Positions 1-64,000 of a stretch of 64,000 bases of DNA are shown here, one piece after another. The position numbers and the translations under genes were made by a program. Under the pieces are notes generated by a model. It was given only the letters and a program-made list of their open reading frames with translations. It was not told the origin of the DNA and did no database searches. The DNA is from Acidimicrobiia bacterium. GTDB taxonomy: Bacteria > Actinomycetota > Acidimicrobiia > IMCC26256 > PALSA-610. How positions within the stretch are numbered: the stretch's first letter is position 1; every line of letters starts with the position of its first letter. The stretch spans positions 15,144-79,143 of the forward strand of contig JBBREP010000005.1 in NCBI GenBank assembly GCA_038202885.1, in the 5' to 3' direction.

Positions 1-625
1 ATGCCGCGGCGACCACGTCGACACGCAGTGTCCGTACGGTGCCCGCTGGGTGGCCGTCAAGCTCCAGTGGCACGTCCCGAGGCCCGGCGACCACGAACGA
101 GCGCACACGCCGCTGCTCGATCCCTGGGTGGGGCAGGTGCGTACCGGTGCGGAGTCGCTGGCGCATGGCGCCACGCTGCCGGCCGCCGAGGCGATAACGC
201 TGGAGTTCGGCGTAGCCATCGCCGGGGTGTCCACGCGGCACGAGGTCGAGCCCGTGATGAAACTGGCCGATGGCAACGACCGCGCTCAGTACCGTGCCGC
301 TGTCGTCGCCGAGATCGATGCTGCGGGTCCGCCAGGTGATGTGCTCGGGCGACGGACCGAATACGGCCATGTTGACCGCAATGCGTCCGTCGTCGAGGCG
401 CAACACGTCCATCGGTACCGCCCAGTGTGGCGCAGGCTCGGTGTGGCCGCTGCCCCCGGCCGCGATGCCCACTGCGAGCGCAAGCTGACTCGTCGCGTCG
501 GCCACGAACCGCACCAACGCTCCGGGGTGCGCGGCGACGGCCGCGGCGAGGGCGTCGTCGCCGCCGGCGACGACCAGATCGGGTGGGCCGACCGACGGCA
601 CGCCCCAGGCTTCACCGGGCTTCAT
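1..625 (-). CDS. Diacylglycerol-kinase-like (YegS/DAGK accessory domain) protein, runs off the left edge; not in the supplied ORF track
   Basis: Manual translation from ATG 625: MKPGEAWGVPSVGPPDLVVAGGDDALAAAV...HPGDGYAELQRY...PLELDGHPAGTVRTLRVDVVAAA. It has a degenerate GGD motif and a C-terminal 'lelDG' motif typical of DAGK accessory domains. The frame is open to base 2. Confidence 0.65.
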   Translation of the reverse strand, partial: MKPGEAWGVPSVGPPDLVVAGGDDALAAAVAAHPGALVRFVADATSQLALAVGIAAGGSGHTEPAPHWAVPMDVLRLDDGRIAVNMAVFGPSPEHITWRTRSIDLGDDSGTVLSAVVAIGQFHHGLDLVPRGHPGDGYAELQRYRLGGRQRGAMRQRLRTGTHLPHPGIEQRRVRSFVVAGPRDVPLELDGHPAGTVRTLRVDVVAAA

Positions 626-662
626 GGCTCATGGATTCATGGCTTCATGGATTCATGGCTTC
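621..662 (-). repeat. Tandem 7-8 bp repeat (ATGAATCC/ATGAAGCC/ATGAGCC) at the helY stop and next start
   Basis: The minus strand reads GAAGCC ATGAATCC ATGAAGCC ATGAATCC ATGAGCC ATGAAGCC, with ATGs at 656, 648, 640, 632 and 625. Confidence 0.95.
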
Positions 663-3307
663 GTGTCGTCGCCGCCCGGGGTCACCAGTTGGCTCGACGC
701 GAGCACGACGCCGCGCACGCACGCGTCGGCCGCGGACCGCGCGGCGTGGCGAGTTGTCGCTTCGGGCGCGGCGAGGCCTACTTGGCGCAGCAGATCGACG
801 ACTTGTTTGACGTTGCGCACGAAGTCGCCGCCCGTCATCTCATCTTCATCGAGGAGGTCGGCGAGTTCACCGCCGTGCACCCAGCCGTGGATCGCGGTGG
901 CAAATCCAGGGTCGGGTTGGCGGGTCTCGGGCAGACGAGCGTCGCGTTCGGCGGCTGCGAGGTCACGCCAGATGCCGTCGACGGCGCGACAGCGCGCCGC
1001 GACGAGCTGGTTGGGCCATTGGCGTGGCGGCGTGGGTCCGTCGGCGTCGCTGCCGCGACGTTCGTAGGCCACGCACGACACGACCGCGGCGAGGGCAGGG
1101 GCGTCGAGATCGTCGAGGAGTCCGCGCCGCATTGCTTCGGTGATGACGAGATCGCCTTCGGTGTACATCCGGGCGAGCATGGCGCCGGCCTCGGTGAGCT
1201 CCCAACCTTCGACATAACGCCAGGCGATCAGCAAATCGAGCACTCGGTCGAACGTGCGCGCCAGGCTGTCGCCGCGCCCGGTGATGCGCCGCACCAGACG
1301 CGTCACCTCGCGTTCGGAACGTTCGATCCCCGCGGCGGCTCGCAGGCGCGCGGCCAGCGCCGGGTCCGAAGCCACCGGGTGCGCGGCGACGAGCTCTTCG
1401 AGCGTGTCGATGCGATCCCCGCTGTCGTCGCCGATGTCGAACGCGTCGGTGTCAATGCCGCGTAGTCGCGTGGCGACCTCGGCAAGGAACTTCGGGTTCT
1501 TGGGCTCGAATGGCCGCGGCAGCTCGACAGTTCCGAGGCGGGTCGGGCCGTCACGAAAGTCTTCTGCGCCGATGCGCACGAGCTTGCGGTGCGACGTCAC
1601 CGCGAGCACTTTGGCAACCGCGGGGCGCCCTCGGTCCTGGCGCAACACGACGACCGGGCCGGCCCACGCCACGCGTATCACGTCACCAGGACGCAGATGT
1701 TCGACGCGTGCGCCGCGAGTCGAGGCCGAAGACCGCCGCTGTGCGTCGAGATCGGCGAGCAGGCCACGGTATTCGGTGATGTCACCGGGTGCCTCGGCCA
1801 CGAACGCTCGTTGACGCTCCAGCTGTTCTTGCGATCGGTCGAGTTGGCGTTCGAGCGACACGACGTCTCGATCGGCGTAGAACTGTGCGAACGACAGATT
1901 GAGCAAATGGCGGGCCGATTCGGGCGTACAGCGCCGCACCAAGTTGACCGCCATGTTGTACGTCGGGCGGAAGCTCGAACGGAGCGCGAACGTGCGTTTC
2001 GACGCCAGGCTCGCCACCTGTTCGAATGGCACGAGCGGGTTCCAGCACACGACCGCGTACCCGATGTCGTCGATGCCGCGCCGCCCGGCGCGCCCTGCGA
2101 GCTGGGTGTACTCCCCCGGCGTGAGCTGCTCGTGGCGTTCGCCGGTGAACTTCGAGAGCTTCTCGATCACGACCGATCGGGCCGGCATGTTGATCCCGAG
2201 GGACAGTGTCTCGGTCGCGAACACCACGCGCACCAGGCCCAGCCCGAACGCCTCTTCGACGGCCTCTTTCATCGGTGGGACGAGCCCGGCGTGATGGGCG
2301 GCGATGCCGGCTTCGAAGCCGGCGAGCCATTCGTCGTAACCCAGCACCTCGAGGTCGTTGTCGGACAGCGCCCGAACGTGATCTTCCGCGATGCGTCGCA
2401 GCTCGCGGCGCGCCGACGAGTCGGTGAGTCGGAGCCCTTCGCGCAAGCACTGGCGCACCGCGTCGTCGCAACCGGCGCGACTGAAGATGAAATAGATCGC
2501 GGGTAACAGGTCATCGTCACCGAGACGCTCTACGAGTTCGGCTCGCCGCGGCGCGTACAACGCCGGGCGGCGCCGGCCCCGAGCCTTGCGCATCATGGGT
2601 TCGCGGCGGTCGAGTCGCGCCGCTTCGGGGTTTGGTCGCGGCACTCCCCCGTCGTCGCCTACGAACGTGGGCAGGAGGTGGAGGTGCTCGGCGCTGCGGT
2701 CACCTACCGCGTAAAGGTGGCGCAACTCCACGGGTCGGCGTTCCTCGATGATTGCGTCGGTAGCGCCGCGCACGGTCCGCAGCCACTCGGCGAACTCCTC
2801 GGCGTTCGACACCGTGGCCGACAGGCAGATCAGATCCACCTCGGGCGCAAGATGGATGATGACCTCTTCCCACACCGCGCCGCGGTACGGGTTCTGGAGA
2901 TAGTGGACCTCGTCGAGCACCACGTAGCGCAGCCCGACGAGAGCGGGACTCGCGGCGTAGATCATGTTGCGCAGCACTTCGGTGGTCATCACCACTACCG
3001 GCGCGTCGGGCCGGATGGCATTGTCACCCGTGAGCAGACCGACACGTGATTCGCCGAGGAGGCGCGCCAGGTCGCGATACTTCTGATTCGACAGTGCTTT
3101 CAGTGGCGTCGTGTAGAACGCCTTCGTTCCTTGTTCGAGCGCCACGGTGATGGCGTATTCGGCCACGAGCGTCTTGCCCGATCCCGTGGGTGCGGCAACG
3201 AGCACGGAGCTGCCGGCGTCGATCGCGTCGAGGGCCTGGCGTTGGAAGTCGTCGAGTTCGAAGTCGAGCGTCGCCGCGAACGCCGCCGGCCTCGCGACCC
3301 CGGTCAT
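653..3307 (-). CDS. helY: Ski2-like DEAD/DEAH RNA helicase HelY
   Basis: Motifs APTGSGKT, PLKALSNQK, DEVH, LSAT, ATETLSLGINMPA and QLAGRAGRRG, plus a DSHCT-like C-terminus (GDFVRNVKQVVDLLRQ). Start set at ATG 3307, which overlaps the upstream stop (ATGA). Confidence 0.92.
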   Translation of the reverse strand: MTGVARPAAFAATLDFELDDFQRQALDAIDAGSSVLVAAPTGSGKTLVAEYAITVALEQGTKAFYTTPLKALSNQKYRDLARLLGESRVGLLTGDNAIRPDAPVVVMTTEVLRNMIYAASPALVGLRYVVLDEVHYLQNPYRGAVWEEVIIHLAPEVDLICLSATVSNAEEFAEWLRTVRGATDAIIEERRPVELRHLYAVGDRSAEHLHLLPTFVGDDGGVPRPNPEAARLDRREPMMRKARGRRRPALYAPRRAELVERLGDDDLLPAIYFIFSRAGCDDAVRQCLREGLRLTDSSARRELRRIAEDHVRALSDNDLEVLGYDEWLAGFEAGIAAHHAGLVPPMKEAVEEAFGLGLVRVVFATETLSLGINMPARSVVIEKLSKFTGERHEQLTPGEYTQLAGRAGRRGIDDIGYAVVCWNPLVPFEQVASLASKRTFALRSSFRPTYNMAVNLVRRCTPESARHLLNLSFAQFYADRDVVSLERQLDRSQEQLERQRAFVAEAPGDITEYRGLLADLDAQRRSSASTRGARVEHLRPGDVIRVAWAGPVVVLRQDRGRPAVAKVLAVTSHRKLVRIGAEDFRDGPTRLGTVELPRPFEPKNPKFLAEVATRLRGIDTDAFDIGDDSGDRIDTLEELVAAHPVASDPALAARLRAAAGIERSEREVTRLVRRITGRGDSLARTFDRVLDLLIAWRYVEGWELTEAGAMLARMYTEGDLVITEAMRRGLLDDLDAPALAAVVSCVAYERRGSDADGPTPPRQWPNQLVAARCRAVDGIWRDLAAAERDARLPETRQPDPGFATAIHGWVHGGELADLLDEDEMTGGDFVRNVKQVVDLLRQVGLAAPEATTRHAARSAADACVRGVVLASSQLVTPGGDDTKP

Positions 3308-3852
3308 CCGCTCGTCGATGTTGTGGCACCCGCGACAGTCGTGGTCGCAGCGCCCGGAACCGTGGTGGTCGCGCCCGGAACCGTGGTGGTCGCGCCCGGG
3401 GGCACTGTGGTGGTGACACCGGGCGTCGTGGTGCTCGTGGCCGCCGGTGCGCTTGTGGTCGTGAGCGGCGGCAGCGTGGGTGGCGGCGTGTAGTCGCGCA
3501 GGAGGCTGCTGTGCCACGTCGCCATCACCACGACGGCGACGACGACCACACCGCCGGCGGAAATTGCCAGCGTCCGCACTGGTTCGCGGACCTTCGCGTC
3601 GGGGCGGAGCACCATCCACACGGCGGTCGCGAGCGCAATCACTGTCGCGGCGAGCCACAGCGTGACGCGCGGCTGACGGTGGATGATCCCGCCCGTGCCG
3701 GGGTTGAAGTTGCCCGGCCGCATCGCCCACACGAGCACGGCGGTGCTGAGCAGAACTCCGGCCACACCACCGATGGCGGTCAGGAGTTCGCGACGCGTGC
3801 GGGTGTTGGGCGCGCTCTGATTCCGGAGTCGGCGGCTACGGGGCGCGCTCAT
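3304..3852 (-). CDS. Membrane protein (about 3 TM helices) with Thr/Pro-rich C-terminal tail and an N-terminal TRRELL motif
   Basis: ATG 3852 overlaps the tatC stop and TGA 3304 overlaps the helY start. There are three hydrophobic stretches and TTTVPGA repeats. Confidence 0.75.
   Translation of the reverse strand: MSAPRSRRLRNQSAPNTRTRRELLTAIGGVAGVLLSTAVLVWAMRPGNFNPGTGGIIHRQPRVTLWLAATVIALATAVWMVLRPDAKVREPVRTLAISAGGVVVVAVVVMATWHSSLLRDYTPPPTLPPLTTTSAPAATSTTTPGVTTTVPPGATTTVPGATTTVPGAATTTVAGATTSTSG
3340..3425 (-). repeat. Coding 21-bp tandem repeat (TTTVPGA-like units)
   Basis: The plus strand shows gtggtcgc(a)gcgcccggaacc / gtggtggtcgcgcccggaacc / gtggtggtcgcgcccgggggc units. Confidence 0.8.
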
Positions 3853-4628
3853 CGTTTGAGAATCCTTCCGATGATGATCGAGGCCTCGAAGAAGACCCAC
3901 ATGGGAACGGCCATTAAGAACAGAGAATACGGGTCCTGGCTGGGAGTGATGACCGCCGCAAAGATCGTGATGCCGACGATCGCATGACGACGGTACTTGC
4001 GCAGCGTCGCGGTGGTGAGCACCTTCACGAGCAGGAGAAATACGAGCAGGACGGGGAACTCGAACGACAGCCCGAACGCCAAGAACATCAGCCCCACGAG
4101 CGTCACGTAGGCATTTGCGGTGGAATGGACGTCGAGGGTCGGTCCGCCGATGTCGATCAAGAAGCCGAGGGCCCTGGGGAGCGTGAACCAGGCGACGAAC
4201 GCGCCCATGACGAACAGCACGATCGAGCTCAGCATGAACGGGAGCGCGTACCTGCGCTCCTTGTCGTTGAGACCGGGCGTCACGAACCGCCACACCTGCC
4301 ACAACACGATCGGCGAACTGGCGAAAATCCCGAAGTACGACGCGAGTTTGAGCCGAACGATGAACGGTTGCAGGTAGTCAGTCGTGATCAGCCGCGAACA
4401 ACTGCCTTTCGGCCCGCCGTTGCACCTCGTGTTCTTGGTCGCTTCGCGCAGTGGCGTGGCGAGGAAATCCATGAGCTGCGGATAGATGATGAAGCCGATG
4501 ATGGCGGCAATTGCGACGGCGACGACCGAAATGACGATGCGATTCCGCAGCTCGGTGAGGTGCTCCATGAGCGTCATGCGCCCGTCCTCGTCGGCGGCGC
4601 GTGCTTCGGACGGATCGCGAATGGTCAT
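3849..4628 (-). CDS. tatC: Twin-arginine translocase subunit TatC
   Basis: Motifs MTLMEHLTELRNRI, WRFVTPGLNDKERRY, FEFPV and ITPSQDPYS; multiple TM helices. Confidence 0.95.
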   Translation of the reverse strand: MTIRDPSEARAADEDGRMTLMEHLTELRNRIVISVVAVAIAAIIGFIIYPQLMDFLATPLREATKNTRCNGGPKGSCSRLITTDYLQPFIVRLKLASYFGIFASSPIVLWQVWRFVTPGLNDKERRYALPFMLSSIVLFVMGAFVAWFTLPRALGFLIDIGGPTLDVHSTANAYVTLVGLMFLAFGLSFEFPVLLVFLLLVKVLTTATLRKYRRHAIVGITIFAAVITPSQDPYSLFLMAVPMWVFFEASIIIGRILKR

Positions 4629-4645
4629 TCGGAAGCGGGTGCTCG

Positions 4646-5002
4646 TCAGCTAAAGCTGCCGGCCGAAGGCGGCTCGGGCTGGCCCGAGGTGGCCGACCCA
4701 TCAGGGTGCGCCTCAAGGGCAAGATTCGGCGACAGATTGGTCGCGCCGCCGTTCCCGCTGTCGTCACTTGCTGGGAGTCCCGGCAGGGGTCCCGACGCGT
4801 CGGACGAATTGTGTGGGGAAGGAGTCGGTGTGGGGTCGTGGTGCAGGACGCCGTCGATCTCGCGCTTGACCGAGTCCTGCATTTTGCGGACTTCGCTCAT
4901 CGCCTTGCCGACCTGGCGGCCGATCTCAGGAAGCCGTTGCGGACCGAACACGATCAGCGCCACCAGCAGGATGACGAGGATTTCCCCTCCACCGAGGCTC
5001 AT
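4646..5002 (-). CDS. tatB: TatA/TatB family subunit (TatB-like)
   Basis: MSLGGGEILVILLVALIVFGPQRLPEIGRQVGKAMSEVRKMQ gives a TM helix, FGP hinge and amphipathic helix, followed by a long low-complexity tail. The start is uncertain. Confidence 0.8.
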   Translation of the reverse strand: MSLGGGEILVILLVALIVFGPQRLPEIGRQVGKAMSEVRKMQDSVKREIDGVLHHDPTPTPSPHNSSDASGPLPGLPASDDSGNGGATNLSPNLALEAHPDGSATSGQPEPPSAGSFS

Positions 5003-5131
5003 CTCCGCCACGTCCTTTCCGACCACATCGCACAGGGCGGCCGGGATCGCCGTCTCGCTCCCGGTGCCGGCCACATGATGACCACCATGGCCGATCCCCG
5101 CGGTATTGGAGGAATCGGCCCGGTCGCGATG

Positions 5132-5338
5132 CTACTGCGGGGGTTGGCGGCGGTCGGGCGCGCGCATCGCCGCGCTGCGACGGGCGTCGTCATGCGCGAG
5201 CACCAGCGCAGGCCGGAGGTCACGGCGCGTCGCGGCGAGCACAAGAATCGCGTCGGCCGCGGCCGTGCGGGCGCGCTGCGCGGCAATCAGCAGCGCTACG
5301 AGGGCGATCGCAACGACGAGGAGCGTGGTCACGAGCAC
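5132..5338 (-). CDS. Small single-TM membrane protein (68 aa)
   Basis: N-terminal hydrophobic helix. The -10-like TAGGAT (5350-5345) lies 6 nt before GTG 5338. Confidence 0.6.
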   Translation of the reverse strand: MLVTTLLVVAIALVALLIAAQRARTAAADAILVLAATRRDLRPALVLAHDDARRSAAMRAPDRRQPPQ

Positions 5339-5383
5339 CGTGTCATCCTAATTGTGCCGTCATCATTGTCGTGTGCTGTTGCG

Positions 5384-5734
5384 TCAGGCTGCGTCGGTGT
5401 TGATCGACCGGCGCACCTGTTCGGCCAACTCGTCGAACCAACCGTCGGATTGCAGGTGCAGGTGGAAGTCGAGCAGATCGTCGGGCTGCAGTGTCGGACC
5501 ACCGTGGGCTTCGTGGATCTCGGCCGGCAAGCGCCAGACCTGCATCCGCACGCCGCTTCCCACGAGGAGATCCACAATGCGCCGGCTCGCTTCCTTGGCG
5601 ACCGGCATGGCGCAGTCAGGACAACGAAAGCAGTAGGAGCCGCTCTCGTCGTCAGAACACACCCGCACGGTCAGATCGGCGGCACGAAGCTGCACATCGC
5701 CACAGCTCGGGCAGTTGGCCCTGATCGTCGTCAC
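5384..5734 (-). CDS. Hypothetical Cys-rich (zinc-ribbon-like) protein
   Basis: CPSC ... C ... CFRCPDC, with a purine-rich GAGG upstream of the GTG. Confidence 0.75.
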   Translation of the reverse strand: MTTIRANCPSCGDVQLRAADLTVRVCSDDESGSYCFRCPDCAMPVAKEASRRIVDLLVGSGVRMQVWRLPAEIHEAHGGPTLQPDDLLDFHLHLQSDGWFDELAEQVRRSINTDAA

Positions 5735-5882
5735 GGTCCTCGCTCCGTCCCTGGTCGGCCCCGCACCGCGTCATGCGGTGATGTCAGTACCTCTCGGCAG
5801 TGCCACAAGGCCGCTTGAGGGATCAAATGGCGGTTGTCGCGCCGGTGTGACCCAATCCCTGTTGTGCTGGGAGTATCTCGGG

Positions 5883-6602
5883 GTGCCTCCGATCACATTC
5901 GCTCACCGGGGGGCCCGGATTGAGCACCCCGAGAACACCATCGCGGCATTTCGCCGCGGTCTGGAGCTGGGCGCCTCAGGCCTCGAATCCGACGCCTGGC
6001 TCAGTGCCGACGGCGAGGTCGTGCTCGTCCACGACGACACCGTGGGCCGAGCGCTGCGCCGCCAGAAGGTGCGCGCCTCGTCGGCCGCCGAACTCGCGGC
6101 CTTCGGGGTACCTCGCCTCGCGGAGCTCTACGACACGCTCGGCGTTACTTACGACCTCTCGATCGACGTCAAGCACCCCGAGGTACTCGAGCCCATGCTC
6201 GAGGTCGCGGCGGCCCATGGTGCTGCCGCACGCTTGTGGGTGTGTTCGCCCGACGCCGAGATGCTGTTCGCATGGCAGGGTCGCACCGATGCGAACCTGG
6301 TGCATTCGCACCGCAAAGACCGACTCGGCCAGCTTGAACGCCACGCGCGAGAACTTCAGGTGCACGGGATCGCCGCCATGAACATGCATCACACCGAATG
6401 GAAGGCCGGCCTGGTCGCGCTGTTCCATCGCTTCGAGGTCCGCGCGTTCGCGTGGGACACCCAAGAACTGCGCCATCTCACTGCGATGCTCGATATCGGC
6501 ATCGACGGGCTCTACTGCGACCGCCCTGAGCGCATGGTCGCGGCGGTCGCCGACAAACGCGAGCGCGAGGCGAGCGGGGGTGGAGACGTCAGAGGAACTT
6601 GA
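5883..6602 (+). CDS. Glycerophosphodiester phosphodiesterase (GDPD family)
   Basis: Motifs FAHRG, PENT, ESD and VLVHD. Start set at GTG 5883. Confidence 0.88.
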   Translation: MPPITFAHRGARIEHPENTIAAFRRGLELGASGLESDAWLSADGEVVLVHDDTVGRALRRQKVRASSAAELAAFGVPRLAELYDTLGVTYDLSIDVKHPEVLEPMLEVAAAHGAAARLWVCSPDAEMLFAWQGRTDANLVHSHRKDRLGQLERHARELQVHGIAAMNMHHTEWKAGLVALFHRFEVRAFAWDTQELRHLTAMLDIGIDGLYCDRPERMVAAVADKREREASGGGDVRGT

Positions 6603-7386
6603 TGCGCGTCAGCGGCCAGATACGCACGAACGCTCGGCCGATGATGGCGCTCTTTTTGATCGGGCCAAAGGCGCGCGAATCTTCGGACGCGCAACGATTG
6701 TCGCCCATCACCCAGTAATACCCGGCCGGGATCACCTTCTTCGTGAGTGAGCGACCGGCCACCGGGCTCTGCGTATCACTCGGACATTCCGCGGTGGTCT
6801 GCACGTACGGCTCGAGGAGTTCGTGGCCCGTCGTCTGACCGGCCTCGGTGATGTACACGTGATTGTTGCGTGCCTCGACGGTCTCGCCCGGCAGGCCGAT
6901 CACGCGCTTGACGAGATCCTTGATGTTCTCGGTGCGTTCGCCGGGCGGCGCGCTGAACACCACGATGTCGCCTCGGTGCACCGCGTGCAGCCGGTACGAC
7001 ATCTTGTTGACAAGGATTCGGTCGTTGACCTTCAACGTGGGGACCATCGACGGCGACGGGATGTAAAACGCCTGGAACAGCGTGCCGCGGATGACGAGGG
7101 CGAGCACGATCGCGCCGATGACGAGGCCGAACCACTCGATGCCCTGGCGGGTCGCGTTGGAGCGGCGCCGGCGCCCCGCAACCGGGGCGGAGGGTAGGAG
7201 TTCACCCGTTCCGCCAGGTGTGCCCGACTCGGGTGGGCCATCTCCTGGCGGGCCGACGACCGCGACCGCTCCGTCGCTGGAGTCGGGCATCGGCGAGGGG
7301 TCGGCGGCGTCCATGATGTCGTCCTTGTCCGAGACCTCGGAGGGCTCCGTCTCGTCGCCCGGCGTCGCGTCTGCGTTCATCGTCAC
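6589..7386 (-). CDS. lepB: Signal peptidase I
   Basis: Catalytic Ser in IPSPSMVPTL, Lys in LVKRVIGLPG, and GDNRxxSxDSR. GTG overlaps the pafC stop. Confidence 0.93.
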   Translation of the reverse strand: MTMNADATPGDETEPSEVSDKDDIMDAADPSPMPDSSDGAVAVVGPPGDGPPESGTPGGTGELLPSAPVAGRRRRSNATRQGIEWFGLVIGAIVLALVIRGTLFQAFYIPSPSMVPTLKVNDRILVNKMSYRLHAVHRGDIVVFSAPPGERTENIKDLVKRVIGLPGETVEARNNHVYITEAGQTTGHELLEPYVQTTAECPSDTQSPVAGRSLTKKVIPAGYYWVMGDNRCASEDSRAFGPIKKSAIIGRAFVRIWPLTRIKFL

Positions 7387-8336
7387 GCAGTCGTTGCACG
7401 GTAGCGGGCGAGCACGCGCTCGGCGGCACGCGCGGCTGAGAAGCCGCTGGGACTGTCGCCCGCGCTGTCGGCGATCACTACCGCATCGGGGCCGAGCCGC
7501 AGGAGGAGGCGTTCGACAAAGGCCGGTTCACTCACCGTGAGTTCGGCGCGCAACCCTGCCTTGCCGAGTTCCTCCACCGACACGCACGGATAACGCTCGG
7601 CCACCCAGCGGGCCCGTTCGCGCAGTTGAAGGGTGATCGTCGCGTCGCCGGGCCGAGGGTGATACACCTGGTCACGAGCTTCCACATCGTCGGTCACTTC
7701 GAAATGCCGCCCAGTCGGGCGCACCGACCGGACCCGATCGATGCGAAACAAACGCAGGTCGCCGGCCCGTAGGCACATGGCGTCCAGATACCACGCCCCG
7801 GCTGCGTAGAACGCCGCGAGCGGCTCGATGTTTCGGGTCGTGAGCGCGTCGCGGCCCGCGCTCCAGTATTCGATTTCGAGCTCTTCGTGGTCGTCGACCG
7901 CTGTGCGCACCTCAGCGAGGAAGTCGGGTGCCGCAATCGTGACCGCGACATCGGGGAGGTCGAGCGCATCGGCCAGTTTTGCCAGCGCGGTCGCGAGCGG
8001 ACCCTTCGCATCGGAACCGGGCACCGCGAGCAATGCCCGTCCGGCCGCGAGGATTGCGAGACCTTCTCGTGGAGCGAGGCGCAACGGACGGCGGAAGGAC
8101 TCGGCCATCCGCAACGTGACACGGTCGTCGTCGTCGACCTCGACATCGATGTAGTCGCCGGGCGAGTACGGCGGCACGCCGACCATGAGCATCAGGTCGA
8201 GGTCGGCCTCGAGCGCGACGGGTTCCACATCGAAGCGTTCGGCGATGTCGCGTTTGGTGGTGCCGGGGTGCGCAACAATCCACGGAACGAGCGCCAGGAT
8301 GCGCTGAATCTCTTGTTCGGCGATCGGGCGCGTCAC
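7383..8336 (-). CDS. pafC: WYL-domain transcriptional regulator PafC
   Basis: RILALVPWI HTH start, GVPPYSPGDYIDV, WYL motif (AWYLDA) and RLFRIDRV; lies directly after pafB. Confidence 0.88.
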   Translation of the reverse strand: MTRPIAEQEIQRILALVPWIVAHPGTTKRDIAERFDVEPVALEADLDLMLMVGVPPYSPGDYIDVEVDDDDRVTLRMAESFRRPLRLAPREGLAILAAGRALLAVPGSDAKGPLATALAKLADALDLPDVAVTIAAPDFLAEVRTAVDDHEELEIEYWSAGRDALTTRNIEPLAAFYAAGAWYLDAMCLRAGDLRLFRIDRVRSVRPTGRHFEVTDDVEARDQVYHPRPGDATITLQLRERARWVAERYPCVSVEELGKAGLRAELTVSEPAFVERLLLRLGPDAVVIADSAGDSPSGFSAARAAERVLARYRATTA

Positions 8337-9355
8337 GTTGGCGCTCCCGTGGTACCGGCGGTTGTGGGCTTCTTCGCGCGCGTTCGCTGGGACGCCGGCG
8401 CGTCGGCGGCGGCCACCGATTCCAGCCAGGCGATGACGTCGGCGCGCAGTTCCGCGGGCGCGAGCACCTCGGCGTGGTCGAGGAAGCCGAGCACGAACGA
8501 TCGCACCGCGTCGCCGCGGACCGCATCGAACGTCACGAGCGTGCGGCCGTCGGCACCGTGGTCGACGACGGCATCATCACCCAAGCGATCGAGTGCACCA
8601 CGATCGTGGGATGGATCGAACGCCACGGTGACGCGCATCACTTCGCCGTCACCCAATTCCCACGGCGCGTCGAGCCGCACGGGCCGGCCCGCCTCCTCGA
8701 TCGGCGGTGTGAAGGATCCCGGCTGGCCCACGATCACGTCGCCGGTGATGCGGTCGGCCCGGAACGTGCGTCGCCCACGCCGCGCGACGTCGTAGCCGAC
8801 GACGTACCACTGTCCGCGCGCGGATTGCACGTTCCACGGTTGCACGGTGCGTTGCTCACCGCGGTATTCGAAGCGCACCTCGGCCCGCCGTCGCACACCG
8901 TCGAAGAGCGGCGCGAGCGCGGGCACCATCGGCAAGGCGGCGATCGGCGGAGGGTTCCCGACGCCTCCGGCGCTGGCGCCGAGCGCTTCGGCGGTCCCCG
9001 TGAGTTTCATCAACGCGCCTTCGCCCGCAGCAGTACCGAGCGCCACCGCGTTGACGGCAACGTGCAGCGCGGCCGTCTCGTCGGCGTCAAGGCCAAGGTC
9101 GGGCAGGTAGTAGTCGCTCGGCTTGACGCGATAGCCAGCCTCCACACCGTCGGCCATCACGCTCACGTCGATCGGCACCCCCATCGTGCGCAGCATCTCC
9201 TTGTCGCGCTCGAACGCGCGCCGCGCCGCGATCTCACTGTCGGGATACCCGATGATCTCCGAGACGATTTCGGAACGAGTCAAGGCTCGATCAGTGTCGA
9301 GCAATAACGCCAAGAGGTTCAACACGCGCTCGACGCGCGTTGCAGTGGCGGACAC
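8333..9355 (-). CDS. pafB: WYL-domain transcriptional regulator PafB
   Basis: RVERVLNLLALLL, RRAFERDKEMLR, WYVVG and RTFRADRI. TAGGAT lies 7 nt before GTG 9355. Confidence 0.88.
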   Translation of the reverse strand: MSATATRVERVLNLLALLLDTDRALTRSEIVSEIIGYPDSEIAARRAFERDKEMLRTMGVPIDVSVMADGVEAGYRVKPSDYYLPDLGLDADETAALHVAVNAVALGTAAGEGALMKLTGTAEALGASAGGVGNPPPIAALPMVPALAPLFDGVRRRAEVRFEYRGEQRTVQPWNVQSARGQWYVVGYDVARRGRRTFRADRITGDVIVGQPGSFTPPIEEAGRPVRLDAPWELGDGEVMRVTVAFDPSHDRGALDRLGDDAVVDHGADGRTLVTFDAVRGDAVRSFVLGFLDHAEVLAPAELRADVIAWLESVAAADAPASQRTRAKKPTTAGTTGAPT

Positions 9356-9374
9356 GGTCGCGATCCTAGAGGCG

Positions 9375-10733
9375 TCAGAGCGAAGCGATGAGTCGCTCCA
9401 CGCGCTCATCGCGGCTCTTGAATGGGTCTTTGCAGAGCACGGTGCGCTGCGCCTGATCGTTGAGCTTCAGGTGCACCCAGTCGACCGTGTAATCGCGCTT
9501 GCGTTCCTTGGCTCGCTTGATGAACGCGCCGCGCAGTTTGGCGCGCGTGGTCTGTGGTGGCGTGTCGACGGCCGTTTCGATATCGGCTTCGCTCACGAGC
9601 GTTTCGACGAGCCCTCGCTTGACGAGCATGGCGTAGAGCGAGCGCGATCGCGTGATGTCGTGGTACGCGAGGTCGACGAGCGCCACGCGCGGGCTGGCGA
9701 GCTGGAGGTCGTGTTTGGCTCGGTATTGCTCGATGAGGTGGTATTTGATGACCCAGTCGACCTCGGTCTGGAGCTTCAGCGGATCGGTCTCGATCGCTGT
9801 CATGACGTGCTCCCACATGTCGAGCGCCTGCTGTTCTTGATCGGTCAGCCCACGCCGCTTCGCGAACCGCAACGCGCGTGTGAGGTACTCGGACTGGATC
9901 TCGAACGCTGACAGCTCGCGACCGTTCGCAAGCCGCACCCGACGCCGACACGTGATGTCGTGGCTGATCTCGCGGATCGCCCGGATCGGGTTTTCGAGCG
10001 TGAGGTCGCGCCACGGCGCCTGGTCCTCTTCGAGCATTCGCAGGAGGATTGCCGTCGCGCCGCACTTGAGGAACGTCGTGTACTCGCTCATGTTGGAGTC
10101 GCCCACGATCACGTGCAGCCGGCGGAAGCGCTCGGCGTCGGCGTGGGGTTCGTCGCGCGTGTTGATGATGGGGCGCGAGCGTGTCGTTGCCGACGACACA
10201 CCTTCCCAGATATGTTCGGCGCGCTGCGCGATGCAGTACATCGCGCCGCGCGCGGTCTGGAGCACCTTGCCGGCGCCGGCGTAGATCTGGCGGCTCACAA
10301 GGAACGGGATCAGCACGTCGGTCGACTTGGTGAAGTCGCCCTCGCGCTCCACGAGATAATTCTCGTGGCAGCCGTAGGAGTTGCCGGCCGAGTCGGTGTT
10401 GTTCTTGAACAGGTACACCTCGCCGCGGATCCCCTCCTCGCGCAGGCGCTGCTCCGCGCTCTGCACCAGGCTTTCGAGGATGCGCTCGCCGGCCTTGTCG
10501 TGGATGACGAGATCGCGCACCGAGTCGCATTCGGGCGTGGCGTATTCGGGGTGGCTCCCGACGTCGAGATACAGGCGCGCGCCGTTTTCGAGGAACACGT
10601 TGCTGGAACGGCCCCACGACACAACTCGGCGGAAGAGGTAGCGGGCGACCTCGTCGGGGCTCAGCCTGCGTTGCCCGCGCAAGGTGCACGTGACGCCGTA
10701 CTCGTTCTCGAGTCCGTAGATACGACGCTCCAC
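9375..10733 (-). CDS. pafA: Pup-protein ligase PafA
   Basis: [52 protein letters not shown] and DWVHLKLND; GGGAGG upstream. Confidence 0.96.
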
Positions 10734-10829
10734 GCACCCTCCCGGTCTGCGTCCGTGCCGCAGTCTACGGCCGCCACCGACCGATCGGCAGCCGTTGCGT
10801 TTCGGCGAGCCGTTCGACACAATGCCGAG

Positions 10830-11177
10830 ATGGACCCCGCACCGATGGCGCTGCTCACGACCGTATCGGGTCGGTTCGCGGCGGATGTATTAGCCGCCCG
10901 CCTCGACGACGAGGGCTTCGACGTGCAACTGCGAGGTGGCCTCGGCGCCTTTGCGCTCCCCGTCGGCGAGCTGGCCGATGTGGACGTGTACGTACCCTGC
11001 GACCAGGTCGAAGAGGCCAGCTTCGTGTTGTTGGTCGGTGAGGTCGACGACGCGCTCGACGAAGAACCCGACGAGCGCCGCCGGCGGCTCCACCGCCAGA
11101 TCCCACGTTCCTACCGAGCAGTAGCCGCGATCCTGCTCATCGGTGCCTGCTCCCCCGTCGTCAGGTTCTTGCTCTAA
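10830..11177 (+). CDS. DUF2007-like protein with C-terminal TM helix
   Basis: [19 protein letters not shown]...VDVYVP...VEEA matches the DUF2007 pattern. CACAAT lies 6 nt before the ATG. Confidence 0.65.
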
Positions 11178-11183
11178 CTCCTT

Positions 11184-11200
11184 GCTCCGCTGCGCGGAGC
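11184..11200. terminator. Small hairpin between convergent genes
   Basis: GCTCCGC-TGC-GCGGAGC, a 7-bp stem between the stops at 11177 and 11200. Confidence 0.5.
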
Positions 11201-11880
11201 TAATGGAGCAGCGCGACGAGTTCTTCGCCTTTGACACGGCGGAAGGTGCGACGGCCGCGGGCTCGATCGAGCAGTGCGACCTCGAGGCGGTCGGCGCCGA
11301 GTTCCTCGTCGCCGGTGCCGAGCACCTTCGCACCCAGCTTGACCGCGTCGGCCAGCGTCATGTTGTCGCGATACTGCTCCGAGAGTTGCGCGTTGATCGC
11401 TTCGGACTGCCCGCCGAGGACCGAATACCGCTGTTCTTCGATCACGACGCCGTCGTAGAACACGTGGTACATCTCGTTCGTGCCGCCGGGCGCTTCGCTC
11501 ACCTCGGCCACGAGGAGTTCGACCTCGTAGGGCTTCATCTCGTGCGTGAACACCATGCCGAGCGTCTGCGCGTAGGCATACGCGAGTTCGCGGGCCGAGA
11601 CGTCTTCGCGCGAATACGAGTAGCCCTTCATGTCGGCGTGGCGCACGCCCGCGACCTTCAGCATCTGGAACTCGTTGTACTTGCCAACGGCGGCGAACGC
11701 GATCCGGTCGTAGATCTCCGCCGTCTTCGACAGCGTGCGCGACGGGTTCTCGGTGACGATGACGATGCCGGGCTCGCACTCGAGCGCCACGAGATCGCGA
11801 CCGCGAGCGATGTTCTTGCGCGCGTATTCGGCACGATCCTTCATCACCTGTTCGGGCGAGACGTAGAAGGGCATCGTCAT
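11200..11880 (-). CDS. prcA: 20S proteasome alpha subunit
   Basis: MTMPFYVSPEQVMKDRAEYARKNIARG, EIYDRIAFAAVGKYNEF and KPYEVE; ATGA overlap with prcB. Confidence 0.95.
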   Translation of the reverse strand: MTMPFYVSPEQVMKDRAEYARKNIARGRDLVALECEPGIVIVTENPSRTLSKTAEIYDRIAFAAVGKYNEFQMLKVAGVRHADMKGYSYSREDVSARELAYAYAQTLGMVFTHEMKPYEVELLVAEVSEAPGGTNEMYHVFYDGVVIEEQRYSVLGGQSEAINAQLSEQYRDNMTLADAVKLGAKVLGTGDEELGADRLEVALLDRARGRRTFRRVKGEELVALLH

Positions 11881-12710
11881 GGCCCGACCTCGGTTCCTGC
11901 GGTGTTGCCGCCACGTTCTGGGCCGCCGAGCAGTGTCTGGGCTCGTGCTTCCACGTCGGTGTCGGCGATCTGGCGATACCCGTCGGCATCGATCACCGCG
12001 ACGGTCGGGTAAATGCGACGGACGAGGTCGGGGCCGCCGGTCGCGGCGTCCTCGTCGGCCGCGGCGAACAGCGCCCTGATCGCGAGTCCCACGGTGTCGT
12101 CGGCGGTGGCCTCGGCGCTCCAACTCGCCTTGATCCAGTTTCGTGCGTGCACCGATCCCGAACCATTGGCGGCGTAGTCGAGTTCCTCGTAGCGGCCGCC
12201 CGTGGCGTCGAACGTGAACACCCGACCCCGTTCGCGACGCTGGTCGAAGCCGGCGAACAACGGCACCACCACGAAACCTTGCATCGCCATCGGCAGGTTG
12301 GCCCGCACCATTTGGGCGAGTTGATTCGCCTTGCCTTCGAGCGACAGCAATTCGCCCTGCACCTTTTCGTAGTGCTCGATCTGGGTCTGGAACAACCGCA
12401 CCATTTCGACGGCCATCCCGGCCGCGCCGGCAATGGCCACACCACTCCACTCGTCGGCCGGCGCCACCTTCTCCATGCGCCGTCCGGCGATCGCCATTCC
12501 GGCGGTGGCGCGACGGTCGCCCGCCATCACCACACCCGCGGCAAAGCGGATCGCAACGACCGTCGTGCCGTGCACGACATCGAAGGGCGCGTCGGCGCCA
12601 TCGCGGCGCGGCGCGACGCCTCCCGATGGCCGGACCCGGTGCATGAGGTCTGCGAACGACGGCCCGGGATCCATCCCGGGTGCGAAGAGCGGTAGGGGGT
12701 GCTCAAACAT
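11877..12710 (-). CDS. prcB: 20S proteasome beta subunit
   Basis: Propeptide followed by HG|TTVVA (catalytic Thr1), AGDRRAT, Lys33-equivalent and GSGS. TAGAGT lies 7 nt before ATG 12710. Confidence 0.95.
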   Translation of the reverse strand: MFEHPLPLFAPGMDPGPSFADLMHRVRPSGGVAPRRDGADAPFDVVHGTTVVAIRFAAGVVMAGDRRATAGMAIAGRRMEKVAPADEWSGVAIAGAAGMAVEMVRLFQTQIEHYEKVQGELLSLEGKANQLAQMVRANLPMAMQGFVVVPLFAGFDQRRERGRVFTFDATGGRYEELDYAANGSGSVHARNWIKASWSAEATADDTVGLAIRALFAAADEDAATGGPDLVRRIYPTVAVIDADGYRQIADTDVEARAQTLLGGPERGGNTAGTEVGP

Positions 12711-12788
12711 TGTTCGCACTCTATTGCGCATCCTGTGGCGGCCGGTGCGGGCCGGCAGCGTGTCGCGTCGTGATCAGGCGCGCCGCGA

Positions 12789-14057
12789 TCAGACGACCAC
12801 ACCGGCGGTCCGAAGTGCACCAATACGGTCGGCCCAGCCGATTTCGGTGAGGATCGCGTCGGTGTGTTCGCCCAGCGCGGGTGACGGTCCCGCCGTCGCG
12901 CTCGGCGTGGCGCTGAAGCGGCTCGGGTGGCGCGGCTGGCGGAGCCGGCCGGCGACGGGATGCTGCGACTCTTCGAACAGGCCCATCGCAATCGCGTGCT
13001 CGTCGACGATGAGATCCGCGTTCGACAGCAGCCGCCCGCACGGCACATCGTGGGCTGCGAGTGCTGCCATCGCGACCTCGGTCGACATCGTCGCGGCGCG
13101 TTCGTAACAGCGGTTGACGAACTCCGACGTGAGGTCGCGATGTTGCACGCGCTGGCCGATCGTTGCGACGCGAGGGTCGTCGTGGCCCTCCACACCGAAC
13201 GCCGCGCACATCCCGTGGAAGTCGGCGTCTGAGGTTGGGGTGGCGATCCCCCACCCGTCGGTGAAACGCAACGGTCGGAACGACTGCACAAAACTCGACG
13301 GTTGGCTACCGTCCGAATCGGCGAGCACTTCGTTGCCGGCTGCATCGGCCCACACGAACGACACGACCGCATCCAGCATCGACAGCTCGATGTGCTGGCC
13401 GCCGTGGCCCCGCTCACGCGCGAACAGTGCTGCGGTGATCGCCTGTGCTGCGTACATCGCAGTGACTTTGTCGGCCATCGTCTGGCGCACGAACTGCGGC
13501 TCGCCGGTGACGGGATCGGCTTGGGTCATCGCCACACCGCCGTAGGCCTGCATGACGGTGTCGTACGCACTTTTGTGGGCGTACGGCCCCACCGGGCCGA
13601 AGCCCGACAGCGATACGTAGATGAGTTCGTGATGGTGACGAGCGAGATCGGCATAGCCGAGACCGAGCCGATCGAGCACGCCAGGACGGAAGTTCTGGAC
13701 GACGACATCGGCGTCGGCCGCGAGCCGCTCGACGATGGCGCGGCCTTCCGGTTGCGTGAGATCGATCGCGATCGAACGTTTGCCGCGATTGCACGACTGG
13801 AACAGCGCGCTCACGCCCTGCACCGCCACGCCAACCCACCGGGCGATGTCGCCGATACCCGGTCGCTCAACTTTGACGACCGAGGCGCCTTGATCGGCCA
13901 GCAGCGCGACCGCGTACGGGCCGGTCAGCGCGATCGACAGGTCGAGCACCTTGATGCCCACGAGTGGGCCCGTCGCTGGGCCCATCGTGGAGCCGGGCGC
14001 GGAATCGGGCGCGGAATCGGGCGCGCCATCGGGCGGGGAACCGTGCGTGGATGTCAC
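12789..14057 (-). CDS. CoA-transferase family III (CaiB/BaiF)
   Basis: KVLDLS...GP...LADQGA.VVKVE, NRGKRSIA and ADVVVQNFRPG. GTG 14057 overlaps the upstream stop; alternative ATG at 13985. Confidence 0.9.
   Translation of the reverse strand: MTSTHGSPPDGAPDSAPDSAPGSTMGPATGPLVGIKVLDLSIALTGPYAVALLADQGASVVKVERPGIGDIARWVGVAVQGVSALFQSCNRGKRSIAIDLTQPEGRAIVERLAADADVVVQNFRPGVLDRLGLGYADLARHHHELIYVSLSGFGPVGPYAHKSAYDTVMQAYGGVAMTQADPVTGEPQFVRQTMADKVTAMYAAQAITAALFARERGHGGQHIELSMLDAVVSFVWADAAGNEVLADSDGSQPSSFVQSFRPLRFTDGWGIATPTSDADFHGMCAAFGVEGHDDPRVATIGQRVQHRDLTSEFVNRCYERAATMSTEVAMAALAAHDVPCGRLLSNADLIVDEHAIAMGLFEESQHPVAGRLRQPRHPSRFSATPSATAGPSPALGEHTDAILTEIGWADRIGALRTAGVVV
13994..14035. repeat. 12-bp tandem repeat (CGGGCGCGGAAT) in the N-terminal extension of the CoA-transferase
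   Basis: Two exact copies at 13994 and 14006, a degenerate third at 14018; encodes GAPDSAPDSAP. Confidence 0.85.
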
Positions 14058-15169
14058 GGTGTGAACTGTTCCTGTGATCGGGGCCGACCGCCGGGCCCGC
14101 TGTACGCGAGCCCGTATCCCGGCTGGGTTGGGAACTGCACCGATGCCAACGTCGCCTCCAATGTCTGCTGCGAGCCGCGCCACGCGTCGACGAGGCGATC
14201 CTCGGCGTCGTAGTCGAATGGGTCGGTCAATACTTGTTCTTCGATTCCTCCGCTGGTAGGCGGATGGTCTGCGAGCCACCGAGCCGTGCGCGCGATGGCC
14301 TCGCGCGCCGGGGTTGCGTCGCGGTAGCCGAGTTGGGAACGAATTGCGGTGAGATCGAGGACGCGGTGTGTCGGCAACGGCAGCGCAAGCATGGGCCGGG
14401 CCGGCACCGCGATGTCGTAGGGCATCGAGACCACCTCGAAGCGGTGGCCGAGTGCCGACGCGACCAGCTCCACGACGTGGCGTACCGACAGCACCTCCTC
14501 GTCACCGACATTGAAGATCTTGCCCGCGGCGGCGTCGGGATGGTCAAGCGCGAGGAGCACCGCGTGCGCGCAGTTCTCGGTGAACGCATGGTGGTGCAAG
14601 GTGAGGCCCTCGTCGGCGACCACGATCGTGCTGCGCCCGTCGAGCACGCGCCGTACGACCGACCATTCTCGCGGTGCGAGTTGGTACGGCCCGTAGACGT
14701 ATGGATACCGGAAGTGGGTCGCGCTCGGGTGCTGCTCGAACACCACCTGCTCGGTCGCGACGATCCGAAAACCCTTCTCGTCTTCGCCCGGATCGGCCAC
14801 AAGGGGTGCGTCCTCGGCGACAGGGATCGGGATGCCGGGAGGGTCGTAGAGCCACGGGTTCATCCAGCCGCGATACGCAGGCACACCGCCCACCGAGACG
14901 AACTGCGCGCAGCGCCCCGCGGCGTGATGCGCGATGCGTCGCAGCCGTCCGTACATCGCGATCACCACATCGTGGCGTGACTCGCTGAATACCTGGCGGA
15001 GCGCGTCATCGTCATATGGATCGGCATGGATGTGTGCCACAGCGCTCGGCGTCTCGGCGCGTTCATGCTCGCCGCGATGCAAGATCGTGACGTCGTGACC
15101 CCGTGCGACGAGGCCGGCCACGATCGGGATGCCCGTCGGACCCGTGCCACCAATGACGAGAACCTGCAT
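14054..15169 (-). CDS. NAD-dependent epimerase/dehydratase (extended SDR)
   Basis: MQVLVIGGTGPTG Rossmann motif and FRYPYVYGP. Confidence 0.85.
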   Translation of the reverse strand: MQVLVIGGTGPTGIPIVAGLVARGHDVTILHRGEHERAETPSAVAHIHADPYDDDALRQVFSESRHDVVIAMYGRLRRIAHHAAGRCAQFVSVGGVPAYRGWMNPWLYDPPGIPIPVAEDAPLVADPGEDEKGFRIVATEQVVFEQHPSATHFRYPYVYGPYQLAPREWSVVRRVLDGRSTIVVADEGLTLHHHAFTENCAHAVLLALDHPDAAAGKIFNVGDEEVLSVRHVVELVASALGHRFEVVSMPYDIAVPARPMLALPLPTHRVLDLTAIRSQLGYRDATPAREAIARTARWLADHPPTSGGIEEQVLTDPFDYDAEDRLVDAWRGSQQTLEATLASVQFPTQPGYGLAYSGPGGRPRSQEQFTP

Positions 15170-15197
15170 GGCGAGCGGCTACTCCTCGTCCGCGCCG

Positions 15198-16547
15198 CTA
15201 CCGCGCCGATGATTCGAGCAGGCCAGGGAACGCTCGCAGGAACCCGTCGAGTCCGATGAGTTCGCTCGGTGCGATGTCGAGCACTCGTTCGAGATTCCGG
15301 TGCAGGTTGACGACGCGGCACTCCTCGGTCGGCGAGACGGCGAGGTGGGTGAGCGCCGGTTGATGCAACCCGCGTTGGGCCCGCGCGAAGTTGGCGATGT
15401 CCTGGCTCACGACCAGGCCCATCGACGATTCCGCACCAGCCGGAAGATCCACGTCGAAGGGTCGAGCACCGCTCGCCGAGGGATCGACGGCGCGCCGGCA
15501 TTGGAACACGTCCATGAACGCCTCATCGGGCGTTGACCCCGGGCGCGAGCGAACGGCTGTGAGCATGTCGGAGAACACGAGTACCGAGACATTCGGAAAC
15601 AGGTTGTACTGCGACATGTCGAGAGCCTGCGCGTCGTCGAAGTCTGTGTAGTCGTGGCCCTCGCTCGCGGCGTGATCTCGGAGCCGTTGTGCGATCGCGG
15701 CACGCAGCGTGGTGCCCTCGGCGAGGTCGGGCGCCGGTCCGGGGTTCGCATCTTGCGCGAGCCCGATGCGCGTCCCCATGATCTCGACGAAGCTGGCCCA
15801 TACCTGGGCGTCGTCCACGCCGCGGGTGCGCGGCGACGCCACCCCGTACGACTGCTGCAGCTTGCCGTGCCAACCCCAGATCTCCTGCGGGCCGCGCACG
15901 TCATCGCACATCGCCAACATCTCGCGATGGATGCCCTGCACGTGATAGGTCTCGCTGAAACCCTCGATCAATGTTTTCCAATTGCACTGCGCGCGCACGG
16001 TGACCCGACTTGTGCAACGGAACTCGTCGACGCGCGCCCACGCCGCATCCTGCGGGATCGGATCGAGGAACTCGCGCAGCTCGGGACCGTCGAGCGCGAG
16101 GCACACGAACACGAGCGGGCCCCACACGTCGACGCGAGCCGGAAAGAGTGCGAAGTCGTCGTTGTCGACGCCGAAGGCGCGTCGCGACGGCACCTCACGC
16201 AGCGTCCCGTCCAGGTTCCACGTCCAGCCGTGGAACGGGCAGCGCAATTCGGTCAGGCCGGGCCCTGTACCCTTGCACAACTCGGCGCCGCGATGGCGGC
16301 ACACGTTTTGATAGGCGCGCAGGTCGCCGGCACTGGTGCGCACGATGAGCACCGACAGCGCGCCCACGGTGTGTTCGTACCAATCGCCGGGCGCCGCGAC
16401 ATGGTCGAGCGAGCAGGCGAGTTGCCAGGCGTTCGGCCACAGCTTCTGGCGTTCGCGCGCCGCGAAGTCTTCGCTCACATAACGCGTCACCGGGATACGC
16501 ACCGGTTCGGCGACCGGCGGGCGTGTTTCGTGCGTGCTGGTGCTCAT
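15198..16547 (-). CDS. Rieske non-heme iron aromatic ring-hydroxylating oxygenase, alpha subunit
   Basis: Rieske ligands CRH...CPFH, mononuclear Fe motif ETYHVQGIH and distal QD, plus NWK; ATGA overlap with the upstream gene. Confidence 0.9.
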   Translation of the reverse strand: MSTSTHETRPPVAEPVRIPVTRYVSEDFAARERQKLWPNAWQLACSLDHVAAPGDWYEHTVGALSVLIVRTSAGDLRAYQNVCRHRGAELCKGTGPGLTELRCPFHGWTWNLDGTLREVPSRRAFGVDNDDFALFPARVDVWGPLVFVCLALDGPELREFLDPIPQDAAWARVDEFRCTSRVTVRAQCNWKTLIEGFSETYHVQGIHREMLAMCDDVRGPQEIWGWHGKLQQSYGVASPRTRGVDDAQVWASFVEIMGTRIGLAQDANPGPAPDLAEGTTLRAAIAQRLRDHAASEGHDYTDFDDAQALDMSQYNLFPNVSVLVFSDMLTAVRSRPGSTPDEAFMDVFQCRRAVDPSASGARPFDVDLPAGAESSMGLVVSQDIANFARAQRGLHQPALTHLAVSPTEECRVVNLHRNLERVLDIAPSELIGLDGFLRAFPGLLESSAR

Positions 16548-17659
16548 CGCCGCAGGTCGGCCCACCGCACGACCTCGGTCTGCGGCGTGGGCACATCGCC
16601 TTCGGGCAGGAACCAACGCCAGTAGACGATGCCGAAAGGCCGTCCTTCGGTATCGATCCAATTCGCGACGCCGGGATCTTCGTGGGCCACCACCATCCGC
16701 CACGAGCCGTCGGGTTCGAGCATGGTGTTCGAGCGATTGCGTGCGACGGGCCGATTGACGTAGTCGTACGTCTGTAGGAAACGGTTCCACAACACCACGT
16801 TGGCGAAGCGACACTTCGGCCAGGTGGAGGTGATCACGAGCGCTTCGTCGGGACCAAGTACGTACGGGGCCATGGCGTAGGCGGCATCGAACGCACTGAA
16901 CGCGAGATCGCCGGGCACCTCGGGCTGGTTGAACACGTTCGGGACCGTCGACACCCAGTCAGGACGAATCTCGCCGGGCTTGGGCGCGTCGACCGTCTTG
17001 CCCCGCACGTAGTTGATGACCCGTTGGATCCCGGCCGCGATGCGAGCGTCGTCCCAGGTTGGCGGCGGGCCGACCGGGTCGACCAGCTCGATCGACAACG
17101 GAATGACCAAGGTGGGGTCGCACGCCACGGGTTCGGGCGTCTCGTAGTAATGGCGTGTGGTCAGGCGCGCCGCGTCAGGCGGGAGCGCGAGCCAGTTGCG
17201 GTCCAACGCGGGGCCGCCGAGCGTGAGCTCGTAGTTACCGGCGCGGTCGACGTCGAACTGCATGTCGTTGATCACGCCGGCGGTGCGCGTGGCGTACTTT
17301 CCTTCCTCCGCACCGGCCTCGACCGTGATGGATGTGTAGACGGCGTCGGCGACGTTGCCGCGCACGCGATAGGTGCGGGTCGGGTCGACCGGAGCCTCGA
17401 AGTAGACGGCGTCGGGATTGTCGCCGGTCATCTTGCGCGTCGGGGTGACAATGCGGCGGAACTGCGAATGCAACGGGTCGCTCTCGAAGTGCGTCGAAAG
17501 CGCTCCTTCGAGAATGTGCAGCAGGGCCCGATGACCGTCGCTGACGCTCCCGGCGTCGGCCATCCCCCACTCCTCGGACAACCAGCGCTCGTCGGCCTCG
17601 CGCAGCACGGCGAGCAGCTCACGGAACGCTGCTCGCGACTTCGTGTCGAGCTCGGCCAT
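16544..17659 (-). CDS. DUF1214-domain protein
   Basis: GDNPDAVY...DPTRTYRVRG, R.YY and DG.WR.VVAHEDPGV.NWIDTEG match this family; GGAGG RBS. Confidence 0.75.
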   Translation of the reverse strand: MAELDTKSRAAFRELLAVLREADERWLSEEWGMADAGSVSDGHRALLHILEGALSTHFESDPLHSQFRRIVTPTRKMTGDNPDAVYFEAPVDPTRTYRVRGNVADAVYTSITVEAGAEEGKYATRTAGVINDMQFDVDRAGNYELTLGGPALDRNWLALPPDAARLTTRHYYETPEPVACDPTLVIPLSIELVDPVGPPPTWDDARIAAGIQRVINYVRGKTVDAPKPGEIRPDWVSTVPNVFNQPEVPGDLAFSAFDAAYAMAPYVLGPDEALVITSTWPKCRFANVVLWNRFLQTYDYVNRPVARNRSNTMLEPDGSWRMVVAHEDPGVANWIDTEGRPFGIVYWRWFLPEGDVPTPQTEVVRWADLRR

Positions 17660-17749
17660 CGCGCCTCCAAGGATACGGGTTCCCCCTGGCTACCAGACGC
17701 CGAACCACGGTGCGCCTCCTGAGGCGAGGCTCCTGGCCGATGAGTCTGG

Positions 17750-19306
17750 ATGCGTACCGTTGCGCCGGAGGAAGGCGCGAACACCACGATGCCGTTGGAG
17801 GAGGGCGAGGCCGGGCAGACTGTGTGGATGTCGTCCGTGCGCTACGTGTGTGTGTCTGATCTCCACCTCGGCAGTGAGAACAGCTTGCTGTCGAATGTGC
17901 CGGCCGGTGAGACCACCGTCGACCTGAGCGCGCCGAGCCCGGTGCTGGTCCAGCTCGTCGACTGCCTGGCGTCGCTGGTGGGCCGACTGTCCCCCGATGC
18001 GCCCAAGCCAACGCTCGTGTTGAACGGCGACGTGTTGGAACTTGCGCTCGCCGACGACGAGGTCGCGATCTCGGTGTTCGTCCAGTTCTTGGAGCTCGTG
18101 TTCGAGCGTCATGCGCTGTTCGATCCCGTGGTGATCTATGTCCCGGGCAACCATGACCACCGCCTCTGGGGCTCGGGCCGCGACCCATCGCACGTCGGCA
18201 AGGGCGAGCCCGATGCCACCGACCACGGCGATCACGCCTGGGCCACGCAGCTCTTCGACGCCAGTCGCAACGGCAAGGGCAAGGGCAAGACCAAAGCCAA
18301 GGCGAAGGGCGCCGCGAACGGCGCGCGACCGGCGGCGGGCGACATGCTCGACCGCGCCGCGCGGCGCCGTCCCGGACTGGCGCACGTCACGTTCGAGCTG
18401 CGGTACCCGACGTTTGCAGTCGAGTCACCGGAGCATCGCGTCGTCGCATTCCATCACGGTCATTTCACCGAGACGTCCTCCTCGTCGATCAGCGCGCTGC
18501 GTCGTACGGCATTCCCTCGTGAGCCGTCGTCGGGCGCGGTCTGGGACGTCGAGGCCGAGAATTCTCCGTGGGTCGAGTTCGTCTGGTCGACCCTCGGACG
18601 GCCCGGTGCGTTCGGCGCCGACGTCGGTGTCGTGCACGCGATGATTCAGGACCCTCATGCCGCGCGCGCTGTCGCCGCGAACCTCGGCGCGGCCGCGGGC
18701 GGGTTCCTGCCCGGCTGGATGCCGCCTCAGGTACGACGGGCGGCGGGACGGCTGATGCTGCGGCGCGTTGCCAGGCGCGTCGCCGCCGACGAACGTTCTT
18801 CACCGACGGCGCCGTTGTCGAACACCAGCGGCGACGGACTGCGTGATTTTCTCAACGGGCCGCTCTGGAATCAGCTTCGGGTGGCCGAAGCACACGCCGA
18901 TCCGAGCGAGCTCGTATTCGTGTTCGGGCACACGCACAAGCCGTTCTGCGACACGTTGCGCTACGCCGGTTATGGCGCCCCAATTGCGCGCTACAACACC
19001 GGCGGTTGGGTCGTCGATTCGCTGCGGCCGCTTCCTGGCCACGGTGGTGCAGTGCTCCTGCTCGACGAAGATTTGCGGGCAGCCAACGTCGAAGTGTTCC
19101 GCCGCCACGGTTCAGCCAACACAGTGTCGGTCCATTCGGCGAGCGCAGACCACGAGGTGTTCGGCGCCGCGGTGCGCAGTGCGATCGACAGCGATCAGGC
19201 CGCGTGGGCCGAACTGTGCGCGACGGTCGACCTGCACACGCCGTATCGATACCGGAGCCTGCGTGCGATGATCGCCGAGGGCGTCGCACTCACCGGGCAC
19301 GCCTGA
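17750..19306 (+). CDS. Calcineurin-like metallophosphoesterase
   Basis: Motifs SDLHLG, NGDV, GNHD, HHGH and FGHTH. The start is uncertain (alternative ATG 17828). Confidence 0.8.
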   Translation: MRTVAPEEGANTTMPLEEGEAGQTVWMSSVRYVCVSDLHLGSENSLLSNVPAGETTVDLSAPSPVLVQLVDCLASLVGRLSPDAPKPTLVLNGDVLELALADDEVAISVFVQFLELVFERHALFDPVVIYVPGNHDHRLWGSGRDPSHVGKGEPDATDHGDHAWATQLFDASRNGKGKGKTKAKAKGAANGARPAAGDMLDRAARRRPGLAHVTFELRYPTFAVESPEHRVVAFHHGHFTETSSSSISALRRTAFPREPSSGAVWDVEAENSPWVEFVWSTLGRPGAFGADVGVVHAMIQDPHAARAVAANLGAAAGGFLPGWMPPQVRRAAGRLMLRRVARRVAADERSSPTAPLSNTSGDGLRDFLNGPLWNQLRVAEAHADPSELVFVFGHTHKPFCDTLRYAGYGAPIARYNTGGWVVDSLRPLPGHGGAVLLLDEDLRAANVEVFRRHGSANTVSVHSASADHEVFGAAVRSAIDSDQAAWAELCATVDLHTPYRYRSLRAMIAEGVALTGHA

Positions 19307-19358
19307 GCCACTCGGGCTACTCGCGCGCGGTCGCGCGCGGTTCGGTCCGACCAGCGAC

Positions 19359-20108
19359 TCAGCGAGCGACCGCGTAGCCGCCGTCGGCAACGAGCATCGA
19401 GCCGGTGACGAAGCTGGCCGCGTCCGAACACAGAAACAGCGCCGGTCCGACCATCTCGTCGGGGTCGGCGGCACGCTTCATGAAGCTGATCTCGGCCATG
19501 CGCTGCACCGCTTCGGGACCGTTGTTCCGGACCATGTCGGTATTGACTGTCCCCGGCGCCAGAGCATTGACGCGAATCCCGTCGCCGGCCCACTCGGCCG
19601 CGAGGTTGCGAGTCCACGCGAGCAGCGCGGCCTTACCACCCGCGTACAGGCCCATACCGGGCGAGTGCGTCAGCGCACCGACCGACAGCACGTTGAGTAC
19701 CGCGGCATGGTCGCTCGTCACGAGATACGGGTGGGCGGCCTTGGCGAGAAACACCGGACCGCGCAGATTGACCGCGTGCGATTTGTCCCAACCTTCTGCG
19801 GTGAGTGCTGTGGTCGCTTGCGAAAGCGCGTTCGCAGCGTTGTTCACCACGATGTCGATCGCGCCGAACCGCGCGACCGTCGCGGCCACGAGCGCTTCGA
19901 TGGCATCGGTGTCGCCGAGGTGGGTCGCCACGCCGATCGCCTCGCCGCCCATCGCGACGAGCGCGCCTTCGGTCTGCGCGCAGGCATCGGCCTTGCGGCT
20001 GGCCACCACGACCTTGGCGCCCGCACAGACGAACCCTTCGGCGATCGCCCGCCCGATGGCGACACGCCCCGACAGGTCGAACAGGTGCCCGAGCTTCTCT
20101 GCGTCCAT
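19359..20108 (-). CDS. Short-chain dehydrogenase/reductase lacking the TGxxxGxG motif (possible pseudo-enzyme)
   Basis: NNA, YxxxK (YAGGK) and IRVNALAPG are present, but the N-terminus reads GRVAIGRAIA with no glycine-rich loop. Confidence 0.8.
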   Translation of the reverse strand: MDAEKLGHLFDLSGRVAIGRAIAEGFVCAGAKVVVASRKADACAQTEGALVAMGGEAIGVATHLGDTDAIEALVAATVARFGAIDIVVNNAANALSQATTALTAEGWDKSHAVNLRGPVFLAKAAHPYLVTSDHAAVLNVLSVGALTHSPGMGLYAGGKAALLAWTRNLAAEWAGDGIRVNALAPGTVNTDMVRNNGPEAVQRMAEISFMKRAADPDEMVGPALFLCSDAASFVTGSMLVADGGYAVAR

Positions 20109-20180
20109 CCGAGGAAACTAGCGATCGCGCTCGGTCGAAATTCGCAGCAAGGCGAACGCGCGGGCTGCCAAGCTGTCGGC

Positions 20181-20729
20181 GTGGAGCACAGGTCGACGGC
20201 CGCACTCGAAGCACAACTCGACGACGTGCGCCGCTCCCCGCTCGACGACGGGACGGTCGAACTCATCGTGCGGCGTCCGGCCGTCGGCGAACGCGACGTG
20301 GTCGAAGTCGGCGAGTTCGACGTGGGTGTGGGCCTCGTGGGCGACACCTGGTGTGAGCGCCCTAGTTCGCGTACGAGCGATCGTTCGCCGCATCCCGATA
20401 TGCAGCTCAACATCATGAACGCGCGCGCCGCCGCCTGCGTCGCGATCGAACCCGACCGTTGGCCCCTCGCGGGCGATCAGCTGTATCTCGACCTCGACGT
20501 GAGTTCGGCGAACCTGCCGGCCGGTACGCGGCTCGCGCTCGGCACCGTCGTGATCGAGGTGACGTCGCAACCCCATCGCGGGTGCGCGAAGTTCTCCGAA
20601 CGCTTCGGCCCCGACGCGGTCCGGTTCGTCAATTCACCAGTGGGACGCGAGCTGAACCTCCGCGGGATCTGTGCCCGGGTCATTGTCGGCGGCACCGTCC
20701 GGCGCGGGGATCGCGTGTCGAAGGTCTGA
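20181..20729 (+). CDS. MOSC-domain protein
   Basis: GLVGD, LAGDQLY, GTRLALG..IEVT..PH.GC.KF and RGICARV...G.VR.GD. Confidence 0.85.
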   Translation: MEHRSTAALEAQLDDVRRSPLDDGTVELIVRRPAVGERDVVEVGEFDVGVGLVGDTWCERPSSRTSDRSPHPDMQLNIMNARAAACVAIEPDRWPLAGDQLYLDLDVSSANLPAGTRLALGTVVIEVTSQPHRGCAKFSERFGPDAVRFVNSPVGRELNLRGICARVIVGGTVRRGDRVSKV

Positions 20730-20796
20730 GCACGCCAGGAGAGGCGTGTCGAAGGTCTGAGCACGCCGGGAGAGGCGTGTCGAAGGTCTGAGCACG
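20713..20796. repeat. 31-bp tandem repeat (2.7 copies) duplicating the MOSC gene 3' end
   Basis: GCGTGTCGAAGGTCTGAGCACGCC(A/G)GGAGAG at 20713 and 20744, partial copy at 20775. Confidence 0.95.
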
Positions 20797-20803
20797 TGCG
20801 TCT

Positions 20804-21760
20804 CTAGATGCCGTCGACGTAGATGCGGGCGACGACCGATTCGATGTCGGGTTCTTCGATCGTCAGATCACGGATCTCGGCGACGGCGGCGACCCGAGCA
20901 ATTGCTTCGGCCGCGGTCGTGGTGTCGCGGCGAAACCGCAACCATTGCCGAGGGCCTTCGACCTTGATCACTTCGGTGCCGAGCACTTCGAGTGGTGGCG
21001 CGGCAGCGACAAGATCGACCACAAGCGTGCGGTGCGGCTCGTATCGATCGCGGAGTGCGTCGAGTCCACCGTCGTAGATCACCCGGCCGTGATCGATGAT
21101 GAGCAGACGCCCGCAGAGTCGTTCGATGTCGTCGAGGTCATGGGTGGTGAGGATGATTGTGGTGCCATATGTCTGGTTGCGCGCGGCGAGGAACTCGCGC
21201 ACACGTGCCTTGCTGACCACGTCGAGCCCGATCGTTGGCTCGTCGAGGAACACCACCTCGGGATCGTGTAGGAGCGCGAACGTCAATTCGGCGCGCATCC
21301 GCTGACCAAGGCTCAGCTGGCGGACTGGCGTGCGCAGGAACGGGCCCATGTCGAGCAACTCGACGAGCTCGCCGAGTCGATGCGCGTGGGCCGTCGCGTC
21401 GACCCTGTACAGGTGGCGGTGTAGGTCGAAGCTGTCGACCAGCGGGAGATCCCACCAAAGTTGGCTGCGTTGTCCAAACACGACGCCAATCCGGCGAGCG
21501 AGTTCCGTGCGCTGGCGTGCAGGCACGAGCCCGTCGACTCGTATGTCGCCGCTCGTTGGTGTCAACACGCCCGTGAGCATCTTGATGGTCGTGCTCTTGC
21601 CGGCGCCGTTCGGACCGACGTAACCGACCATCTCACCCGCTTCGATGCTGAGGTTGACGGCGTCGACCGCGGTGACGATCGTGCGTTCGCGCCGCAGCGC
21701 GCCGCGCTTGCGATACACGGTGAATTGCTTCACGAGATCGACGGCTTCGATCATGCTCAC
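20804..21760 (-). CDS. ABC exporter ATP-binding protein
   Basis: GPNGAGKST, LSLGQ and FLDEPT. Confidence 0.92.
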   Translation of the reverse strand: MSMIEAVDLVKQFTVYRKRGALRRERTIVTAVDAVNLSIEAGEMVGYVGPNGAGKSTTIKMLTGVLTPTSGDIRVDGLVPARQRTELARRIGVVFGQRSQLWWDLPLVDSFDLHRHLYRVDATAHAHRLGELVELLDMGPFLRTPVRQLSLGQRMRAELTFALLHDPEVVFLDEPTIGLDVVSKARVREFLAARNQTYGTTIILTTHDLDDIERLCGRLLIIDHGRVIYDGGLDALRDRYEPHRTLVVDLVAAAPPLEVLGTEVIKVEGPRQWLRFRRDTTTAAEAIARVAAVAEIRDLTIEEPDIESVVARIYVDGI

Positions 21761-22560
21761 GACCCAGTGCTCCGGTAGTGGCGCACCGACACCTGCCAAA
21801 TCGCCATCGCTACTCCCAACGCAGCCCCTGCGACGATCGGACTCGCGTAGCGCAGCCAATGCGGCAGCGCCAACGGATCCGGCCGGTCAAGGATCGCCAA
21901 GGCTGGGAAGTACGCGACGAACGCGATGGGCACCAGGTACGCGACGAACCGCCGTACCCATGGCCCGTAGATCGATACTGGATATTGGCTCGCAAAGTTG
22001 CCGCCGTACGTGAACGCGTTCGCGATCTCGCCCGCGCCGAGCGCGAAGAACTGGATACACGCACCCGCGATCCAGATTGACGCGAAGATCGCTGCCGCGC
22101 ATCCGATCGCGACGAAGCACATCGCTACGCGCGTGAGGCTCCACGCAATATCGAGTTGACTGATCGCCCAACCGAGCACGATCGCGGCCTGGAACATCTT
22201 GCCGAGCCGTCGGATCGCGAGGTCGGACGCCACCACCTGCAGCAGCGTGCCGACCGGGCGCAACAGCAGCACGTCGAAGCGACCGCTGCGGATCAGCTCG
22301 CTGAGGTCTTCGATGTGGCCGATGACGAGATCGGCGAGCGCGAACCCAACGCCTGACAGCCCGTAGAGGAATGCCACCTGCGGCAACGACCAGGTTCCGA
22401 GCGCGTGGATGTGCTGGAACAACACGAGCACTGCGATGAAGTCGAGGAAGGTCACAGCGAAGCCCGTACTCGCCTCGATCATGAGCGACGTGCGGTACTG
22501 CATCTGGGCGCGCACTTGCGCCCCGACCATCAACCGCCAGAGGCGCCACGCGTCGGTCAT
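21757..22560 (-). CDS. ABC-2 type permease (DUF990-like)
   Basis: Multi-TM; G.FD.LLLRP and YP..IY; translationally coupled on both sides. Confidence 0.85.
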   Translation of the reverse strand: MTDAWRLWRLMVGAQVRAQMQYRTSLMIEASTGFAVTFLDFIAVLVLFQHIHALGTWSLPQVAFLYGLSGVGFALADLVIGHIEDLSELIRSGRFDVLLLRPVGTLLQVVASDLAIRRLGKMFQAAIVLGWAISQLDIAWSLTRVAMCFVAIGCAAAIFASIWIAGACIQFFALGAGEIANAFTYGGNFASQYPVSIYGPWVRRFVAYLVPIAFVAYFPALAILDRPDPLALPHWLRYASPIVAGAALGVAMAIWQVSVRHYRSTGS

Positions 22561-23348
22561 CCGCCCTGCACCACCAGGCGTCTCGAGGCGACTCCGAGGA
22601 TCGACCGACCGAGTGCGAGCAGCACAATCGTCCACACCAATTGCAGCGCAAGCGTGCCGCCAGCCCCGCGCAAGCCCAGGTAGACGTCGATCGGCCCTTG
22701 CACCATCGCGTACCACGGCAGCGCGCGCAGCACTGTCGCAAGCCACGGTGGATAGAACCCGATCGGCACGGTCATGCCCGACAAACCGACGATGAGGAAC
22801 GTGTGCAGCGCCAGTGGGCCGCGCCCATCGACGGTGAAGAACACCAAAAGGTTCATGATGAAGCGCATCGAGAAACTCGCCATCACGGCGAGCGCGAGGC
22901 TGGCGAAGAAGGCCGCCCAACGCCATCCCGCGGGCGGGAGATACAACTCGACGATCGCAGCGCCGATCGCGAATTGGAGCACCGAGCGCATGAGAAATTG
23001 TTGCGACGCGCGCCCGATGTCGTCGCAGAACCACCAGGATTGAAAGTCGGCCGGACGCGCCAGATCGGTGGCGAGGTCGCCGGTCATGATCCGTTCGGCG
23101 ATATCAGATTGGCGGAAGATCGCGACTGGTCCGATCATCGCTTGGGCCAGCCAGACATAGGCCAGCACGCGAGGCGCGTCGTACCCGGCGATCGGATGAC
23201 CGGCCGAGCGAATCGCCGCGAGCATGATCGCTCCGATCAGGAGACCGAACACAGTGTTGGCAACCATGGCCGCGAAGTTCGCGGCGCGATAGGTGGCGTG
23301 GCGGCGAAAGCCGCGCCGTACCAACTCGAACGCCAATCGCCCGGTCAT
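22557..23348 (-). CDS. ABC-2 type permease (DUF990-like)
   Basis: YRA, TGDLA.DLARP and SG..VP..FYP.WL; multi-TM. Confidence 0.85.
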   Translation of the reverse strand: MTGRLAFELVRRGFRRHATYRAANFAAMVANTVFGLLIGAIMLAAIRSAGHPIAGYDAPRVLAYVWLAQAMIGPVAIFRQSDIAERIMTGDLATDLARPADFQSWWFCDDIGRASQQFLMRSVLQFAIGAAIVELYLPPAGWRWAAFFASLALAVMASFSMRFIMNLLVFFTVDGRGPLALHTFLIVGLSGMTVPIGFYPPWLATVLRALPWYAMVQGPIDVYLGLRGAGGTLALQLVWTIVLLALGRSILGVASRRLVVQGG

Positions 23349-23396
23349 CGGACCGTGGTCATACCGAGTGCTGCTCGAAGCGGCTCACGCAACACC

Positions 23397-24185
23397 TCAC
23401 GAGTAGCGCGTCACGAGCCCGCGCCGGCGGAATACGCCGAGGAGCCAGGTGGCACATGCGAAGGTGGCTGCGAAGAACACCACGGTGCCGATCAACGACG
23501 CGCCGAGCGTGCCCCACGGCAACGGCTTGCCGGCCAGCACTGTGCGCAATGCTGCAAACGCCTTGGTCGTGGGCAGTACTTGCGCGACCACGTTGAGGCC
23601 TCGGGGCAATGCCGCTGCGGGGAAGAACACACCCGAGAATGCGAGCAGCATGTAGTTGAAGCCGAAGATGAGGATCTCGGCGCTCTGCCCGAACCGCAGT
23701 ACGAGACCCACAGCGAGCATCGCGAGCGCCCAACCGTTCAGCACGAGGAGCGCGCCGATCGGGATCACCGACCATCCCACCGACGACAGGTCGAAGCCGA
23801 AGAAGACGATCGTCGCGACGGTGAGCGTGAGCAGGCACAGTGCGAGTTTGAGGAGGCCGAAGAGTGCGATGCCGACGATGTACTCGATCTCGGTGACGGG
23901 CGTGGTGAGGACGTTGAGAATGTTGCGCGTCCAGGTTTCTTCGTTCACTCCGAGCGCGATCGAGAACTGCGCCTGGGTAAACGTCCAGAAGAGCAGGATC
24001 CCCGCGAGGAGGTACGGCGTCGATGCGCGCGACGACGGCGTCTCGCGCGCCACGAACGCACCCAGCGAACCCCAGAGCAAGACGTCCATGAGGGGCCAGA
24101 ACGAGATCTCGAAGAAGCGATGCGGCGACCGACGCAACACGATCCAATGCCGGCGCATGACCGCACGTATGCGTACGGCGCTCAC
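23397..24185 (-). CDS. ABC-2 type permease
   Basis: Multi-TM; E.WTRNI.N..TTP and SGVFFP...LP. Confidence 0.85.
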   Translation of the reverse strand: MSAVRIRAVMRRHWIVLRRSPHRFFEISFWPLMDVLLWGSLGAFVARETPSSRASTPYLLAGILLFWTFTQAQFSIALGVNEETWTRNILNVLTTPVTEIEYIVGIALFGLLKLALCLLTLTVATIVFFGFDLSSVGWSVIPIGALLVLNGWALAMLAVGLVLRFGQSAEILIFGFNYMLLAFSGVFFPAAALPRGLNVVAQVLPTTKAFAALRTVLAGKPLPWGTLGASLIGTVVFFAATFACATWLLGVFRRRGLVTRYS

Positions 24186-24985
24186 GGCTGTCCACCGCCG
24201 CGCGTGCCGCGGACGCCCTCGACACGCTGGCGGTCATCCGCGCCACCTTCGCGCGCTCGTGCCGCCACTTCGAGGAATGCACCTTCGAGGTCGTCGGTCT
24301 CGAAGTCGATCGCGATCGACGCTGGCGATCCGTCGGCCACGATGCGTCCGTGCGCCAGCATGACCACCCGTTCGCACAGCGTTTCGACCTCGCGCATGTT
24401 GTGGCTCGTGACGAGGAGCGTGGTACCGAGCTCGCGGTGGATCTCCAGCAAGGCAGATCGAACGCGCCCGGCCACATCGGGGTCGAGCGACGCGGTTGGT
24501 TCGTCGAGTACGAGCAGCCGCGGCCGGTGCAGCGTCGACTTGACGATCGACACCAGCGTGCGCTGGCCCGAGGACAGCTCCCGACTCTGCTGATCGGCGA
24601 GATGTCCGATGCCGAAGCGCTCAATCGCCTCGTCGATGACCGGGGCCGGGCGCCGGATGCCGTAGAAGCCGGCGAAGATTGTGAGCGCCTCGCGCACCTT
24701 CAGGTTTTCGGGAAGCGGGAGATAGCCGGCCACGAAACCAACGGCCCCCAGCGCCTTCGATCGGTGCCGGGGGAGTCGAAACCCGGCCAGGTCGATGGTC
24801 CCGCCGTCGGGGGTGACCACACCGAGGATCATCAGCAGGGTCGTCGTCTTCCCTGCGCCGTTCGGACCGAGCAGCCCCACGCGCGCGCACGCCGGCACGA
24901 CGAGATCAATGCCATCGACCGCGGTCTTGTCACGAAACTGCTTCGTCAGCGAGCGCGCGACAACGACGTCTCCAGGAATGGACAC
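24182..24985 (-). CDS. ABC exporter ATP-binding protein
   Basis: [14 protein letters not shown] and LDEPT; TAGATT 6 nt before the GTG. Confidence 0.92.
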   Translation of the reverse strand: MSIPGDVVVARSLTKQFRDKTAVDGIDLVVPACARVGLLGPNGAGKTTTLLMILGVVTPDGGTIDLAGFRLPRHRSKALGAVGFVAGYLPLPENLKVREALTIFAGFYGIRRPAPVIDEAIERFGIGHLADQQSRELSSGQRTLVSIVKSTLHRPRLLVLDEPTASLDPDVAGRVRSALLEIHRELGTTLLVTSHNMREVETLCERVVMLAHGRIVADGSPASIAIDFETDDLEGAFLEVAARAREGGADDRQRVEGVRGTRGGGQP

Positions 24986-25103
24986 CGCGGCAATCTAACG
25001 GCGCGCCACCCGGCGAGCTCCGCTGATTTCCGGTGCCGCGGCGCCGTCTCGGGTCGGGGCTCGGGTTCGCCGAGCCGACTTGCTCGCGGCGACACTGGCC
25101 CAC

Positions 25104-25748
25104 ATGACGGACGCCACCCACTCCCGAGCCACACAACAGACCGTCGTGACGCTCGATCTCGAGGGCGTGCTCGTGCCCGAGATTTGGGTCGCCGTCGCCG
25201 AGCGGACAGGCATCGACGCGTTGCGGCGCACCACACGCGACGAACCCGACTACGACGTGCTCATGAAGGGCAGGCTTGCACTGCTGCAACAGCACGGCCT
25301 ACGGCTGGGCGACATCACCGACGTGATCGCGAGCATCGCTCCCCTGCCCGGCGCGCGCGACTTCCTCGACGATCTCCGCAGTCGCACGCAGGTGCTGATC
25401 CTGTCCGACACCTTCGAACAGTTCGCGCGGCCGCTCATGCTGCAACTCGGATGGCCCACGCTGTTGTGCCACCGCCTCATCGTCGACGCCGACGATCGCA
25501 TCGCCGACTACGAGCTGCGACTCCCCGACCAGAAGCGTTGCGCCGTCGAGGCGTTCCACGGGCTTCGCTATCAAGTGCTGGCGGCGGGCGACTCCTACAA
25601 CGACATCGCGATGCTGCTCGCCGCCGACGTCGGTGTGCTCTTTCGGGCCCCGGACACCGTCAAAGCGCAATATCCTCAACTTCGCGCGGTCGAGACCTAC
25701 GACGATCTCGCGGCTGCACTCGTCACACCCGCGCCGCGCGCGGAGTGA
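25104..25748 (+). CDS. thrH: Phosphoserine phosphatase / homoserine phosphotransferase (HAD family)
   Basis: TLDLEGVLVPEIW, TTRDEPDYDVLM, ILSDTF and AAGDSYND. Confidence 0.9.
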   Translation: MTDATHSRATQQTVVTLDLEGVLVPEIWVAVAERTGIDALRRTTRDEPDYDVLMKGRLALLQQHGLRLGDITDVIASIAPLPGARDFLDDLRSRTQVLILSDTFEQFARPLMLQLGWPTLLCHRLIVDADDRIADYELRLPDQKRCAVEAFHGLRYQVLAAGDSYNDIAMLLAADVGVLFRAPDTVKAQYPQLRAVETYDDLAAALVTPAPRAE

Positions 25749-25751
25749 TTT

Positions 25752-25819
25752 CGTAGCGGAGCCGACGCGAGCGGGAGCGATGTTGTGTCCTCGGCGTCGG
25801 CAAGACGCACCTCGCTACG
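25752..25819. other. Nested inverted-repeat (REP-like) structured element
   Basis: CGTAGCGGAG pairs with CTCGCTACG, and GCCGACGCGAG pairs with CTCGGCGTCGGC, each with a 1-nt bulge. Confidence 0.5.
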
Positions 25820-25842
25820 GAGGTCCTGGCAGGCTGAAACGT

Positions 25843-25892
25843 GACCGTGTGCCGCGATTTCGGGCGATCGCCTGAAATCGCGGCACACGGTC
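25843..25892. terminator. 50-bp near-perfect palindrome between convergent genes
   Basis: GACCGTGTGCCGCGATTTC-G-GGCGA|TCGCC-T-GAAATCGCGGCACACGGTC; 24 of 25 positions are complementary. Confidence 0.75.
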
Positions 25893-25895
25893 GAC

Positions 25896-26117
25896 TCAGG
25901 TTGGGGAGGACCTGAGCGGGTGGATGAGCGCGGCGAGGCTTCGCCGGCGGGCGGGTGTCGCCGTGGCTGCGCGCGCTTCCGCGGTGTCGCACAGCGGTGG
26001 TGGCGTCGCATTGCGTTCGGCGGCTCGGGCGCGCGTGACGAGGCGCCTCGTGGCCGCGGCCCTCTGGTGTTCGTCGATCTTTCCTCGGGCCAATTCGGCC
26101 AACATTTCGGGGTGCAC
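25896..26117 (-). CDS. Small hypothetical protein (73 aa), putative target of the divergent WYL regulator
   Basis: GAGG(AACC) RBS before the GTG. Sequence: MHPEMLAELARGKIDEHQRAAATRRLV... with a helical N-terminus and an Ala/Arg-rich tail. Confidence 0.6.
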   Translation of the reverse strand: MHPEMLAELARGKIDEHQRAAATRRLVTRARAAERNATPPPLCDTAEARAATATPARRRSLAALIHPLRSSPT

Positions 26118-26170
26118 GGTTCCTCGTCTCATATCCCACGTGTGTGCCTACACCGTTATATTTCTCACCG

Positions 26171-26220
26171 ATCGTACGGCGATACCCTGACATCTACTGT
26201 CAGGTATCCGCGAATAGTCT
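26171..26220. promoter_or_regulatory. Palindromic operator CTGACA-N5-TGTCAG with divergent -10 elements
   Basis: CTGACA at 26187-92 and TGTCAG at 26198-203. Minus strand: TGTCAG-N10-TACGAT (26176-71). Plus strand: TAGTCT (26215-20), 6 nt before the WYL GTG. Confidence 0.7.
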
Positions 26221-26226
26221 TGGCCG

Positions 26227-27234
26227 GTGCGCGCGGCCCGTCTCGTCTCGATGCTGCTCCTGTTGCAGCAGCGAGGTCGGCTGACCGCAGAGCAACTCGC
26301 CGCCGAGCTCGAGGTGTCAGTGCGCACGATCTACCGCGACCTCGAAGCGCTGAGCGCGTCGGGGGTTCCCGTCTATTCAGAGCCGGGCCGCAATGGCGGC
26401 AGCCAGCTCGTGCAGGGGTACCGGACCCGGCTCACCGGTCTCACCACCAAGGAGGCCGAGGCGCTGTTCGCATCGGGGATCTCCGGTCCGATCGGTGAGC
26501 TCGGACTCGGCACCGTGCTCGGCGCCGCGCAGCTGAAGCTCCTCGCCGCACTGCCGAAGGAGCTCGCAGAACGCGCGGCACTCGCGCAACAGCGCTTCCA
26601 CTTCGATGCGCCGGGTTGGTTTCGTGGCGAGCGCAATGATCCACATCTCGCTGCACTCTCAAGCGCGGTGTGGGAAGACCGTTGTGTCGCCATCGAATAC
26701 CGCCACCCCGGCTCGAGCAAACCCGCACCGCGCCGCCTGGAACCGCTCGGACTCGTGTGCAAGGGGGGCGTCTGGTATCTCGTCGCGACGCGCGACGGTG
26801 AGATGCGCACCTACCGTGTCTCGCGCATCCAGACACTGACAGTCCTCGATGAACAATTCGACCGCCCGCCCGACTTCGATCTTGAGCGCTACTGGGATGC
26901 AACGGTCGCGACCGTCGAGACGTTGCCGCCCCCCGTCGATGTCGTGGTGCGCGCGTCGTCCGCCGGACTCGATGCGCTGCGCCCGATGACCCACCATTTC
27001 GGCGTCGTACTGGTCGCCCACGAGACTGCCGACGACAGCGGCTGGCACGAATGCCGCCTCGTGTTCGAGAATCTCGACGACGCCTTCATCGATCTCATCC
27101 GGCTGGCCGCCGATGTCGAGGTGCTGACGCCCGCCGCGTTGCGCGCGACCGTGGCCGGCGCGGCCCGAGCAATGACGGCGCTCTATTCGGCGTCGACCAG
27201 GTCGAGCACCTCGTCGAGGCGCCGGGTCAGGTAG
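26227..27234 (+). CDS. YafY-family HTH-WYL transcriptional regulator
   Basis: [14 protein letters not shown]...[26 protein letters not shown] and RTYRVSRI. Confidence 0.92.
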
Positions 27235-28424
27235 CGACGCTCGGCGTCGGTGCCCACGTGTTCGAGCGCGGCGCGGTACTCCCCCGCCGAGTCGGCGTAT
27301 CGGTGGAGTCGGCGCAACAGGTCGGCCCGCGTCGCGGGCAGCAGGTAGTAACCGGCCAGCGCCTGTGACGCTCGGAGTTCGTCGACGAGCACCAGGCCTG
27401 CGCCGGGGCCGTCGGCCATCGCCACCGCGACCGCACGGTTGAGTTCCACCACCGGTGACGGCGCGATCGCGGCGAGCTGCCCGTAGAGCACGGCAATCTC
27501 GGCCCAGTCCGTCGACGTTGCCTGCTCGGCTCGTGCGTGGCACGCCGCGATGGCCGCCTGCACTTGGTAGCGGCCAGGTTGGCGCCGGCGAAGTGCGGCG
27601 TCGAGCAACGCCAGGCCCTCGTCGATCATGTCGCGCCGCCAGCGCGTGCGGTCCTGGGCTTCGAGCGGCACCAGATCGCCGGCTTCGTCGACACGCGCCA
27701 CCCGTCGCGAATCTTGGAGCAACATCAACGCGAGTAGGCCGACGGCTTCGGGCTCGTCGGGCATCAGCACCACCAGGGTGCGCGCAAGCCCGGTGGCATC
27801 GGTGCACAATTGCTCCCGCGTGAGATCGGCGCCCGCGGTCGCGGCGTATCCCTCGTTGAACAACAGGTACACCACCGCGAGCACTGCGCCCGTGCGTTCG
27901 GGCAGCAGATGGTCGGGCGGCACACGATATGGGATGCCGGCGTTGCGGATCTTGTGCTTGGCCCGCACGAGGCGCTGCGCCATCGTCGCCTCCGCCACGA
28001 GGAACGCCCGCGCGATCTCCGGCGTGGTGAGCCCCACCAACGTCCGCAGCGTCAACGCCACCTGCGCGTCGATGGCCAGCGCTGGATGACAGCACGTGAA
28101 GATCAGGCGCAACCGGTCGTCGTCGATACCGCCATCGCCCAGCACATCGGTTGCCTCGGTCATCAGCGCAACCTCTCGCAGCTTGGCGGCACCGTTCGCG
28201 GCGCGCCGCAACGAATCAATCGCGCGGTTGCGAGCCGTCGTGGTGAGCCAAGCACCGGGGCGACGCGGCACGCCCTCGCGCCGCCAATGGTCGATGGCGA
28301 GCGCGAAGGCGTCCTGCGCACATTCTTCGGCGAGGTCCCAGTCGCCGGTGGTGCGGATCACCGCAGCGACGACCCGACCCCATTCCTCACCGAAGGCCGC
28401 CGCAACCGCAGCCTCGGCGCTTAC
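27183..28424 (-). CDS. ECF sigma factor with C-terminal TPR-like extension (ECF42 type); start codon unclear
   Basis: [41 protein letters not shown] and [11 protein letters not shown]. Homology extends upstream of the first GTG (28361) to about 28424. Confidence 0.85.
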
Positions 28425-28768
28425 ATCTCCCAGATCGGTCGCACCTCGATGGAGCCGACGCGTGCGCCGGGGATCTTTGCCGCGACCTCGATGGCCTCAT
28501 CGAGATCCTTGCAGTCGACGATGTAGTAGCCGCCCATCTGCTCTTTCGTCTCCGCGAATGGACCGTCGCTCGTGATGACTTCGCTGTTGCGCACGCGCAC
28601 TGTGGTCGCGTCGCTCGTCGGGTGGAGCCGCGCGCCATCTTTCAGCACGCCGCGCTTGCCCATTTCCTCGCCAAATGCCATGTACTCCGCCGTCGACGCC
28701 GCGGCAGTTGCAGCGTCCATGTCAGCCATTGCTTTTTCTTCGGTGCAGATCAACAACGCGTAACGCAT
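28421..28768 (-). CDS. YciI family (DGPF) protein
   Basis: [17 protein letters not shown] and SIEVRP; GAGGAGG RBS. Confidence 0.92.
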
Positions 28769-28799
28769 GGTTCCTCCTCAGGGGTACTTGTGCCTCTAC

Positions 28800-28826
28800 G
28801 ACGATCGGCGAGGCACCAGATCGACA
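28800..28826 (-). promoter_or_regulatory. ECF42-type promoter for yciI-sigma operon
   Basis: TGTCGA (28826-21), N17, CGTC (28803-00). This matches the reported ECF42 consensus as I recall it: -35 TGTCGA, -10 CG(A/T)C. Confidence 0.7.
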
Positions 28827-28849
28827 GCGCCAACCAGGTTTCTGACCGA

Positions 28850-28918
28850 TCAGGCTCGCCGGCCGACGAGGGCCAGCATGCGGGTCTGCGCGTCGGCATC
28901 GTCGGTTGCGCGGGCTAC
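28850..28918 (-). pseudogene. C-terminal remnant resembling TIGR03086-family (MDMPI) proteins
   Basis: Manual translation VARATDDADAQTRMLALVGRRA*; no coding-like sequence upstream of it outside coxL. Confidence 0.4.
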
Positions 28919-31485
28919 CGCGGGATCACGCCTGCGAGTTCGAGGATACGAGTCGGCGGGAGATGCTGTTCTGTGATGCGCACACCGAGATGGGCGAGGG
29001 CGTCCTCGATCGCGTTCGTCAACGCCGCGGGCGCAAGGATCATGCCCCCTTCACCGACGCCGCGATAGTTCGCAGGAATGTCCGACGGTGTCTCCACATG
29101 ATGGATTTCGATGTCGGGAATCTCGACGGCCGTGGGAATGAGATAGTCCATGAACGTCCCCGTCTGGAACTGGCCGCTCGCGTCGTAGTCGATCTTTTCG
29201 TAGAGCACCGCACCAACGCCCTGCGCCACGCCGCCGCGAATCTGGCCGTCCACGATCGCAGGATTGATGATCTCGCCGCAGTCCTCCACCACGACGTAGC
29301 GCGGGATCGTCACTTGGCCAGTCTCGAGGTCGATCTCGACCCAACACACATGCGTGGCCTGGGTCCACCCGCCTTCGCCGCCGTCGTATTCCTGGGTGAT
29401 CCGAATCGCTTCGGTCCCCGGCGCCGTTGATCCACGTCGCCGCGCCTCGGCGGCAACCGCGGCGAACCCGATGCCGCGCGCTGGTGTGCCGACCACATGG
29501 ATGTTGCCGTCTTCCACCACGAGGTCGTCGCGGGAGGCCTCGAGCAGGTCGGCGGCGATGTCGAGCACCTCGTCGCGCAATGCTCGGGCACCAAACGTGA
29601 CCACGCCGCCGGCGAGCGCAGCCGAACGGCTCCCACCCGTGCCGACCACGCTGAACGGCGTGACGGTGGTATCGCCGTAGATCACGCGCACGGCCGCGAT
29701 CGGCACGCCCAGCTCATCGGCCGCGACCTGCGCCAACGTGGTCTCATGACCCTGGCCGTGCGGCACCTGCTGGGTGATGACCGAGACCATGCCGTCGGCC
29801 TCGAGCACCACGTGCGCAGGTTCGCCTCCAGCCATACTCCCCATGCCCGGCACGAGCGCTTCGGTGAATCCGGGCGGTCCCGGTGCCGCTTCGATGAAGG
29901 TCGCGACGCCGAGGCCGAGGATCCGTCCCGCGTTTCTGGCCTCGATCTGCGCGGCCGGCCACGCGTCGAAGTCCGCCACATCGAGCGCGCGCTCCAACGT
30001 TGCTTTGGCCGAGACGCGCACGTCGAGCATCGGCCCGGTGACCATCGGCGTCGGGAGTTCGTCGGGCCCCACGATGTTGCGCAAGCGGATGTCGGCGCGG
30101 CTGATCCGCATCTCTCGAGCGATCACGTCGAGCATCCGTTCGCGCACCCACGTCTCGACGGCCCACGGGCCGCGATAGGCCACGTAGGTCGCCTTGTTCG
30201 TGGCCACCACGGTCGTGTCGAATCGCAACACGGGGATGCGGTACGGCCCAGGGATCATGACGCGCATGATCTGCGCGAACATCGTCGCGCCAAAGGGAAA
30301 GCTCGGGTACGCGCCGCCGTCGAGGGTGAGTGCGGCGCGCATGCCCAGGATCACGCCGTCGTTGCGCAACGCCACACTGATGTCGATCATCTCGTCGCGT
30401 GCGTGACCGCCCACCATGAGATGTTCGTTGCGGTCTTCGATCCACTTCACCGACCGCCCGATGTGGCGGGCCGCAGCGTAAACGGCCATCTCCTCACGGC
30501 TCACGCTTGCCTTCGTGCCAAACGCACCACCGATATCGCGGGCGAGCACCTCGGGTCGGTCCGCGCGATCCTTGGCGAGCAGGCCGACCATGGCGCGCTG
30601 CATGTCGACCAATCGGCGCGGGTCGCGGCGCATCTGCTTGGCGATGACCCCCATCATCGGGTTGCCGCCCTGCTTCATCTCCGGATTTGCTGCGAGCATC
30701 GCCTTCACGCCGGCGACGAAGCGCGCCGGTCGGTCCCGATGCGCGAGCAACTCCTTCACTGAAGTACGGACCGTCTGGCGGTCACTCATCAAGGCCAACG
30801 CCCACTTGAGCGAATGGGCCGACTGCGTCGCCGCGTGCACGGTGGTGGTTCCGGTGGCGGCGTCCACCTCGACGACGATGCCGCGCGTCTCCATGGGCTG
30901 ATTCGAGACGCGGTGCTGGCGGAATCGCTGTGTGATAACGCGATCGGCGTCGGCAAAGACGGCGTCGACATCGCCGTACGTGTGGGAGTGGGTGAGCAGG
31001 AGGTTGTCGGGCGCCTTCTCCCAGATCGCGGGCGCACCGTCGGCCAGCGCCTGGCCACTCGTCGCGACGGCCTGCAGTTCCTCGTAGTCGACCTCGACGA
31101 GATCGCTCGCGTCTTCGGCGACGCGTCGCGACTCGGCGACGACAATCGCGACCGGATCTCCCACGTGACGGACGCGCTCGCGCGCCAGCGAGTAGAAGCG
31201 CGGGTCGTAGAGGCCGGCCACGCTGAACATGCCGATGAACGGGTTCGTGATCGCCTCGATATCGGCTCCGGTGATCACGGCCACCACGCCCGGATGCCGG
31301 CGCGCCGCGGCGACGTCGATGCTGCGGATACGAGCGTGCGCGTGCGGGCTGCGCACGAACGCCGCGTGCGCCATGTTGGGCACCTGGACGTCGTCGACGT
31401 AGCAACCCTGGCCGGTGAGGAGCCGGCGATCTTCGACTCGGCGCACGCGCGTGCCGACCAGCTTGCCTGCGATCGCCTCACGCAT
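28915..31485 (-). CDS. Xanthine dehydrogenase / CoxL-family molybdopterin-binding subunit
   Basis: RVEDRRLLTG, METRG, IGGAFG.K, HGQGHET, DTTVTP, GGSRS, NPAIVDGQI.GG.AQG.G and GVGEGG. Confidence 0.92.
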   Translation of the reverse strand: MREAIAGKLVGTRVRRVEDRRLLTGQGCYVDDVQVPNMAHAAFVRSPHAHARIRSIDVAAARRHPGVVAVITGADIEAITNPFIGMFSVAGLYDPRFYSLARERVRHVGDPVAIVVAESRRVAEDASDLVEVDYEELQAVATSGQALADGAPAIWEKAPDNLLLTHSHTYGDVDAVFADADRVITQRFRQHRVSNQPMETRGIVVEVDAATGTTTVHAATQSAHSLKWALALMSDRQTVRTSVKELLAHRDRPARFVAGVKAMLAANPEMKQGGNPMMGVIAKQMRRDPRRLVDMQRAMVGLLAKDRADRPEVLARDIGGAFGTKASVSREEMAVYAAARHIGRSVKWIEDRNEHLMVGGHARDEMIDISVALRNDGVILGMRAALTLDGGAYPSFPFGATMFAQIMRVMIPGPYRIPVLRFDTTVVATNKATYVAYRGPWAVETWVRERMLDVIAREMRISRADIRLRNIVGPDELPTPMVTGPMLDVRVSAKATLERALDVADFDAWPAAQIEARNAGRILGLGVATFIEAAPGPPGFTEALVPGMGSMAGGEPAHVVLEADGMVSVITQQVPHGQGHETTLAQVAADELGVPIAAVRVIYGDTTVTPFSVVGTGGSRSAALAGGVVTFGARALRDEVLDIAADLLEASRDDLVVEDGNIHVVGTPARGIGFAAVAAEARRRGSTAPGTEAIRITQEYDGGEGGWTQATHVCWVEIDLETGQVTIPRYVVVEDCGEIINPAIVDGQIRGGVAQGVGAVLYEKIDYDASGQFQTGTFMDYLIPTAVEIPDIEIHHVETPSDIPANYRGVGEGGMILAPAALTNAIEDALAHLGVRITEQHLPPTRILELAGVIPR

Positions 31486-32011
31486 TGTTGGTACCTGCTT
31501 GTATCGCGCGCACCGCGGCGCACGCGCCGTCGAGGATGCTCGCGTACCCGGTACAGCGGCAGAGATTGCCCGACAGCTCTTCTCGGAGTTGGTCACGGGT
31601 GGGTGCCGGCTCGACATCGAGCAAGGCCTTGAGCGTCATCAGGAAACCCGGTGCGCAGAACGCGCACTGGAATCCGTGGTGCTCGCGCATCGCTTCTTGG
31701 ATGGGATGCAGATCGTCGCCATCGGCCAACGACTCGATCGTCTCGATCGATGCACCTTCGACTTGGACTGCGAGCAGGAGGCATGCACGCGCCGCGTCGC
31801 CGTCGACGATCACGGTGCACGCACCGCAGACTCCGTGTTCGCAACCGAGATGCGTACCCGTAAGGCCGAGCTCCTCGCGCAGTACTTCGGCCAGCGTGCG
31901 CCGACTCTCGACTTCAAGCGTCTCGAGCGTTCCGTTCACAGTGAATCGCAGCGGCTGGAGATCGACGTCGGGTTCGTCGCTCGCGCGGTCGGCGAGATGG
32001 CTCGTCGTCAT
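31478..32011 (-). CDS. CoxS-like (2Fe-2S) small subunit
   Basis: GCEHGVCGACTV, QCAFC.PGF and NLCRCTGY. Confidence 0.92.
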   Translation of the reverse strand: MTTSHLADRASDEPDVDLQPLRFTVNGTLETLEVESRRTLAEVLREELGLTGTHLGCEHGVCGACTVIVDGDAARACLLLAVQVEGASIETIESLADGDDLHPIQEAMREHHGFQCAFCAPGFLMTLKALLDVEPAPTRDQLREELSGNLCRCTGYASILDGACAAVRAIQAGTNNA

Positions 32012-32889
32012 GGCTTGACCTTGGCCTTCGCTCGGGCCGACGCCTGTTCGAGCGCCCGGCGGGTGAGCACACCGGCGACATGACGCCGATACGCGCTCGT
32101 AGCGTGGTTGTCCTCGAGCGGATCGACCTCACGGGCCACGGTCGCTGCGGCCTCGGCCCACGAAGCAGCCGTCGGCCGGTGCCCCACGAGCAGCGCCTCG
32201 GCGGCGGCGATCCGTACCGGCGTCGACCCGACACCGAACAGGGCAATACCGGCGCGGGCCACGGCGCCCGAACCGTTGAGATCGATCTGTACGGCAGTAC
32301 CAACCAGCGCGAAGTCGCCGTGGCGCCGGCTGACTTCTTGAACCGACCACCCGCTGCGTTTCGCGCGCGTGGGGAAACGCACCTCGGTGAGCAGCTCGCC
32401 ATCAGCGATTGCGGTGCTCAAGTAGCCGAGGAAGAAATCCGCGGCGTCGACGACGCGACGATCCTTCGCACTCTGCAGCACGACGCGCGCATCAAGTGCG
32501 AGCGCGACGGCCGGAAGCTCAGCTGCGGGATCGGCGTGCGCGATGCTCCCGCACACCGTGCCACGGTTGCGGATGGCCCGGTGGCCGATAAACGGCGCCG
32601 CGGCCGATACCAAAGGTGCAGCCGAGCGGACGATCTCGGACGCTTCCATCGTGGCGTGGCGTACCCGTGCGGCAATGATGACGTCGCCGTCGGCCTCGGT
32701 GACCGCATCATGACCAGCGACCGCGCCAATGTCGATGAGCTGGCCCGGGCTGCTCAGGCGCATCGCCATCATCGGCACCAGGCTTTGACCACCGGCCAAC
32801 ACCTTGGCCTCGTCGCCGTGTTCACCCAGAAGTGCGAGGGCGTCGTCGAGCGTCGAAGGACGGTGATACTGGAAACCCCGCATCTTCAC
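32008..32889 (-). CDS. CoxM-like FAD-binding medium subunit
   Basis: LAGGQSLVP, IRNRGTVCGSIAHADPAAE and RRHGDFAL; AGGAGG RBS. Confidence 0.92.
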   Translation of the reverse strand: MKMRGFQYHRPSTLDDALALLGEHGDEAKVLAGGQSLVPMMAMRLSSPGQLIDIGAVAGHDAVTEADGDVIIAARVRHATMEASEIVRSAAPLVSAAAPFIGHRAIRNRGTVCGSIAHADPAAELPAVALALDARVVLQSAKDRRVVDAADFFLGYLSTAIADGELLTEVRFPTRAKRSGWSVQEVSRRHGDFALVGTAVQIDLNGSGAVARAGIALFGVGSTPVRIAAAEALLVGHRPTAASWAEAAATVAREVDPLEDNHATSAYRRHVAGVLTRRALEQASARAKAKVKP

Positions 32890-33016
32890 AACAATCGACC
32901 TCCTCTTGCCCGGCGCCGGCTATGCCGCTCGGGCTCCGTGCGCCGCTCGACCGTACCTGTTCGAGCACGCGGGCACCGCGTGGCCTGAGAACAACCGTGC
33001 CGCTTCCCACCCCAAA

Positions 33017-33048
33017 CGAACGGGCGAACGGGCGAACGGGCGAACGGG
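33017..33048. repeat. 8-bp tandem repeat (CGAACGGG)x4, intergenic
   Basis: Four exact copies, then a degenerate CGACCGGC. Confidence 0.95.
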
Positions 33049-33062
33049 CGACCGGCGCGCGA

Positions 33063-34529
33063 TTAGCGGGCGACTGCGTTGTGGAGTGCCAACACCGTGG
33101 GCGCGTCGTACCCCGCGGGCGGATCGAGCCTGACGTGCATCGAGTCGCCGATGTCGCGCTCCCAGTGGACGGCGCCGCCGTCGAGGCGCCGGACCGATGT
33201 CGCGGCGTCGAGCTGAAGTTCGGGGAGCGTGAGGCGAGCGACGGTCGCTGCGGGACCGGGAGCACGTATGAAGGCGAACACGTCACGATCCCGGGCGGTG
33301 TAGCGCACGTCGCCGCCTTCGGGAGGTTGACCGGTTGGCGTGATCCACGGGCGGGTCGCGTGTAGCGCCTCACCCGCACTGTCGGTGAACTCGCTGAGCC
33401 AGTCGAGCCGGATGAGTTGCGCCGGTGCGATCTGTGCGTCGGCACCTCGCGGACCAACGTTGAGCAGCAGGTTGCCGTTCTTGGCCGCGATGTCGACGAG
33501 CGTCCACAGCAAGTCGGCGCGGTCGAGAAAGTGCTCTTCCGACGATGCTTCGTTGTGCCCAAAGCTCTTGTCGATGCCTCGCACACACTCCCACGGGGTG
33601 TATTGCACGTCGTCGAACACGGTGTACTCAGGCGTGCGCACGTCGAACAACGGCGGTTTTGGTGGAACAATGCCTCGGCCCTGTTTGGCGCCCTTGGCGA
33701 CGACGCGATTGATCAGCGCGCGTGCCGGTGGTAGTCGGGCCGCGGCCCAGACCGGCGACCACGGCAGGAAGCGGTCATTGACGACGCCGTCCGGCACGCG
33801 CTCGTAGTAGTGCGCGAGTAAGCGCGCCAGCCTCGACACCGGCGCGGGCCAGGAGATGTCGTTCCACAACACGCTCGGGCGATACCGGTCGATGAGTTCG
33901 CGCACCTGCTGTTCGGCGTACTCGACGTAGGCGCCGCGCGGTTGTGCGAGCGCGAGATCGGTAACGGTGCCGATCGGATGTTCGTTCCACGTCCAGTCGA
34001 GCCCACCCGAGTAGTAGACGCCGAAGCGCAGCCCGCGGGCGCGCACCGCATCGGCGAGTTCGCCGACGACATCGCGTGTGGCATGAAAGCCCGCGACATT
34101 CGGGTTCTTCACCTCCGAGGGCCACAGGCAGTAGCCGTCGTGGTGTTTGGTCACGAGCACCACGTAGCGAGCACCGGTCGCCGCGAATCGAGCAGCCCAC
34201 GCATCGGGGTCCCAGGTATCGAGGCCGGCCTCCCAATCCGCCGCGAACGAGCGATACGGGCGGTTGCCGTACACCGCGCGGTGGTGGCGTGCGGCCGGGC
34301 TGTCGGCGAAACGCAGTGAGTTCTCGTACCACTCCGCATACGGCGAGTGCGCGAACGCGTCGCTGCGCCCCTCAGCGAACAGCTCGCCGATCTCCTCGCC
34401 CGTGGGCGCGAAGGCCGGTACTGACGCCGGCGTCCAATGCACGAAGATACCGAGCTTGGCATCGCGCCACCACGTGGGCACCGCATGGCGCCGCACCGTG
34501 CGCACGGCAGAACTCGGACGCGCGGTCAC
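33063..34529 (-). CDS. Alpha-L-fucosidase (GH29)
   Basis: KLGIFVHW, TKHHDGYCLW, nucleophile LWND, WE...SFG and NGNLLLNVGP. GTG overlaps the upstream stop. Confidence 0.9.
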   Translation of the reverse strand: MTARPSSAVRTVRRHAVPTWWRDAKLGIFVHWTPASVPAFAPTGEEIGELFAEGRSDAFAHSPYAEWYENSLRFADSPAARHHRAVYGNRPYRSFAADWEAGLDTWDPDAWAARFAATGARYVVLVTKHHDGYCLWPSEVKNPNVAGFHATRDVVGELADAVRARGLRFGVYYSGGLDWTWNEHPIGTVTDLALAQPRGAYVEYAEQQVRELIDRYRPSVLWNDISWPAPVSRLARLLAHYYERVPDGVVNDRFLPWSPVWAAARLPPARALINRVVAKGAKQGRGIVPPKPPLFDVRTPEYTVFDDVQYTPWECVRGIDKSFGHNEASSEEHFLDRADLLWTLVDIAAKNGNLLLNVGPRGADAQIAPAQLIRLDWLSEFTDSAGEALHATRPWITPTGQPPEGGDVRYTARDRDVFAFIRAPGPAATVARLTLPELQLDAATSVRRLDGGAVHWERDIGDSMHVRLDPPAGYDAPTVLALHNAVAR

Positions 34530-34954
34530 CGGGGTTCGAGCATGACGAGCGGGATCTCGCGCTCGGTCTTGGTCTGATAGTTGCCGTAGTTCTTGTGCGC
34601 TGCGGTGATACGCGGCCACAACGTGGCGCGTTCTTCGGGGGTCGCGACGCGCGCCACCATCGGTCGCTTGGCCGCGCCCTGATACGCGACTTCGACGTCG
34701 GGTTTGTCGCGCAGGTTGAGGAACCATGCAGGGTGTTGGTCGTCGCCACCACGCGAGGCCACGACCACGACCGTGTCGCCTTCTTGCACCGGTGACGTCA
34801 ACATCACCGCGCGGGCGACGCCACTCTTGCGGCCGGTGGTCGTCAGCTCGAGCACGGGCATCCCTGATGCCTTCCAGCCGACGCGACCGCCAGTGAGCTT
34901 CAACAAGGCCCGGTGGAGGCCGTTCATCGTCTTGAGTGCAGCATCGCTCGGCAT
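34526..34954 (-). CDS. Deazaflavin (F420)-dependent nitroreductase family (Ddn-like)
   Basis: LTTTGRKSG, ASRGG...HPAWFLNL and Y..YQ.KT.REIPLV.L. Confidence 0.9.
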   Translation of the reverse strand: MPSDAALKTMNGLHRALLKLTGGRVGWKASGMPVLELTTTGRKSGVARAVMLTSPVQEGDTVVVVASRGGDDQHPAWFLNLRDKPDVEVAYQGAAKRPMVARVATPEERATLWPRITAAHKNYGNYQTKTEREIPLVMLEPR

Positions 34955-35019
34955 GACATTGGACCGTAGTCGGTGCGCGGACCGACGCGCGGCGATCAGG
35001 CAATCGGCCGGCCAGGCAA

Positions 35020-36315
35020 TCAGGCCAAGGTAGGTATCCAGTCACCATGCGCGTCGAGCAAGGCATCGACGAGATCGTGGATCTGGTCGAGATCCAATTC
35101 GGCTGCGGTATGCGGATCAAGCATCGCGGCGTGGTACACGTGATCGCGGCGGCCGGTGAGCGCGGCTTCGACCGTGAGTTCCTGCACGTTGATGTTCGTG
35201 CGGATCAACGCGGCCAGTTGGGGTGGCAGCGCGCCGATCGTCGTGGGCTGCACGCCGTTGGCATCGACGAGGCACGGCACCTCGACGGTGCAACCTCGCG
35301 GCAGGTCGTCGATCAGGCCCTCGTTGGCAACATTGCCGTACACGACCCGGGGCTTCCCCGTCTCGATGCTGCGGATGATCGTCGATGCGTACTCAAAGCT
35401 GCGCTCCACCGTCGCGGTCTCGCCCCGCTCGAGCCCGGCGCGTTCTGCTTCCCACCCTGCAATCTGCGCCACGCAACGGCGCGGATACTCGTCGAGCGGG
35501 ATGTTGAACCGTTCGATTGCGTCGGGCCGGTCACGCTTGATGAACCATGGCACGTACTCGGCGAAGTGCTCACTGGACTCGGTCACGAAATACCCGAGAC
35601 GGCGCAGCATCTCGTAGCGGACCTGGTTCGCGGGTGGCGTATCGCCGCGCTCGTACAGCTCGCGCAACTGGGGATAGAGATCGACGCCGTCGCGCTCGAA
35701 TTTCAAGTAGAACGCCATGTGGTTGATGCCAGCAGCGAGGTAATCGATGTCGCGGTATGCGATGCCGAGATCGAGCGAAAGTTCGAACGCCGTTCCCTGC
35801 ACGCTGTGGCAGAGCCCGACGGTGCGCACGTTTGTGGCGCGATTTACCGCGCGGCAGTTGATCGCCATCGGGTTCGTGTAGTTGAGGAACCACACGTCGG
35901 GACAGACTTGCTCCATGTCGGCGCACATCGAGAGCATCACGGGAATCGTGCGCAGCCCCCGCATGATGCCGCCGATGCCGAGCGTGTCGCCGATGGTCTG
36001 ACGCAGACCGAAGCGCTTCGGCACTTCGAAGTCGGTCACAGTGCAGGGTTCGTAGCCGCCCACTTGGATCATGTTGATCGCGTAGTCGGCGCCGTCGAGC
36101 GCCGCCCGCCGGTCGGTGGTCGCGACGATCTTCGCCGGCACGTCGAGCACTGCTGCAATGCGTCGTGCGACCAGTTCCGATGTCGCCAGCCGATCGGCGT
36201 CGATGTCGAACAGGACGATCTCGGAGCCGCCAAGCTCCTCGAAGCCGAGGATGTCGCCGAGCAGATTGCGGGCAAAGACGGTGCTACCCGCGCCAATGAA
36301 GGTGATCTTGGCCAT
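35020..36315 (-). CDS. melA: NAD+/Mn2+-dependent alpha-galactosidase (GH4)
   Basis: KITFIGAGS, QTIGDTLG.GGI.RGLRT, LNYTNP, GLCHSVQ, GINH and TESSEH. Confidence 0.85.
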   Translation of the reverse strand: MAKITFIGAGSTVFARNLLGDILGFEELGGSEIVLFDIDADRLATSELVARRIAAVLDVPAKIVATTDRRAALDGADYAINMIQVGGYEPCTVTDFEVPKRFGLRQTIGDTLGIGGIMRGLRTIPVMLSMCADMEQVCPDVWFLNYTNPMAINCRAVNRATNVRTVGLCHSVQGTAFELSLDLGIAYRDIDYLAAGINHMAFYLKFERDGVDLYPQLRELYERGDTPPANQVRYEMLRRLGYFVTESSEHFAEYVPWFIKRDRPDAIERFNIPLDEYPRRCVAQIAGWEAERAGLERGETATVERSFEYASTIIRSIETGKPRVVYGNVANEGLIDDLPRGCTVEVPCLVDANGVQPTTIGALPPQLAALIRTNINVQELTVEAALTGRRDHVYHAAMLDPHTAAELDLDQIHDLVDALLDAHGDWIPTLA

Positions 36316-36400
36316 CACCGCCGAGCGTACCGCCGCGGCGTCATCCACCCGGCCGGGCGCCTACGTAGACCGTTCGATGCCTTCTTTGCCGCCCTCCACG

Positions 36401-36796
36401 ATGCTCCGTCGGCGCGCCATGATCGGTTGCACCGTCGTGCTGCTCATCGCGTCGGCCGCGGCATGTAGCTCCGACGCCAAGTCCGCGACGACATCAACCA
36501 CCGCGGCGCCAGCAAGCGTCACGACAGCCGCGAGTGACAAGTCGGCTGCGTCGGCCACGATCGTGATCAAGAACTTCAAGTTCTCGGGCACGCTCACGGC
36601 GAAGGCGGGAGCCACGGTCACGGTCCGCAACGACGACGATACGCAGCACACCGCAACGGCGATCGACGCCACCTTCGACACGAAGCCGATCGACGGCGGC
36701 ACGACCGTGACATTCGTCGCGCCCAAGGCGGGTACGTACACGTTCCACTGCGACATTCACAACTACATGCAGGGAACGCTCGTCGTCACGGGGTAA
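36401..36796 (+). CDS. Cupredoxin (type-1 copper) lipoprotein
   Basis: Lipobox AAAC; Cu ligands H(TAT) and C-D-I-H-N-Y-M. The start is uncertain. Confidence 0.85.
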   Translation: MLRRRAMIGCTVVLLIASAAACSSDAKSATTSTTAAPASVTTAASDKSAASATIVIKNFKFSGTLTAKAGATVTVRNDDDTQHTATAIDATFDTKPIDGGTTVTFVAPKAGTYTFHCDIHNYMQGTLVVTG

Positions 36797-36838
36797 GCGT
36801 CGTGCCGCCGTCGCTCCGCGTCACGCGCCTCGACCCCA

Positions 36839-36881
36839 AGCCCTGTAGGCGAGCCCTGTAGGCGAGCCCTGTAGGCAAGCC
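36839..36881. repeat. 13-bp tandem repeat (AGCCCTGTAGGCG) x3, intergenic
   Basis: Copies at 36839, 36852 and 36865 (last ends in A), plus a partial AGCC. Confidence 0.92.
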
Positions 36882-36906
36882 TTCCACGTACAAGTGAGGA
36901 GAACCC

Positions 36907-37446
36907 ATGTCGTTCGACGATCGGATGCTCGGCGAGTTGGTCGAGCAGTCTGAAGACCTGCACCGCGACGCGATGTCTGCAACGCGCACACCACTGGCTG
37001 AACTCACCGAGCTCGGCATGCAACGGCGCGCGACGGGCGTGACAGACCTCGACGAGGTACGCGCCTTTCAGTCGCAGCGTCGCCGGTTCATGCGTCGCGG
37101 CATGTTCACCACCGGTGCACTTGCCACCAGTGCACTGGCCACTGCTGGACTTGGCACCGCGATCCTCGCCGTGATGGAGAGTCCGGCGTTTGCCGACCAG
37201 GGCACCGACGTCCAGATGCTGCAGACCGCCGCATCCATCGAGAACCTCGCCGTCGCCACGTACAAGACGGCACTCACGCTCGACTTCATCGGCGGAAGCA
37301 CGGCGATCCCGGTCGTCAAGGCGTTCGTCGAAAAGACCATGACCCAGCACCTGGGGAAGCCGACGTCACCCGCAGCCGCAGGCAGCTTTGCCGCGTCGGG
37401 CGGCAACGTGATGAGTTGGGGCGCGCCACCGCCAACGAGGGCTTGA
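36907..37446 (+). pseudogene. Tat-signal ferritin-like protein, truncated after its second helix
   Basis: RRRF Tat-like motif and DVQMLQTAASIENLAVATY; similarity stops at TMTQH (37350) and the rest of the ORF is non-homologous. Confidence 0.65.
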
Positions 37447-37447
37447 A
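37351..37447 (-). pseudogene. Inverted fragment encoding a ferritin-like C-terminal segment
   Basis: The minus strand reads QALVGGGAPQLITLPPDAAKLPAAAGDVGFP, which resembles the C-terminus I recall for this family. Confidence 0.55.
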
Positions 37448-37452
37448 AAGGG

Positions 37453-38067
37453 GTGGCGCTCGGTGCTGCGGTACTCGCGGCGTGCGGCTCGAGCTCCAAG
37501 AAGCCGGCTGCGACGACTGGTGGTGGTGGCGGCGCCACGACGACCGCGCCAGCAACGGGTGCGGACCAAGATCTGCAGATCGCCGCGCTCGCAACCGCGC
37601 TCGAGAACCTCGCGGTCGCCACGTATCAGGCCGGGATCGACGCTGCGAGCGCCGGCAAGCTTGGGACAGTGCCACCAGCAGTGGTCACGTTCGCAACAAC
37701 GGCGCAACAGCAGCACAACGATCACGCCTCGGCATGGAATGCCATCCTCGTCAGCGCCGGAATGCCCAAGGTGACCGGCGTCGATATGACCGTGAAGACC
37801 GCAGTGATCGATCCAGCGTTCAAGAACCTCACCGATGTCGGCGGCCTCGCAACGCTCGCCTTGCAGCTCGAAGAAGTCGCGGCGGCGACATACCTCGAGA
37901 GCATCGATCTGATCAAGGCCAAGGCCGGTATTCAGACATCGGCCTCGATCCATCCCGTCGAACTGCAGCACGCGACCATCCTCAACTTCATTCTCGGCAA
38001 GTACCCCGTGCCGCGCAGTTTCTCCACCACCGACGGCGCACGCGGCCTCACCGACCGCATCGCCTGA
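37453..38067 (+). CDS. Ferritin-like lipoprotein, probably 5'-truncated
   Basis: LENLAVATY, QHNDHA, LEEVAAATY and VELQHA diiron-type E/H pattern. Lipobox LAAC is present but has no n-region or RBS. Confidence 0.75.
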   Translation: MALGAAVLAACGSSSKKPAATTGGGGGATTTAPATGADQDLQIAALATALENLAVATYQAGIDAASAGKLGTVPPAVVTFATTAQQQHNDHASAWNAILVSAGMPKVTGVDMTVKTAVIDPAFKNLTDVGGLATLALQLEEVAAATYLESIDLIKAKAGIQTSASIHPVELQHATILNFILGKYPVPRSFSTTDGARGLTDRIA

Positions 38068-38080
38068 ACAACGCTGCTGG

Positions 38081-38491
38081 TCAACCCGCAGGCAGCACCG
38101 TGGTGGTCGTCGATGTCGTCGTCGTCGTGGTGGTCGATGGCGCCAACGTCGTGGGCGCGGTCGTGCGTGGCGACGACGTCGTGGGCGCGGCAGTGGTGCG
38201 CGTGGATTTCTGTGTGGTCGACGAACCTCGCTTCGAGGTCGTGGTGCGCGGCGGCGCGGTCGCGGTAGTCGTCGACTGGTCGCGGGCGCTCGTCGTCGCG
38301 GTCGTCGTCGACGGGTTGGGAACGACAGCCACGTGCACGGTTGGCACCCGCGGCCCGGGTTCGGTCCGTACCCCGAGGTACAGCAGACCCAGACCGACGA
38401 ACGCAACGAGCATCAGCAGCGTCGACCGTCGCATCCCGAGCCGAGCATGGATGGGGCGACCGAGCCAGTCGTACGGCCGAACCGCGCTCAC
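38081..38491 (-). CDS. Single-TM protein with Thr/Ser-rich tail
   Basis: GTG overlaps the mscS stop; RRSTLLMLVAFVGLGLLYL TM segment followed by poly-Thr. Confidence 0.7.
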   Translation of the reverse strand: MSAVRPYDWLGRPIHARLGMRRSTLLMLVAFVGLGLLYLGVRTEPGPRVPTVHVAVVPNPSTTTATTSARDQSTTTATAPPRTTTSKRGSSTTQKSTRTTAAPTTSSPRTTAPTTLAPSTTTTTTTSTTTTVLPAG

Positions 38492-39363
38492 ATGGTTCCT
38501 TGCACGGTCGGCATGATCGGCGGCGACTTGATCCCGGATGCGGTCAACGCTGTCGCGCACCGCAACCGAAGCTCGCGTGCGACGTCGAACTGGCGCCCCG
38601 GCAAGGTGCGCGCCACGACGCGGAGCCGGACCAAACCGACCTCATAGGTTTCCACGCCCGCCACGACGGGATCGCCGAGCACCATGACGCGCCACGTGGC
38701 TTCGTCCGCCATGGCTTGCGCGGCCGCACGCAGCACGCGAGTTGCCGCGTCGAGGTCTTCGCCGACCGATACCGGCACATCGACGACGGCGCGAGACCAC
38801 TCCTTCGACAAGTTCGTCACCTGGCGCAACGCGCCGTTCGGCACCATGACGACTTCGCCCTGCGCAGTGCGGATCTTCGTGATCCGCAGCGTCAGCTCCT
38901 CCACGGTGCCGGTCACACCACTCAACTGTCCGGGTTGCGACAGCCGGATGACATCGCCGAAGCCGAATTGATGTTCCGCGAACAAAAAGAATCCCGCGAG
39001 CAGGTCGCCCACCACCTGTTGGGCGCCGAATCCAATGGCCACGCCAGCGACGGTGGCCGGCGCGAGCAACGTCGCGAACGGCACGCCGAGCGCGTGGGTC
39101 GCGAGCGCCCCGGCCACAACGAACACCACGGCCACGAACGTCCAATCAAGCGCCTGCACCAGCGCCCGTGCGTGCTTGGCGCGCTCCGACGCAACGTCAC
39201 CTTCATCGATCGCGTGTCGGATGCGGACTTCGATCGCGCTCTCGTAGCGCGCCGCGACCCAGCGCGCCAAGCGCACGAGCAACATTGCGCCGAGCATGAT
39301 CAACACGAAGGGAAGGAAGGCGTTGCGCAGCCAATCCCCCACCGTCGTGAATGCGATGATCAT
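38488..39363 (-). CDS. Small-conductance mechanosensitive channel (MscS family)
   Basis: AIGFGAQ.VV.D.LAG, QFGFGD.I, G.VEE..LR.T..R and VPNG. Confidence 0.9.
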   Translation of the reverse strand: MIIAFTTVGDWLRNAFLPFVLIMLGAMLLVRLARWVAARYESAIEVRIRHAIDEGDVASERAKHARALVQALDWTFVAVVFVVAGALATHALGVPFATLLAPATVAGVAIGFGAQQVVGDLLAGFFLFAEHQFGFGDVIRLSQPGQLSGVTGTVEELTLRITKIRTAQGEVVMVPNGALRQVTNLSKEWSRAVVDVPVSVGEDLDAATRVLRAAAQAMADEATWRVMVLGDPVVAGVETYEVGLVRLRVVARTLPGRQFDVARELRLRCATALTASGIKSPPIMPTVQGTM

Positions 39364-39476
39364 CACTTCTCCACGCAGCAGTCCCGGCAACAGGACGATA
39401 CTAGCAGGCGGGTACCGGAAATAGATTGCTAGTGTCGGCGCATCCCGCGACGGGCCGCCGTTCGTACACTGAGCGC

Positions 39477-40496
<1,020 letters not shown>

Positions 40497-40547
40497 TGGC
40501 GTCGCCCGCCGCCCCCGGGCTGACCGTGGGTTGCATAACCTCGGCAT

Positions 40548-42599
40548 GTGCCTACACCTGATTCCCGACCCTCGGATCTGCGACTGCGTGTCCTCGACGG
40601 GCGCTTCGACTACGCGGACGGCGCCGAAGACGTCGTCCTCAAGACGCTCGCGGAGGCCACGGATGTCTCGAGTGGTTCCGACGAACTCGCCGCGCACATC
40701 GTCGACTGGCCGACGCAATATCACTTCTCGCGATTGCGTGCGAACGTCGTTCGACCGCTGCTGTTGGGTCCACAACACCGCGTGCTGGATGTCGGCGCGG
40801 GCACCGGTGCCATCGCCCGGTATGTCGGCGAACAAGGGGCTCGGGTCGTTGCGCTCGAAGGATCCCTGAGTCGCGCCACCGCGTGTGCGACGAGATGTCG
40901 TGATCTCGATAACGTCGAGACGATTGCCGGCTCGCTCGAGGCGTTCACGGCATCCGAAGGCGACGCGTTCGAACCGTTCGATGTCGTGCTGTGCATCGGC
41001 GTACTCGAATACAACGCCGGCCCTCGCGGCGAAGCGACCGCCATCGAGTTCCTACGCTCGCTGGTACGGATCCTGCGTCCCGGTGGCTCGCTCGTCGTGG
41101 CAATCGAGAATCAACTCGGTCTGAAATATCTGCTCGGCTACGCCGAGGATCATCATCCCCTCCCCTACCTCGGCATCGAGGGTTATCCGGCGGTCACGGG
41201 TGCGCGCACGTTTTCGCGCCAGCGCCTCGGCGAGCTCCTCGAGGCCGTCGGCATGACCGAGCAACGATGGCTGTTCCCGTTCCCCGACTACAAACACCCG
41301 CGCGCAATTCTCGATCGCGCGGCGTACGCACAAGACGACGTCGTCGAGTTCGTCGATGGCATCGTGCGCTGGCCGGTGTCGGGGGCGGCGTCGGCACGCT
41401 TGCGGATGGCCGACGACCGACGAGCACATCGCGAACTGCTTGCGGCCGGGCTCGGACCCGACGTATCGAATTCGTTCCTCGTGGTGTCTACCGCGCCGGA
41501 CCGCCAAGGCGCCACCGCAGCACCACTGCTCGAGCCTGAGTTCGTGGCGCAGCACTATTCGGGAGAACGGCTCCGTCGATGGATGCGCCAGTCTCGGATC
41601 ACGAGCGCGCCCGGTGCCGGACTGCGGGTCACCAGTTCGTCGGTGTTCGGCGAGCCAGGCGTCGGTGCGGCCGAGCGCCGCACGGGCGACGCGATCACCC
41701 AGCAGCCGATCGCGGCCCGCCCCTTCGTATTCGGAACGACCGTGGAACAGTCCATGCTCGACGCGTGCGCGAACGACGACATCGACCGTGCCACGAGTCT
41801 GCTGCGCTCGTGGCACGCAACCATCACACAGGACGCGCGCGCCGTCGAGCCCGGAGCTGTCGATGCCGCGGGACTGTTTCGCGACGCGAGCACCACGAGC
41901 GTGCTCGCGCCCGTCGCGCTTGACTCGGGCCTGCCGAACTTCGTCGCGAGTGGCGCATCGCTCGTCTCAGTCGATGACGAGTGGGAAGGTCACGGCGGCG
42001 TCGACGCTCGCCTCGTGGTGCTGCGAGCGCTCTGGGCATTTGCGTCCGAGGTCGTCCTGTGCGGCGTGCGGCATCCGTGGTCGTCGTGTGCGGACGTCGA
42101 TGCGCTCGCCGTGGCTCTCGGCCACGCGGCTGGCCTCGACGTGGGCGCGGACGACCTCGAACGCTTCCGCGACGGGGAGGCGACACTGCTCGAGTTGGTG
42201 CACGGAACGCCGCGTTCGCAGGCATTGGCGAACCTCGAGCGCATTGGCCAGCTCGGGCGTTCGAGCGCCGAGCTACCGGGAGAGAACCCCTTCACCACGA
42301 TCATTGTGCGGGTACGCGAGCTCGAGCATGACGTCGCCCGTCTGCAACCACTCGAAGTCGAAGTGGTCGCCCAACGTGAGTACACGACTCGGCTCGAACA
42401 CGACCTCGCCGAACGCGCGTCGTCGGCGGCCGCCGCGCACGCCGAACTCGATGCAACCCGCGCCCAGCTGAACGCGACGAAGGCCGAGGTCGACGCTTGG
42501 GCCGCGCGCTGGAAGGCGTGGGAGCGGCGCGACCCGCTCCTGTGGCTCGCGCCGCGGGCCAAGGTCATCGCCCGGCGAGTTCGGGGCCCCAAGCAGTAG
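40548..42599 (+). CDS. Class I SAM methyltransferase with kinase-like middle region and C-terminal coiled coil
   Basis: VLDVGAGTG, GVLEY and IENQLGLKY..G..EDH; then LDSGLPNF...VDDEW; heptad-rich tail. TAACCT lies 6 nt before the GTG. Confidence 0.8.
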   Translation: MPTPDSRPSDLRLRVLDGRFDYADGAEDVVLKTLAEATDVSSGSDELAAHIVDWPTQYHFSRLRANVVRPLLLGPQHRVLDVGAGTGAIARYVGEQGARVVALEGSLSRATACATRCRDLDNVETIAGSLEAFTASEGDAFEPFDVVLCIGVLEYNAGPRGEATAIEFLRSLVRILRPGGSLVVAIENQLGLKYLLGYAEDHHPLPYLGIEGYPAVTGARTFSRQRLGELLEAVGMTEQRWLFPFPDYKHPRAILDRAAYAQDDVVEFVDGIVRWPVSGAASARLRMADDRRAHRELLAAGLGPDVSNSFLVVSTAPDRQGATAAPLLEPEFVAQHYSGERLRRWMRQSRITSAPGAGLRVTSSSVFGEPGVGAAERRTGDAITQQPIAARPFVFGTTVEQSMLDACANDDIDRATSLLRSWHATITQDARAVEPGAVDAAGLFRDASTTSVLAPVALDSGLPNFVASGASLVSVDDEWEGHGGVDARLVVLRALWAFASEVVLCGVRHPWSSCADVDALAVALGHAAGLDVGADDLERFRDGEATLLELVHGTPRSQALANLERIGQLGRSSAELPGENPFTTIIVRVRELEHDVARLQPLEVEVVAQREYTTRLEHDLAERASSAAAAHAELDATRAQLNATKAEVDAWAARWKAWERRDPLLWLAPRAKVIARRVRGPKQ

Positions 42600-42725
42600 C
42601 CCCAAGCGGTAGTGCGGCCGAGGGATCCCCGCCCCTGGCACGACGATGCGCGAGCGCCGCAACCTGCACCGGCTGGCCGGCCGGTACCTTGTTTGTCCCA
42701 TGTCTACATTTCGGCGTCGCACACG

Positions 42726-44507
42726 GTGACCCTCGACGCCGGTGCACAACCCCGCGAGCTCTATCGCTGGCAGCTCGACGCGCTCATCAGTTGGCTGCGC
42801 TGCGGCCGCCGCGGCGTGATCGAGGCCGTCACCGGTTCGGGCAAGACCGACGTCGCGATCGCGGCCGCATCCGACGCGCTGCGCCGCGGGCGCTTCGTGC
42901 TCGTGGTCGTACCGTCTCGTGTGCTCATGGAGCAGTGGCATTCCCGGCTGACGCTGGCGATACCCGATGCCCGCATCGGCCGGTTGGGTGATAGCGGCAA
43001 GGACCACCCGAGCGCGTGCGACGTGCTCATCGCAACCCGTCACTCGGCCGCGGCGTACAAGCCACTACCCCCCGGCGACGGTGGTGGTCTGCTCATCGTC
43101 GACGAGTGTCACGGCCTGGGCGGCGGGATCCTGCGCCGAGCGCTCCTCAACCAATACGAGGAACGCCTCGGACTGACCGCCACGCTGGAACGCACCGATG
43201 ACGCCGTCGCTGATCTGTTGTTGCCGTTCTTCGGCGGGATCTGCCATCGTTACGGGTTCGAACATGCCATTGCCGACGGCGTCTGCGCGCGGCCTCGGGT
43301 GGCGTTCGTCGGCGTGGCACTGTCGGTTGAGGAGCGCGCCGAATACGTCGCCACCGAGCAACAGCTCGTCTCCGCACGCAACCATTTGCGACAGGTCCAT
43401 GGAGTACCGCTGGAACCATTCGGCGACTTCCTCGCCGCGGTAGCGCATCTCGCCGAACACGACGCCGGCGCTGACGGGCGCGCCGCGCGCGAATACCTCG
43501 ACGCGTTTTCGAAGCGTCGCCAGATCGTTGCGCAAAGCAGCGGCAAGTACGAGCTGCTCGGCGACCTTGCCCCGGCCATCAGGGATGCCGACGGTGCCTT
43601 GGTGTTCACCGAAACGGTGCGCGCCGCGAACCACGCAATCAACCGACTCGATCCGCTCGTGTCGATCGATCTGATCACCGGGTCGACCGCGCGTCGCCAA
43701 CGGCGCGACATCCTCGCCGACCTGCGGGTGCGCAAGCTCGACGCGGTCGCCGCACCGAGGGTGCTCGACGAAGGAATCGACGTGCCCGACGCCAACCTCG
43801 GCATCGTCATGAGTGCGAGCCGCACCCGGCGCCAGATGATCCAACGCATGGGCCGGATCCTGCGGCGCAAACGCCCAGGGGTCGCGGCCCGATTCGTCAT
43901 CATGTTCGCCATGGATACCCTCGAAGACCCGGCCAACCGGGTCGAGCGGGACGGATTCCTCGACGAGATCGAACGCATCTCCGAAGCGGCGGGAGTGTTC
44001 GACAGTGAACGTTTCGTCGAGGTCGAGACTTTCCTCGCCGCTCCCGGGCCGACCGTCGTCCCAGAACCGGAACGGCTCGAGCGCTACGAACGCGCCGCGT
44101 TGGCTGCGGGCATCGCGCCCGGCGGCGCCGTCGATGACGCGACGATCGAAACGTTGGCTCGCGATCTCGGCATCGAAGTGGCCTATGCCTTTTTGAGCTT
44201 CGCCCGTCGGGATCCGCAGCTTGGCGAAACCCGCGACGCCGCGATCGGTCTCCTCGGCGACCGCCTTCGCCGACCGCGGCCCGACGCGACGATGCCGTAC
44301 CTCGACGTCGAACTTGCGACGATGCCTCGTGTCACGACGCCGAGGGTCGAGCCCCGTCGATTGTCGACCGGGCGGGCGCCGCTCGAGATCGCACAAATCG
44401 GCACCTCCTGGCAGATCAGTTGTACTGGCTGCGGCGAAGCATCCCCGCTCGTCCAGTTTCGTTGGCAGGTACTCGATCAGACCGTCGCGTGCCGCTGCGA
44501 CGCATGA
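42726..44507 (+). CDS. SF2 DEAD/DEAH helicase (XPB/Rad25-like) with C-terminal Cys cluster
   Basis: YRWQ, VTGSGKT, DECH, TAT, LDEGIDVP and QRMGRILR; tail has CTGC...CRC. The start is uncertain (ORF open from 42612). Confidence 0.88.
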   Translation: MTLDAGAQPRELYRWQLDALISWLRCGRRGVIEAVTGSGKTDVAIAAASDALRRGRFVLVVVPSRVLMEQWHSRLTLAIPDARIGRLGDSGKDHPSACDVLIATRHSAAAYKPLPPGDGGGLLIVDECHGLGGGILRRALLNQYEERLGLTATLERTDDAVADLLLPFFGGICHRYGFEHAIADGVCARPRVAFVGVALSVEERAEYVATEQQLVSARNHLRQVHGVPLEPFGDFLAAVAHLAEHDAGADGRAAREYLDAFSKRRQIVAQSSGKYELLGDLAPAIRDADGALVFTETVRAANHAINRLDPLVSIDLITGSTARRQRRDILADLRVRKLDAVAAPRVLDEGIDVPDANLGIVMSASRTRRQMIQRMGRILRRKRPGVAARFVIMFAMDTLEDPANRVERDGFLDEIERISEAAGVFDSERFVEVETFLAAPGPTVVPEPERLERYERAALAAGIAPGGAVDDATIETLARDLGIEVAYAFLSFARRDPQLGETRDAAIGLLGDRLRRPRPDATMPYLDVELATMPRVTTPRVEPRRLSTGRAPLEIAQIGTSWQISCTGCGEASPLVQFRWQVLDQTVACRCDA

Positions 44508-44698
44508 GCTAAACGCCAACACATCGCGGCGATACGTCGCGCCAAAACGTCGGGCGACGTAGGCCGAACGGACCACTCAGATCGGCCGAGCGGCAACAGG
44601 CGTCACATTTGGCGTCACCAGCGAACCCAGGGCTTCTCCTTGCCGACCCCTTTCGGTGACAATCCCGACCAGTCCTTTGCGTACCGGGTGGAGCCTCC

Positions 44699-47600
44699 AT
44701 GTCACGTTCTGTCAGTCGTGCAGCCTCGGCTGCCCTTGCGCTGTCGCTGTGCGCCGCCGCGATCTCATCGCTGCCTGCGACGCCGGCGAGCGCCGCAGCG
44801 CCGTCGACCCCGTCGCCGGCCACAATCCACACGGGCGCGAGCACTGCCGACGCGGCGCCGTCGTGTTGGGCGATCAAGCAGTCGTTCCCGGCCAGCGCCG
44901 ACGGTGTCTACTGGCTCCAGACGCCGACGCTCATCGCGCCGCAGCAGTTCTACTGCGACATGACGACCCAAGGTGGCGGTTGGGTCATGGTGGGACGCGG
45001 ACGCGAGGGTTGGACGTTCAACTGGCGTGGCCAATCGAACGTCACCTCGCTGCGCACCACCGTCGCGGGCACCGGAGCATTCGCGCCGGCGGCACTGCCG
45101 ACCACGACGATCGACGGACTCCTCGACGGTGGCCGCGTCGACGCGCTCGCTGACGGCGTGCGCATCCGGCGGGCGACGAACAGCTCGGGTACGAATTACC
45201 AAGAGATGCGGTTCAACTATCTCAACCTCGACGGTTGGAGCTGGGATCTCTACGGCGGCATCCCGTTGAAGTCGATCTCGTTCGACGGAGCCACCACGAA
45301 CTTTTCGAGTTACAGCCGCTGTTCGACGGCAACGACCTGCGAGGTCAACCTCGACAATGGCCTTCGCCGCGTCGGGACCAAGTTGACGTCGTCGCACAAC
45401 AACAAGCAGGGATTCGCGTACGGCGACAACATCAGCGGGTCCAACAGCTCGTCGTCGTACCTGTGGACCTATACGAACGAACGCAGCGCGCTGCCGTTTG
45501 CGCAGGTGTTCCTCCGCCCGATGCTCGGTGACGCCAACGTCGACTTCGCCACGATCACGAACGCCGGCACCGCCGTGCAGGCGCTGCGCCCGCTCCCCGT
45601 GTCGACACCGCAGATCATGCAGTGGGGCGTCACCGACGTATCGAAGCCGGCGACCGACCCCGACCCGAAGAACGACTCGCCCGTCCTCGCCCTTGCGCAG
45701 GTCGGCAACACGATGTTCGTAGGCGGGAAGTTCCAGAACGTGCAGCACGGCGCCGGCGGGGCGAAGACGTCGCAACCGTGGTTGGCCGCGTTCGACGTAG
45801 AGACCGGTGCGTGGATCAACACGTTCCGTCCGAGCCTGGATGGCGCGGTCTGGGACCTGCGCGCATCGCCCGACGGCAAGTTGTTCGTCGCCGGCAACTT
45901 CACGAGCATCAACGGCGCACCAAACACGGCCGGGCTCGCCAAGATCGACCCGGCGACCGGCAACCCTGTGTCCGGCTGGACGGCCTTCGTGAGCAGTCCG
46001 CGCTACAACACGCCGCGCGCCCATGCGCGAGCGCTCGACATCCAGGGCAACTGGCTCTACCTCGGCGGCAGTTTCAACACCGTCACCGGCGGTCCGAGCT
46101 TGACCTCGCGTTCCACCGGTGGGGTCGCACGGGTGTCACTCACCGACGGCACACCCGACGCCACGTGGAAGGGCTATTACGACAACACCGTCATGGACAT
46201 CTCCGCGAGTCCCGACGGTACGCGCGTCTACGTGGTCGGCTTTTTCAAGAACATGGGTACGACATCGGCATTCGGCACGCCACGCGACGCGGTCGCTGTC
46301 GTTGATGCCGTCTCGGGGGCGGCCATCCCGGGCATGAAGCAATACGTACCGAGCGCGGCCGATCCGACCCGCCATTACCAGCAGACGATCATGGAGTACC
46401 AGGGATCAGTATTCCTGGGCGGCTCCGAACACGATTTCCAGAAGTACACACGCTCCGACCTCTCGCTCGTGCGCGGCAACGTCACCGAACACGGTGGCGA
46501 CTTTCAGGCCGTCGCAGCCAAAGACGGCGTCGTGTACGGCTCGTGCCACTGCTACCAAGGCACCTACGCCGACACCTACTCGTGGCCGCCAACCTCGAAC
46601 TACGGCCGCGTCGACAACTCGCTGTGGACGAACGCGTACGACGCCACCACGTTCGACAAGATCCCTGACTTCGACCCCCAGTGGGGTGTAAATACGGGTA
46701 CTGGTGAAGGCATCTGGGAGCTGACGTTCGACTCCGACGGATGCTTGTGGGCCGGTGGCGACCTGATCCGCGGTGGCTATAGCGGTTCGACGCCGAACTG
46801 GCTCGGTGGTTTCGCGCGCTTCTGTCAGCGCGATGTCACGCCGCCGACGTCGCCGACCAACTTGCGCACGACTGTCAGCGGAGCGACGACGAACCTCCAG
46901 TGGGCCGCGAGCACCGAGAACACCGGCGGTGCGATCAAGTACGAGATCCTGCGTGACGACCGTGTCGTCGCCGTCCAGGGTGCGCGCACATTCGCGCTTC
47001 CCGACACGAACTATGGGCGCTGGTTCGTGCGCGCGATCGACGCAACTGGCAACCGCAGTGCGAGCACCGAGGTACTGACGGTTGGCACCAAGCCCACCTA
47101 CCCACAACTCGTCGCGTCCACGCCGCAGGTCCGCGGCCACTGGCGCCTCGGTGAGTCGGCCACGAACCAGGCCGCGGCGAACGCCGTCGGCGCCGACACC
47201 GGCACGTACTCGGGCAACGTCACCGTCGGCGCGCCCGGTGTGATCACCGACGCCACCAACACTGCGGCGACATTCGCGGGCAGCGATGGTGTCGTCACCA
47301 TCCCGAGCTCCGCGACCCTGTCGCCCACGACGGCCACCTCGCTCGAGGCATGGGTCGACGTCGCCGATACAGCCGGCGCGCGCGACATCGTCGGCAAACT
47401 GGGCACGATGGCACTGCGGATGAACGGCGCGTTTTCCTTCAGCGTCAGTACCGGCAACGGCACGTTTACCGCAACAGCACCGTCGTCGGTGACGACCGGG
47501 CGCCACCACCTCGTGGGCACCTACGACGGCGCATCGGTTCGGCTGTACGACTCCGGTGCGTTGGTCGCGAGCGCGCTCGCAACCGGCACCCTCGTCAACT

Positions 47601-50260
47601 CGGCCTCGCCGCTGCTCATCGGCAACGGCGCAAGCGGCGCCTTTGCGGGCGCCATCGACGAGGTTGCCCTGTACGGGCGGGCGCTCATCCTGAAGGAGAT
47701 CCTGAGCCACTACAACACCGGTGGACCGGTCATCCTGGCGAACTCGCCGCCCACGGCGCAGTTCCAGGCCACCTGCGGCAGCCTCACCTGCGGCCTCGAC
47801 GCGACGCAGTCGTCGGACGCCGACGGCTCGATCGTGTCGTACGAGTGGTCGATCAACGACGGCGGCAGCGCTACCGGCGCGTCGACCGTGTACTCCTTCG
47901 CGACTGCCGGCACCTACCAGGTAACGCTCACCGTCACCGATGATGCCGGGGCGACCGCGTCGACAAGTCAGACATTGGTTGCCGCGCCGGTGCCACCGGC
48001 GGCGTACGCGTCCGACTCGTTCAACCGCACGCTCAACGGAAGCTGGGGCATCGCCGACGACAGCAGTTCCTGGGTCACTCCCGGATCATCGGCGACCTAC
48101 TCCGTGGACGGCGATACCGGCCGCTACACGCTCGCTGGGGCCGGCGCAAGCTCGTCGAGCCGCTTGCCGACTGTGGTCGAGACCGATCTCGACGTCCAGA
48201 CGCGCTTCCAGTTCAACGTCGCACAGAACAATGGCTCGTGGATCAATCTCGTCGGCCGCTTCGTGGCGAACGGTCTCGAATACCGCGGTCGCGTGCGTAT
48301 TGGTGCATCGACGCTCTCGGCCGCCGCGTACCGCGTGTCGGGCGGAGCGACCACACAGGTCGGCTCGCAAGTCACCGTTCCAGGAGTCACGGCGGCGCCA
48401 AATACGTGGTACCGAGTGCGCTTCAACGTCAGCGGCACGAACCCGACGCGCCTGAAGCTGAAGGTCTGGCTCGACGGCACTGCTGAGCCCGCGGCGTGGA
48501 ACGTGGACGTCACCGACAACACTGCGGCACTCCAGACCGCCGGTTCGCCGGGCCTCCAAGCGTTCGCCAACGGCAGTGCGTCGTATCCGCTCGTGTACCG
48601 CTTCGATGACTTCACCGCCGGGCCTGCAAACACCGCGCCCGTCGCGAGCTTCACCACCGACTGCTCGCAGGCGCTCGGTTGCAACGTCGATGGATCGGCG
48701 TCGAGCGATGCCGACGGCTCCGTGGTGAACTACACCTGGAACTTCGGCGATGGCACGAATGGAGTCGGCAGCACGACGTCGCACACCTACAGCACGCCGG
48801 GCACCTATGTGATCACGCTGATGGTGACCGACGACGGTGGCCTCCAGCACTCGACATCACACTCCGTCGTCATCGCATCGGCGTTCACGGCAGCGTTCAC
48901 AAGCAACTGCACGAACTACGCCTGCAGTTTCGACGGGTCAGCGTCGAGCGTGCCGAGCGGCACGATCACGGGGTACGCCTGGAACTTCGGTGATGCCACG
49001 TCGGCCAGCGGCGTCACACCGTCGCACACCTACCTTGCGCCTGGCGTCTACCCCGTCACCCTCACGGTGACCGCCTCGGGAGGAGGCACCGCATCGGCGA
49101 GCCACAACGTGACCGCCGACCTCGCGCCGGTGGCCTCGTTCACGGTGTCGTGCACGCTGACGAGCTGCTCGGTCAACGGTTCGGGCTCGAGCGATCCTGA
49201 CGGAAGTGTCTCGACGTACTTGTGGGACTTCGGCAACGGCACGACCGCGTCGGGTGCCACCGCCACCGCGAGCTATGCGCTCGCGGGTAGCTGGCCGATC
49301 CAGCTCACGGTGACCGACGACCTCGGACGCACGAACACGTCGACGCAGATCGCGACCGCGTCGATTGCACTGCCGCTGGTCACGACGTACGCGAGCGACA
49401 CGTTCACTCGCTCGCAGACCAACGCGTGGGGCACCGCTGGGCTCGGCGGAAGTTGGACGGTCGCGGGCGCGTCGCCCTCACTGTTCGGCGTGAACGGCAC
49501 CGCAGCAACGTTCACGTTGCCGGCAGCGGGCGCGACGGCCGCAGCGCGACTGGACGGCGTCAGTCAGGCTGACGTCGACATCCAGACCACAGTGGCGCTC
49601 AACGCCACGACAACGGGTGCCGGTTCGTGGATCAACGTGCTCGGTCGTTCGATCAATGCGACGACTGAATACCGCGCTCGGATCCGGTTCAGCAGCACTT
49701 CGGTCTACGCGGCGGCATACCGCCTGCCCGGCGGCGCCGCGCAGCTGATCGCGCCGGAGGCCAACACCGGCATCGCGTCGCTCCCGAACACGGACTACCG
49801 CGTGCGCTTCAACGTGAGCGGTGCGAACCCGACCACGTTGCGGATCAAGGTGTGGAATGCGAGTGACCCCGAGCCTGCGGCCTGGAACGTTGTGACGACC
49901 GACAGCACGCCCGCGCTCCAAGTCGCCGGCACCGTCGGCGTGCAGAGCTACGCACGATTGAGCAGCGCTTACCCGTTGGTGTTCGCGGTCGACGACTTCA
50001 CGGTGCGCCAAGCCGTGCTGCCGCCCGTCGCGTCGTTCACCACGGGCTGTGCGAGCACGACGTGCTCGGTCAATGCCAGCGGTTCGTTCGCCGACGCCCC
50101 CATCACCACCTACGAGTGGGTATACGGCGACGGCACGACCGACACGGGTATCACCGCGAACCACACGTTCGCCGTCGCAGGCGCCTACACGATCACGCTG
50201 ACGGTGACCGACTCGCTCGGCACCAGCACCGTCACCACCCGAACCGTCAACGTCAGCTGA
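44699..50260 (+). CDS. Giant secreted multidomain protein (fibrinogen-like, beta-propeller, FN3, LamG, 5 PKD, 2 beta-sandwich)
   Basis: Signal peptide ending PASA; APSC..I.....DGVYW...FYCDM...GGGW; GG.F repeats; HWRLGE...G.IDEVALY; five W.(F)GDG-type PKD repeats. Confidence 0.9.
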   Translation: MSRSVSRAASAALALSLCAAAISSLPATPASAAAPSTPSPATIHTGASTADAAPSCWAIKQSFPASADGVYWLQTPTLIAPQQFYCDMTTQGGGWVMVGRGREGWTFNWRGQSNVTSLRTTVAGTGAFAPAALPTTTIDGLLDGGRVDALADGVRIRRATNSSGTNYQEMRFNYLNLDGWSWDLYGGIPLKSISFDGATTNFSSYSRCSTATTCEVNLDNGLRRVGTKLTSSHNNKQGFAYGDNISGSNSSSSYLWTYTNERSALPFAQVFLRPMLGDANVDFATITNAGTAVQALRPLPVSTPQIMQWGVTDVSKPATDPDPKNDSPVLALAQVGNTMFVGGKFQNVQHGAGGAKTSQPWLAAFDVETGAWINTFRPSLDGAVWDLRASPDGKLFVAGNFTSINGAPNTAGLAKIDPATGNPVSGWTAFVSSPRYNTPRAHARALDIQGNWLYLGGSFNTVTGGPSLTSRSTGGVARVSLTDGTPDATWKGYYDNTVMDISASPDGTRVYVVGFFKNMGTTSAFGTPRDAVAVVDAVSGAAIPGMKQYVPSAADPTRHYQQTIMEYQGSVFLGGSEHDFQKYTRSDLSLVRGNVTEHGGDFQAVAAKDGVVYGSCHCYQGTYADTYSWPPTSNYGRVDNSLWTNAYDATTFDKIPDFDPQWGVNTGTGEGIWELTFDSDGCLWAGGDLIRGGYSGSTPNWLGGFARFCQRDVTPPTSPTNLRTTVSGATTNLQWAASTENTGGAIKYEILRDDRVVAVQGARTFALPDTNYGRWFVRAIDATGNRSASTEVLTVGTKPTYPQLVASTPQVRGHWRLGESATNQAAANAVGADTGTYSGNVTVGAPGVITDATNTAATFAGSDGVVTIPSSATLSPTTATSLEAWVDVADTAGARDIVGKLGTMALRMNGAFSFSVSTGNGTFTATAPSSVTTGRHHLVGTYDGASVRLYDSGALVASALATGTLVNSASPLLIGNGASGAFAGAIDEVALYGRALILKEILSHYNTGGPVILANSPPTAQFQATCGSLTCGLDATQSSDADGSIVSYEWSINDGGSATGASTVYSFATAGTYQVTLTVTDDAGATASTSQTLVAAPVPPAAYASDSFNRTLNGSWGIADDSSSWVTPGSSATYSVDGDTGRYTLAGAGASSSSRLPTVVETDLDVQTRFQFNVAQNNGSWINLVGRFVANGLEYRGRVRIGASTLSAAAYRVSGGATTQVGSQVTVPGVTAAPNTWYRVRFNVSGTNPTRLKLKVWLDGTAEPAAWNVDVTDNTAALQTAGSPGLQAFANGSASYPLVYRFDDFTAGPANTAPVASFTTDCSQALGCNVDGSASSDADGSVVNYTWNFGDGTNGVGSTTSHTYSTPGTYVITLMVTDDGGLQHSTSHSVVIASAFTAAFTSNCTNYACSFDGSASSVPSGTITGYAWNFGDATSASGVTPSHTYLAPGVYPVTLTVTASGGGTASASHNVTADLAPVASFTVSCTLTSCSVNGSGSSDPDGSVSTYLWDFGNGTTASGATATASYALAGSWPIQLTVTDDLGRTNTSTQIATASIALPLVTTYASDTFTRSQTNAWGTAGLGGSWTVAGASPSLFGVNGTAATFTLPAAGATAAARLDGVSQADVDIQTTVALNATTTGAGSWINVLGRSINATTEYRARIRFSSTSVYAAAYRLPGGAAQLIAPEANTGIASLPNTDYRVRFNVSGANPTTLRIKVWNASDPEPAAWNVVTTDSTPALQVAGTVGVQSYARLSSAYPLVFAVDDFTVRQAVLPPVASFTTGCASTTCSVNASGSFADAPITTYEWVYGDGTTDTGITANHTFAVAGAYTITLTVTDSLGTSTVTTRTVNVS

Positions 50261-50274
50261 CGCCGGCGCCGAGG

Positions 50275-50757
50275 TCAGGTCGCGCCTGGATCGCCGTCGG
50301 TGCGGCGTTGCAGCCAGTCCGGCCATGGAACCGGCGGATTCGGAAGCGCAACGATGCCCCGCTCCTCGAGCAGCCGAGCGAAGCCGTCATGGTCAGTAGG
50401 GATTGCACGCGGGTCGCCGCACATGATCTCGTAGAGCGTGGCGCCTTCGGGACCGGCGATGATCGGCCCAAAGACCGCGCCTTGTTCGAGGGTGATGTGG
50501 GTACCGGCCGAGCAGATGCGCTCGCCCACCGTCACTTCGCCTGCCACCACGAACACGAAATGATCCGAGGCGTGGCCGTGGCGTTCGACGACCATGCCAG
50601 GGTCGTAGCGGGCGTAGATCACAAGCCGTTGCGGCGACCACTCGAGGAATTTCTCCCACACTGACACGCGCTGTCCGCCGTGCGATTGCGCCTTGACCTC
50701 GGTCCACGCGTGTTCGTTGATCGACGCGATGAGAGGTCCGCCCTGCTCGTCGGCCAT
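50275..50757 (-). CDS. Cupin-domain protein
   Basis: HGH...FVVAGE...G..FGP..AGPEG; AAGGAG RBS. Confidence 0.75.
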   Translation of the reverse strand: MADEQGGPLIASINEHAWTEVKAQSHGGQRVSVWEKFLEWSPQRLVIYARYDPGMVVERHGHASDHFVFVVAGEVTVGERICSAGTHITLEQGAVFGPIIAGPEGATLYEIMCGDPRAIPTDHDGFARLLEERGIVALPNPPVPWPDWLQRRTDGDPGAT

Positions 50758-50803
50758 GGGTGCTCCTTCGTCGCCGATCTCGGTCGGCGTCCCAGTTCGC
50801 CGA

Positions 50804-51139
50804 CTAGCGGTCTGCGGCCTCTTCGACGGTGAGTTCTGCGGCCGGGTCGGCCTCGAGTCGCTCATCGGGAATCGCAATACCGCTGCGTACCGAAAGACCG
50901 AACGTGCCGTCCTGCAACCGCGCTTCGGCCCTCGCGATGGCGTCGAGGCGATCGCGCAGCTGGACCGCAACCGCGTCCGCGGTCTCCTCGGCAACGAATC
51001 CCTCGGCCGGGTCAGCCATGTCGCCGGGTTCGTTCGCGGCGGCGCGGTCGTCCAACCCGTCGGCGACGACGTCGTCGAGCAGCGCTTGGACGCGTGTGCG
51101 CTCGGCTCGAAGGAGGGCTTCGGCCTTGTCGGGTTGCAT
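50804..51139 (-). CDS. TraR/DksA family protein without Zn-binding cysteines
   Basis: DMADPA (DxxDxA) tip; A.ARL.DGTFG.S..SG..I..ERLEA.P.A..T; GGAG RBS. Confidence 0.8.
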
Positions 51140-51204
51140 ACGTACTCCATGGTTGCGGGCCGCACGAAGTCGGCCGGCGGTTGGAGTGCCTAGATTACGG
51201 CGCG

Positions 51205-52152
51205 GTGGCACCCGCAATCGCAGTCTCGGGACTCGTGAAGACATTTGGGGCGGCCCGAGCGCTGGACGGGCTCGATCTTCACGTCGATACCGGCGAGGTG
51301 CACGGCTTCCTGGGGCCGAACGGCGCGGGAAAAACCACCACGATCCGCGTCCTCCTCGGCATGCTGCGCGCCGACGAGGGGCGCGTCGAGCTCCTGGGCG
51401 GTGATCCGTGGCGCGATGCCGTCGAGTTGCACCGGCGAATCGCGTATGTGCCGGGTGAGCTCAACTTGTGGCCGAAGCTCAGCGGCGGCGAGGTGATCGA
51501 CATGCTCGGCCGGTTGCGGGGCGAGCTGGATGAGCGCCGGCGCGAGGACCTGATCGAACGCTTCGAGCTCGACCCCACCAAGAAGGCCCGGACGTATTCG
51601 AAGGGAAACCGTCAAAAGGTTGGCTTGGTGGCCGCGCTGGCGTCCGACGCGGAGCTGTTGATCCTCGACGAGCCGACATCGGGTCTCGACCCGCTGATGG
51701 AGGCGGTCTTCCAGGACTGCATACGCGAGGTCAAAGCCGAAGGTCGAACGGTGTTGTTGTCGAGCCACATCCTCGCGGAGGTCGAAGCGCTCTGCGACCG
51801 CGTGAGCATCATCCGCGCCGGGCGAACACAACAGACAGGAACGCTCGCGGAGCTGCGGCACCTCACGCGCACGTCGATCACCGCGGAGACGGCACAGGCG
51901 GCCGACACGCTCGCGAATCTCCTCGGCGTGCACGATCTTGAGATCAACGACACCCATGTGCACTTCGATGTCGACACGGTGCATCTCGAAACGGCGATGC
52001 GTCGCCTGAGCGAACTCGGGATCCGCAGCCTGCTCAGTCACCCGCCGACCTTGGAGGAGCTGTTCCTCCGCCACTACGGCGACGAACTCGCGCGCGAACG
52101 CGATCGTGCGCAGCATGATCGTCCCGACCGCGACGCGTACGACGCACGGTGA
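51205..52152 (+). CDS. ABC exporter ATP-binding protein
   Basis: [17 protein letters not shown] and [10 protein letters not shown]. Confidence 0.92.
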
Positions 52153-53747
52153 CGACCGCGCCGGTGGAGTTCACGGGCACGGCGATCCTCACGCGCTTCG
52201 TCCTGCGCTCGGAGCGCGTCCGCATCCTCATCTGGATCGCAGCGATTGTCGCGTTAGTCATCGCAACGGTCGCGAGTGTCAAGGGCTTGTACCCCACCGC
52301 AGCTGACCTCCGGCAAGCCGCCATCGCGTCGCAGGGCAACGCCGCGGCGATCGCGTTCAATGGCCCAGCACAGGGTCTCGACACCGTTGGTGGCCAAGTC
52401 GCGTTTCAGCTCGGGGCGATCGGGCTCGTCGTCGTGTCGCTCATGAACCTGTTGCTGATGGGTCGCCTCACCCGCGGCGAGGAGGAAGCGGGCCGCTTGG
52501 AACTCCTGCGATCGCTGCCGATCGGGCCGTACTCCGCTCCCGCAGCTGCGATGGTCACCATCGCAGCCGTCGACGCGATCGTGGGCGGGTTGGTCACTCT
52601 CATTACGCGCGCAGAGGGACTGCCGACCGCCGGTTCGATTGCGTTCGGGGCATCCTTCATGCTCGTCGGCGCGCTGTTCGGCGCAGTCGCGCTGATCGCG
52701 GCGCAGGTAAGTGAGAACACCCGCGTCGTCTACGGCATGGCCGGCGCGGCGCTCGCCGCCTCGTTCGTACTCCGCGCTGTCGGCGACATCGGCAACGGCG
52801 CGATTTCGTGGCTTTCTCCCATTGGTTGGGCGCAAAAGACGCGACCCTTCGCGGGCGAGCAATGGTGGCCGTTCCTCCCCATCATCGCGACAACCGCGGC
52901 GTTGGTTGCGATCGCGGTAGCGCTGTCTCGCCGACGTGACGTCGGCGGTGGTCTCGTGGCGCCGCGCCCCGGTCGCCACCACGCAGCGCCGAGCCTTGGG
53001 CGCCCAGTGGGTTTGGCAACACGACTGCAGCGTGGCAGCGTCATCGGTTGGAGTGTCGGCATCGCACTCACGGGGATCGCCTACGGATCGATCGCCGACA
53101 GCATCAACGACTTCGTCAAGGACAACAAGACCCTCGCCGACATCATTGCGGCCCGCGGCGGAGCAAACCTCATCGACTCGTATCTCGCGATGTCGTTCCG
53201 CATCCTCGCCCTCGCCGCCGCGGGCTTCGCGATGCAATCAGCACTCCGGCTGCGAAGCGAGGAGACGGCGCTCCATGCCGAACAGATCTTGGCGACAGCC
53301 GTCTCGCGCGTCCGCTGGGCCGCGAGCCACCTCACCGTTGCGTTGGGTGGCACGTTGGTAGTGCTGTGCGTTTCGGGTGTGTCCGTCGGCGTGTCCGCAG
53401 CGGTGGTCACCGGAGACCGCGACATGGTGCTGCGCTCCATCGGTGCGGCGCTGGCGTATGCGCCCGCGGTGTGGTTGCTCGTCGGGCTCACCGTCGCGTG
53501 CATCGGGATCGCGCCACGCGCTGCCGCGGCAGCGAGTTGGGGTTTCCTGGCCGTCTGTTTCGTGATCGGGATGCTTGGCCAACTTCTCGATCTGCCCGTG
53601 TGGACGCAGGACGTGTCACCGTTCCAGCACGTACCGCAACTCCCGGCCGCCGATCTCACCGTCGTCCCGTTGCTCACGCTCGCCCTCATCGCGGCCGCGC
53701 TCACCACCACCGGCCTGGTCGGACTGCGCCAGCGCGACATCGGCTGA
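52149..53747 (+). CDS. Double-length ABC-2 exporter permease (tetronasin-resistance TnrB-like)
   Basis: About 12 TM segments; TRGEEE.GR.EL, WLSPIGW and RRD.G; GTGA overlap with the ATPase. Confidence 0.85.
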
Positions 53748-53780
53748 GACCCTGCGATGCCTCAGCTCACGAACGCCGTC

Positions 53781-53797
53781 GTGGCATTTCTTGCCAC
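53781..53797 (+). terminator. Hairpin after the ABC operon
   Basis: GTGGCA-TTTCT-TGCCAC. Confidence 0.4.
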
Positions 53798-53843
53798 CAG
53801 TGGTACTTGCGTCGCAAATATTCATCCTCAGATACCAATGGAC
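53795..53843. repeat. 49-bp inverted-repeat element, copy 1 (degenerate)
   Basis: CACCAGTGGTACTT-GCGTCGCAAATATTCATCCTC-AGATACCAATGGAC; 36 of 49 identical to the copy at 56457. Confidence 0.75.
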
Positions 53844-53900
53844 GGCCAGCGATCCATGGCATAGCGGCCGCTCGACGAGCGCGGCGCGACAGACTGGAGC

Positions 53901-54191
53901 GTGCGCATCGAGATCCACGTCCGGCCCGCGTCATCCAAGACGGTGGTCGGTGGCGAGTACGACGGCGTGCTCGTCGTGCGCGTCGTCGAGCCCGCGGACG
54001 GCGGGCGCGCAACGGCTGCATCGCTGCGGGCCGTCGCCAAGGCCCTCGCGCTCCCTCAGCGATCGGTGACGCTGGCCCGAGGCGCCACCAGTCGGCGCAA
54101 GCTCATCGACATCGCCGTCGCACCCGGCGCCAGCGCGTCGATCACGACCATGCTCCAAGAGCTTCGTGCCAACAGGACCGACGATCGCTGA
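53901..54191 (+). CDS. DUF167 (YggU) family protein
   Basis: IHVRP.SS..VVGG....LVVRV..PA.GG.A and G.TSRRK; GGAG RBS. Confidence 0.85.
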   Translation: MRIEIHVRPASSKTVVGGEYDGVLVVRVVEPADGGRATAASLRAVAKALALPQRSVTLARGATSRRKLIDIAVAPGASASITTMLQELRANRTDDR

Positions 54192-54247
54192 GCAGCGCGG
54201 ATGCGCTCGCCCCTTCTCTCGATCTGCTTCAGACGGCTGGCGCCGGC

Positions 54248-55192
54248 TTATGACTGTGTCTCCAGCGATCGCATTTGCTCCGCAACGGTCACCACGTTCG
54301 TGATGATCTCGCCGAACGAATTCGGGTCGGCAAGCAGCCAACTGTGACCGCCTTCGACCGTATGCACTTCCTTCGCGCCCACCGCTGCAATGAGCGAGTC
54401 GATCGACATCCGGCCCACGATCCGATCGCGCGCACCCCAGACGACCACGACGGGCAGTTCTCGCGCCTTGAGGTCCTCGAGTTCGGTCGTGAGATCGGCA
54501 AAGCGGGCGAGGCTCGCTGCCTGCCAGACCGCACGCGGGTTGCGAAGCGCGTTGATGACCGCATCGTGGACGATCACGGGTAACACACGCCGCATCTGGC
54601 GCGCCGGAAAGATGTCGGCTGGGAAGTGCAGGCCCCAATCCCACAACGGCCGGGCTTTCATCGTCTCGATGATCGAGCCGTGCTTGCGCCATGCCGACCC
54701 ACCGATGGAGTCGATGAGCACAAGGGCCCGGACTCGCTTCGGATGGTCATGAGCAAGGCGGATCGCGACGGCGCCGCCGAACGAATGGCCGACCAGCACG
54801 ACCGGCCCGCCGGTGTCGACAGCACCCAGGAAGCGATCGACCCATTCCGCGTAGTCGCCGAGCTCGGAATGGTCGGGCAACGGCGCACTTGCGCCGTGGC
54901 CCGGCAACGCCGGCGCAATCACGCGAAAGCCTGCCGCGGCGAGCCGCTCGAGGCCGGCACGATAGGTCGAGTTCGTCAGGGCCCAACCGTGCAGAAACAC
55001 GACGGTCGGCGCCAATGAGGTCAACTCCCCCGAGACGCCGTAGCCCACCTGGAGCCCCGCGATCATCGTGGTCCGCCACTCGAATGACACGCGTTGCGAA
55101 TCGGCGCCACCGGAAACGGCCTCCGTCTTCGGCGGGGAAACGCCGTCACGGGACGCTACGGCGACAGACGGATTGATGCGCGAGATCGGCAC
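54248..55192 (-). CDS. Alpha/beta hydrolase
   Basis: VFLHGW, PALPGHG, GHSFGG and GGHSW. The start is uncertain (55192 or 55066). Confidence 0.88.
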   Translation of the reverse strand: MPISRINPSVAVASRDGVSPPKTEAVSGGADSQRVSFEWRTTMIAGLQVGYGVSGELTSLAPTVVFLHGWALTNSTYRAGLERLAAAGFRVIAPALPGHGASAPLPDHSELGDYAEWVDRFLGAVDTGGPVVLVGHSFGGAVAIRLAHDHPKRVRALVLIDSIGGSAWRKHGSIIETMKARPLWDWGLHFPADIFPARQMRRVLPVIVHDAVINALRNPRAVWQAASLARFADLTTELEDLKARELPVVVVWGARDRIVGRMSIDSLIAAVGAKEVHTVEGGHSWLLADPNSFGEIITNVVTVAEQMRSLETQS

Positions 55193-55232
55193 TGCGCCCC
55201 TCGGTTCGTTGGTCAACGTGGTGCCAGGATGC

Positions 55233-56354
55233 TCACCAGCGCAGGAGCGCACCGATGCCCTCGGCCGGACCGCCACCGCCCGGCACTACCCAGACGCCCG
55301 CACTCGTGCCCAACGCCGCGCGGATCGCGACGTCGACCAGGAGGCTTGACTTCGGCGTGGTGACGCCGAGTTCGCGCAACTCCTCCGCGCCGGCCGATAC
55401 GGGCACCGGGCCGTCACCGAACCATGCCCGCCGATCGTCGCTCCAATCGTGATGCACGAGCAGCAGCTCAACCCGACCTTGTTCCAGGGCATGCAATGTG
55501 CCGACGACCCCCTCGACCGCACGGTCTTGTTGCCCACGCGCCTCGCGAAACGTTTCGAGCACAGCCACCGTCGACCGGGCCGCCGCGGTCATGACCCAGC
55601 GGTGCGCCTCCTCGGCGACGGCATCGTCAGAACCGTGGGCCGACCGACCCCCCGCCACGTGCTCGGTAAGGCGTACCGTGCGGTCGGGCAGGTGATGCTC
55701 GAGCAACTCAACGGCGCGTACATCTCCGGCAACGACGATGACCTCGGCGCCGACCTCGTCGCTGGCCCGCTGCACCTCGTCGGCAATCTGGCGTGCGTTG
55801 GCTTCCCACGAGTTCTCGGCTCTGCGCTGGTACCGCGACTGTGACCAACCGCCAGGTGCAACTTTGCGCATCGGCGTCGTGTGGTCGCCATCGACGGAAC
55901 GCACCTCGCGGTCACCATGTCGAGGGACAACAGTGATGTCGGCGCCGCGCCGGTCTGTGAGCACCACCACGTAGGGCGGCGACTGTTGCCTCCAGCGGAT
56001 GAGCGGGCTGATGACCGGCACGCCGTCCCAGGACGCGAAGTCCGACGGAGGGGCGTCGGGACCGTGCTCGACGTGCACGAGCGCGTCGGCCGACGCGAAT
56101 GCCGCGAGACACGCACCATGCATGTGCGCGTCGGCGACGAGTGCTTCGATGCGATCGAGCGCGCTCGCAGGCGCATCTTGGTCTTCGAGCACGGACCGCA
56201 GGTTGCCCCAGCGTTGGAGCGATGCGACGCCCGCATTCACAATGTCGCCTTCGGTCGCCATGTACACGCTGACCATCGGCGTAGCCGAGGCCGCGAGTTC
56301 GTGCAGGTCCGCCCAATGGCTGGAACCGGCGAGGGTCTTTGCGGAGAGGTCCAT
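55233..56354 (-). CDS. Bacterial eRF1/Vms1-like peptide release factor family protein (baeRF2 type)
   Basis: KVAPGGWSQSRYQRRAENSW..NA, IVVAGDVRA, AVEG...L..L.QG.VE.LL and a C-terminal GIGALLRW. Confidence 0.8.
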   Translation of the reverse strand: MDLSAKTLAGSSHWADLHELAASATPMVSVYMATEGDIVNAGVASLQRWGNLRSVLEDQDAPASALDRIEALVADAHMHGACLAAFASADALVHVEHGPDAPPSDFASWDGVPVISPLIRWRQQSPPYVVVLTDRRGADITVVPRHGDREVRSVDGDHTTPMRKVAPGGWSQSRYQRRAENSWEANARQIADEVQRASDEVGAEVIVVAGDVRAVELLEHHLPDRTVRLTEHVAGGRSAHGSDDAVAEEAHRWVMTAAARSTVAVLETFREARGQQDRAVEGVVGTLHALEQGRVELLLVHHDWSDDRRAWFGDGPVPVSAGAEELRELGVTTPKSSLLVDVAIRAALGTSAGVWVVPGGGGPAEGIGALLRW

Positions 56355-56456
56355 GCGTCCAGCATCGCGGGATCCGCCCTCGCACTCCAGGGCCGAAGGA
56401 CCCTCTCCGGTCGGGTTATGGCCCCGATCGTCGTGCTCGCCGCCCGCTAGGCGCGG

Positions 56457-56505
56457 GTCCATTGGTACTTCCGGTGCGATTATTCAACGGCAAGTACCAA
56501 TGGAC
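56457..56505. repeat. 49-bp inverted-repeat element, copy 2 (perfect 14-bp arms)
   Basis: GTCCATTGGTACTT-CCGGTGCGATTATTCAACGGC-AAGTACCAATGGAC. Confidence 0.85.
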
Positions 56506-56514
56506 GCCAGAGGA

Positions 56515-57450
56515 TCAGCCCGCAACGATGGTGGACTCGCCGCGATTGGTGCCGTCGTGAATGAGACGGGCACGTGCCCCGGCGTCGCCGAGCAGCGTGA
56601 CGTCGAAGAAGTCGATCGATGTCTGGGTCGCGGTGCGGTCGTGGGGCGAGGGCGTGTTCTCGTACGCCTCGGGATGAATACCGGTGTGGAACGTCAGCAA
56701 CCACTTTGGCGCCGCGCTGTCGACAAAGGCCTGTTTCGCGACGGCGTAGGGCGCCGCGATGTCGGTGTCGATGTGCGCGATCAGTACGGGAATGGTGTTC
56801 TGGCCGAATGGCTGCGCGAACGGGAGACGGACGCCATCGAAAATGGCGGCGGCGCGCAGTCGCGCGTCGACACAACATGGGTCGTAGACCAACCCGTAGG
56901 TCGTGGCGCCACCAAGCGACAGTCCCGCCGCACCGATACGCGCGGTATCGATCTGTGTGCGCAGGGGCCCATGCAGGAGCTGGGTCAGCACGAAGCTGAT
57001 GTCGGCGGGTTGGTCCAGGTAATCGGTGACGATGTCGTACGGGGCCCCGCGAGTGCTCGTCAGCGGGAACTGCGGCGCCGCAACGATGTAGCCCGCGCGG
57101 GCCCAGGCACTGAACAACTGCGAGAATTTTGCGGGCGCGCCGTGATAGCCGTGCGAGAACATGATGAGTGGGCGCGGCGTCGTGGCCTTCGGCATGTAGA
57201 GGTCGGTCGGCAACGAACGACTCGCCGAGTATGCGCCATTCCCGGGCGTCGCAGTCGGTCGCGTCGTGTCGACGAACACCTCGTGACGCACGGTGACGCC
57301 GAACGGCCGATGCTCGACGACACGCGCCAAGGCGGTCGTGGTGGGTTGCCGGCTCGAACCCGTGGCCTTCGACGACGACGACGACGATGCACACGCGCCT
57401 ACCGTCAGCACGCACATGGCCACGGCGACGTGGGAGAATCTCACCGGCAT
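56515..57450 (-). CDS. Lipoprotein alpha/beta hydrolase (chlorophyllase/PAF-AH-like)
   Basis: Lipobox VGAC; MFSHG, GLSLGG nucleophile elbow, D and H in the C-terminal half; TAGGGT 7 nt before the ATG. Confidence 0.82.
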   Translation of the reverse strand: MPVRFSHVAVAMCVLTVGACASSSSSSKATGSSRQPTTTALARVVEHRPFGVTVRHEVFVDTTRPTATPGNGAYSASRSLPTDLYMPKATTPRPLIMFSHGYHGAPAKFSQLFSAWARAGYIVAAPQFPLTSTRGAPYDIVTDYLDQPADISFVLTQLLHGPLRTQIDTARIGAAGLSLGGATTYGLVYDPCCVDARLRAAAIFDGVRLPFAQPFGQNTIPVLIAHIDTDIAAPYAVAKQAFVDSAAPKWLLTFHTGIHPEAYENTPSPHDRTATQTSIDFFDVTLLGDAGARARLIHDGTNRGESTIVAG

Positions 57451-57517
57451 GGCGCGGACCCTAGCGAACGGCCAGCGAAGAGGCGAGCACGTCCGAGGCC
57501 GTTGCGCCATCGCGCGG

Positions 57518-58804
57518 CTAGGCCTTCGCTTTCCTCGCGCTCCCGGCTCGGAATGCCACCTCGATCACGAACGCGAGCGCGGTCATCGCTGCGAGCACGG
57601 AGGCGGCGCCGAAACTGCTCCTCGCGACGAGCGCGACGAGCGCACCGATGCATGCCACAGCCGCCGCGACCGACACCCATGCTCTTGACCCGCGTTCGCT
57701 CGACGTTTGTGCTTCGGCGGCGTTCACGACCGCGAAGATGATGAGGAATCCGGCACTTCCCATCGTGGCGATGTTCTGGAGATTCACGACGTTTGCGAGA
57801 ACGAGCGTTGCGCCCGCGGTGATGAACAGTCCCTCGAGGGGCCGGTTCCAAGTGAGTCGTTCCAGAGCGCTCGGTAGTTCCTTCGATTGTGCAATCGCAT
57901 AGGCCATACGCGCCGACCCGTACAGCGTCGCATTGATCGCGGATGCCGTCGAGAGCATGGCTGCGATGCCGATCATCGTGAACCCGGCCGAGCCGAAGGC
58001 CGGGCGTGCCGCCTCCGCCAAGGCGTAGTCGCGGGCGTGCACGATGGACGCGAGCGGAAGTGAGCCGACGGTAACCACGGTGACGAGCACGTACAACGCA
58101 ATCACGAAGAGCACCGAGATGTAGTACGCCGCGGTGAGGGTACGTGCCGGGGCCTCGACGTCTTCTGCGGCGTTGGCAATGAGCTCGAATCCCTCGTAAG
58201 CCAAGAAGATGATCATCCCGCCCGCGACCAGCGAGACCGGGGAGCTCCATTGCCCCGGCGCGAGTCGCGACGTCGATACCCCGAACAAGCCCACGGCAAT
58301 GAACAACAGCAAGATGGTGACCTTGATCGCCACCACACCACGTTCGACGCGAGCAACCGTCGAGGCGCCTGCGACATTGAGTATGCCGATGATGACCACG
58401 ACTGCAGTGAGGAACACGTGCTTCCACACGCCGCGAGAGGCCGACATGAAGCTCGCCGCGTAACTTCCGAAGGCTTGCGCGTACAACGCCAACATCACCA
58501 TGTAGCTCAGCCACAACAGCACGTTCACGCTGCCGGAGAACACTCCCGTGCCGAAGGCGCGGTTCACGAACGTCACAGTGCCACCGCGACTCGGATACGA
58601 CCTCGACAGCAGTGCGTACGAACGTGCGGTCAGCAGTGCGACACACCCAGCCGCCGCAAAGGCGATCGGCGCGCCCCCCTTCGCGATCTGCACCGACAGT
58701 CCAAGGACCGCGAATATCCCTCCGCCGACCATCCCACCGACCCCGATCGCGACCGCTCCCCACAATCCGACGCGAGCGGGCGCATGCGGTTGGGTCCTTG
58801 CCAC
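57518..58804 (-). CDS. APC family amino acid permease
   Basis: GGMVGGGIF, YPSRGG and FLAYEGFELIAN.AE; about 12 TM segments. Confidence 0.9.
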   Translation of the reverse strand: MARTQPHAPARVGLWGAVAIGVGGMVGGGIFAVLGLSVQIAKGGAPIAFAAAGCVALLTARSYALLSRSYPSRGGTVTFVNRAFGTGVFSGSVNVLLWLSYMVMLALYAQAFGSYAASFMSASRGVWKHVFLTAVVVIIGILNVAGASTVARVERGVVAIKVTILLLFIAVGLFGVSTSRLAPGQWSSPVSLVAGGMIIFLAYEGFELIANAAEDVEAPARTLTAAYYISVLFVIALYVLVTVVTVGSLPLASIVHARDYALAEAARPAFGSAGFTMIGIAAMLSTASAINATLYGSARMAYAIAQSKELPSALERLTWNRPLEGLFITAGATLVLANVVNLQNIATMGSAGFLIIFAVVNAAEAQTSSERGSRAWVSVAAAVACIGALVALVARSSFGAASVLAAMTALAFVIEVAFRAGSARKAKA

Positions 58805-58879
58805 TCCGCTCCAATCTGGCGCATTGCCTCGAGTGCTCCGCCCGGGTATGCCATCTGGCGCGGCACGTGGCGCCGCATC

Positions 58880-59668
58880 TCAGCACTTGCGGTTGCGGCT
58901 GTTCAAGGAGCTTTGCAGATTCGCTGCAGCAAGCACTGCAGTGTTGCGACCGCGATCGGCGGCCGGGAGGTACCAGGTGCTGTCGCCCGACGGGGCGGCA
59001 TCGGCAATGTGGTGACCAGGATGGTTCGTCGCCTTTACCGCGTCGAGCGTGAAGGCGACCGAGGTTGGGTTCGGGTTGTGGATTCCCCAAGCTCGCTCGT
59101 TCGGCCAATGCGAGCGTGGTGTGCACAGCGATGACAGGCGCAGGGCGAAGGGGACCGTCGTCGTGGTCGGGGCCGGGGCCGGGGGCGTCGTTGTGACCGC
59201 GGGCGTCGTGGACGTCGTCGCTGCAACCGTGGTCGTCGTCCCCGCGATGGACGTGGCCAGTGCGGCACATTCTCCGGTTGCGATGAGCGTGTAATCAGAA
59301 GCACTTACCGAGATGTCATAGCGCGACGACTCACCCCTGATCTGGCCATCGGCAACGAGTACGGCTTCGGTCGCGTAGGCACCGAAGCGAGCACGATGCC
59401 GCTCCTCGGCAACTTCGAGTGTTCTGTGTGCCGTCGCGCATGCCGCCGCAGCACCATCCGACGCAAGCCGCCCGACGGCGAACACGACCCCACCGCTCAA
59501 CAGTCCGAGGATGACGATCACGATCAAGAGTTCGACGAGCGTGAAGCCCCAAGACAACGGCGCGGGCCGCGCGGCCGGCGCGGCCTGGGCAGTGCGTCCG
59601 CGACGGATCAGCGGCCAGCGCACCTGGACCGTGACACGTGGGTGACGGATGATGTCCTTCCTGGTCAC
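58880..59668 (-). CDS. Type IV pilin-like protein with Thr-rich linker and C-terminal extra domain
   Basis: G|FTLVELLIVIVILGLL class III signal (cleavage at 59546/59545). The start is uncertain. Confidence 0.78.
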   Translation of the reverse strand: MTRKDIIRHPRVTVQVRWPLIRRGRTAQAAPAARPAPLSWGFTLVELLIVIVILGLLSGGVVFAVGRLASDGAAAACATAHRTLEVAEERHRARFGAYATEAVLVADGQIRGESSRYDISVSASDYTLIATGECAALATSIAGTTTTVAATTSTTPAVTTTPPAPAPTTTTVPFALRLSSLCTPRSHWPNERAWGIHNPNPTSVAFTLDAVKATNHPGHHIADAAPSGDSTWYLPAADRGRNTAVLAAANLQSSLNSRNRKC

Positions 59669-60057
59669 GCCGCCGGCCCAGACCGGCCCAGGATGTGTTT
59701 CGACACCACGAGTCGGCCCGAATGCGAGTGAGCGTCGCGACAGCCGCTTCTGGGGATGCTGTCCACGCGCTGCGTCGACACCCCGAGGCCTCTCCCCCAC
59801 GTCTACGGCGCAAAGAACCGGCACCTTGAGCATCTACAACTGGGCGCAGGAGCAATCTCACATGCCGAAGTGCGTACCGCGCGTATCTGCGTTCCGACGC
59901 GCATCATCGCTCCCACAGCCGCATTCCCACACAACCGGAGCGACCGGCGCCCGTCCGGGTGGACCAGTTCTCCCTCATCGCACGCTGACCGCGACACCGG
60001 GGTCAGGCGTGACCACGCGAATTGCAACCGACCGCGCGTGCGCGCCGTCGAGGCCGC

Positions 60058-62349
60058 TCAGATCGCGTTGAGGTCGTCGAAGGTGATGGTGATCGGAGCG
60101 TTGGCCGTATTGGCTGCGGCAAAGGCCCACAGACCGATCGAGCCTGACTGTTGTAACGCCGCGGTCGCATCGGTCGTCGACAGCGGCCAACTCGCGGGCT
60201 CGGTCGTGCCATCAGCCCAGATACGCGCCTGAATCGTGGTCGGACCAACACCACTCACTTGCGTCCGCAGCACATACGTTCCGCCCGCCGCGAACGTCAA
60301 GCCAGCAACGTTGACGTCGTTGACAACGATCGTCTCGTGTCCACCGATGATCTTGCTCAACGACAACGCAACCTTGTTCGCGCTCGTCACATGCGCCCGC
60401 ACCCGGTACTCGTTGCCGTTCGACACACGCCGAACAATCGTCGCGAAATACAACCCATTCCCAGTCGGCGCCTTATCAACACTCACACGCACCGTCGTGT
60501 CGACATCGCTCGCTTGGGCACTCAACAATCGCGCGCTCTGACCCGCAGCCGGGTTGAGCATCATCGACGCCGCAGCACCATCCACCGCGAACGCGCTCGC
60601 AGTACCGGACACACTCCACGCCCCACCCGTATCAGCAGCACCCCACCCGCCACTCACCGACCTCGAAAACGAATCCCCAGCCAACAACGACGGAGGGGGC
60701 GGCGGTGGTGGCGGCGGCGGTGGCGGCGGGCCGTCGGCGGTGACCGCGAGGTCGTCGTAGGTGATGGTGATCGGCGCGTTGGTCGTGTTGCCTGCGGCAA
60801 AGGCCCACAGCCCGATCGCGCCCGACTGCTGCAGCGCCGCGGTGCCGTCAGTAGTGGACAGCGGCCACGTCGCGGGCTCGGTCGTGCCGTCTTCCCAGAT
60901 ACGCGCCTGGATCGTGCTGGGACCAACACCACTCACCTGCGTATGCAACACATAGGTCGCACCCGCCGCGAACGTCAACCCATTCACGTTGGTGTCGTTG
61001 ACAAGGATCGTCTCGTGACCGCCGATGATCTTGCTCAACGAGACCGCAACCTTCTTCGCGCTCGTCACATGCACGCGAATGCGGTACTCGTTACCGTTCG
61101 CCGCACGCCGCACGATTGTCGCGAAATACAACCCGTTCCCAGTCGGCGCCTTATCAACACTGATACGCACCGTCGTGTCGACATCGCTCGCTTGCGTACT
61201 CAGCAATCGCGCGTTCAGACCCGAAGCCGGGTTGAGCATCATCGACGCAGCTGCACCATCCACCGCGAACGCGCTCGCAGGACCAGCCACACTCCACGCG
61301 CCGCCCGTATCTGCAGTCCCCCACCCACCACTCACCGACCTCGAAAACGAATCCGAAACCAACAACGGCGAGGGCGGAGGCAACGGCGCGAAGAAGTCGC
61401 TCATCGGCACGGCGGCGGCATCGTTCGTCGTGAGCGGCGCCAGCCCCCACCCCGATTCGATCGTCTTCAACAACGAGTAGTGGTCGTAGTGCACGTTGGA
61501 ACGCAGCCCTGCCGTGACGCTTGGGCCCGCGAGCACGGTGGCCACGCGGTTCGCGTTCCCGGCCGCGCCGTCGTCTTCGTCGAACGTCAACGCGAGCAGG
61601 GAGTTCTGGGTCGTGAACGCGGGAGAAGCGAGGATTGCGCTCACGTTCTGTTGCAGCCACGCGTCGCCGACGGCGACCGAGCAGTTGTGCATGTCGTTGC
61701 AAAGGTTCGGCGTCACCCAAGCGAAGTCCGGCGTCGTGGACGTGGATGCGAAGTCGGAGGACAACTCGGTATACGGCACGTCCTTCGAGCACTCGTCCGG
61801 CACGGTGCGGATGTTGTCGTAGTACACGAAGGGGTTGTGATGTTGGACATAGAGGCCGCTGTCGCCGAGTGCGCACGAACTCGGCATCGACTCCATGTAC
61901 GCCTTCCACGTTCGGCCCGACGCCTCGATGCGATCCACCGCGATGTTCGGCACGCTCTGGAAACAGTCGTTGCAGTTGCCAGCGGTCAATAGGTCGCCGG
62001 CGGTCAGCGCCAAGTAGTTCGGCAGGCTCCCGTGCTTGAGGGCGTAATACTGCTGCGCCAGGCCGTACTGGCCGGCGAGCGAATTGAAGTACGGCGCCGA
62101 GGGGTTGCCAATGAGCGCGCCGTAGCTCCGGTTCTCGAGGACCATCACGACGACATGGTCGAAGTTCGGCACCGCTGGCGCGTCATCGGCCGGCGCGGCG
62201 ACCGCGGCCGAAGCGGCCGACAGACTTGTCGCGGGAACACCGAGCAGAGCGCAGCCAACGGCCACCACGGCGGCGATGATGGCGCGCCTCGCACGCACGG
62301 CGCGACGCGGCCGCGCCTGTCCATCGTGGAGCGCCGCCCAGCTGTGCAC
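60058..62349 (-). CDS. Secreted phosphoesterase (acid phosphatase/PLC family) with two tandem beta-sandwich domains
   Basis: DHVV..VLENRSY, HGSLPNY, HNPFVYY, PNLCNDMH, TFDEDD and HYSLL.TIE; TACAGT 6 nt before the GTG. Confidence 0.88.
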   Translation of the reverse strand: MHSWAALHDGQARPRRAVRARRAIIAAVVAVGCALLGVPATSLSAASAAVAAPADDAPAVPNFDHVVVMVLENRSYGALIGNPSAPYFNSLAGQYGLAQQYYALKHGSLPNYLALTAGDLLTAGNCNDCFQSVPNIAVDRIEASGRTWKAYMESMPSSCALGDSGLYVQHHNPFVYYDNIRTVPDECSKDVPYTELSSDFASTSTTPDFAWVTPNLCNDMHNCSVAVGDAWLQQNVSAILASPAFTTQNSLLALTFDEDDGAAGNANRVATVLAGPSVTAGLRSNVHYDHYSLLKTIESGWGLAPLTTNDAAAVPMSDFFAPLPPPSPLLVSDSFSRSVSGGWGTADTGGAWSVAGPASAFAVDGAAASMMLNPASGLNARLLSTQASDVDTTVRISVDKAPTGNGLYFATIVRRAANGNEYRIRVHVTSAKKVAVSLSKIIGGHETILVNDTNVNGLTFAAGATYVLHTQVSGVGPSTIQARIWEDGTTEPATWPLSTTDGTAALQQSGAIGLWAFAAGNTTNAPITITYDDLAVTADGPPPPPPPPPPPPPSLLAGDSFSRSVSGGWGAADTGGAWSVSGTASAFAVDGAAASMMLNPAAGQSARLLSAQASDVDTTVRVSVDKAPTGNGLYFATIVRRVSNGNEYRVRAHVTSANKVALSLSKIIGGHETIVVNDVNVAGLTFAAGGTYVLRTQVSGVGPTTIQARIWADGTTEPASWPLSTTDATAALQQSGSIGLWAFAAANTANAPITITFDDLNAI
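60062..61370 (-). repeat. Intragenic duplication, 678-bp period
   Basis: CCTCGAAAAC occurs at 60661 and 61339. The protein repeats DSFSRSVSGGWG.ADTGGAWSV...ITIT.DDL, separated by a poly-Pro linker. Confidence 0.92.
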
Positions 62350-62425
62350 CGCACCACTGTAGTCGCGTGCGCGCTCATCGTGGTACTTCCATCACGACGG
62401 GTGAGGCACTATGCGCGGCTTGCGT

Positions 62426-63703
62426 CTACGGGGCGTGTTGGCCGCTCGCGACGACATCGAGAATCGGTTGTAGCTGGAAGGTGTCGGTGACTTCCTGGGC
62501 GGTGATGGCGAGTTTCTGAGCAATCTCATTCGCGTTGGTCAATCCCAGCAGGACGCTCACGCGCAGACGCGTGACCGGGTCGAGTTTGGGATCGCTCATC
62601 GTCTCGAACCGCGCCGCCGTGGCCTGATCGAACTTGCCATCCCTGCCGGTGATGCCGAGCGTGCCCAGGATGGTTCCGGTCACGGGCTGCTGCGGCGTGG
62701 AACCACCGCCTTTGAAGTTGCTCCACATATCCGGGTTGGTGTCGGTGCTGCCGGGGTATAGGCCAAGGCCATCGGGTGCGATGATCACATTCTGGGCGGA
62801 GTTGGGGTGTCGGGAATTGAGGAAGGCCATGGCATAGTCGTTCATCCGGCGCGCCAGTTCGGTGTTGGCGTAGGCCAGTTCCGGGTGCTTGGCCAGGACT
62901 TCGGTCATGACCATGCCGGTTTCTTCGTTCAGGATCGCTTCTTCCGTGTTGGAGACGACGCCGTCGGCATGCTGGTCTTCGTGACCGAGCAGCGCGACGA
63001 GGTACGGGAAGGCTTCGTCGCGATAGCGAGTGCTGATGACGGTGATGCGTTTGCCGAGTGTGGCGGGGTCGGCTTGGGATTGCGCGAGCGCGGTCGTAAT
63101 GGTGAGCGGACCGAATTTCATGCCGGTCCACACGCCGCTGTTGAGGAAGTCGTTGATGACGGGTTCGAATGTCGTGCCTGTCATCGATACAAAGGCGGCC
63201 CGCAGCGTGGGATCAGGGATCATGCGTTGCACCTTGGCATCGTGAAAGAGCGTCACGCCGTTGTCGATTTTGGTGTGATCGGAACCGAACTGCTCGTGCA
63301 GGTATCCCTGCAGTTGGCTTGTCACCTGAGCTTCGGTGGGCTTGGCGTTGCTGTTGGGCGCCATGGCGGAGGCGTTGGGATACACGCCCTGGTTGGGGAT
63401 CAGGAACCCGTTGCTCAGGAACTGCGAGGAGAAGATGTTGATATTTCGCGGCTGATGTTGCGCTTGGGACAAGATAGTGAGCGCCTTTGCCGCTTCTGCG
63501 TTCGTTGACGAGTTCGAGGGTGTGCTCGTAGTCGCGAGCGTTGCCCCGGACGTGGGCACCGAGGATGCCGCGGCACGGTTCACGGCGGTGTCCGATGGAC
63601 CGGGCGAGGTCCGAGGCTTGCTCGAAGCGCCGCACGCGCCGACCAACGTCAACGCGGCGAGTAACGCGAACGCGGTCGCGCTGCCATTGGTCACCCTGCG
63701 CAC
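62426..63703 (-). CDS. Lipoprotein with HExxH (HEDQH) zincin-like motif
   Basis: Lipobox LVGAC, Ser/Thr linker, then LLGHEDQH followed by EEA; CAAGAT 6 nt before GTG 63703. Confidence 0.7.
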   Translation of the reverse strand: MRRVTNGSATAFALLAALTLVGACGASSKPRTSPGPSDTAVNRAAASSVPTSGATLATTSTPSNSSTNAEAAKALTILSQAQHQPRNINIFSSQFLSNGFLIPNQGVYPNASAMAPNSNAKPTEAQVTSQLQGYLHEQFGSDHTKIDNGVTLFHDAKVQRMIPDPTLRAAFVSMTGTTFEPVINDFLNSGVWTGMKFGPLTITTALAQSQADPATLGKRITVISTRYRDEAFPYLVALLGHEDQHADGVVSNTEEAILNEETGMVMTEVLAKHPELAYANTELARRMNDYAMAFLNSRHPNSAQNVIIAPDGLGLYPGSTDTNPDMWSNFKGGGSTPQQPVTGTILGTLGITGRDGKFDQATAARFETMSDPKLDPVTRLRVSVLLGLTNANEIAQKLAITAQEVTDTFQLQPILDVVASGQHAP

Positions 63704-63838
63704 GCGGTTATCTTGCCATAGGTCGCAATTGCGTTCGGGAACGGCAACGCATTTGATCCGGGGGTCGTTTCGGCATCGTGCGCAGCTTGCGCGGGCAGTC
63801 GCGTTCTCGTCGCGCAACAGTGTGAGAGTCAGGCGAAG

Positions 63839-64000
63839 ATGCAGTCAGCTGAGGTTTCGCGCGCGGTCGCCACGGCAATGTCGACCGCCGCCGCGCTCGA
63901 CCTCAACGTCGATGACGCGACCGTGTTGCACAACTCGAACAATCTCGCGCTGCGGCTGCTGCCGTGCGACACGATGGCCCGCGTCGCACCTGTGGGACAG
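63839..64000 (+). CDS. Aminoglycoside-phosphotransferase-like protein, N-terminus only (runs off the right edge)
   Basis: Manual translation MQSAEVSRAVATAMSTAAALDLNVDDATVLHNSNNLALRLLPCDTMARVAPVGQ. Confidence 0.6.
   Translation, partial: MQSAEVSRAVATAMSTAAALDLNVDDATVLHNSNNLALRLLPCDTMARVAPVGQ

Follow-up and report, generated by a model that had tools for sequence, protein, structure and literature searches.

This locus raises the question of whether a gene for a WYL-domain regulator, a palindrome just upstream of it and a divergently oriented open reading frame encoding only 73 amino acids form a regulatory circuit of their own and, if so, whether this circuit operates by activation or by repression. 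It lies within a window of 64,000 nucleotides, i.e. the whole stretch of DNA that was analysed (C5:15144-79143), in a 4.1-Mb assembly of 229 contigs with 67% G+C. The host is an uncultured sediment actinobacterium; in a search of sequencing runs, the sequence turned up in DNA runs alone, all of them from a sediment metagenome. An initial annotation had interpreted the locus as a homodimeric WYL sensor that activates a single tiny effector gene and regulates itself from the same palindrome. The observation is confirmed—all elements and coordinates at the locus reappeared when the sequence was re-read—and its interpretation is partly supported. Our main reading, to which we assign a probability of roughly 0.6, is that of a two-gene WYL module of the SiwR/DriD type, in which the small protein would be the only dedicated target and activation would probably be triggered by single-stranded DNA (ssDNA). 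The dimeric state of the regulator, activation as such, the ligand and the role of the small protein are what we infer here.

The module is located in and next to an intergenic gap of 478 bp (25749-26226), which separates a HAD-hydrolase gene (25080-25748, plus strand) from the gene for an HTH_11-WYL-WCX regulator (26227-27234, plus strand). Within this gap the small open reading frame (25896-26117, minus strand) starts with GTG, is preceded by a GAGGAA Shine-Dalgarno sequence (26120-26125) and runs convergently towards the HAD-hydrolase gene. Besides the HAD hydrolase, Pfam identifies an ECF sigma factor and a YCII protein among the neighbours. No phage-defence gene adjoins the WYL gene, and the PADLOC matches obtained are those of generic WYL models to the WYL protein only.

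In the regulator, a protein of 335 amino acids, Pfam recognizes HTH_11 (residues 9-57; 1.6e-16), WYL (139-206; 2.9e-21) and WCX (235-316; 2.5e-9), all above curated cut-offs. Its GTG codon begins 6 nt past a -10 hexamer, and since a Shine-Dalgarno sequence is lacking, we predict a leaderless gene. The same start, with the N-terminus MRA.R, recurs in more than 30 homologues; there, too, a -10 hexamer precedes it by 6-7 nt and no Shine-Dalgarno sequence is present. The protein aligns with DriD (E = 5e-7) and with PafB/C chains in the PDB, and is 25-27% identical to the PafB and PafC proteins encoded in the window itself. In a six-frame search, 19 homologues were found in 41 relatives, and a family-wide search yielded 14 orthologues (61-68% identity). 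They occur in 6 of 20 genera and in 14 of the 63 genomes of the family; neither of the two genomes from the same genus has one.

Flanking genes are shared within genera only and differ between genera. What travels together is limited to the regulator, its operator and the small open reading frame, which is why we regard them as a two-gene module and why the self-contained nature proposed at the outset stands. Matches to the small open reading frame in the family adjoin the WYL orthologue in 10 genomes. This linkage is strong, but not absolute, since copies of the small open reading frame without an adjoining WYL gene or operator occur on two contigs (G061:C250 and G041:C2).

The palindrome between the two genes (26181-26208) consists of GATACCCTGACA (26181-26192), a TCTAC spacer (26193-26197) and TGTCAGGTATC (26198-26208). 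Its arms CCTGACA/TGTCAGG are perfect over 7 nt and extend by five further pairs with one C bulged. The core, CTGACA-N5-TGTCAG (26187-26203), exists as a single copy in the whole 4.1-Mb genome, with ~0.1 expected by an estimate from base composition. When one mismatch was allowed, the window contained two matches versus 0.16 expected; the second, at 50661, sits in a coding region and was rejected. Palindromes with the same half-sites but an N4 spacer on contigs C40 and C54 adjoin SDR/amidohydrolase and P450-like genes rather than WYL genes, and were likewise dismissed as members of this regulon. A search of 401 genomes of the class for the core together with a properly placed hexamer (CTGACA-N5-TGTCAG-N10-TAnnnT) gave 12 matches in 8 genomes, and the reversed control gave none.

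At the 14 orthologous loci the operator usually reads TTCCCTGACA-N5-TGTCAGGGAA, with palindromic arms that are 10 bp long in the alignment. By this conservation the palindrome is, as far as sequence can tell, a genuine operator common to two divergent promoters, as had been proposed. Two classes of operator can be distinguished among the 19 homologues, i.e. CCCTGACA-N5-TGTCAGGG and AACCGGTCA-N5-TGACCGGTT, and they go along with different recognition helices: S-V-R-T-I-Y-R-D pairs with the first class, which includes the CTGACA/TGTCAG operator, and S-E-R-T-A-R-R-D pairs with the second, i.e. GGTCA/TGACC. This covariation, which spans 30 loci, is the best in silico evidence that the palindrome is read by the adjacent WYL protein.

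A comparison with DriD suggests how it may be read. In the CGAC half-site of DriD, R37 reads G2, R41 reads C4 and E40 reads C1 (PMC10853764). Alignment places R33, R37 and Y36 of the WYL protein at these three positions, respectively, i.e. both base-reading arginines are retained, and where E40 is replaced by Y36 the half-site is TGAC in place of CGAC. The operator core TGAC-N7-GTCA is also spaced like the DriD site CGAC-N7-GTCG (PMC13004042, PMC10853764). The effector side of the protein is similarly conserved: to the DriD residues in contact with ssDNA, Y168, R178, Y192, R204, W206 and R207, correspond Y158, R169, Y184, R194, Y196 and R197, and Y158, R169, W183-Y184-L185 and R194-T-Y196-R197-V-S-R200 are invariant in the 14 orthologues. 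A further DriD contact, Y240 (PMC10853764), has no match in the WYL protein, so the ligand could differ from that of DriD. Other ligands of WYL domains are ssRNA and c-di-GMP.

The operator is centred near -31 of two predicted promoters, which diverge and overlap. On the minus strand, TGTCAG-N10-TACGAT places the -10 hexamer of the small open reading frame at 26176..26171, with a predicted transcription start near 26164. On the plus strand, TGTCAG-N11-TAGTCT, with the hexamer at 26215-26220, is followed by 6 nt and then by the GTG at 26227, which is also the predicted start of transcription. As the promoters overlap, with predicted starts only ~63 bp apart, the region should accommodate one RNA polymerase at a time. 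Both promoters are devoid of a -35 element and of an extended -10, and a sigma-70 consensus scan found no -35/-10 promoter in the region. A missing -35 element is as such uninformative in Actinobacteria.

Both hexamers keep their distance to the half-site in orthologues, and all but one or two of the 14 loci retain both -10 elements. TAnnnT, mostly as TA(G/T)(T/C)TT, is found 6-7 nt before the WYL start codon at 13 of the 14 loci; on this side the spacing to TGTCAG is N10 at the orthologous loci checked and N11 in the window. On the other side, 12 of the 13 loci in the alignment retain GGCGTAcnGT at N10. One locus, L035, carries a tandem-repeat insertion. All 19 homologues of both operator classes combine a palindrome, a -10-like hexamer and a leaderless start 6-7 nt further on, and at the individually checked loci of both classes the half-site lies ~10 nt from the -10 hexamer.

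The main alternative is that the WYL dimer is a repressor which occludes both promoters in the manner of BrxR or CapW, and which a ligand releases, thereby derepressing both genes. An operator that covers roughly -43 to -19 of both predicted promoters suits repression equally well. Moreover, CapW and BrxR are themselves wHTH-WYL-WCX repressors, and CapW senses ssDNA (PMC11662680), and in a Streptomyces homologue (L021) the palindrome lies 15 nt from the start codon and looks like autorepression. However, a steric repressor would have no need for a spacing between half-site and -10 that both operator classes keep constant to 1 nt. The spacing is, furthermore, identical to that in the activator-dependent PafBC-type promoters of this genome and in the -26 arrangement of SiwR, the promoters are of the kind without -35 and extended -10, and there are no defence genes nearby, the PADLOC match being the WYL protein itself. 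Repression therefore appears unlikely to us, and it is the fixed phasing, along with the analogy to SiwR and DriD, that makes us favour ligand-triggered activation.

If the promoters are activated, the activator need not be the adjacent protein. Genes for PafB and PafC are present in the same window (7383-9409, minus strand), 17 kb from the module; that the genome encodes PafBC had been pointed out by the initial annotation. PafBC might then fire both promoters, and the palindrome would merely represent two back-to-back promoters of a global DNA-damage regulon. Indeed, TGTCAG-N10-TACGAT complies with TGTCRG-N10-TAnnnT, the RecA-NDp rule of mycobacteria, and another WYL gene of this genome, on contig C139, does bear a PafBC-type box. 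In this genome, however, scanning for the classical TGTCRG-N10-TAnnnT revealed no enrichment. Relaxing positions 5-6 brought out a different box, TGTC[CG][GT]-N10-TAnnnT, which is enriched at N10 (10, 11 and 7 versus 0-4 at other spacings) and precedes recA, as confirmed by tblastn, as well as radA, uvrB, ligA, a gene for a UvrD-like helicase and gyrB (identified from their N-termini only), most of them leaderless. On the strength of this enriched motif upstream of recA and other such genes, a PafBC-type regulon is present in the genome, and its apparent box differs from TGTCAG at position 5. TGTCAG at N10 was found in the genome only at the module.

The label 'PafBC-type' that had been given to the promoter holds for its geometry only: the genome's own PafBC-type box is another one, the site is palindromic and the regulator is a single gene without a paralogue pair in the style of PafB/PafC. 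The minus-strand promoter has the spacing of the PafBC -26 rule, with the box forming one arm of a palindrome with arms of 7-10 bp. The 10-bp palindromic arms in orthologues, their covariation with the recognition helix of the adjacent regulator and the restriction of the module to 14 of 63 family genomes, two genomes of its own genus being without it, speak against PafBC as the factor that fires both promoters, for which we see a very slim chance. Palindromy, arm length and covariation rather point to the local regulator, with PafBC cross-talk being conceivable.

The comparison with mycobacterial PafBC illustrates both how close and how different the two arrangements are. The minus-strand sequence follows TGTCRG-N10-TAnnnT, the RecA-NDp promoter rule (PMC6789036, PMC11804915), and the plus-strand sequence does so with N11. 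PafB and PafC share the WYL domain with the regulator, and transcripts are leaderless in both cases, by prediction in that of the module. Yet PafB and PafC are a heterodimer encoded beside pafA, which recognizes a non-palindromic site, binds it only together with RNA polymerase and controls about 150 genes, whereas the module would have just one dedicated target.

Is this target truly a protein? The small open reading frame is found at 11 of 14 orthologous loci, or 12 of 14 when a variant in L037 is counted, and is absent from L033 and L035. Where it is found, a purine-rich Shine-Dalgarno-like stretch, mostly GGGAGGGG, stands at the same place. In the window the protein begins with MHPEMLAELARGKIDEHQRAAATRRL… and ends in a basic tail; an upstream ATG at 26132, which would give 78 amino acids, was rejected as a start codon, as it falls within the Shine-Dalgarno region and differs from the conserved start. 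Orthologues follow the consensus M-H-P-[DEN]-[IM]-L-x-x-L-A-R-x-E-x-H-x-R…A..RRLA..AR (in short, MHP[DEN]ILLQLAR…). When eight orthologues are compared across their first 33 codons, third positions vary most (31 of 32), followed by first (21) and second positions (17), and pairwise codon differences are synonymous versus non-synonymous in 187 versus 373 cases in frame, but in 69 versus 457 and 40 versus 476 cases out of frame. G+C contents of 0.70/0.47/0.80 at the three codon positions (first 30 codons) resemble those of the WYL gene (0.72/0.51/0.80). Finally, independent pipelines called the open reading frame as a gene on JGI and NCBI records. Its conservation, expected by the initial annotation, is thus borne out, with substitutions of the coding type.

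These data also bear on a third possibility, namely that the open reading frame acts as a leader, an upstream open reading frame or an RNA element, with the RNA or a downstream gene as the actual product. It is true that only ~32 N-terminal codons are well conserved, while the basic tail is poorly so and of variable length (61 to 115 amino acids), that part of the 5'-UTR is conserved as well and that at one locus, L003, and nowhere else, a Glyoxalase_6 gene on the same strand overlaps the end of the open reading frame. But synonymous changes are in excess in frame, orthologues retain the start codon along with its Shine-Dalgarno sequence, the predicted fold of the 5'-UTR lacks covariation, and even in the tail a C-terminal motif, RR[PR][ST]…HPL, recurs in several genera. 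In the window and at most loci, moreover, no gene follows on the same strand, and a hairpin and a convergent gene are found instead. In one genus an operon with an Oxygenase-NA gene had been considered; the gene order on the JGI contig, i.e. WYL (-), small open reading frame (+), DUF6582 (-) and Oxygenase-NA (+), led us to reject it, as the convergent DUF6582 gene lies in between. We therefore consider it highly improbable that the product is anything but the protein.

The conserved 5'-UTR block, GAAnnAnAAnnGTGTAnnCACA… (26135-26164, minus strand), stands out in the alignment of orthologous loci. RNAalifold produced only a weak fold without covariation, and the block is not repeated elsewhere in the genome. 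Downstream of the gene, 3 nt past the stop codon, an inverted repeat with 25-bp arms (25843-25892) folds as RNA into a hairpin of -48.6 kcal/mol (z = -8.2). Facing the convergent HAD gene, it is probably a bidirectional terminator. A scan of 25600-26400 against Rfam returned only a miRNA model on this hairpin, a match far below the gathering score that we regard as spurious.

By the criteria of coding sequence, then, the small open reading frame is a real and very rare protein gene. Profiles of Pfam, NCBIfam, PADLOC and the PDB gave no significant match to the protein, and its own profile retrieved 6 matches among 5.8 billion proteins and 6 among 1.84 billion cluster representatives. An exact look-up of the WYL protein and the small protein in a collection of 15 billion proteins found neither, for which the translation of GTG as V may be the explanation. 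AlphaFold2 predicts one long helix from residue 3 to 37 (pLDDT above 90) and, beyond a disordered segment, another, short one at 57-65. Our guess is a stress effector that is basic and binds proteins or nucleic acids.

How new, then, is such a circuit? Calling it undescribed, as was done at first, goes too far, since SiwR is a homodimeric WYL activator that binds a divergent intergenic palindrome with an essential -26 region (PMC10693628). In Mycobacterium smegmatis SiwR is encoded by a single HTH-WYL-WCX gene, divergently from its local target, the dinS operon (msmeg_1357-56), just as in the module, and binds ssDNA via its WYL domain (Keller, Flattich & Weber-Ban 2023, PMC10693628). Its site, an imperfect palindrome of 19 bp located between -35 and -10 in a short intergenic region, has its proximal part at ~-26, which is needed (PMC10693628). 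The operator described here matches it in position, judged from the predicted -10 hexamers. Also the arginines on the WYL beta-strand, of the R204/R207 type in SiwR, are kept. The two systems differ in what they express: the SiwR target is an operon for a DinB_2/DUF664 enzyme, with a Glyoxalase_6 in some species, whereas that of the module is a 73-amino-acid protein of no family, on an mRNA which, unlike in the SiwR case, would have a leader of ~46 nt with a Shine-Dalgarno sequence, given the predicted start. Of the two, it is SiwR for which activation and ssDNA binding have been demonstrated.

DriD of Caulobacter crescentus represents the second close relative, with the same wHTH-WYL-WCX architecture and both base-reading arginines (PMC9186387, PMC10853764, PMC13004042). 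At promoters without -35 it occupies a pseudo-palindrome whose distance to the -10 element is fixed, and recruits RNA polymerase (PMC13004042), contacting its beta subunit and alpha-CTD from a site described as overlapping the -35 position. Half-site spacing, the fixed distance to the -10, the missing -35 and a small protein (DidA) as output are all features shared with the module. In contrast to the module, where one symmetric site serves two promoters and the operator occurs once in the genome, DriD acts at several unlinked promoters, and DidA is a membrane division inhibitor, whereas the small protein of the module is predicted to be an unrelated soluble basic helix. BrxR and CapW have the same domains and a palindrome in their own promoter region and exert local control (PMC9122601, PMC9122588, PMC11662680); they are, however, repressors beside BREX or CBASS, whereas the module has no adjacent defence gene and shows activator-like phasing. 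A local circuit of the SiwR/DriD type is therefore already known, and the new part is its cargo, a rare helical, arginine-rich microprotein.

Activation along the lines of SiwR and DriD, which we prefer, would work as follows. The WYL protein, presumably as a homodimer like these two, would bind the palindrome via its winged helix-turn-helix whose near half-site TGTCAG lies at '-26', separated by 10-11 nt from the TAnnnT that follows, as in the geometry of SiwR and PafBC. Single-stranded nucleic acid would bind to the WYL domain, and the ligand-bound regulator would recruit RNA polymerase to the minus-strand promoter. The resulting monocistronic mRNA of ~320 nt, ending at the hairpin, would be translated into the 73-amino-acid protein, i.e. 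one long amphipathic helix with an arginine-rich tail, which would be the only dedicated output of the regulator. The mirrored promoter would produce the leaderless mRNA of the regulator, implying autoregulation, which may be positive. In its boldest form, this reading takes the microprotein of the MHPxILLQLAR… family to be a novel stress effector and the one product under the control of a homodimeric WYL activator that senses ssDNA, with one symmetric operator firing two promoters that each obey the PafBC rule (half-site-N10-TAnnnT); we put this forward tentatively, as a possibility that has the odds against it.

Actinobacteria possess local WYL regulators in abundance, of which SiwR is, to our knowledge, the only one studied so far. 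With one regulator, one operator and one 73-amino-acid product, the module is nearly minimal and may provide a clean test bed for asking how a homodimeric WYL factor serves two divergent promoters from a symmetric site, whether the '-26' geometry implies sigma adaptation as by PafBC and what role is played by small proteins induced by WYL switches. Its importance is bounded by the uncultured nature of the organism, the narrow family in which it occurs and a regulatory principle that is already known. On the other hand, the covariation of helix and operator leads to testable specificity rules, and any function found for a small-protein family nearly absent from databases would be new. Should the boldest form of our reading be true, the module would be a living intermediate between the palindromic sites of homodimers and the half-site '-26' promoters of PafBC, and the Y36/R36 switch in the recognition helix would amount to a simple code by which this WYL clade recognizes its operators.

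The operator sequence covaries with the recognition helix of its regulator, as seen when regulator residues 32–36 are set against the upstream palindromes across loci L001–L025, i.e. the loci of WYL-regulator homologues and orthologues in related genomes. Among these, regulators with V32/Y36 are found with the palindrome CCCTGACA-N5-TGTCAGGG and those with E32/R36 with AACCGGTCA-N5-TGACCGGTT. Two further CTGACA/TGTCAG palindromes in the source genome (C40:16263 and C54:13838) have half-sites identical to those of the window's operator (26181–26208), but with N4 spacing. One of them has 12-bp arms (TTACCTGACA-CGCG-TGTCAGGTAA), and their neighbours are SDR/amidohydrolase and P450-like genes; both palindromes probably serve as binding sites for other regulators or act as terminators.

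The same genome has a DNA-damage regulon of the PafBC type, as read from its promoter sequences, which is mostly leaderless and uses a shifted box, TGTC[CG][GT]-N10-TAnnnT. Genome-wide, the combination of TGTC[CG][GT] and TAnnnT is strongly enriched at N10 spacing only, with examples at C25:769 (recA), C12:51738, C20:28757, C2:134019 and C31:19552. The identity of recA was confirmed by tblastn, and radA, uvrB, ligA and a UvrD-like helicase were assigned by their N-termini only. Since TGTCCT-N10-TAGTTT lies upstream of the genome's fourth WYL-domain regulator gene, which is leaderless and located at a contig end (C139:82–725), this gene is a candidate for the same regulon. The recA gene itself (C25:869–2911) carries an interruption of about 1 kb, placed by alignment with E. 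coli RecA between residues ~205 and ~165–325, which is probably an intein.

At the window's own locus, a conserved block, GAAC.ACAA..GTGTAACCACA, lies within the 5'-untranslated leader of the small-ORF transcript (26135–26164, minus strand; loci L002–L004, L028–L037 and L040). It is also retained where the small ORF begins further downstream, and partly in one small-ORF copy that has no WYL gene beside it. The RNA structure computed for this block was unconvincing. Between the small ORF and the convergent HAD gene lies a perfect hairpin with 25-bp arms (25843–25892; −48.6 kcal/mol), likely a bidirectional terminator, at which no clear U-tract was found. At its 3' end the WYL gene shares 52 nt (27183–27234) with the 3' end of an ECF sigma gene (Sigma70_r2/r4 plus DUF6596) that runs towards it, and behind the sigma gene comes a YCII gene. 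Orthologues are about 15 aa shorter than the window's WYL protein.

The CTGACA/TGTCAG operator and a WYL homologue also occur with different single divergent cargo genes (L003, L005–L008, L021, L024 and L025), encoding PNPOx-like, transglutaminase-like, NIPSNAP, GST, DUF3224 and Glyoxalase_6 proteins. Judged from this gene neighbourhood, the regulator together with its operator behaves like a socket that accepts varied small cargo.

Follow-up and report, generated by a model that had tools for sequence, protein, structure and literature searches.

In two adjoining genes for exported ferritin-like proteins, about 600 bases over the shared boundary are replaced by a 93-base reversed piece of the first gene (Table 1). 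The scar was detected in a single draft assembly (229 contigs, 4.1 Mb) of an uncultured Acidimicrobiia-type actinobacterium, within the 64,000-nucleotide stretch of DNA analysed here (the window). Judging from the comparison with intact relatives, it is probably a real and recent deletion-inversion-deletion that inactivated both genes through a double template switch or through Ku/LigD rejoining, and the two genes would then be pseudogenes. In kind, it is a clear but ordinary type of mutation.

Table 1. Features of the rearranged ferritin-like locus, in window coordinates
Feature	Coordinates	Strand	Basis
Cupredoxin-like lipoprotein gene, apparently intact	36401..36796	+	Pfam Cupredoxin_1 E 4.6e-12
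Gene 1, native part (codons 1-148)	36907..37350	+	~70% identity to 283-aa homologues, residues 1-148 only
Left junction palindrome CCCAG-CAC-CTGGG	37343..37355	.	sequence
Inverted gene 1 fragment, 93 bp	37353..37445	-	BLASTP and opposite-orientation blastn in five relatives
8-bp inverted repeat GCGCCACC (37423-37430) / GGTGGCGC (37452-37459)	37423..37459	.	sequence
Right junction: TGA stop (37444-37446) and filler AAAA (37446-37449)	37444..37449	+	sequence
Gene 2 remnant	37450..38067	+	Pfam Ferritin_2 E 4.1e-18; 70-82% identity to 257-285-aa homologues

Both ferritin-like genes are truncated

The open reading frame of gene 1 (36907-37446) encodes 179 aa, and its family alignment stops at residue 148 (...VVKAFVEKTMTQH, ending at 37350), with FVEKTMTQH as the last native residues; this agrees with the original prediction that the gene is normal up to that point and non-homologous thereafter. 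Every full-length homologue covers only 83% of this frame, and 113 of the best 120 gene 1 homologues are 270-300 aa long. A good ribosome-binding site (GAGGAG, 6 nt 5′ of the ATG), an N-terminal extension, an RRRF twin-arginine motif (37078) and a hydrophobic region ending in AFA (37186-37194) are found in gene 1, and its end now consists of 31 nonsense residues (LGKPTSPAAAGSFAASGGNVMSWGAPPPTRA) followed by a junction-made TGA. The 179-aa product gave no Pfam match and fell outside the Ferritin_2 family (PF13668), because its Ferritin_2 domain is truncated: in the intact homologue P0004 the domain gives 60.4 bits and spans residues 95-232, and gene 1 keeps the equivalent of 95-142, namely only about the first 40%, with some 60% of the helical-bundle domain lost. 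By its sequence, the product is a fragment of a Ferritin_2 member.

Gene 2, in turn, has lost its beginning. Its frame (37453-38067, 204 aa) can start only at the GTG at 37453, and the encoded Ferritin_2 domain is complete (66.3 bits against a curated cut-off of 24.7 bits, profile positions 1-137 of 138), placing the product in the family. Homology restarts inside the hydrophobic region of the signal peptide (G-VALGAAVLAAC), with about 62 N-terminal codons missing, including those of the RR motif, and 10 residues precede the lipobox Cys versus a median of 79 and a minimum of 28 in the homologues. The RRx[FLIM] motif is present in 117 of the 119 gene 2 homologues, and so is the lipobox; the gene 2 remnant has no such twin-arginine lipoprotein signal. 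A sequence AAAGGGG directly adjoins the GTG with zero spacer, so gene 2 is without a usable ribosome-binding site. The start had been described as lying mid-signal peptide (GTG-ALGAAVLAAC), without RR/n-region or ribosome-binding site, and this description holds. Genes 1 and 2 now share one reading frame, in which the TGA is the sole separator.

With the full domain free of frameshifts and stops, and with the restart codon following the stop at a distance of only 6 nt, in frame and on the same transcript, a real rearrangement might have cost gene 1 alone, gene 2 still being made by reinitiation at the GTG after the TGA, as a Sec-type lipoprotein (short hydrophobic region plus lipobox) or as a cytoplasmic protein. 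Its conserved columns deviate no more than those of 11 of the 114 homologues; a recent event, however, would leave equal intactness. Moreover, the GTG lies within an 8-bp G+C stem with no spaced ribosome-binding site, the stretch before the lipobox Cys is far below the homologue minimum and has no charged n-region, and the near-universal retention of the RR motif suggests a need for export of a folded, probably metal-loaded protein. Continued use of gene 2 is therefore considered quite improbable, and inactivation of both genes is the preferred reading.

The cupredoxin-like gene, whose start codon is uncertain (ATG at 36377, 36401 or 36419), opens a conserved block of the order cupredoxin, ferritin-like 1, ferritin-like 2, and its DNA is homologous to the stretch 5′ of gene 1 in four relatives' loci (L002, L003, L005 and L023). 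A scan of 36300-38300 for promoters and terminators gave none.

The sequence between the remnants is an inverted piece of gene 1

Read as its reverse complement, 37353-37445 encodes QALVGGGAPQLITLPPDAAKLPAAAGDVGFP, which aligned with residues 234-264 of the 282-aa P0004 with 28/31 identities (BLASTP, E 2e-16); these 31 minus-strand residues are the ones right after the Ferritin_2 domain in intact homologues. The inverted peptide and its expected alignment to the C-terminal region of the gene 1 family were thereby confirmed, and the C-terminus proposed for these paired actinobacterial ferritin-like proteins is present in real homologues; the limits first given, 37351-37447, had to be narrowed to the codon-exact block 37353-37445. 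At the DNA level (blastn), the block has the orientation opposite to both flanks in five relatives' loci (L002, L003, L005, L006 and L023), the best match (E 2e-17, 79.8% over 94 nt) having 37353 and 37445 as its exact limits. Its identity to the closest relative, L023, is 79.8%, close to the 81.5% in the gene 2 comparison, which supports a native origin of the block, and the differences from L023 are distributed 3/2/13 over old codon positions 1/2/3.

The intact order was found in seven relatives' loci (six genomes or contigs), against which the layout of the scar could be resolved. The ancestral sequence of ~605 bp comprises 273 bp of gene 1, a further 93 bp of gene 1 and 239 bp of the gene 1 tail and gene 2 start, and its replacement is 99 bp long, namely the middle 93 bp reverse-complemented plus 2 nt and 4 nt of filler. 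Thus, ~273 bp were lost left of the block, i.e. 91 codons making up the second half of the gene 1 helical bundle, and ~239 bp right of it, i.e. the last 18 codons of gene 1 and the first ~62 of gene 2. Along L003 and L023, the left flank end is followed by a gap of 273-275 bp, the block, a gap of 239-243 bp and the right flank start. The fragment is a reverse-complement copy from the immediate neighbourhood (gene 1 codons 234-264, P0004 numbering), as in template switching, and the switch points on these two ancestral-type sequences run 1 < 3 < 2 < 4, conforming to type 1-3-2-4. The same arrangement in intact homologues, the outcome that was to count against a scar, was found in none of them, and a tblastn search of the 4.1-Mb assembly yielded no copy of the missing 273 bp and 239 bp elsewhere.

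An inverted block with short inverted repeats close to both ends, flipped relative to all relatives, could also be a programmed phase-variation switch of the ferritin-like pair, seen in one of its two orientations, and a switchable locus had been among the options put forward. That option did not survive: the sole inverted repeat truly flanking the 93-97-bp block is CACC/GGTG (4 bp), the scanned frames within ~8 kb include no integrase, invertase or transposase gene, and the flipped state occurs in 0/7 of the relatives' loci. Because ~512 bp were removed in two irreversible deletions, the inversion is not reversible without loss, and re-flipping would restore neither gene. Such a switch is hardly conceivable here, and the deletion-inversion-deletion is the preferred description. 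Recombinase and transposase domains were absent from the open reading frames scanned over ~32.0-50.3 kb on either side of 40548-42599; the neighbours encode a fucosidase, a GH4 glycosidase, an MscS channel, a luciferase-like oxidoreductase, a methyltransferase-like protein and a helicase.

Junction sequences

The two repeats noted at the outset, a fold-back at the left junction and an 8-bp inverted repeat spanning the right one, with its second arm including the gene 2 GTG, are both present (Table 1). As to their chance expectation, 4.8% of window positions sit at the centre of a 5-bp palindrome such as that at the left junction, and 1.5% lie between 8-bp arms at most 30 nt apart such as those around the right one. 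Folding of the junctions was no better than that of shuffled sequence (z -0.16 for the left DNA fold and -0.20 for the right RNA fold). With folds equal to shuffles and only this degree of positional coincidence, the hairpins were dropped as a mechanistic signature; the palindromes are real but only mildly unusual, and constitute weak evidence.

Bases 37351-37352 (CT) at the left joint are assignable confidently to neither side; the L023 alignment ends at 37351, and the ancestral next codon may have begun with C37351. At the right joint, the TGA takes two bases from the end of the inverted block and one from the start of the filler AAAA, and this filler is explained neither by L023 nor by the consensus of the family (AV before Q, 98/103). 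Microhomology amounted to at most 1 base, at the left joint, as judged against the DNA of the closest relative, which is itself only ~80% identical.

Distribution, age and reality of the scar

An exact look-up of the 179-aa product gave no record, the clusters of the 179-aa and 204-aa products have one member each on one contig each, and the exact 24-mer over the left junction had zero matches in the metagenome and genome contig collections; a degenerate KAFVEKTMTQH pattern, sought for same-species alleles, likewise had zero matches in metagenome and genome contigs. Since neither the junction nor the proteins occur in any other public contig and no same-species sequence was found, the scar is known from one draft assembly only. 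Two short proteins that might have had the scar in common with the window, P0063 (174 aa, L014) and P0143 (172 aa, L023), were rejected, as their loci have the normal pair order without inversion; both come from long-read ENA assemblies, in which the gene pair has several frameshifts. The 97% query coverage of P0033 was spurious, being a low-similarity extension.

The gene pair was found in only 6 of 31 related genomes, and within the genus one genome (G001) is without both genes and another (G002) has both intact; this patchy presence supports a dispensable, accessory locus. No solved-structure relative of this ferritin-like family was detected by sequence, and a search for a tested function of the subfamily found none.

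Both remnants appear fresh. At columns conserved in at least 90% of sequences, gene 1 deviates at 0/46, and gene 2 at 4/100 of its conserved columns, where homologues average 1.7, so neither shows an excess of changes indicative of decay. Combined with the old-frame third-position divergence of the block, this indicates that the event is recent, or else an artefact; the absence of decay fits the two just as well.

The organism might accordingly keep an intact pair, the scar having been produced by an in-vitro chimera (e.g. from strand-displacement amplification, enzymatic-fragmentation fold-back or PCR template jumping) or by a polishing or local-reassembly error. In amplification chimeras, two mutually inverted parts are typically joined with a loss of a few hundred bases between them, and the scar resembles them in its inverted joints and its few-hundred-base deletion, as well as in having its left joint in a 5-bp palindrome and its right joint between 8-bp arms, as fold-back chimeras do; besides, it comes from a fragmented draft of an uncultured organism, is unique across all collections searched and looks perfectly fresh in both remnants and the block. 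This explanation, however, would need two chimeric joints that arose independently 93 bp from each other, and rare chimeric reads should lose to the true path, of which the assembly holds neither an intact version nor the missing 512 bp; the palindromes are within chance and fold like shuffles. Two junctions at this distance are what low-processivity template switching or fragment capture would be expected to leave, and not single random chimeric reads, which counts in favour of a real event. An assembly-graph misjoin requires shared words of at least 20 nt, and the overlap at the junctions, a few bases at most, is far too short for this, arguing against that source. On balance, a library or assembly artefact is rather unlikely, and a real rearrangement is preferred.

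Discussion

A single event could have made the whole scar, by either of two routes. In the first, a replicating strand would have moved to the opposite strand at a point ~345 bp ahead, run backwards there for 93 nt and made its return switch ~340 bp further on (order 1-3-2-4). In the second, breaks would have freed a fragment that was trimmed at both ends and religated backwards by Ku/LigD end joining; the genome has genes for Ku and for two LigD primase-polymerase domains, one of them adjoining Ku, which makes fragment end joining an equally viable route. We infer a slight leaning towards the template switch. Neither mechanism is positively supported, the palindromes being near chance and the microhomology unconvincing. 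The original prediction, that template switching deleted half of the gene 1 bundle and the gene 2 N-terminus and flipped ~97 bp, thus stands in its structure, as read against the seven intact loci, and is unproven in its mechanism. A narrower reading, for which the chances seem a little short of even, is that the scar is genuine and arose in vivo by a single double template switch (or by one fragment-capture end-joining event) in a free-living bacterium, so recently that it may still be polymorphic in the sediment population.

If real, the scar would be a clean, fully resolved one-step complex mutation that disabled a pair of neighbouring genes in an environmental bacterium, and would show that the accessory block for exported cupredoxin/ferritin-like proteins, which one congener is without and another has intact, is in the course of being lost. 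If the proposed origin is true as well, it would be a rare natural bacterial event of type 1-3-2-4 with ~250-bp flanking deletions, in which one step gave a gene a new 31-residue antisense-encoded tail and a new stop codon. If an artefact, it would warn that double-junction chimeras survive into published assemblies. In neither case is a new biological mechanism opened. Ordinary annotation would hide such a scar, calling the remnants as normal-looking open reading frames of 179 and 204 aa, and short truncated 'hypothetical' or ferritin-like frames in draft genomes can conceal structural mutations of this kind; a cheap way to detect them is to take a gene tail that lacks homology and compare its antisense strand with the family to which the gene belongs.

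Comparison with known systems

The proteins belong with the exported Ferritin_2 (PF13668) proteins of Acidimicrobiia and other actinobacteria, of whose domain gene 2 retains the whole and gene 1 the first part. The locus shares with that family the conserved overlapping gene pair 3′ of a cupredoxin gene, and differs in that both copies are truncated here.

[quoted passage not shown] The published 1-3-2-4 events are mostly of tens of bases, from primate genomes, with like-for-like replacement (PMC5453318), whereas here ~273 bp separate points 1 and 3 and ~239 bp points 2 and 4, leaving large flanking deletions, the host is a bacterium, and the single-event origin is itself an inferred one. The FoSTeS and MMBIR mechanisms are named in the same work (PMC5453318). 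The scar has the layout associated with them, a deletion, a short inverted templated segment and a second deletion, with little or no homology at the junctions and a few inserted bases. Deletion-inversion-deletion alleles of the FoSTeS/MMBIR type occur in human structural-variant catalogues. Those are usually of kilobase to megabase size and have their microhomology documented from the parental sequence, whereas here the comparison is with relatives' sequence only.

Non-homologous end joining of the mycobacterial Ku/LigD type would likewise leave 1-4 unassignable bases and no clear microhomology, as seen at these joints; to our knowledge, capture of a trimmed inverted fragment by Ku/LigD has not been demonstrated in nature. 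Quasipalindrome-associated template switching has reportedly been described in E. coli (Ripley 1982; Dutra & Lovett 2006, both as cited in PMC5453318), and the short inverted repeats at the joints (5-bp at the left, 8-bp around the right) recall it; the classic events, however, perfect imperfect palindromes over a few bases without a deletion of hundreds of bases, and the repeats here are at chance level. Amplification and fold-back chimeras, finally, share with the scar the inverted joining over a few-hundred-base deletion, often at short inverted repeats, but have one joint per molecule and continue inverted, whereas here there are two joints and the forward strand resumes after 93 bp.

Two truncated ferritin-like genes enclose a reversed piece of the first

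The two adjoining ORFs for exported ferritin-like proteins, gene 1 and gene 2, were found to share one reading frame, with just the TGA at 37444–37446 and two codons between them. No Pfam match was obtained for the gene 1 product, and a search against a collection of 5.8 billion protein clusters yielded 1999 hits, the best 120 of which were examined for length. Among these 120, 113 homologues were 270–300 aa long (typically 283), and essentially all aligned with query residues 1–149 only (83% coverage); the named hits were ferritin-like domain-containing proteins from Acidimicrobiia or Acidimicrobiales metagenome-assembled genomes. In the intact homologue P0004 (282 aa) the Ferritin_2 domain occupies residues 95–232. 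Gene 1 retains the N-terminal extension, the RRRF motif, a hydrophobic segment ending in AFA and the domain just to ...VVKAFVEKTMTQH, followed by 31 meaningless residues, which are read from the antisense strand of what was once its C-terminal region, and a TGA made by the junction; its product cannot form the helical bundle. In addition, the 15-bp repeat of gene 1 creates a five-residue insertion, LATSA (residues 72–76), present in at most 2% of 113 homologues, a second structural change in this gene that is specific to the lineage.

Features of the ferritin-like locus (window coordinates) and its ancestral order
Feature	Position	Strand	Description
Cupredoxin-like lipoprotein gene	ends 36796		upstream of gene 1; Pfam
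13-bp tandem repeat	36839–36881		unit AGCCCTGTAGGCG, 3.3 copies (96% matches) within the 110 bp separating cupredoxin stop and gene 1 start
Gene 1 ORF	36907–37446	+	179 codons; good RBS GAGGAG 6 nt 5′ of ATG
15-bp tandem repeat	37109–37142		2.3 copies, 89% matches; within gene 1 signal peptide
Inverted block	37353–37445		93-bp piece of gene 1
Gene 2 ORF	37453–38067	+	204 codons; start GTG; complete Ferritin_2
GTC-rich tandem repeats	38099–38190		densely nested, periods 3, 15, 24 and 30; just 3′ of gene 2
ORF with repeat-encoded tail	38081–38560	−	Thr/Ser/Pro-rich tail encoded by the GTC-rich repeats; overlaps start of MscS-like gene
Ancestral order (on L003)			left-flank end, 273 bp missing, 93-bp block, 239 bp missing, right-flank start

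The reverse complement of the inverted block translates as QALVGGGAPQLITLPPDAAKLPAAAGDVGFP, which BLASTP aligned to residues 234–264 of P0004 with 28/31 identities (E 2e-16), that is, to the conserved stretch directly after Ferritin_2 and 18 residues short of the C-terminus. At the DNA level, the flanks match four related loci (L002, L003, L005 and L006) in one orientation, and 37353–37430 aligns in the opposite one to the 3′ portion of their gene 1. Against L023, an ENA metagenome contig that is the closest relative found (gene 2 nucleotide identity, 81.5%), the inverted match spans exactly the block (79.8%, E 2e-17), and the left-flank alignment stops at 37351. Homology of this strength lies far beyond chance.

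Ancestral order and extent of the deletions

Seven loci, in one ENA contig and five related genomes, retain the intact order: gene 1 (∼283 aa) and gene 2 (∼265–280 aa) share a 4-nt overlap, with the cupredoxin gene upstream in at least four of the seven. When the ancestral span was reconstructed along locus L003 of G002, a genome of the same genus, the missing 273 bp proved to comprise 91 codons, the second EAQH helix pair among them, and the missing 239 bp to comprise 18 gene 1 tail codons, the stop/start overlap and 62 gene 2 codons; measured by L023, the two stretches are 275 bp and ∼243 bp. Thus, ∼605 bp were turned into 99 bp, namely CT, the inverted 93 bp and AAAA. The missing parts were absent from the rest of the 4.1-Mb assembly. 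The truncated genes, reversed fragment and junction repeats described in the original prediction were borne out in every detail, and its reading that the second half of the gene 1 bundle and the gene 2 N-terminus were deleted while the middle was flipped proved right against the seven intact loci.

Two metagenome loci, L014 (ERZ25039516 contig_76585, 3001–4643) and L023 (ERZ25039485 contig_662, 2860–4516), carry the pair in normal order with several frame switches, so that gene callers give truncated 174-aa and 172-aa products; these switches are most likely long-read indel errors, such as the extra G of GTCGGGCTTCCCC in L023.

In gene 2 the Ferritin_2 match (PF13668) covers profile positions 1–137 of 138 (66 bits). 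Its homologues are 257–285 aa long, and 117 of 119 possess an RRx[FLIM] motif plus lipobox, with a median of 79 and a minimum of 28 residues ahead of the lipobox Cys, versus 10 residues and no RR in the window. That gene 2 still works, through ribosomes that restart at its GTG after terminating at the TGA 6 nt before it, is conceivable but highly improbable, given the loss of this RR motif, the absence of an RBS at usable distance and the position of the GTG inside an 8-bp G+C stem.

A helical N-terminal extension of ∼50–60 residues ahead of the RR and hydrophobic segment is conserved in both ferritin-like families (L002, L003, L004–L007; P0002–P0240), e.g. ...DDRALxxLIEQSxDLHxDAM... and ...ISExELxAMTxxLDExHH.... 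Such a length is unusual for a twin-arginine signal and could point to anchoring in the membrane, with a domain in the cytoplasm.

Junction repeats and neighbourhood

Both junction repeats, the palindrome CCCAG-CAC-CTGGG and the 8-bp inverted repeat, were confirmed in the sequence. Equivalent contexts occur at 4.8% (5-bp palindrome) and 1.5% (8-bp repeat) of positions (window G+C, 66.6%), and folding was no better than shuffles at either junction region (z −0.16 and −0.20); the junction repeats are weak evidence. Compared with L023 and the family consensus, at most one base is shared at the left joint, and no templated origin was seen for CT or AAAA; with an ancestor known at ∼80% identity only, microhomology is hardly scorable.

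An invertible switch, one option of the original prediction, was rejected: the deletions are irreversible, just 4 bp of inverted repeat truly flank the block, and none of the genes identified within ∼8 kb is for a recombinase; these neighbours encode a fucosidase, a GH4 glycosidase, the cupredoxin, an MscS channel, a luciferase-like oxidoreductase, a helicase and a giant PKD-repeat protein. The 13-bp tandem repeat upstream of gene 1 may serve as an operator or may have arisen by slippage.

Rearrangement versus artefact, and age of the event

No other public contig searched contains the scarred products, the 24-mer across the junction or a match to a degenerate pattern for the motif specific to this lineage. 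An artefact, which the original prediction had allowed as an amplification chimera, is judged unlikely. Indirect arguments speak for a real molecule. The overlap at the joints is much too short to explain a k-mer graph misjoin; chimeric reads formed at random are rare and should be outcompeted by the true path, of which the assembly nevertheless shows no trace; and a chimera made in vitro typically has a single joint, whereas the scar has two, 93 bp apart. The inverted block has diverged as much as its flanks and is therefore native. We regard a real rearrangement, including the variant with a working gene 2, as probable.

Only 6 of 31 related genomes carry either ferritin-like gene, and the locus is plainly dispensable. 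Within the genus, G001 (a single 4.6-Mb contig) has no match to either gene and G002 has the pair intact; the genus is losing or gaining the ferritin-like block.

At the 46 columns ≥90% conserved among 113 homologues, the gene 1 remnant shows no deviation; gene 2 deviates at 4 of 100 conserved columns (homologue mean 1.7; equal or greater deviation in 11/114 homologues). Versus L023, the inverted block has 3, 2 and 13 differences at former-frame codon positions 1, 2 and 3, which is still the purifying-selection signature of the old orientation. Without excess deviation and with this old-frame bias, the event either is recent compared with the split from every relative at hand or never took place in a cell.

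Possible mechanisms

Two one-step routes fit the scar, and neither is favoured by the evidence here. By break and rejoin, a ∼600-bp fragment would have been freed or exposed, shortened by roughly similar amounts on either side (273 bp and 239 bp) and rejoined in reverse with a few bases added. The window's own genome (G000) encodes Ku and two LigD primase-polymerases, so the organism has an end-joining repair system; the Ku gene and one LigD primase-polymerase gene adjoin (contig C115:6847–8376), and the second is on contig C14. By a double template switch, the mechanism originally predicted and still plausible, the growing strand would have quit its template after ...CAGCAC(C), primed on the opposite strand ∼345 bp ahead, copied 93 nt backwards and returned ∼340 bp further on. 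The scar is a well-resolved case of a known complex mutation type, observed in one draft genome, and differs from double template switches as known by its unusually long gaps.

What the first reader, a model, noticed from the sequence alone, without database searches (positions are those of the whole stretch)
53795..56505. Two copies of an unannotated 49-bp inverted-repeat element bracket a three-gene block (DUF167, hydrolase, baeRF2)
Seen: copy 2 has perfect 14-bp arms (GTCCATTGGTACTT / AAGTACCAATGGAC) around a 21-nt core. Copy 1, 2662 bp upstream in the same orientation, matches at 36 of 49 positions, including the core TATTCA, and similarity continues a few bases further (GGCCAGCGATC vs GCCAGAGGATC). 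Both are AT-rich for this genome and intergenic. Shared core sequence argues against independent terminators. No recombinase or transposase is in the window. Inference: recombination sites delimiting an excisable cassette, a MITE family, or a long two-domain operator for an unknown regulator.
Basis: partly seen in the sequence, partly recalled or inferred. Interest (0 to 1): 0.65.

Follow-up and report, generated by a model that had tools for sequence, protein, structure and literature searches.

The report
Dispersed palindromes tied to a nuclease gene
The two 49-bp inverted repeats are not the ends of a gene cassette: they are two of about 19 scattered copies of a REP-like palindrome, and two further copies frame a gene elsewhere in the genome for a DNA-binding nuclease, an arrangement like REP/RAYT but with an unrelated enzyme that I did not find described in print.

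Summary
Copy 2 (56457-56505) is an intact 49-bp palindrome. Copy 1 (53795-53843) is a degenerate copy in the same orientation.

They are not a private pair. The genome holds 17 full copies plus 2 cut by contig ends. Arm spacing is always 37 bp. About 12 of 17 copies lie 1-18 nt after a stop codon, next to unrelated housekeeping genes.

On another contig, two copies precisely frame one gene: an AbiEi-type DNA-binding module fused to a Vsr/DUF559-type nuclease. Four of its five paralogs in this genome are framed the same way, each by a different repeat. Three of those repeats are palindrome families of about 45, 33 and 14 copies. Homologs in both congeners, and roughly half of 28 other genomes of the order, show the same layout.

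The 49-bp family occurs only in the two genomes that carry the ortholog, and its arms co-vary with the gene. Its 23+3+23 layout equals the published AbiEi operator geometry.

Best reading: these are solo copies of a REP-like repeat partnered with this nuclease. That the protein binds, cuts or spreads the repeat is inferred, not shown. The three-gene "bracket" is most likely coincidental. The excisable-cassette idea is not supported. No RAYT, no target-site duplications and no Rfam match were found.

The parts
53795..53843 (.). Copy 1 of the 49-bp palindromic element: degenerate solo copy (3+1 arm mismatches), same orientation as copy 2
   Evidence: 57.7 bits with model R1; fold no better than shuffles; 47 nt after the stop of the ABC-2 permease ORF
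56457..56505 (.). Copy 2 of the 49-bp palindromic element: intact solo copy with perfect 14-bp arms; interior carries GGTGCGATTATTC, matching the family motif GGCGCAAyTATT
   Evidence: 70.7 bits; DNA hairpin -19.5 kcal/mol, z -5.8; 9 nt after the stop of the 56515-57510 ORF
52149..53747 (+). ABC-2-type permease ORF (no Pfam hit; follows an ABC ATPase) whose 3' end precedes copy 1
53901..54191 (+). DUF167 (YggU family) gene, inside the bracketed block
   Evidence: PF02594, 64 bits
54248..55276 (-). Alpha/beta hydrolase gene, inside the block; its G001 ortholog (70% aa) lies elsewhere without the other two block genes
55233..56462 (-). baeRF2 (eRF1-like) gene. The longest ORF starts at the ATG inside the arm of copy 2 (56462); a second in-frame ATG is at 56354
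   Evidence: PF18844, 140 bits
56515..57510 (-). Chlorophyllase-like hydrolase gene whose stop codon lies 9 nt from copy 2. It is conserved in both congeners, where it is followed by a different convergent gene and no element

Best explanation
The two elements are solo members of a lineage-specific, REP-like family of 49-bp palindromes (17 full copies plus 2 contig-edge halves). The family is partnered with one gene of the same genome (contig C2:120374-121294, outside the window). That gene encodes an AbiEi-type winged-helix DNA-binding module fused to a Vsr/DUF559-type nuclease, and it is itself framed by two copies. SHOWN: the family and its fixed geometry; its placement just after stop codons of unrelated genes; the framing of the cognate gene; the same gene-between-its-own-repeats layout for four of the five paralogs here (three with their own palindrome families of 14-45 copies), for homologs in both congeners and for about half of 28 other genomes of the order; occurrence of this family only in the two genomes that have the ortholog; compensatory change in the arms. 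INFERRED: two monomers of the AbiEi-like module bind the two 23-bp halves of the palindrome, as AbiEi does at its operator. The copy overlapping the gene's start would act as its autoregulatory site. The tethered nuclease would cut at or near the palindrome, and this interaction would keep the family alike and seed new copies at gene 3' ends, either by repair-mediated copying or by insertion of whole units followed by loss of the gene. At the two window sites the elements most likely have no cassette function. Copy 2 may incidentally act as a hairpin at the 3' end of the upstream transcript and offers an outward-facing ATG to baeRF2. Copy 1 is decaying.
For: Family: 17 copies, arms always 37 bp start-to-start, confirmed by nhmmer and covariance model R1. 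Placement: about 12 of 17 copies lie 1-18 nt after a stop or contain the stop. With a conservative genome-wide gene set, 7/17 lie within 25 nt after a stop against 3% for random intergenic positions; sister families give 23/29, 7/14 and 15/38; only 4 of 98 copies lie between divergent genes against 23% expected. Neighbours are functionally unrelated: gatB, rpsJ, a HemN-like gene, acyl-CoA dehydrogenases, esterases. Cognate gene: two copies 92% identical frame a 306-aa ORF, 6 nt after its stop and overlapping its ATG. Pfam gives AbiEi_4, REase_MTES_1575 and DUF559, all above cut-off. The AF2 model (pLDDT 88.7) matches AbiEi 6Y8Q (E 1.5e-6) and Rv2827c in the N-terminal ~200 residues, and I-Bth0305I, NGO0050 and AbaSI nuclease domains in the C-terminal part. 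D238, E249 and D265 are invariant and H256 nearly so, aligning with Vsr catalytic positions. Generality: 5 of 6 paralogs are framed by their own repeat, with 45, 33 and 14 genome-wide copies for three of them. 14-16 of 30 loci from 28 other genomes exceed the control's 95th percentile. All four further congener homologs examined are framed. Co-occurrence: the family is found only in this genome and G002 (4 copies), the two with the ortholog; G001 has neither. No sister repeat family was found without a homolog of its gene. The pair flanking the G002 ortholog has a similar interior but changed arms; 8 of 15 stem pairs change on both sides. Insertion boundary: own and G001 LLM proteins diverge exactly at the element's edge, and the element supplies 7 new residues and the stop. 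Geometry: AbiEi binds two 23-bp inverted repeats 3 bp apart, 49 bp in total (PMC7319586).
Against: No binding, cutting or mobility was observed; all of that is inference. A note from this scan reports that a pre-set test on other genomes went against the repeat travelling with the gene, so my three-genome co-occurrence result is thin. The nearest out-of-genus homologs (44-49% identity) showed no framing repeats within 400 nt. One of 60 control pairs scored as high as true pairs and was not followed up. The two C129-type units in G002 are only 69% identical, so there is no sign of recent whole-unit movement. There are no target-site duplications. Intergenic DNA in the congeners is too diverged to define empty sites base by base. 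Arm conservation is partly built into how the copies were found, although no copies with a conserved interior and decayed arms turned up. Compensatory arm changes fit a hairpin as well as a symmetric protein site.
Confidence: 0.7

Rival explanations
1. The two copies are recombination sites that delimit an excisable or once-inserted 2.66-kb cassette (DUF167, hydrolase, baeRF2).
For: The copies are in direct orientation. The block's genes have no DNA-level match next to the conserved flanking gene in the congeners, and synteny breaks at copy 2. On contig C2, two copies do frame a gene that is absent from the same site in G001. Several solo copies sit where the congeners have 1-3.6 kb of extra DNA.
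Against: At least 13 of the 17 copies stand alone. One extra pair within 2.7 kb is unremarkable by my own estimate (0.18 expected by chance). Each window copy adjoins the 3' end of a gene outside the block. Copy 1 is degenerate, and the two share at most about 11 identical bases in a row. The G001 hydrolase ortholog is not accompanied by the other two genes. No hybrid site or relic was seen in the congeners. I had no baseline rate of synteny breaks to compare against.
Confidence: 0.07
2. The copies are host-selected hairpins (bidirectional terminators or 3'-end mRNA stabilisers), and the link with the nuclease gene is incidental: the gene simply uses the same hairpin as operator and terminator.
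For: Strong bias to positions just after stop codons, including between convergent genes. Orientation is random relative to the upstream gene: 7 against 5, read off. Copy 2 is a stable hairpin. A different 49-nt palindrome sits at the orthologous acyl-CoA dehydrogenase 3' end in G002.
Against: No T-tract; the terminator scan does not flag either copy. A conserved 12-nt arm sequence and a conserved unpaired motif are not needed for a terminator. Each paralog has its own repeat family, which co-varies with the gene. The family is absent where the gene is absent. Some copies sit in divergent promoter regions or inside the ends of ORFs.
Confidence: 0.13
3. Solo copies are footprints rather than independently moving repeats: whole repeat-gene-repeat units inserted at gene 3' ends, and recombination between the two direct repeats later deleted the gene, as with solo LTRs.
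For: In four of the five framed units here the repeats are direct. The C2 unit sits between convergent genes, just as the solo copies do. Solo copies have diverged interiors, as expected of old relics.
Against: A 49-bp repeat is a short substrate for homologous recombination. Only one gene copy per family exists here, and no recent unit duplicates were seen. The C37 and C169 solo copies differ at one of 49 positions yet have unrelated flanks, which suggests recent copying of the short element itself.
Confidence: 0.1

Closest known systems
REP/REPIN elements with RAYT transposases (REPtrons), e.g. Bertels & Rainey 2011 (PMC3116915)
   Same: Short extragenic palindromes in tens of copies. Several distinct families occur per genome, each next to its own cognate gene, which is itself flanked by copies. 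Families are lineage-specific. Copies are biased to the 3' ends of genes.
   Different: The framed gene is an AbiEi-like wHTH fused to a Vsr/DUF559 nuclease, not a Y1 (HUH) transposase; no PF01797 match exists in the genome. The unit is a single 49-bp palindrome with a largely unpaired, sequence-conserved interior, not a REP doublet. Flanking copies are mostly direct. No mobility has been shown.
AbiEi / Rv2827c antitoxin operators (PMC7319586)
   Same: The N-terminal ~200 residues of the cognate protein have the AbiEi fold. AbiEi binds two 23-bp inverted repeats 3 bp apart, the same 49-bp layout. One copy overlaps the start of the cognate gene, as an autoregulatory operator would.
   Different: There is no AbiEii/DUF1814 toxin partner; a nuclease domain is fused instead. 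The site is repeated about 19 times across the genome and again after the gene's stop. Binding is untested.
MITEs (miniature inverted-repeat transposable elements)
   Same: A short non-coding element with terminal inverted repeats, dispersed, with presence/absence differences between species.
   Different: No target-site duplication, no transposase-bearing parent, and far shorter than typical MITEs (the size comparison is from my own knowledge).
Vsr-like (EDxHD) homing endonuclease I-Bth0305I (PDB 3R3P) and other DUF559/Vsr-clade nucleases (PMC3424549)
   Same: The C-terminal domain has the same fold and the same catalytic-type residues. It is a precedent for a selfish, site-specific nuclease of this fold.
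   Different: The gene here is not in an intron or intein. It lies between complete copies of its presumed site rather than interrupting one.

Membership tests
REP/REPIN-RAYT system | Short palindromic extragenic repeats present in many copies per genome | tested here: met
   17 full and 2 partial copies of this family; 45, 33 and 14 copies of three sister families
REP/REPIN-RAYT system | A cognate RAYT (Y1/HUH, IS200-like) transposase gene flanked by the repeats | tested here: not met
   No PF01797 match in the 96%-complete genome, while controls were detected. The framed gene is an AbiEi-Vsr/DUF559 protein
REP/REPIN-RAYT system | Replicative unit is a REP doublet forming a hairpin (REPIN) | tested here: not met
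   Copies are single 49-bp palindromes; only two close pairs exist, 970 and 2662 bp apart
REP/REPIN-RAYT system | Demonstrated or inferred transposition intermediates | not testable with these tools
MITE | Terminal inverted repeats | tested here: met
   12-14-bp arms, nearly invariant
MITE | Target-site duplications flanking each copy | tested here: not met
   No direct repeats in the flanks of the 17 copies; only C before and G after, which extend the palindrome
MITE | Derived from an autonomous IS that encodes a transposase with the same ends | tested here: not met
   The only longer unit with these ends carries the AbiEi-nuclease gene
AbiEi-type operator | Two ~23-bp inverted repeats a few bp apart | tested here: met
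   49 bp = 23+3+23, against the layout reported in PMC7319586
AbiEi-type operator | Lies over the promoter or start of the gene for the AbiEi-like protein | tested here: met
   The upstream copy overlaps the ATG of the cognate ORF on contig C2
AbiEi-type operator | Bound by the cognate protein | not testable with these tools
   Needs EMSA or footprinting
AbiE type IV toxin-antitoxin system | Partner AbiEii (DUF1814 nucleotidyltransferase) toxin gene in an operon | tested here: not met
   The unit holds a single ORF between the two repeats, and its flanks are LLM and gatB
Intrinsic (Rho-independent) terminator | G+C-rich stem followed by a T/U tract | tested here: not met
   Neither copy is flagged; the flanks are G/C-rich
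Known RNA families (Rfam 15) | Match at or near the gathering score | tested here: not met
   Only chance-level hits (best 19.6 bits against a 47-bit cut-off)

The most novel reading that the evidence does not exclude
The AbiEi-Vsr/DUF559 genes and their private palindrome families form a previously undescribed class of selfish or domesticated repeat-plus-enzyme systems in Actinobacteria, a functional analogue of REP/RAYT built on a PD-(D/E)xK-type nuclease. The winged-helix module would read the two 23-bp halves, the nuclease would cut there, and break repair would copy or homogenise the palindrome. This would seed it at gene 3' ends, where it rewrites C-termini, supplies stop codons and start codons, and marks rearrangement points such as the boundaries of the three-gene block in this window.
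Probability: 0.3. Interest if true: 0.85.

Novelty: new variant of a known kind. Interest (0 to 1): 0.6.

Why it matters
REP-like repeats are known mainly from Proteobacteria, where they depend on RAYT transposases. How comparable repeats arise in high-GC Gram-positive lineages that lack RAYTs is an open question. In this one genome, at least four palindrome families each pair with their own AbiEi-nuclease gene, and the layout recurs across the order. If the protein does recognise and process its palindrome, this would assign a function to the large, uncharacterised DUF559/AbiEi-like family. It would reveal a second, independent route to REP-like genome colonisation. It would also explain the reported enrichment of DUF559 genes among predicted inversion targets (PMC9881135). 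For annotation, it shows that these elements can alter gene ends, giving a new C-terminal tail and stop to an LLM oxidoreductase and a possible upstream start to baeRF2. It also warns that pairs of copies should not be read as cassette boundaries.

Tried and rejected
- **Rfam scan of the region:** only chance-level hits.
- **RAYT/Y1 transposase in the genome:** none.
- **Own arm pattern in 40 relatives, in 185,579 species genomes and in JGI metagenomes:** absent. The single metagenome hit is a chance hairpin in a 38% GC contig.
- **Regulon idea:** neighbours are functionally unrelated and mostly reached from their 3' ends.
- **RNA-level function with a fixed strand:** orientation relative to the upstream gene is 7 against 5, so I rejected it (read off).
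- **Target-site duplications:** none.
- **"Cassette lost, one site left" in the congeners:** at loci where the congeners have extra DNA, its borders carry no element-like sequence.
- **First inverted-repeat filter:** too strict, since it missed known copies; I replaced it with flank-anchored alignment.
- **Recent whole-unit transposition:** the two C129-type units in G002 are only 69% identical.
- **General link between all DUF559 paralogs and this 49-mer:** none; each paralog has its own repeat.
Full report
**Observation.**
- Copy 2 (56457-56505) has perfect 14-bp arms GTCCATTGGTACTT / AAGTACCAATGGAC around 21 nt.
- Copy 1 (53795-53843) lies 2662 bp upstream in the same orientation and matches at 37 of 48 aligned positions.
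- The arm pattern at this spacing is not expected by chance in the window.
- Copy 2 is a stable hairpin on either strand (z about -5.6). Copy 1 folds no better than shuffled sequence, so it is a decayed copy.
- Both are intergenic. Copy 1 lies 47 nt after the stop of an ABC-2 permease ORF. Copy 2 lies 9 nt after the stop of a chlorophyllase-like hydrolase gene and upstream of baeRF2.
- Rfam has nothing for either.

**The element is a dispersed family, not a pair.** The window is C5:15144-79143 of a 4.11-Mb, 67% GC, 229-contig assembly.
- A half-site search, a paired search, an nhmmer profile and a covariance model all recover the same 17 full copies, plus two halves cut by contig ends.
- The arms are always 37 bp apart start to start.
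- Oriented, the consensus is C-GTCCATTGGTAC-tnnnGGCGCAAyTATTsnnnnnnAA-GTACCAATGGAC-G.
- The outer 13-15 bp pair. The 21-nt interior is mostly unpaired but carries a conserved motif on one side.
- There are no target-site duplications.
- Copies C37 and C169 differ at one of 49 positions yet have unrelated flanks, which points to recent copying.

**Placement.**
- By per-locus gene calls, about 12 of 17 copies lie 1-18 nt after a stop codon or contain the stop. Two of these lie between convergent genes.
- With a deliberately conservative genome-wide gene set, 7 of 17 lie within 25 nt after a stop, against 3% of random intergenic positions.
- Copies are depleted between divergent genes.
- Neighbours are unrelated housekeeping genes: gatB, rpsJ, a HemN-like gene, acyl-CoA dehydrogenases, esterases. 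A regulon is therefore excluded.
- Orientation relative to the upstream gene is 7 against 5 (read off). This argues against a strand-specific RNA role.
- Neither window copy has a T-tract or is flagged as a terminator.

**The cognate gene.** On contig C2, two copies 970 bp apart and 92% identical frame a single 306-aa ORF. One copy lies 6 nt after its stop and the other overlaps its ATG.
- Pfam assigns AbiEi_4, REase_MTES_1575 and DUF559, all above their cut-offs.
- An AlphaFold model (pLDDT 88.7) matches the whole AbiEi antitoxin (6Y8Q, E 1.5e-6) and Rv2827c over the first ~200 residues.
- Over the last ~100 residues it matches Vsr-clade nucleases: I-Bth0305I, NGO0050 and AbaSI.
- D238, E249 and D265 are invariant and H256 nearly so across ten homologs. 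They align with Vsr catalytic positions.
- Published work shows AbiEi binding two 23-bp inverted repeats separated by 3 bp (PMC7319586). That is 49 bp, the size and symmetry of this element.

**The layout is general.**
- Four of the five paralogs in this genome (about 30% identity to the C2 protein) are also framed, each by its own repeat of 24-52 bp at 87-98% identity.
- Three of those repeats are palindrome families of at least 45, 33 and 14 copies. They show the same bias to positions just after stop codons.
- The protein family is present in 37 of 41 genomes of the order.
- In 30 fetched loci, 14-16 have a cognate flanking pair above the 95th percentile of non-cognate controls. One control outlier was not followed up.
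- All four further homologs examined in the two congeners are framed by their own diverged palindromes.

**Does the repeat go with the gene?**
- The covariance model finds this family only in this genome and in congener G002, which has 4 copies.
- G002 also carries the ortholog (63% identity) at the same place beside gatB, flanked by two of those copies.
- In G001, LLM and gatB are adjacent. G001 lacks the ortholog and has no copies.
- For the sister families, no repeat was found in a congener without a homolog of its gene.
- The orthologous flanking elements keep a similar interior but have changed arms. Eight of 15 stem pairs change on both sides. This fits a hairpin or symmetric half-sites tracking a changing protein.
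- This is a small test. A note from this scan warns that a pre-set test elsewhere went against the repeat travelling with the gene.

**Insertion boundary.** The LLM proteins of this genome and G001 are collinear up to ...SMR / ...TLR. They then diverge exactly at the element's outer edge. The element contributes PLVLPSE and a stop from its central TAA. The element can therefore rewrite gene ends.

**The three-gene block.**
- Each window copy adjoins the 3' end of a gene outside the block.
- By my own estimate, one further pair within 2.7 kb among 17 copies is expected 0.18 times by chance.
- The two copies share at most about 11 identical bases in a row.
- In both congeners the chlorophyllase-like gene is followed by another gene and no element.
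- The G001 hydrolase ortholog stands without baeRF2 or DUF167 beside it.
- Synteny does break at several element sites. I had no baseline for comparison, so a role in rearrangement stays open but unsupported.

**Literature and earlier notes.**
- None of the 25 papers in the library that mention DUF559 describes repeat-framed genes.
- One paper lists DUF559 among products enriched in predicted inversion targets (PMC9881135). Another places VSR, DUF559 and DUF2726 in one clade (PMC3424549).
- REPIN/RAYT biology is from PMC3116915.
- This scan's own unchecked notes report the same layout in many other actinobacterial genomes. They also record a 53-nt palindrome on another piece of this genome. 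I treated these as leads and re-derived the layout here.

**Verdict.** The cassette reading is not supported. The repeat-family and operator alternatives are each partly right. The two elements are solo copies of a REP-like palindrome partnered with an AbiEi-Vsr nuclease gene. Binding, cutting and mobilisation by that protein are plausible but unproven.

Noticed in passing
outside the window: G000 contigs C66:13778-14889, C77:6235-7386, C129:3059-4136: Three further units of repeat, AbiEi-DUF559 gene and repeat. Their private palindromes (52, 49 and 44-47 bp) have at least 45, 33 and 14 copies genome-wide, also concentrated just after stop codons.
   Followed up: partly
outside the window: G000 C2:119310-120344 (L013 1811-2845): An LLM-class oxidoreductase ORF runs into the element and ends at its central TAA. 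Compared with G001, the last two codons were replaced by a 7-residue element-encoded tail.
   Followed up: yes
window 56354-56462 (- strand): The longest baeRF2 ORF starts at the ATG inside the arm of copy 2 (CCAATGGAC), preceded by GGAAG 5 nt upstream. It is in frame with a second ATG 36 codons downstream. Which start is used is unknown.
   Followed up: no
L035 241-289 (G002:C149, orthologous to the C93 copy site): G002 carries an unrelated 49-nt near-perfect palindrome (TGTTTGTGCGTTTCTCGGC...GCCGAGAAACGCACAAACA) just after the orthologous acyl-CoA dehydrogenase stop, where this genome has the element studied.
   Followed up: no
window 53767-53784 (+): A small terminator-like hairpin with a T-rich tail lies between the ABC-2 permease stop and copy 1, so that gene may have its own terminator ahead of the element.
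   Followed up: no
window 407-418 (-): A lone half-site, GTACCGATGGAC (1 mismatch), with no partner at 37 bp. This is probably chance.
   Followed up: no
G000 C149:194-514 and L038/L039: rpsJ (S10) is followed by the element here. In both congeners it is followed by a small hairpin and an ORF whose translation, by my reading, looks like the start of a tyrosine-recombinase-type protein, rather than by rplC.
   Followed up: no
G000 C16:19009-19032 and 19966-19989: The C16 paralog is flanked by a 24-bp direct repeat that includes its own start codon region (GGGAAGAATGCCCCAAGAACGGGC). This is a non-palindromic variant of the framing.
   Followed up: no
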